This document shows positions 1-6,321 of a stretch of 6,321 bases of DNA, piece after piece. The notes under the pieces are model-generated. The model searched no databases, was not told the origin of the DNA, and worked only from the letters and a program-made list of their open reading frames with translations. The translations under genes and the position numbers were made by a program. How positions within the stretch are numbered: position 1 is the stretch's first letter; each line of letters opens with the position of its first letter. The DNA comes from a virus, in IMG/VR virus record IMGVR_UViG_3300045988_033151, positions 1 through 6,321 of that record; one strand, written 5' to 3'.

Positions 1-248
1 GCGGAATATTCGGAGGAAAGGGAGTATCAAAAAAGGACCAATTAGAAATCATGAATAAGCAACACGGATATGAATTGGAGAACATGGATTACCAAGCGAA
101 GCTTAACGAAGAAATGGCACAGAGAAACCAAGAACGCCAAAATGAATATTTCGGAATGACAGCAGAATATAATTCCGCAAAGAACCAAAAACAAAGATTA
201 ACAGACGCAGGATTAAACCCAGCGTTAATGTACGGAAGCGCAGGAAGC
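1..248. repeat. Terminal redundancy, left copy; circular-genome assembly overlap identical to 6074-6321
   Basis: I compared both ends of the block by eye. gcggaatattcggaggaaaggg... begins at nt 1 and at nt 6074, and ...atgtacggaagcgcaggaagc ends at nt 248 and at nt 6321. Confidence 0.9.
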
Positions 249-1031
249 GGCGGAGCAGGCACAGGAAGCACAGGAGGAGCAGCTGGAAACGGTGTCGGAT
301 TGTCACAAGCGCAAGCAGTAGGTATGGGACTTCAATTAAGCCAAATCAAGGCACAAACGAATCTAATGAATGCAGAAAGCGCCAAAGCATACGCAGAAGC
401 GAATAAAATCAAAGGAGTTGACACAGAGGCCGCAAGACAAGGAATCAAAGAAAGCGAAACAAGAATCGATGAAATAATTGCAAAAATACCCTCAGAAAAA
501 CAACAATATTACGTGGGTAAGGCATACGAAGAATCACTCAAGGCAGCTAAGGAGTTAAGCGAAAACCTAGCAGCAAAAACAGACCAAGAAAGATTAAACC
601 TCAAGGTACAAGAACATATACTATTCAAGGAGTTTGATAAATTGGTTGCTGAAATTGACGGTATAAACTTGGATAACGACCAAAAAACTATTATCAAAAA
701 CTCATTACAAAAAAGTATAAATTCTCAAATATACCTAAACACAATGAAAGCAATAGAAGCGGAAGCCAATGCCAAATTCACAAAAGAAAATATGAAAACT
801 ATCCAAGGGCAACTAGACCTATGGGTAGCACAAGCCGAAAATTGGAAAGGCCAGAGGGAAAACGTCCTAAAACAAATCGAAGCACAAGTAGAGCAATGGA
901 ACAAGGAAAATAAATTTACAGAAAAAAAATTAAATATGGAAGAAACAAGGCTTATAGCAGATATAATTCTAAGAAGCCTAGAGAGTGTGCAGAAAATCGG
1001 TCAAATAGTAGGAACAACAATGATTAGGTAA
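1..1031 (+). CDS. VP2: VP2 minor capsid / DNA pilot protein, continuation; left end is cut by the window and the first full codon starts at nt 3. The full protein is 370 aa in circular coordinates (5992..6073 + 1..1031)
   Basis: The reading frame is open from nt 3. It has a Gly/Ala/Ser-rich tract (SAGSGGAGTGSTGGAAGNGVG) followed by a long charged, heptad-like helical region, the usual architecture of Microviridae H/VP2 pilot proteins. Met51 in the ORF track is an internal Met. Stop TAA is at 1029-1031. Confidence 0.8.
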   Translation, partial: GIFGGKGVSKKDQLEIMNKQHGYELENMDYQAKLNEEMAQRNQERQNEYFGMTAEYNSAKNQKQRLTDAGLNPALMYGSAGSGGAGTGSTGGAAGNGVGLSQAQAVGMGLQLSQIKAQTNLMNAESAKAYAEANKIKGVDTEAARQGIKESETRIDEIIAKIPSEKQQYYVGKAYEESLKAAKELSENLAAKTDQERLNLKVQEHILFKEFDKLVAEIDGINLDNDQKTIIKNSLQKSINSQIYLNTMKAIEAEANAKFTKENMKTIQGQLDLWVAQAENWKGQRENVLKQIEAQVEQWNKENKFTEKKLNMEETRLIADIILRSLESVQKIGQIVGTTMIR

Positions 1032-1032
1032 T

Positions 1033-2037
1033 ATGTGTTTATATCCAAGATTAATACCAAATCCTAAATACAGGACGTCCAAGAAGAGAGGGTACTACAA
1101 ACCCTCTCCACATGACGCAAGACTAAATTATGTGCCGGTAGCATGCGGAAAATGCTACGAATGTAGAAAAAAGAAAGTTAGAGAGTGGAGAATCAGACTA
1201 GCGGAAGAAATCAGGCACAACAAGAGCTATTTTATAACGTTAACAATTGATGACGACAGCTTTGAGATGTTGAAAAACGAACTAGAAGTAAAATCTACCA
1301 AGGGAAACGAAAATAATATAGCAACAATAGCACTAAGAAAATTCCTAGAAAGATGCAGAAAAAAAACAGGGAAATCATTAAAACACTGGTGTGTAACAGA
1401 ATTAGGAGAAGACAGAGGGAGATTACATCTACATGGAATATTCTTCGGAGATAATGCAGCAGAATTAGCGATTGAAAAATGGAAATACGGATTTGTATTT
1501 ATTGGAAGCTTCGTAAACGAGAGAACAATTAACTATATAAGCAAGTATATGTTGAAGGACGATTTAAACAATAGAGAATTTACAGGGAAAGTATTAACAA
1601 GTGCAGGAATAGGGAAGCAATACTTCGAACGAGGAGATTGGAAATTAAACAAGTACAATGAAAAAAATACAAGAGAATATTACGTGTTTAAAAATGGTGC
1701 TAGAGCAATGATGCCAAGGTATTACAGGGACAAAATCTATAGTGAAGAAGAAAAAGAATTACTCTGGCTACAGAAACTAGATAAAGGTGATACATGGGTG
1801 ATGGGAGAAAAATGTAAGATAGATTCAGACGAATATAAAAATCTACTAAGTTACTACAGAGAGCAAGCAAAACAGATACACGGAGACAATGTGACTCTAT
1901 GGAAAGAAAAACAATATTGGAAAAGACTGGAAAAACAAAGAAGTATGTACAGAAAACGAAGAAATATGAACGAATATATCGACAGACAAACAGCAGAGAG
2001 AATTAACAACTACGAGATTGGTTGCTGTCCATTCTGA
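1033..2037 (+). CDS. VP4: VP4 rolling-circle replication initiation protein (HUH endonuclease superfamily, Microviridae gpA/VP4 type)
   Basis: Motif 1 is YFITLTIDD. The HUH motif RLHLHGIFF has H-L-H at nt 1426-1434. The catalytic double tyrosine Y-ISK-Y (YxxxY, as in phiX174 gpA) lies at nt 1534-1548 within INYISKYMLK. There is an N-terminal CGKCYECRKKK Cys cluster. The ATG lies 1 nt after the VP2 stop, which suggests coupling. Confidence 0.9.
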   Translation: MCLYPRLIPNPKYRTSKKRGYYKPSPHDARLNYVPVACGKCYECRKKKVREWRIRLAEEIRHNKSYFITLTIDDDSFEMLKNELEVKSTKGNENNIATIALRKFLERCRKKTGKSLKHWCVTELGEDRGRLHLHGIFFGDNAAELAIEKWKYGFVFIGSFVNERTINYISKYMLKDDLNNREFTGKVLTSAGIGKQYFERGDWKLNKYNEKNTREYYVFKNGARAMMPRYYRDKIYSEEEKELLWLQKLDKGDTWVMGEKCKIDSDEYKNLLSYYREQAKQIHGDNVTLWKEKQYWKRLEKQRSMYRKRRNMNEYIDRQTAERINNYEIGCCPF

Positions 2038-2045
2038 CATACGAA

Positions 2046-2070
2046 GTTCTCGAGGTTCTCGAGGTTCTCG
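2046..2070. repeat. 9-bp tandem repeat GTTCTCGAG x2 plus a partial third copy (GTTCTCG); the two full units each contain a CTCGAG palindrome
   Basis: Units read directly at 2046-2054, 2055-2063 and 2064-2070. CTCGAG lies at 2049-2054 and 2058-2063. The repeat begins 9 nt after the VP4 stop codon. Related TTCCTC(A/G)C motifs recur at 2106-2113 and 2126-2133. Confidence 0.85.
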
Positions 2071-2084
2071 CTACACATGTAGGT

Positions 2085-2097
2085 GTTGCTTCGCAAC
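2085..2097. other. Small hairpin GTTGC-TTC-GCAAC, next to the near-palindrome CTACAcaTGTAG at 2071-2082
   Basis: Read directly. The hairpin has a 5-bp stem and 3-nt loop. The adjacent 12-nt near-palindrome has only its central pair mismatched. Confidence 0.5.
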
Positions 2098-2154
2098 TCA
2101 TTATTTTCCTCACTTTGTTCGGCCGTTCCTCGCTCTCCCAGCTCGTCACTCAGG

Positions 2155-2178
2155 CACGCTCGACCCGGTCGAGACGTG
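2155..2178. other. GC-rich stem-loop: CACGCTCGAC / GTCGAG(A)CGTG, 10 bp with one bulged A and a 3-nt CCG loop
   Basis: Base pairs checked individually: 2159-2164 pair with 2168-2173, and 2155-2158 pair with 2175-2178, with A2174 bulged. TCAGGC hexamers flank it at 2150-2155 and 2187-2192. Confidence 0.7.
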
Positions 2179-2193
2179 TAGTAGTATCAGGCT

Positions 2194-2215
2194 GTTCTTT
2201 GTCTCGGCAAAGAAC
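2194..2215. other. Stem-loop GTTCTTTG-TCTCGG-CAAAGAAC (8-bp perfect stem, 6-nt loop)
   Basis: Read directly: 2194-2201 pair with 2208-2215. No T-tract follows immediately, so it does not look like a classical intrinsic terminator. Confidence 0.65.
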
Positions 2216-2258
2216 CAAACCGACCCCTTCTCTCATTTTTTATTAGCAATGCTGATAG

Positions 2259-2282
2259 AGAAGTGTTAAAGAAGTGTTAAAG
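2259..2282. repeat. 11-bp perfect tandem repeat AGAAGTGTTAA x2.2, just upstream of the promoter-like motif; candidate operator or UP-like element
   Basis: Units at 2259-2269 and 2270-2280, with a partial copy at 2281-2282. The period of 11 bp is about one helical turn. The repeat ends 11 nt before the TTTG at 2294. Confidence 0.8.
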
Positions 2283-2293
2283 TCAGTCATTTG

Positions 2294-2325
2294 TTTGGTT
2301 GGCTTATATTTTCGTGTTATCTTTG
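2294..2325 (+). promoter_or_regulatory. Candidate Bacteroides-type sigma-A promoter: -33 TTTG (2294-2297), 20-nt spacer, -7 TAnnTTTG (TATCTTTG, 2318-2325)
   Basis: It matches the published Bacteroides consensus (TTTG ... TAnnTTTG). I found no other exact TAnnTTTG when scanning the window by eye. It sits in an intergenic region about 50 nt upstream of the first ORF (2375) of the + strand gene string. Confidence 0.5.
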
Positions 2326-2374
2326 TGGTGTGAGAAAGAGATAAACACCATTAACAAACAAAAAACTTACAATT

Positions 2375-2596
2375 ATGGAAAGAGAAATAGAAATAAAAGC
2401 TAAAGAAAATGACTCATACAAACTAATCCTCAAGCTAGAGTTAAGCAAAGATGACGAAGAATTACTAAAGAAAAAATTCAACTTACTTGCGTTATCACCA
2501 AAATTAAACAATGAACAGAGCGAAGTAATTGAAACACTATTCGGATATCATTGGTATAAAAATTGTGAAATCAATATAATTAAACAATATGAATAA
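2375..2596 (+). CDS. Hypothetical protein, 73 aa (ORFan, charged and helical-looking)
   Basis: This is the first ATG ORF after the promoter-like motif. Its stop overlaps the next ORF start in ATGAATAA, an 8-nt overlap typical of coupled phage genes. I recognise no family. Confidence 0.55.
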   Translation: MEREIEIKAKENDSYKLILKLELSKDDEELLKKKFNLLALSPKLNNEQSEVIETLFGYHWYKNCEINIIKQYE

Positions 2597-2840
2597 GATT
2601 TACAGCGTATTAAGAATAGACTCTTGGAATAATGCTCAAGAAGTCTATACAGGAAGAATTAGAGACTGCAAAAAAAGTCTAAAAACTATAGGGGAAGAAT
2701 ATAAGAAAAGAGGATGGGAAGTAAAAAACTACGACTTCACATTAATCCTAAGATCAAATGCGTCAGACGATAAGAGATGCACATATTTAATACATTGTCC
2801 TGAATATGAGAAACAATACAATAGCTGTTATAGCGGATAA
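2589..2840 (+). CDS. Hypothetical protein, 83 aa (ORFan)
   Basis: ATG start overlaps the stop of the 2375 ORF. It is on the same strand as all other genes, and the residue composition looks globular (W, Y, C, mixed charge). I recognise no family. Confidence 0.55.
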   Translation: MNKIYSVLRIDSWNNAQEVYTGRIRDCKKSLKTIGEEYKKRGWEVKNYDFTLILRSNASDDKRCTYLIHCPEYEKQYNSCYSG

Positions 2841-2974
2841 AGAAACGGGGGTCGTAAAATCCATAGAAATGGAAATTATAACCTCAAGAACAATAAAGGA
2901 ACAAATCATGTAGGAGTGCAAAGAAAGCATGAGAAAAATGATTAATAAAAGAAAATATAAAATATTAACCATAA

Positions 2975-3181
2975 ATGTATAATTATATGACTAAAGAGCA
3001 AAAAGAAAAATTAGTTACAGCAGTAGTAACTTTCATTACTACAGTATTAAGTATTCTATTCTTACAGGCATGTACAATGAGTATGAGTATAGCGAAAAAC
3101 AATAACGGCACTTTCGAACAAAGGCATGAAAACAGTACTAACGTGGATAGTACGAAAATTAATAACAATTTTAATAAGTAA
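2975..3181 (+). CDS. Small membrane-anchored protein or putative lipoprotein, 68 aa (alternative start at Met5, nt 2987)
   Basis: It has a charged n-region (TKEQKEK), an 18-residue hydrophobic stretch LVTAVVTFITTVLSILFL (nt 3011-3064), then Q-A-C with Cys33 at nt 3071-3073 (lipobox-like L-Q-A-C), followed by a polar N/S/T-rich tail. Confidence 0.6.
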   Translation: MYNYMTKEQKEKLVTAVVTFITTVLSILFLQACTMSMSIAKNNNGTFEQRHENSTNVDSTKINNNFNK

Positions 3182-3186
3182 AAATT

Positions 3187-3423
3187 ATGGAAAGAAATGG
3201 AATGAACTTATTCAGAGTCGAGAAAACAAAAGTAAACGAAGAGGAAAGATTCGTAATCGTATGCGGAAAATATCGCGCGTCAAAAATGGAATTCAAAACA
3301 AAAGAAAATGCAGAAGACTACATTGCAAACATGATAGACTGGGACATGTTAGTGACCATTGTAGGACAACTAAGCGAATATACCGCAGAAAAAAAAGTAA
3401 ACGAAATGTTAAACAATAAATAA
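3187..3423 (+). CDS. Hypothetical protein, 78 aa (ORFan)
   Basis: It starts 5 nt after the previous stop and ends 8 nt before VP1. The sequence looks protein-like, with hydrophobic core segments (FVIVCGKY, MIDWDMLVTIVGQL). I recognise no family. Confidence 0.6.
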   Translation: MERNGMNLFRVEKTKVNEEERFVIVCGKYRASKMEFKTKENAEDYIANMIDWDMLVTIVGQLSEYTAEKKVNEMLNNK

Positions 3424-3431
3424 ATAAAACT

Positions 3432-5432
3432 ATGGTCAAGAAAACTATCGGAAAAAACACGCTGGGTGACAACAACAAAATGAAAGTCGCTATGCGTGAC
3501 TACGAGAGAAGTACACATAACCTCTCATACGTCTGGAGAAATACACAAGCACCGGGAACACTAGTACCTTGTATGAAAATTCTAGCAACACCAGGAACAA
3601 CATACAAAATTAAAGCAAACAGCCATATTCTAACACATCCTACAGTAGGCCCTCTATTCGGGGCGTATAAATTTCAGATGGATATATTTACCGTGCCGAT
3701 CAGGCTTTATAACGCACTGCTTCACAACAATGCATTAAATGTAGGACTTGATATGGCGAAAGTAAAATTTCCGAAATTTGCCATAACATTAGGGAAAGAT
3801 AGTTCTAAAACTCCATGGAGCAGCAGTAGTTTGCTAGCATACTTAGGTTTCAGAAACAAGGGTAGAGAATTATCGGATTCACTAGAGTTTACGCACAAAT
3901 TTAATGCTATTCCTGCAATCGCATATTATGACATTTTTAAAAATTACTATGCAAACAAACAGGAAGAAGATTTCTACACAATCGGACTAGGCAAAACCGT
4001 AGAATTACCTTATCCAAATAACGAAAGCAATGCGATAAAGGTAATGATTAAACCGGGAGGGGGAGCAGGTTGGCTTTTGTCGAAAGCAAACTCAATCGAC
4101 ACTTATACCATAAAAACAGGGTATGATTCTGCAATTATAGAAGTCGGGAACTCCATATTCCCTGCTGATGGAAATATAGAAGATTTAGTATTATTAGGTG
4201 AGTATGGAGGGAAACCAGGCAGTTCAACGCAATACGTACAAATTACGGCGAAACAAGCAGCAGGAAGCAAGAGAATCGAATATGCAAATAACATCTGGCA
4301 GATACCATTCACTATTACAGACGACCCTAATAACAGAATATTTACGCTCAAAGCGATTAAAACATCAGGAGCAGTCACGTTAAAGTCTCATCCATTAAAA
4401 GATATTGATAAGACTAGAGAAGAAATACTATCACTAGGCAGCCAAGAGGGATTAATTCAATTCGAAGCAAAGAAAGGGAATATTACCCAAGAATATCTCA
4501 AAGACCTTATTCAAGTAGGAACAGAATTTTATAGTTCAAATCCTCAAATGGGGCTAGCTGTAAAAACTTATCAATCAGATATTTTTAACAATTGGATTAA
4601 TACAGAATGGATTGACGGAGAAAACGGAATCAATGCAATTACAGCAGTAGATGTATCAGAAGGTAAGTTGGAATTAGACACGTTGATTCTAGCAAAAAAA
4701 GTTTACAATATGCTTAACAGAATCGCAATCAGCGGAGGAACTTACAATGATTGGATTGAAACAGTATATACAACCGATTATGTAAGTAGAAGCGAAATCC
4801 CTGAATATCAAGGAGGTATGTCTAGCGAAATTCAATTCCAAGAAGTTGTAAGTAATAGCGCAACAGAGGAAGAACCGCTAGGAACACTAGCAGGCCGAGG
4901 AATTAACGTAGGTAAAAAAGGTGGAGACATTACAGTAAAAGTTACAGAACCATGTTACCTAATGGGTATATGTAGTATCACGCCAAGAGTAGATTACTCT
5001 CAAGGAAATGATTTTGATATAATGCTAGATAACCTCGACCAAATTCACAAACCGCAACTCGACCAAATCGGTTTTCAAGACTTGCTCACGTGGAAAATGG
5101 ATGCAAACCAAATTGTGTATGAAAATGGTGTACTAAAGGAATATAGCGTAGGGAAACAACCTGCATGGATAGACTACATGACGAATTACAATAAAACATA
5201 CGGTAATTTTGCAGTAGGAGAATCAGAGTCATTCATGGTACTAAACCGAATATACCAAACAGAGTGGGAGGAAAATACGCCGAAATTAAACAATTCAACC
5301 TATATTGATCCACAAGCATATAATTATGTATTTGCAGATACAGATTTACAGAGTATGAATTTTTGGGTACAAATCGGATTTGATATCGAAGCGCGAATTG
5401 TAATGAGTGCCAAAGTAATGCCAACACTTTAA
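3432..5432 (+). CDS. VP1: VP1 major capsid protein (Microviridae F/VP1 jelly-roll), 666 aa; an alternative start at Met17 (nt 3480) is possible
   Basis: It is the largest ORF. The sequence shows characteristic microvirus capsid blocks: HNLSYVWRNTQAPGTLVP, THPTVGPLFGAYKFQMDIFTVPIRLY, AIPAIAYYDIFKNYYAN, KTYQSDIFNNW and RIAISGGTYNDWIETVY. Confidence 0.9.
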   Translation: MVKKTIGKNTLGDNNKMKVAMRDYERSTHNLSYVWRNTQAPGTLVPCMKILATPGTTYKIKANSHILTHPTVGPLFGAYKFQMDIFTVPIRLYNALLHNNALNVGLDMAKVKFPKFAITLGKDSSKTPWSSSSLLAYLGFRNKGRELSDSLEFTHKFNAIPAIAYYDIFKNYYANKQEEDFYTIGLGKTVELPYPNNESNAIKVMIKPGGGAGWLLSKANSIDTYTIKTGYDSAIIEVGNSIFPADGNIEDLVLLGEYGGKPGSSTQYVQITAKQAAGSKRIEYANNIWQIPFTITDDPNNRIFTLKAIKTSGAVTLKSHPLKDIDKTREEILSLGSQEGLIQFEAKKGNITQEYLKDLIQVGTEFYSSNPQMGLAVKTYQSDIFNNWINTEWIDGENGINAITAVDVSEGKLELDTLILAKKVYNMLNRIAISGGTYNDWIETVYTTDYVSRSEIPEYQGGMSSEIQFQEVVSNSATEEEPLGTLAGRGINVGKKGGDITVKVTEPCYLMGICSITPRVDYSQGNDFDIMLDNLDQIHKPQLDQIGFQDLLTWKMDANQIVYENGVLKEYSVGKQPAWIDYMTNYNKTYGNFAVGESESFMVLNRIYQTEWEENTPKLNNSTYIDPQAYNYVFADTDLQSMNFWVQIGFDIEARIVMSAKVMPTL

Positions 5433-5443
5433 TATTTTATAAC

Positions 5444-5782
5444 ATGAAAAAAGTAGGAATTAATTACAGAAGTAAGCTAGGAACACCTCTAGTAGAGGGT
5501 GAAAGAATTGAGTTAAAAATTGACAGAATGACGCAAAATAACGAACCTATCGGAGAAAGCGCGCCACTAATATATACACCAAGGAAAGACGGAGTAGTAG
5601 CAGCATACGACATCCGGACGGATAAGTGGGATATTGCCTTAGATGCAATGGAAAAGGTCAATCGAACAAGAGGTAAGATATCAGAGTTAGGGGGTATGCG
5701 AGAAGCCAAAAAGAGCATTGATGAGGAAGCAAAGAAAGCCGTAGCCAACGGTGCAATTGAGTCGAAAAACGAACTCAATTAG
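5444..5782 (+). CDS. Hypothetical protein, 112 aa, immediately downstream of VP1 (possible scaffolding or assembly factor; function not established)
   Basis: ATG lies 11 nt after the VP1 stop on the same strand. It has a charged C-terminal half and a PLIYTPRKDGVVAAYDIRTDKWDIALDAM block that looks conserved, though I cannot tie it to a named family without a search. Confidence 0.6.
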   Translation: MKKVGINYRSKLGTPLVEGERIELKIDRMTQNNEPIGESAPLIYTPRKDGVVAAYDIRTDKWDIALDAMEKVNRTRGKISELGGMREAKKSIDEEAKKAVANGAIESKNELN

Positions 5783-5843
5783 CATGTAAACACTTTAGTA
5801 AGCAAAGCTTATACGTGTGAAATGAACGACCATTAAAACCGAA

Positions 5844-5895
5844 GATTTCGCGGGGACGCACGGCATAGATTGTCCAATAAGTTTACCGCGGAATC
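5844..5895. other. Long-range stem: GATTTCGCGG (5844-5853) pairs with CCGCGGAATC (5886-5895), 10 bp with one T-G pair; an inner GGAC/GTCC stem lies at 5854-5857 / 5872-5875
   Basis: Pairs checked individually. The structure encloses the first copy of the ACGCACG..GCATA direct repeat. Confidence 0.5.
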
Positions 5896-5927
5896 CTCTT
5901 TAAAGAGGGTGGTACGCACGTAGCATA
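5856..5927. repeat. Imperfect direct repeat ACGCACG-GCATA (5856-5867) and ACGCACGtaGCATA (5914-5927)
   Basis: Read directly. The two copies are 58 nt apart in the VP1-side intergenic region. Confidence 0.55.
5895..5908. other. Perfect 14-bp palindrome CCTCTTTAAAGAGG
   Basis: Read directly. It shares the CTCTTT/AAAGAG core with the hairpin at 5950-5966. Confidence 0.75.
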
Positions 5928-5949
5928 TATTATCTAGTTTATAATGTAA

Positions 5950-5966
5950 GCTCTTTTAGAAAGAGC
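5950..5966. other. Hairpin GCTCTTT-TAG-AAAGAGC (7-bp stem, 3-nt loop), 26 nt upstream of the VP2 start
   Basis: Read directly: 5950-5956 pair with 5960-5966. Confidence 0.7.
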
Positions 5967-5991
5967 GAAATCAATGTAAAAATATATTATT

Positions 5992-6321
5992 ATGGGATTT
6001 TTAAAAAATGCATTAGGAATGATTGGTGATGCAGCCACAGGAGGACTAGCAAGCGGAGTAGGAAGTTTTGTAAGCGGAATATTCGGAGGAAAGGGAGTAT
6101 CAAAAAAGGACCAATTAGAAATCATGAATAAGCAACACGGATATGAATTGGAGAACATGGATTACCAAGCGAAGCTTAACGAAGAAATGGCACAGAGAAA
6201 CCAAGAACGCCAAAATGAATATTTCGGAATGACAGCAGAATATAATTCCGCAAAGAACCAAAAACAAAGATTAACAGACGCAGGATTAAACCCAGCGTTA
6301 ATGTACGGAAGCGCAGGAAGC
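5992..6321 (+). CDS. VP2: VP2 minor capsid / DNA pilot protein, 5' part; true start of the gene, which continues through the circular junction into nt 249-1031
   Basis: ATG at 5992 is the first ATG after an in-frame TAA at 5977-5979. It is in frame with the track ORF, since 6124 (= 51 + 6073) minus 5992 is 132, or 44 codons, with no intervening stop. The N-terminus reads MGFLKNALGMIGDAATGGLASGVGSFVSGIFGGKG, a Gly-rich hydrophobic start typical of microvirus pilot proteins. Confidence 0.8.
   Translation, partial: MGFLKNALGMIGDAATGGLASGVGSFVSGIFGGKGVSKKDQLEIMNKQHGYELENMDYQAKLNEEMAQRNQERQNEYFGMTAEYNSAKNQKQRLTDAGLNPALMYGSAGS
6074..6321. repeat. Terminal redundancy, right copy; circular-genome assembly overlap identical to 1-248
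   Basis: Same comparison as the left copy. The offset is exactly 6073 nt. Confidence 0.9.

What the first reader, a model, noticed from the sequence alone, without database searches (positions are those of the whole stretch)
2038..2258. Compositionally inverted, repeat- and hairpin-dense noncoding island downstream of the Rep gene
The genome is A-rich and purine-rich on the + strand, and it is packed with genes separated by 1-11 nt or overlapping. Immediately after VP4 there is a roughly 220-nt stretch with no credible ORF on either strand. By my hand count, 2041-2240 is 51.5% GC with only 17.5% A and 61.5% pyrimidine. The island contains GTTCTCGAG in 2.8 tandem copies (2046-2070) and recurring TTCCTC(A/G)C motifs 20 nt apart (2106, 2126). 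It also has a near-palindrome CTACAcaTGTAG (2071-2082), a GTTGC/GCAAC hairpin (2085-2097), a 10-bp bulged GC stem-loop (2155-2178) flanked by TCAGGC hexamers, and an 8-bp stem-loop (2194-2215). A 6-kb ssDNA phage is unlikely to keep this much noncoding DNA without a function. I see three candidate functions. (a) It could be a complementary-strand initiation signal; phiX174 and G4 carry hairpin primosome or primase recognition sites in intergenic DNA. (b) It could be the VP4 nick site with iteron-like repeats. (c) It could be a structured RNA or horizontally acquired DNA. From memory, the segment GTTCGGC...TTCCTCGCTC...CGCTCG..GGTCG...GTATCAG loosely resembles the ColE1/pBR322 backbone just downstream of ori (CTTCCTCGCTCACTGACTCGCTGCGCTCGGTCGTTCGGC...GGTATCAG). 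As I recall, that backbone region lies near primosome assembly sites. The resemblance consists of short shared words only and needs a real alignment.
Basis: partly seen in the sequence, partly recalled or inferred. Interest (0 to 1): 0.72.

Follow-up and report, generated by a model that had tools for sequence, protein, structure and literature searches.

The report
Movable noncoding cassette beside microvirus Rep
The 220-base noncoding stretch after the replication gene of this gut microvirus is real, conserved and rich in hairpins, but it is an optional, movable cassette that most likely ends the phage's long transcript, and it is neither a replication nick site nor vector contamination.

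Summary

It is not vector, plasmid, host, tRNA or any Rfam family. The ColE1 resemblance is one 10-mer, no better than chance.

About 35 related gut microvirus contigs carry the island. Where present, it is more conserved (0.90-0.996) than the flanking genes (0.70-0.90). It is nevertheless dispensable and modular:
- One close relative lacks it entirely.
- Others carry at least five different partial deletions.
- Repeat copy number varies.

In sister clades (VP4 62-68% identical) the same cassette lies between VP2 and VP4. There its last hairpin (H3), inside a basal stem and followed by a U-run, forms a textbook intrinsic terminator, in the position of phiX174 T_H. H3 covaries, and its loop appears to pair with the 3' flank. 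A 33-nt core also occurs inverted in an unrelated microvirus.

The stretch between hairpins H1 and H2 is the most C-rich untranslated stretch of the genome, which is Rho-loading-like.

Best reading (about 0.4): an accessory end-of-operon 3'-UTR and termination cassette. A complementary-strand origin is not excluded (about 0.2). A Rep nick site is unlikely.

By-product: more distant relatives hold an unrelated, strongly covarying structured element, absent from Rfam, in the same slot.

The parts
2038..2258 (+). Whole island: noncoding, pyrimidine-rich, hairpin-dense cassette between the VP4 (Rep) stop codon and the promoter region of the next operon.
   Evidence: Composition. Folds. Presence, absence and conservation in relatives.
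2042..2070 (+). 9-nt tandem repeat (CGAGGTTCT/GTTCTCGAG, 3.2 copies, containing CTCGAG palindromes). This is the most variable part of the island.
   Evidence: TRF. Copy number is 3 in the window and L003, 4 in L026 and 5 in L005. L001-type relatives have CGCCATGCTCGAGATGCTCGCTGTACTCGACAG instead.
2071..2082 (+). Near-palindrome CTACACATGTAG (4-bp hairpin).
   Evidence: It is not conserved in L001-type relatives.
2085..2097 (+). Hairpin H1, GTTGC-TTC-GCAAC.
   Evidence: L007 has A to G, giving a U.G pair that works only on the + strand. H1 is also present in the L114 cassette.
2098..2154 (+). C- and T-rich, G- and A-poor spacer, predicted unstructured (A 10.5%, C 37%, G 16%, T 37%). It is a candidate Rho-loading (rut-like) stretch.
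   Evidence: The window starting at 2089 has 32 C in 78 nt, the highest C count found, with C/G 2.67 against a genome median of 0.75. The L114 homologue differs in sequence but keeps the composition.
2155..2178 (+). Hairpin H2: 10 bp with a bulged A, loop CCG. It is flanked by TCAGGC hexamers at 2149 and 2187.
   Evidence: The loop varies (G/A). L114 has an unrelated 9-bp hairpin (GTTTGGGGTCGCAAGCCCCAAAC) at the same place.
2179..2193 (+). Variable spacer (TAGTAGTATCAGGCT). It serves as a breakpoint for several natural deletions.
2194..2215 (+). Hairpin H3, GTTCTTTG-TCTCGG-CAAAGAAC. This is the most conserved core.
   Evidence: Exact in 9 viral and 14 metagenome contigs. The stem covaries in L113, L115 and L122.
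2216..2235 (+). 3' flank CAAACCGACCCCTTCTCTCA. CCGA (2220-2223) can pair with loop TCGG (2204-2207). CCTTCTCTC is the 3' arm of the basal terminator stem seen in sister clades.
   Evidence: the loop-flank pair is G:C, T:A or C:G in three variants; basal stem plus H3 plus U-run in L113, L115 and L122.
2236..2262 (+). U-run TTTTTTATT followed by a mini-hairpin (TTAGC-AAT-GCTGA) and GATAGAGAA, which can pair back onto the U-run through U-A and U.G pairs.
   Evidence: A/G changes in the 3' arm keep U-A or U.G pairs.
2259..2282 (+). Tandem AGAAGTGTTAA x2.2 (GTTAAAG motifs). Not part of the island. It is conserved in all relatives, including the island-less L004, and recurs upstream of the promoter family-wide.
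2294..2325 (+). Bacteroidota-type promoter: TTTG (2294-2297), 20 nt, TATCTTTG (2318-2325). It drives the ORFs from 2375 onward and bounds the island on the 3' side.
   Evidence: Read directly from the sequence. Conserved in all relatives. The same TTTG-N18-22-TAnnTTTG arrangement occurs in 21 of the more distant relatives. The motif identity rests on my knowledge of Bacteroides promoters.

Best explanation
The island is an accessory, + strand-specific noncoding cassette that marks the end of the long rightward transcription unit (VP1, VP2, VP4). It acts as a 3'-UTR and transcription-termination zone placed just before the promoter of the next operon.

Proposed mechanism (inferred, not shown):
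1. After the last ribosome leaves at the VP4 stop codon, the RNA exposes an unusually C-rich, G-poor, unstructured stretch (2098-2154). This could load Rho.
2. Stable hairpins H1, H2 and H3 bracket this stretch. They can pause RNA polymerase and protect the 3' end from exonucleases.
3. The terminal module (H3 + CCAAACCGACCCCTTCTCTC + U-run) is the homologue of a canonical intrinsic terminator that sister clades carry between VP2 and VP4. That is the same place as the strongest phiX174 terminator, T_H, between gene H and gene A.
4. In the window's clade the cassette sits after VP4. VP2 and VP4 are now 1 nt apart, so Rep is inside the main transcript.

Because termination in microviruses is leaky and non-essential, the cassette can be shortened or lost (L004 and others). 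The near-invariance of its 58-nt 3' module points to a sequence-specific partner that I cannot name.
For: Shown:
- Position and strand. The island lies directly after a stop codon and about 35 nt before the GTTAAAG repeats and the Bacteroidota-type promoter. The only two + strand terminator-like hits in the whole genome fall in 2085-2305.
- Homology to a terminator. In L113, L115 and L122 the same module folds as basal stem (9-11 bp) + H3 + U6-8, with dG -23 to -32 kcal/mol and z -3.8 to -5.2. It ends roughly 20-25 nt upstream of the VP4 ATG.
- Real + strand structure. The H3 stem covaries (8 to 9 bp by paired insertion; G-C to C-G) and loop TCGN covaries with flank N'CGA. Single changes give U.G pairs only on the + strand (H1 in L007; the U-run hairpin). 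Fold z is -2.5 to -3.0 on + and -1.4 on -.
- rut-like composition. 32 C in 78 nt and C/G 2.67, top 1% of the genome and the only such stretch that is untranslated. L114 keeps the composition with a different sequence.
- Dispensable but selected. Mean pairwise identity is 0.90-0.996 in the island, against 0.85-0.90 in VP4 and 0.70-0.88 in downstream ORFs. Deletion variants.
- Family-wide pattern. A GC-rich structured noncoding region lies either after VP4 or between VP2 and VP4, never elsewhere.

From the literature: phiX174 has an intrinsic terminator, T_H, in the H-A intergenic region, which blocks about 70% of transcription (bioRxiv 10.1101/2020.03.05.979765).
Against: - In the window itself the module is not a canonical intrinsic terminator. 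The 5' arm of the basal stem is missing and the U-run starts 20 nt after H3 (z only -2.1).
- A plain terminator does not need 57 of 58 identical bases across clades whose Rep proteins are only 62% identical. It also does not need a conserved loop and flank.
- A 33-nt core (H3 + flank) occurs inverted relative to the genes in an unrelated microvirus lineage (L020, L024). A strand-specific RNA signal does not predict this.
- The rut assignment rests on composition alone.
- No transcript data were available.
Confidence: 0.4

Rival explanations
1. Complementary-strand (minus-strand) initiation signal. The hairpins form on the packaged + strand ssDNA, stay free of SSB, and recruit host RNA polymerase, primase or a primosome to start stage-I synthesis. 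This would resemble phiX174 PAS, G4 oric, M13 ori(-) or the sso cassettes of rolling-circle plasmids.
For: - + strand ssDNA folds better than shuffles (z -3.0), and the - strand folds less well.
- The cassette keeps its orientation in four VP4 clades while changing position.
- It is dispensable, and it is swapped for unrelated structured cassettes in related genomes. From my own knowledge, this is the behaviour of plasmid sso elements.
Against: - There is no similarity to any known origin, and no promoter-like duplex sits within the hairpins.
- The core is inverted in L020, which would destroy a strand-specific ssDNA signal.
- The conserved U-run, the basal stem and the C-rich spacer are features of transcripts, not of priming sites.
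- The family-wide conserved noncoding block is elsewhere, at about 5910-6000.
- L004 is otherwise intact without the island.
Confidence: 0.2
2. A sequence-specific structured RNA (or ssDNA) device. The about 58-nt H3 module, with its loop-flank contact, is recognised by a host or phage factor, for example as a decoy, a regulator of Rep expression or a stability element. It spreads horizontally between co-infecting gut microviruses. Termination would be secondary.
For: - 57 of 58 nt are identical from clade I to clade IV, while VP4 drops to 62% identity.
- Loop-flank covariation is seen in three variants.
- The 33-nt core is shared with an unrelated lineage and is invariant between two copies whose flanks differ by about 7-10%.
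- The same slot in other lineages holds a strongly covarying structured element, R.
Against: - Covariation rests on two independent changes, so chance is about 0.1.
- The linker (4-5 nt) looks too short to span an 8-bp stem in a classical H-type pseudoknot (my own assessment).
- L022 and L029 break the flank pairing.
- No partner has been identified, and there is no Rfam match.
Confidence: 0.15
3. A double-stranded DNA protein-binding site. The 8-6-8 palindrome GTTCTTTG-N6-CAAAGAAC would be a site for a dimeric regulator or a tyrosine recombinase (Xer-type attP or dimer resolution).
For: - The inverted-repeat architecture has a 6-bp spacer.
- Function would be orientation-independent, which is compatible with the inverted L020 copy.
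- This virus family is temperate by Xer-like integration: a Dysgonomonas prophage carries dif-like att repeats, as reported by Krupovic & Forterre 2011 (PMC3091885).
Against: - The stem covaries in sequence, which argues for structure rather than a fixed protein-binding sequence.
- It has no resemblance to dif or to the Dysgonomonas att site.
- A more dif-like, though weakly supported, sequence lies at 2964-2991, outside the island.
- The 22-mer is absent from 185,579 species-representative genomes.
Confidence: 0.08
4. Rep (VP4) nick site, the viral-strand origin, with iteron-like repeats.
For: - It is adjacent to the rep gene on one side or the other in all clades.
- It has tandem repeats and hairpins, as in CRESS-DNA virus origins.
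Against: - The island is absent from the intact relative L004 and decayed in L121.
- The repeats vary in number or are replaced.
- The unpaired spacers are the least conserved parts.
- The core is inverted in L020.
- The only noncoding block conserved across the whole family is in 5910-6000.
Confidence: 0.03
5. Assembly chimera or vector or host contamination (for example a ColE1 backbone).
For: Foreign-looking composition. Shared 10-mer TTCCTCGCTC with pBR322.
Against: - The island is present at the same locus in independent assemblies from many samples and projects: IMG/VR, ENA, JGI and Logan.
- There is no BLAST hit to plasmids or phages.
- There is no exact 22-mer in 596 Gb of genomes.
- The similarity to pBR322 is at chance level.
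Confidence: 0.01

Closest known systems
phiX174 terminator T_H (H-A intergenic region) and the other leaky intrinsic terminators of Microviridae
   Same: - It is a noncoding hairpin + U-run element at the end of the late transcript.
- In sister clades it lies exactly between the pilot-protein gene (VP2 = H) and the Rep gene (VP4 = A).
- It is non-essential, so termination is presumably leaky. T_H blocks about 70% (bioRxiv 10.1101/2020.03.05.979765).
   Different: - There is no sequence similarity.
- It is about 220 nt long, with three hairpins and a C-rich spacer, instead of a single hairpin.
- In the window it lies after Rep, and the hairpin and U-run are 20 nt apart.
- The 3' module is far more conserved than a terminator needs to be.
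Rho-dependent terminators (rut site followed by pause hairpins)
   Same: An untranslated, C-rich, G-poor, weakly structured stretch of about 60-80 nt lies immediately after a stop codon and is followed by stable hairpins.
   Different: The evidence is composition only. Rho dependence is untested. rut sites are not normally conserved at the sequence level.
Single-strand origins: phiX174 n' (PAS) site, G4 oric, M13 ori(-), ssoA/ssoU cassettes of rolling-circle plasmids
   Same: Strand-specific hairpin clusters in noncoding DNA of an ssDNA replicon. They are dispensable and exchangeable as cassettes.
   Different: - None of their conserved motifs was found.
- An inverted copy exists in another lineage.
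- U-run and basal-stem features point to RNA.
- It is not at the position (after the capsid gene) used by phiX174 and G4.
Element R, an unnamed structured element found here in the same slot of more distant relatives
   Same: It occupies the same genomic slot (after VP4, before the GTTAAAG motifs and the promoter). It is GC-rich, + strand-specific, and absent from annotation.
   Different: It is not homologous. The covariance model R1 scores 125 bits on OP549868 but at most 0.7 bits on the window. R is a multi-helix junction with 17 of 30 compensatory pairs. The island is a string of separate hairpins.

Membership tests
Intrinsic (Rho-independent) terminator | Stable GC-containing hairpin followed within 0-3 nt by a U-tract, on the sense strand downstream of a gene. 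| tested here: not met
   In the window, H3 (2194-2215) and the U-run (2236-2241) are 20 nt apart and the 5' arm of the basal stem is absent. The feature is met by the homologous module in L113, L115 and L122. H1 plus TCATTATTTT is flagged weakly, but its T-run is not conserved.
Intrinsic (Rho-independent) terminator | Measured termination of transcription. | not testable with these tools
   No transcript data were available.
Rho-dependent terminator | Untranslated C>G, poorly structured RNA of about 70-80 nt upstream of pause sites. | tested here: met
   32 C and 12 G in the window starting at 2089, with C/G 2.67 against a genome median of 0.75. It is unpaired in the centroid folds. H2 and H3 lie downstream.
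Rho-dependent terminator | Dependence on Rho (bicyclomycin sensitivity, Rho binding). | not testable with these tools
   Requires an experiment.
Complementary-strand origin (PAS / oric / sso) | Structure on the packaged strand, with the same orientation in every carrier. | tested here: inconclusive
   + strand DNA z is -3.0. Orientation is kept in VP4 clades I-IV. The 33-nt core is inverted in L020 and L024.
Complementary-strand origin (PAS / oric / sso) | Orientation-dependent stimulation of ssDNA-to-dsDNA conversion. | not testable with these tools
   Requires an ssi-trap or in vitro assay.
Rolling-circle viral-strand origin (Rep nick site) | Present in every replication-competent genome that encodes the cognate Rep. 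| tested here: not met
   L004 (VP4 93% identical, all genes intact) lacks the island and has no H3-like sequence anywhere. L121 has a decayed copy.
Rolling-circle viral-strand origin (Rep nick site) | Conserved unpaired nick motif. | tested here: not met
   The unpaired spacer 2179-2193 is the most variable part of the conserved core.
Xer/dif-like attachment site | 28-30 bp with two about 11-bp arms resembling dif or a known att site of the family. | tested here: not met
   The best matches to E. coli dif, B. subtilis dif or the Dysgonomonas att (16-18 of 28) are outside the island. The H3 arms are 8 bp and they covary.
ColE1/pBR322 backbone or other vector or plasmid DNA | Alignable similarity beyond chance. 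| tested here: not met
No PLSDB hit has E<1.
Any Rfam family, tRNA or tmRNA | Covariance-model or ARAGORN match. | tested here: not met
   No match in 2038-2374 at E<=10. No tRNA or tmRNA.
Element R (structured element of related microviruses) | Match to covariance model R1. | tested here: not met
   No hit with default filters. The best score with filters off is 0.7 bits for a single 12-nt hairpin.

The most novel reading that the evidence does not exclude
The 58-nt 3' module (H3 hairpin, loop-flank contact, CCCCUUCUCUC, U-run) is a sequence-specific nucleic-acid device that a host or phage factor recognises. On this reading it is more than a terminator. It is kept almost base-for-base across microvirus clades whose Rep proteins have diverged to 62% identity. 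It can sit on either side of Rep and has been passed, inverted, to an unrelated microvirus lineage. Together with element R, it would define a 'Rep-adjacent slot' in gut microviruses that holds interchangeable structured noncoding cassettes with a shared but still unknown function, for example control of Rep dosage, ssDNA priming or countering host defence.
Probability: 0.15. Interest if true: 0.75.

Novelty: new variant of a known kind. Interest (0 to 1): 0.45.

Why it matters
Gut microviruses (Alpavirinae-like phages with Bacteroidales hosts) are abundant, but almost nothing is known about their cis-acting signals, and their noncoding DNA is simply left blank in annotation.

This case shows that their largest noncoding region is a conserved yet optional and movable cassette. 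Its position relative to Rep differs between clades. That difference would change whether Rep is made from the main transcript or only by read-through. If so, it would be a simple evolutionary dial for Rep dosage.

The work also gives concrete, testable elements for engineering or studying these phages:
- a Bacteroidota-type promoter;
- a terminator module;
- a candidate Rho-loading site;
- a family-wide conserved block at 5910-6000.

Finally, it points to an undescribed, strongly covarying structured element (R) in the same slot of related phages.

Tried and rejected
- Vector, plasmid or phage similarity. blastn of 2030-2380 and 2038-2262 against phages and plasmids gave only chance-level short hits. 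A local alignment to the pBR322 ori flank gave a 10-mer only.
- Host origin or prophage junction. The exact 22-mer of H3 is absent from 185,579 genomes.
- Known RNA. Rfam at E<=10 and ARAGORN gave nothing in the island. L020, L024 and seven R-bearing loci also gave no Rfam hits, and 11 loci (six R-bearing, plus island and L020 loci) gave no tRNAs.
- Coding. The + and - strand ORFs were rejected on substitution phase, on indels and on the lack of an ATG.
- Homology to the GC-rich islands of distant relatives (PQ006887, OP549868). Local alignment scores fall within the shuffle range.
- Homology to element R. The covariance model search was negative.
- dif-like site in the island. None was found.
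- Looser DNA patterns in IMG/VR. CAAAGAACCAAACCSACC gave only three unrelated chance hits beyond the known clade. The linker 24-mer is found only in the clade.
- Relatives of the L020 lineage in IMG/VR. None were found, so I could not test whether the inverted core is typical of that lineage.
- MAFFT misaligned the H3 variants, so covariation was tabulated by script instead.
Full report
CONTEXT

The window is a complete circular microvirus genome of 6073 nt with 248 nt of terminal redundancy (1-248 = 6074-6321). All genes are on the + strand:
- VP2 pilot protein, 5993 across the junction to 1031;
- VP4 Rep, 1033-2037;
- small ORFs, 2375-3423;
- VP1 capsid, 3432-5432;
- a 112-aa ORF, 5444-5782.

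The nearest GenBank relatives are uncultured gut microviruses at about 66% nucleotide identity. A Bacteroidales host is indicated by two things. First, there is a perfect Bacteroides-type promoter at 2294-2325 (TTTG, 20 nt, TATCTTTG). The motif identity rests on my own knowledge; its conservation is shown. Second, the only prophage relative found in 185,579 genomes is in Dysgonomonas macrotermitis.

CHECK OF THE OBSERVATION

The strand-composition flip is unique to this stretch.

The 9-nt tandem repeat, the TTCCTCNCT pair and all four hairpins are present. The + strand folds better than shuffled sequence (z -3.0 as DNA, -2.5 as RNA). The - strand does not stand out (z -1.4).

Mechanical ORFs cross the island, but three points argue against coding:
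- Substitutions among relatives fall 5/5/6 over the codon positions.
- Relatives differ by indels that are not multiples of three.
- There is no ATG-initiated frame.

WHAT IT IS NOT

- BLAST against plasmids and phages finds nothing.
- The recalled pBR322 similarity is a single 10-mer at chance level.
- The H3 22-mer is absent from 596 Gb of bacterial and archaeal genomes.
- Rfam and ARAGORN are negative.
- The island recurs at the same locus in independent assemblies from IMG/VR, JGI, ENA and Logan. It is therefore not an assembly artefact.

COMPARATIVE ANATOMY

Relatives retrieved by VP4 similarity, which is unbiased with respect to the island, fall into four clades: I (at least 91% identity to the window), II (about 79%), III (about 68%) and IV (62%).

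In clades I and II the island follows VP4. Where present it is more conserved than the genes around it. Mean pairwise identity is 0.94-0.96 for 2080-2139 and 0.996 for 2200-2229, against 0.85-0.90 in VP4 and 0.70-0.88 downstream.

It is also modular and dispensable:
- L004, whose called ORFs are otherwise intact, lacks it entirely. The junction lies at a CCATRCT/CAATGCT microhomology.
- L006, L008 and L022 lack the 5' 130 nt.
- L009, L025 and L029 have other internal deletions.
- L121 has a decayed H2 and H3.
- L009, L117 and L029 carry an extra insertion of about 95 nt after the U-run.
- The repeat has 3-5 copies or is replaced.

THE KEY RESULT: THE CASSETTE MOVES

In clades III and IV the cassette is not after VP4. 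It lies between VP2 and VP4, in the same orientation, ending roughly 20-25 nt before the VP4 ATG.

L114 has the whole architecture there: a TTCTCGA motif, H1, a pyrimidine-rich linker of different sequence, a different hairpin in place of H2, then H3 and the U-run.

In L113, L115 and L122 the H3 hairpin sits on a 9-11-bp basal stem (GAGAGAAGG/CCTTCTCTC) that is followed directly by U6-8. This is a textbook intrinsic terminator (dG -23 to -32 kcal/mol, z -3.8 to -5.2).

This is the position of phiX174 T_H, the strongest terminator of that phage, between pilot gene H and Rep gene A (bioRxiv 10.1101/2020.03.05.979765).

In the window's clade VP2 and VP4 are 1 nt apart and the module lies after VP4. 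There the 5' basal arm is gone and the U-run is 20 nt from H3.

The pattern holds across the wider family. A GC-rich structured noncoding region is either after VP4 (VP2-VP4 gap of 0-4 nt) or between VP2 and VP4 (gap of 200-310 nt, in which case the post-Rep gap is AT-rich).

STRUCTURE OF THE 3' MODULE

The 58-nt module GGCTGTTCTTTGTCTCGGCAAAGAACCAAACCGACCCCTTCTCTCATTTTTTATTA is identical in clades I, II and L114. It differs at one base in L116.

The variants covary:
- The stem grows from 8 to 9 bp by a paired insertion (L113), or changes G-C to C-G with an added pair (L115, L122).
- The last loop base pairs with a base in the 3' flank in all three versions: TCGG:CCGA, TCGT:ACGA and TCGC:GCGA.

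This suggests a loop-flank (pseudoknot-like) contact. It rests on two independent changes, so chance is roughly 0.1. It is also broken in L022 and L029, and the connecting linker looks short for a classical pseudoknot.

Other single changes give U.G pairs that work only on the + strand: H1 in L007, and the hairpin that pairs the U-run with GAUGGAGAA.

THE C-RICH SPACER

The window 2089-2166 has the highest C count of any 78-nt window in the genome: 32 C, with C/G 2.67 against a median of 0.75. It is the only such stretch that is untranslated. The L114 counterpart keeps the composition but not the sequence. This is what a Rho-loading site looks like, but the evidence is compositional only.

AN UNEXPLAINED OBSERVATION

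A 33-nt stretch, exactly H3 plus its flank partner, occurs in L020 and L024. This is a different microvirus lineage (capsid 608 aa, Rep 532 aa), and the stretch is on the strand opposite to the genes. Faint colinear traces of H1 (TTGCTTCGCA) and of the spacer lie nearby. It sits in the noncoding region between a terminator hairpin and a Bacteroides-type promoter.

The two copies in L020 differ by 7-10% in the flanks but not in the 33-mer.

Neither a strand-specific RNA signal nor an ssDNA signal predicts an inverted copy. Possible explanations are recombination between co-infecting phages with template switching at the palindromic stem, or a function on duplex DNA.

THE SAME SLOT IN OTHER LINEAGES

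Most relatives with 35-55% VP4 identity have a 200-490-nt GC-enriched noncoding gap after Rep.

In 30 of them, and in 25 GenBank microviruses from human, rat, tortoise and lemur gut, this gap holds a different element, which I call R:
- It is a multi-helix junction with 98% of cells paired.
- 17 of 30 pairs show compensatory changes, and 0 of 500 shuffles reach the observed values.
- It has three conserved G.U pairs on the + strand.
- It has no Rfam match.

A covariance model of R scores 125 bits on OP549868, where part of R is annotated as a hypothetical protein. It scores at most 0.7 bits on the window. The island is therefore not a diverged R.

PQ006887 has yet another unrelated hairpin island in the slot.

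WHERE THE ESSENTIAL SIGNALS PROBABLY ARE

The 3' part of the other noncoding region (about 5910-6000) is alignable across the whole family, even at 50% VP4 identity or less. This makes it a better candidate for the Rep nick site.

The Dysgonomonas prophage is flanked by a 20-nt direct repeat, AATGGTAATTATATAACAAA, inside dif-like sites. This is in line with Xer-mediated integration proposed for Bacteroidetes microviruses (PMC3091885).

The window's sequence most like that att site is at 2964-2991, not in the island. The support for it is weak.

CONCLUSION

The finding is a real and interesting noncoding element, but it is accessory.

- Best-supported reading (confidence about 0.4): an end-of-operon 3'-UTR and termination cassette. 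It combines a C-rich Rho-loading-like spacer, hairpins and a terminator-derived 3' module. Its position relative to Rep has shifted between clades.
- A complementary-strand initiation signal cannot be excluded (about 0.2).
- A sequence-specific structured device is the most novel reading still open (about 0.15).
- A duplex-DNA binding site (about 0.08), a Rep nick site (about 0.03) and contamination (about 0.01) are unlikely.

What is shown: the anatomy, the conservation, the dispensability, the relocation, the covariation in H3 and the terminator fold in sister clades. What is inferred: termination, Rho loading and any effect on Rep dosage.

Noticed in passing
L074 about 1950-2105; L032 (GenBank OP549868) 4574-4732; PV067927 4625-4775; 30 of the IMG/VR loci L048-L108: Element R is an about 150-nt multi-helix structured element on the + strand, in the Rep-downstream slot of related gut microviruses. 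98% of cells are paired, 17 of 30 pairs show compensatory changes, 0 of 500 shuffles are as good, and three G.U pairs are conserved. It has no Rfam family or tRNA match. It is unannotated, or overlapped by a 'hypothetical protein' CDS, in 25 GenBank records. It looks like an undescribed structured RNA class.
   Followed up: partly
window 2259-2325: Tandem GAAGTGTTAAAG x2 lies directly upstream of a Bacteroidota-type promoter (TTTG 2294-2297, 20 nt, TATCTTTG 2318-2325). Both are conserved in all close relatives, including the island-less L004. GTTAAAG-like motifs recur upstream of the equivalent promoter across the family. They may be an upstream promoter element or a regulator binding site.
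   Followed up: partly
window 5783-5992, especially about 5910-6000: This is a second noncoding region. Its 3' part (GGTACGCACGTAGCATATATTATCTAGTTTATAATGTAAGCTCTTTTAGAAAGAGC...) is alignable at 72-80% identity across the whole family, even where VP4 is 50% identical or less. It is a better candidate than the island for an essential cis element such as the Rep nick site or the VP2 promoter.
   Followed up: partly
L112 (Dysgonomonas macrotermitis DSM 27370, NZ_FQUC01000005) about 4199-10279; window 2964-2991: This is the only prophage relative found in 185,579 genomes. It is flanked by the direct repeat AATGGTAATTATATAACAAA within dif-like sites (ATTAAACATAA-TGGTAA-TTATATAACAA), one small gene downstream of Rep. 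The window has a loosely similar sequence, ATTAACCATAA-ATGTATAA-TTATATGACTA, at 2964-2991, just before the ORF starting at 2987. It is only moderately conserved in relatives.
   Followed up: partly
L020 (NFZC01009350) 2440-2640 and 8630-8830; L024: This 12.9-kb contig consists of two different genome-length units of about 6.2 kb from another microvirus lineage, in tandem. Each carries the island's 33-nt H3 core, inverted relative to its genes, with faint colinear traces of H1 (TTGCTTCGCA) and of the spacer. No relatives were found in IMG/VR.
   Followed up: partly
L009 5090-5185; L117 3335-3430; L029: A purine-rich insertion of about 95 nt (CGGCTACCGCCGAAGGGACAGGAAGATACAAGGGTCGGAGCAAGAAAAGAAAGGTTAAGGAAGATTCAAGCAATACTTTCGG) sits between the U-run and the GTTAAAG repeats in some clade I and II genomes. 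It begins with a small hairpin, CGGC-TACC-GCCG.
   Followed up: no
L055 and L060 (after Rep) versus L081, L085, L087 and L095 (between VP2 and VP4): Another noncoding sub-module (TTTGGGCGT...GGGCTTTCCGGCTCA.ACA...ACTCGCCT.C.ATCCCTGACGCAC) is found after Rep in some lineages and before Rep in others. Cassette relocation around Rep is therefore recurrent in this family.
   Followed up: no
L034 (GenBank PQ006887) 4600-4800: A rodent-gut relative has an unrelated GC-rich island of four or more hairpins in the same post-Rep slot, followed by the same promoter type.
   Followed up: partly
window 2133 and 2141: C2133T and G2141A always occur together (L001, L002, L007). This turns a possible 3-bp stem, GCU-CUCCC-AGC, into GUU-CUCCC-AAC. 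It could be covariation or simply shared ancestry.
   Followed up: no
window 1-248 and 6074-6321: This is terminal redundancy of a circular assembly. The unit genome is 6073 nt, and VP2 runs across the junction.
   Followed up: yes
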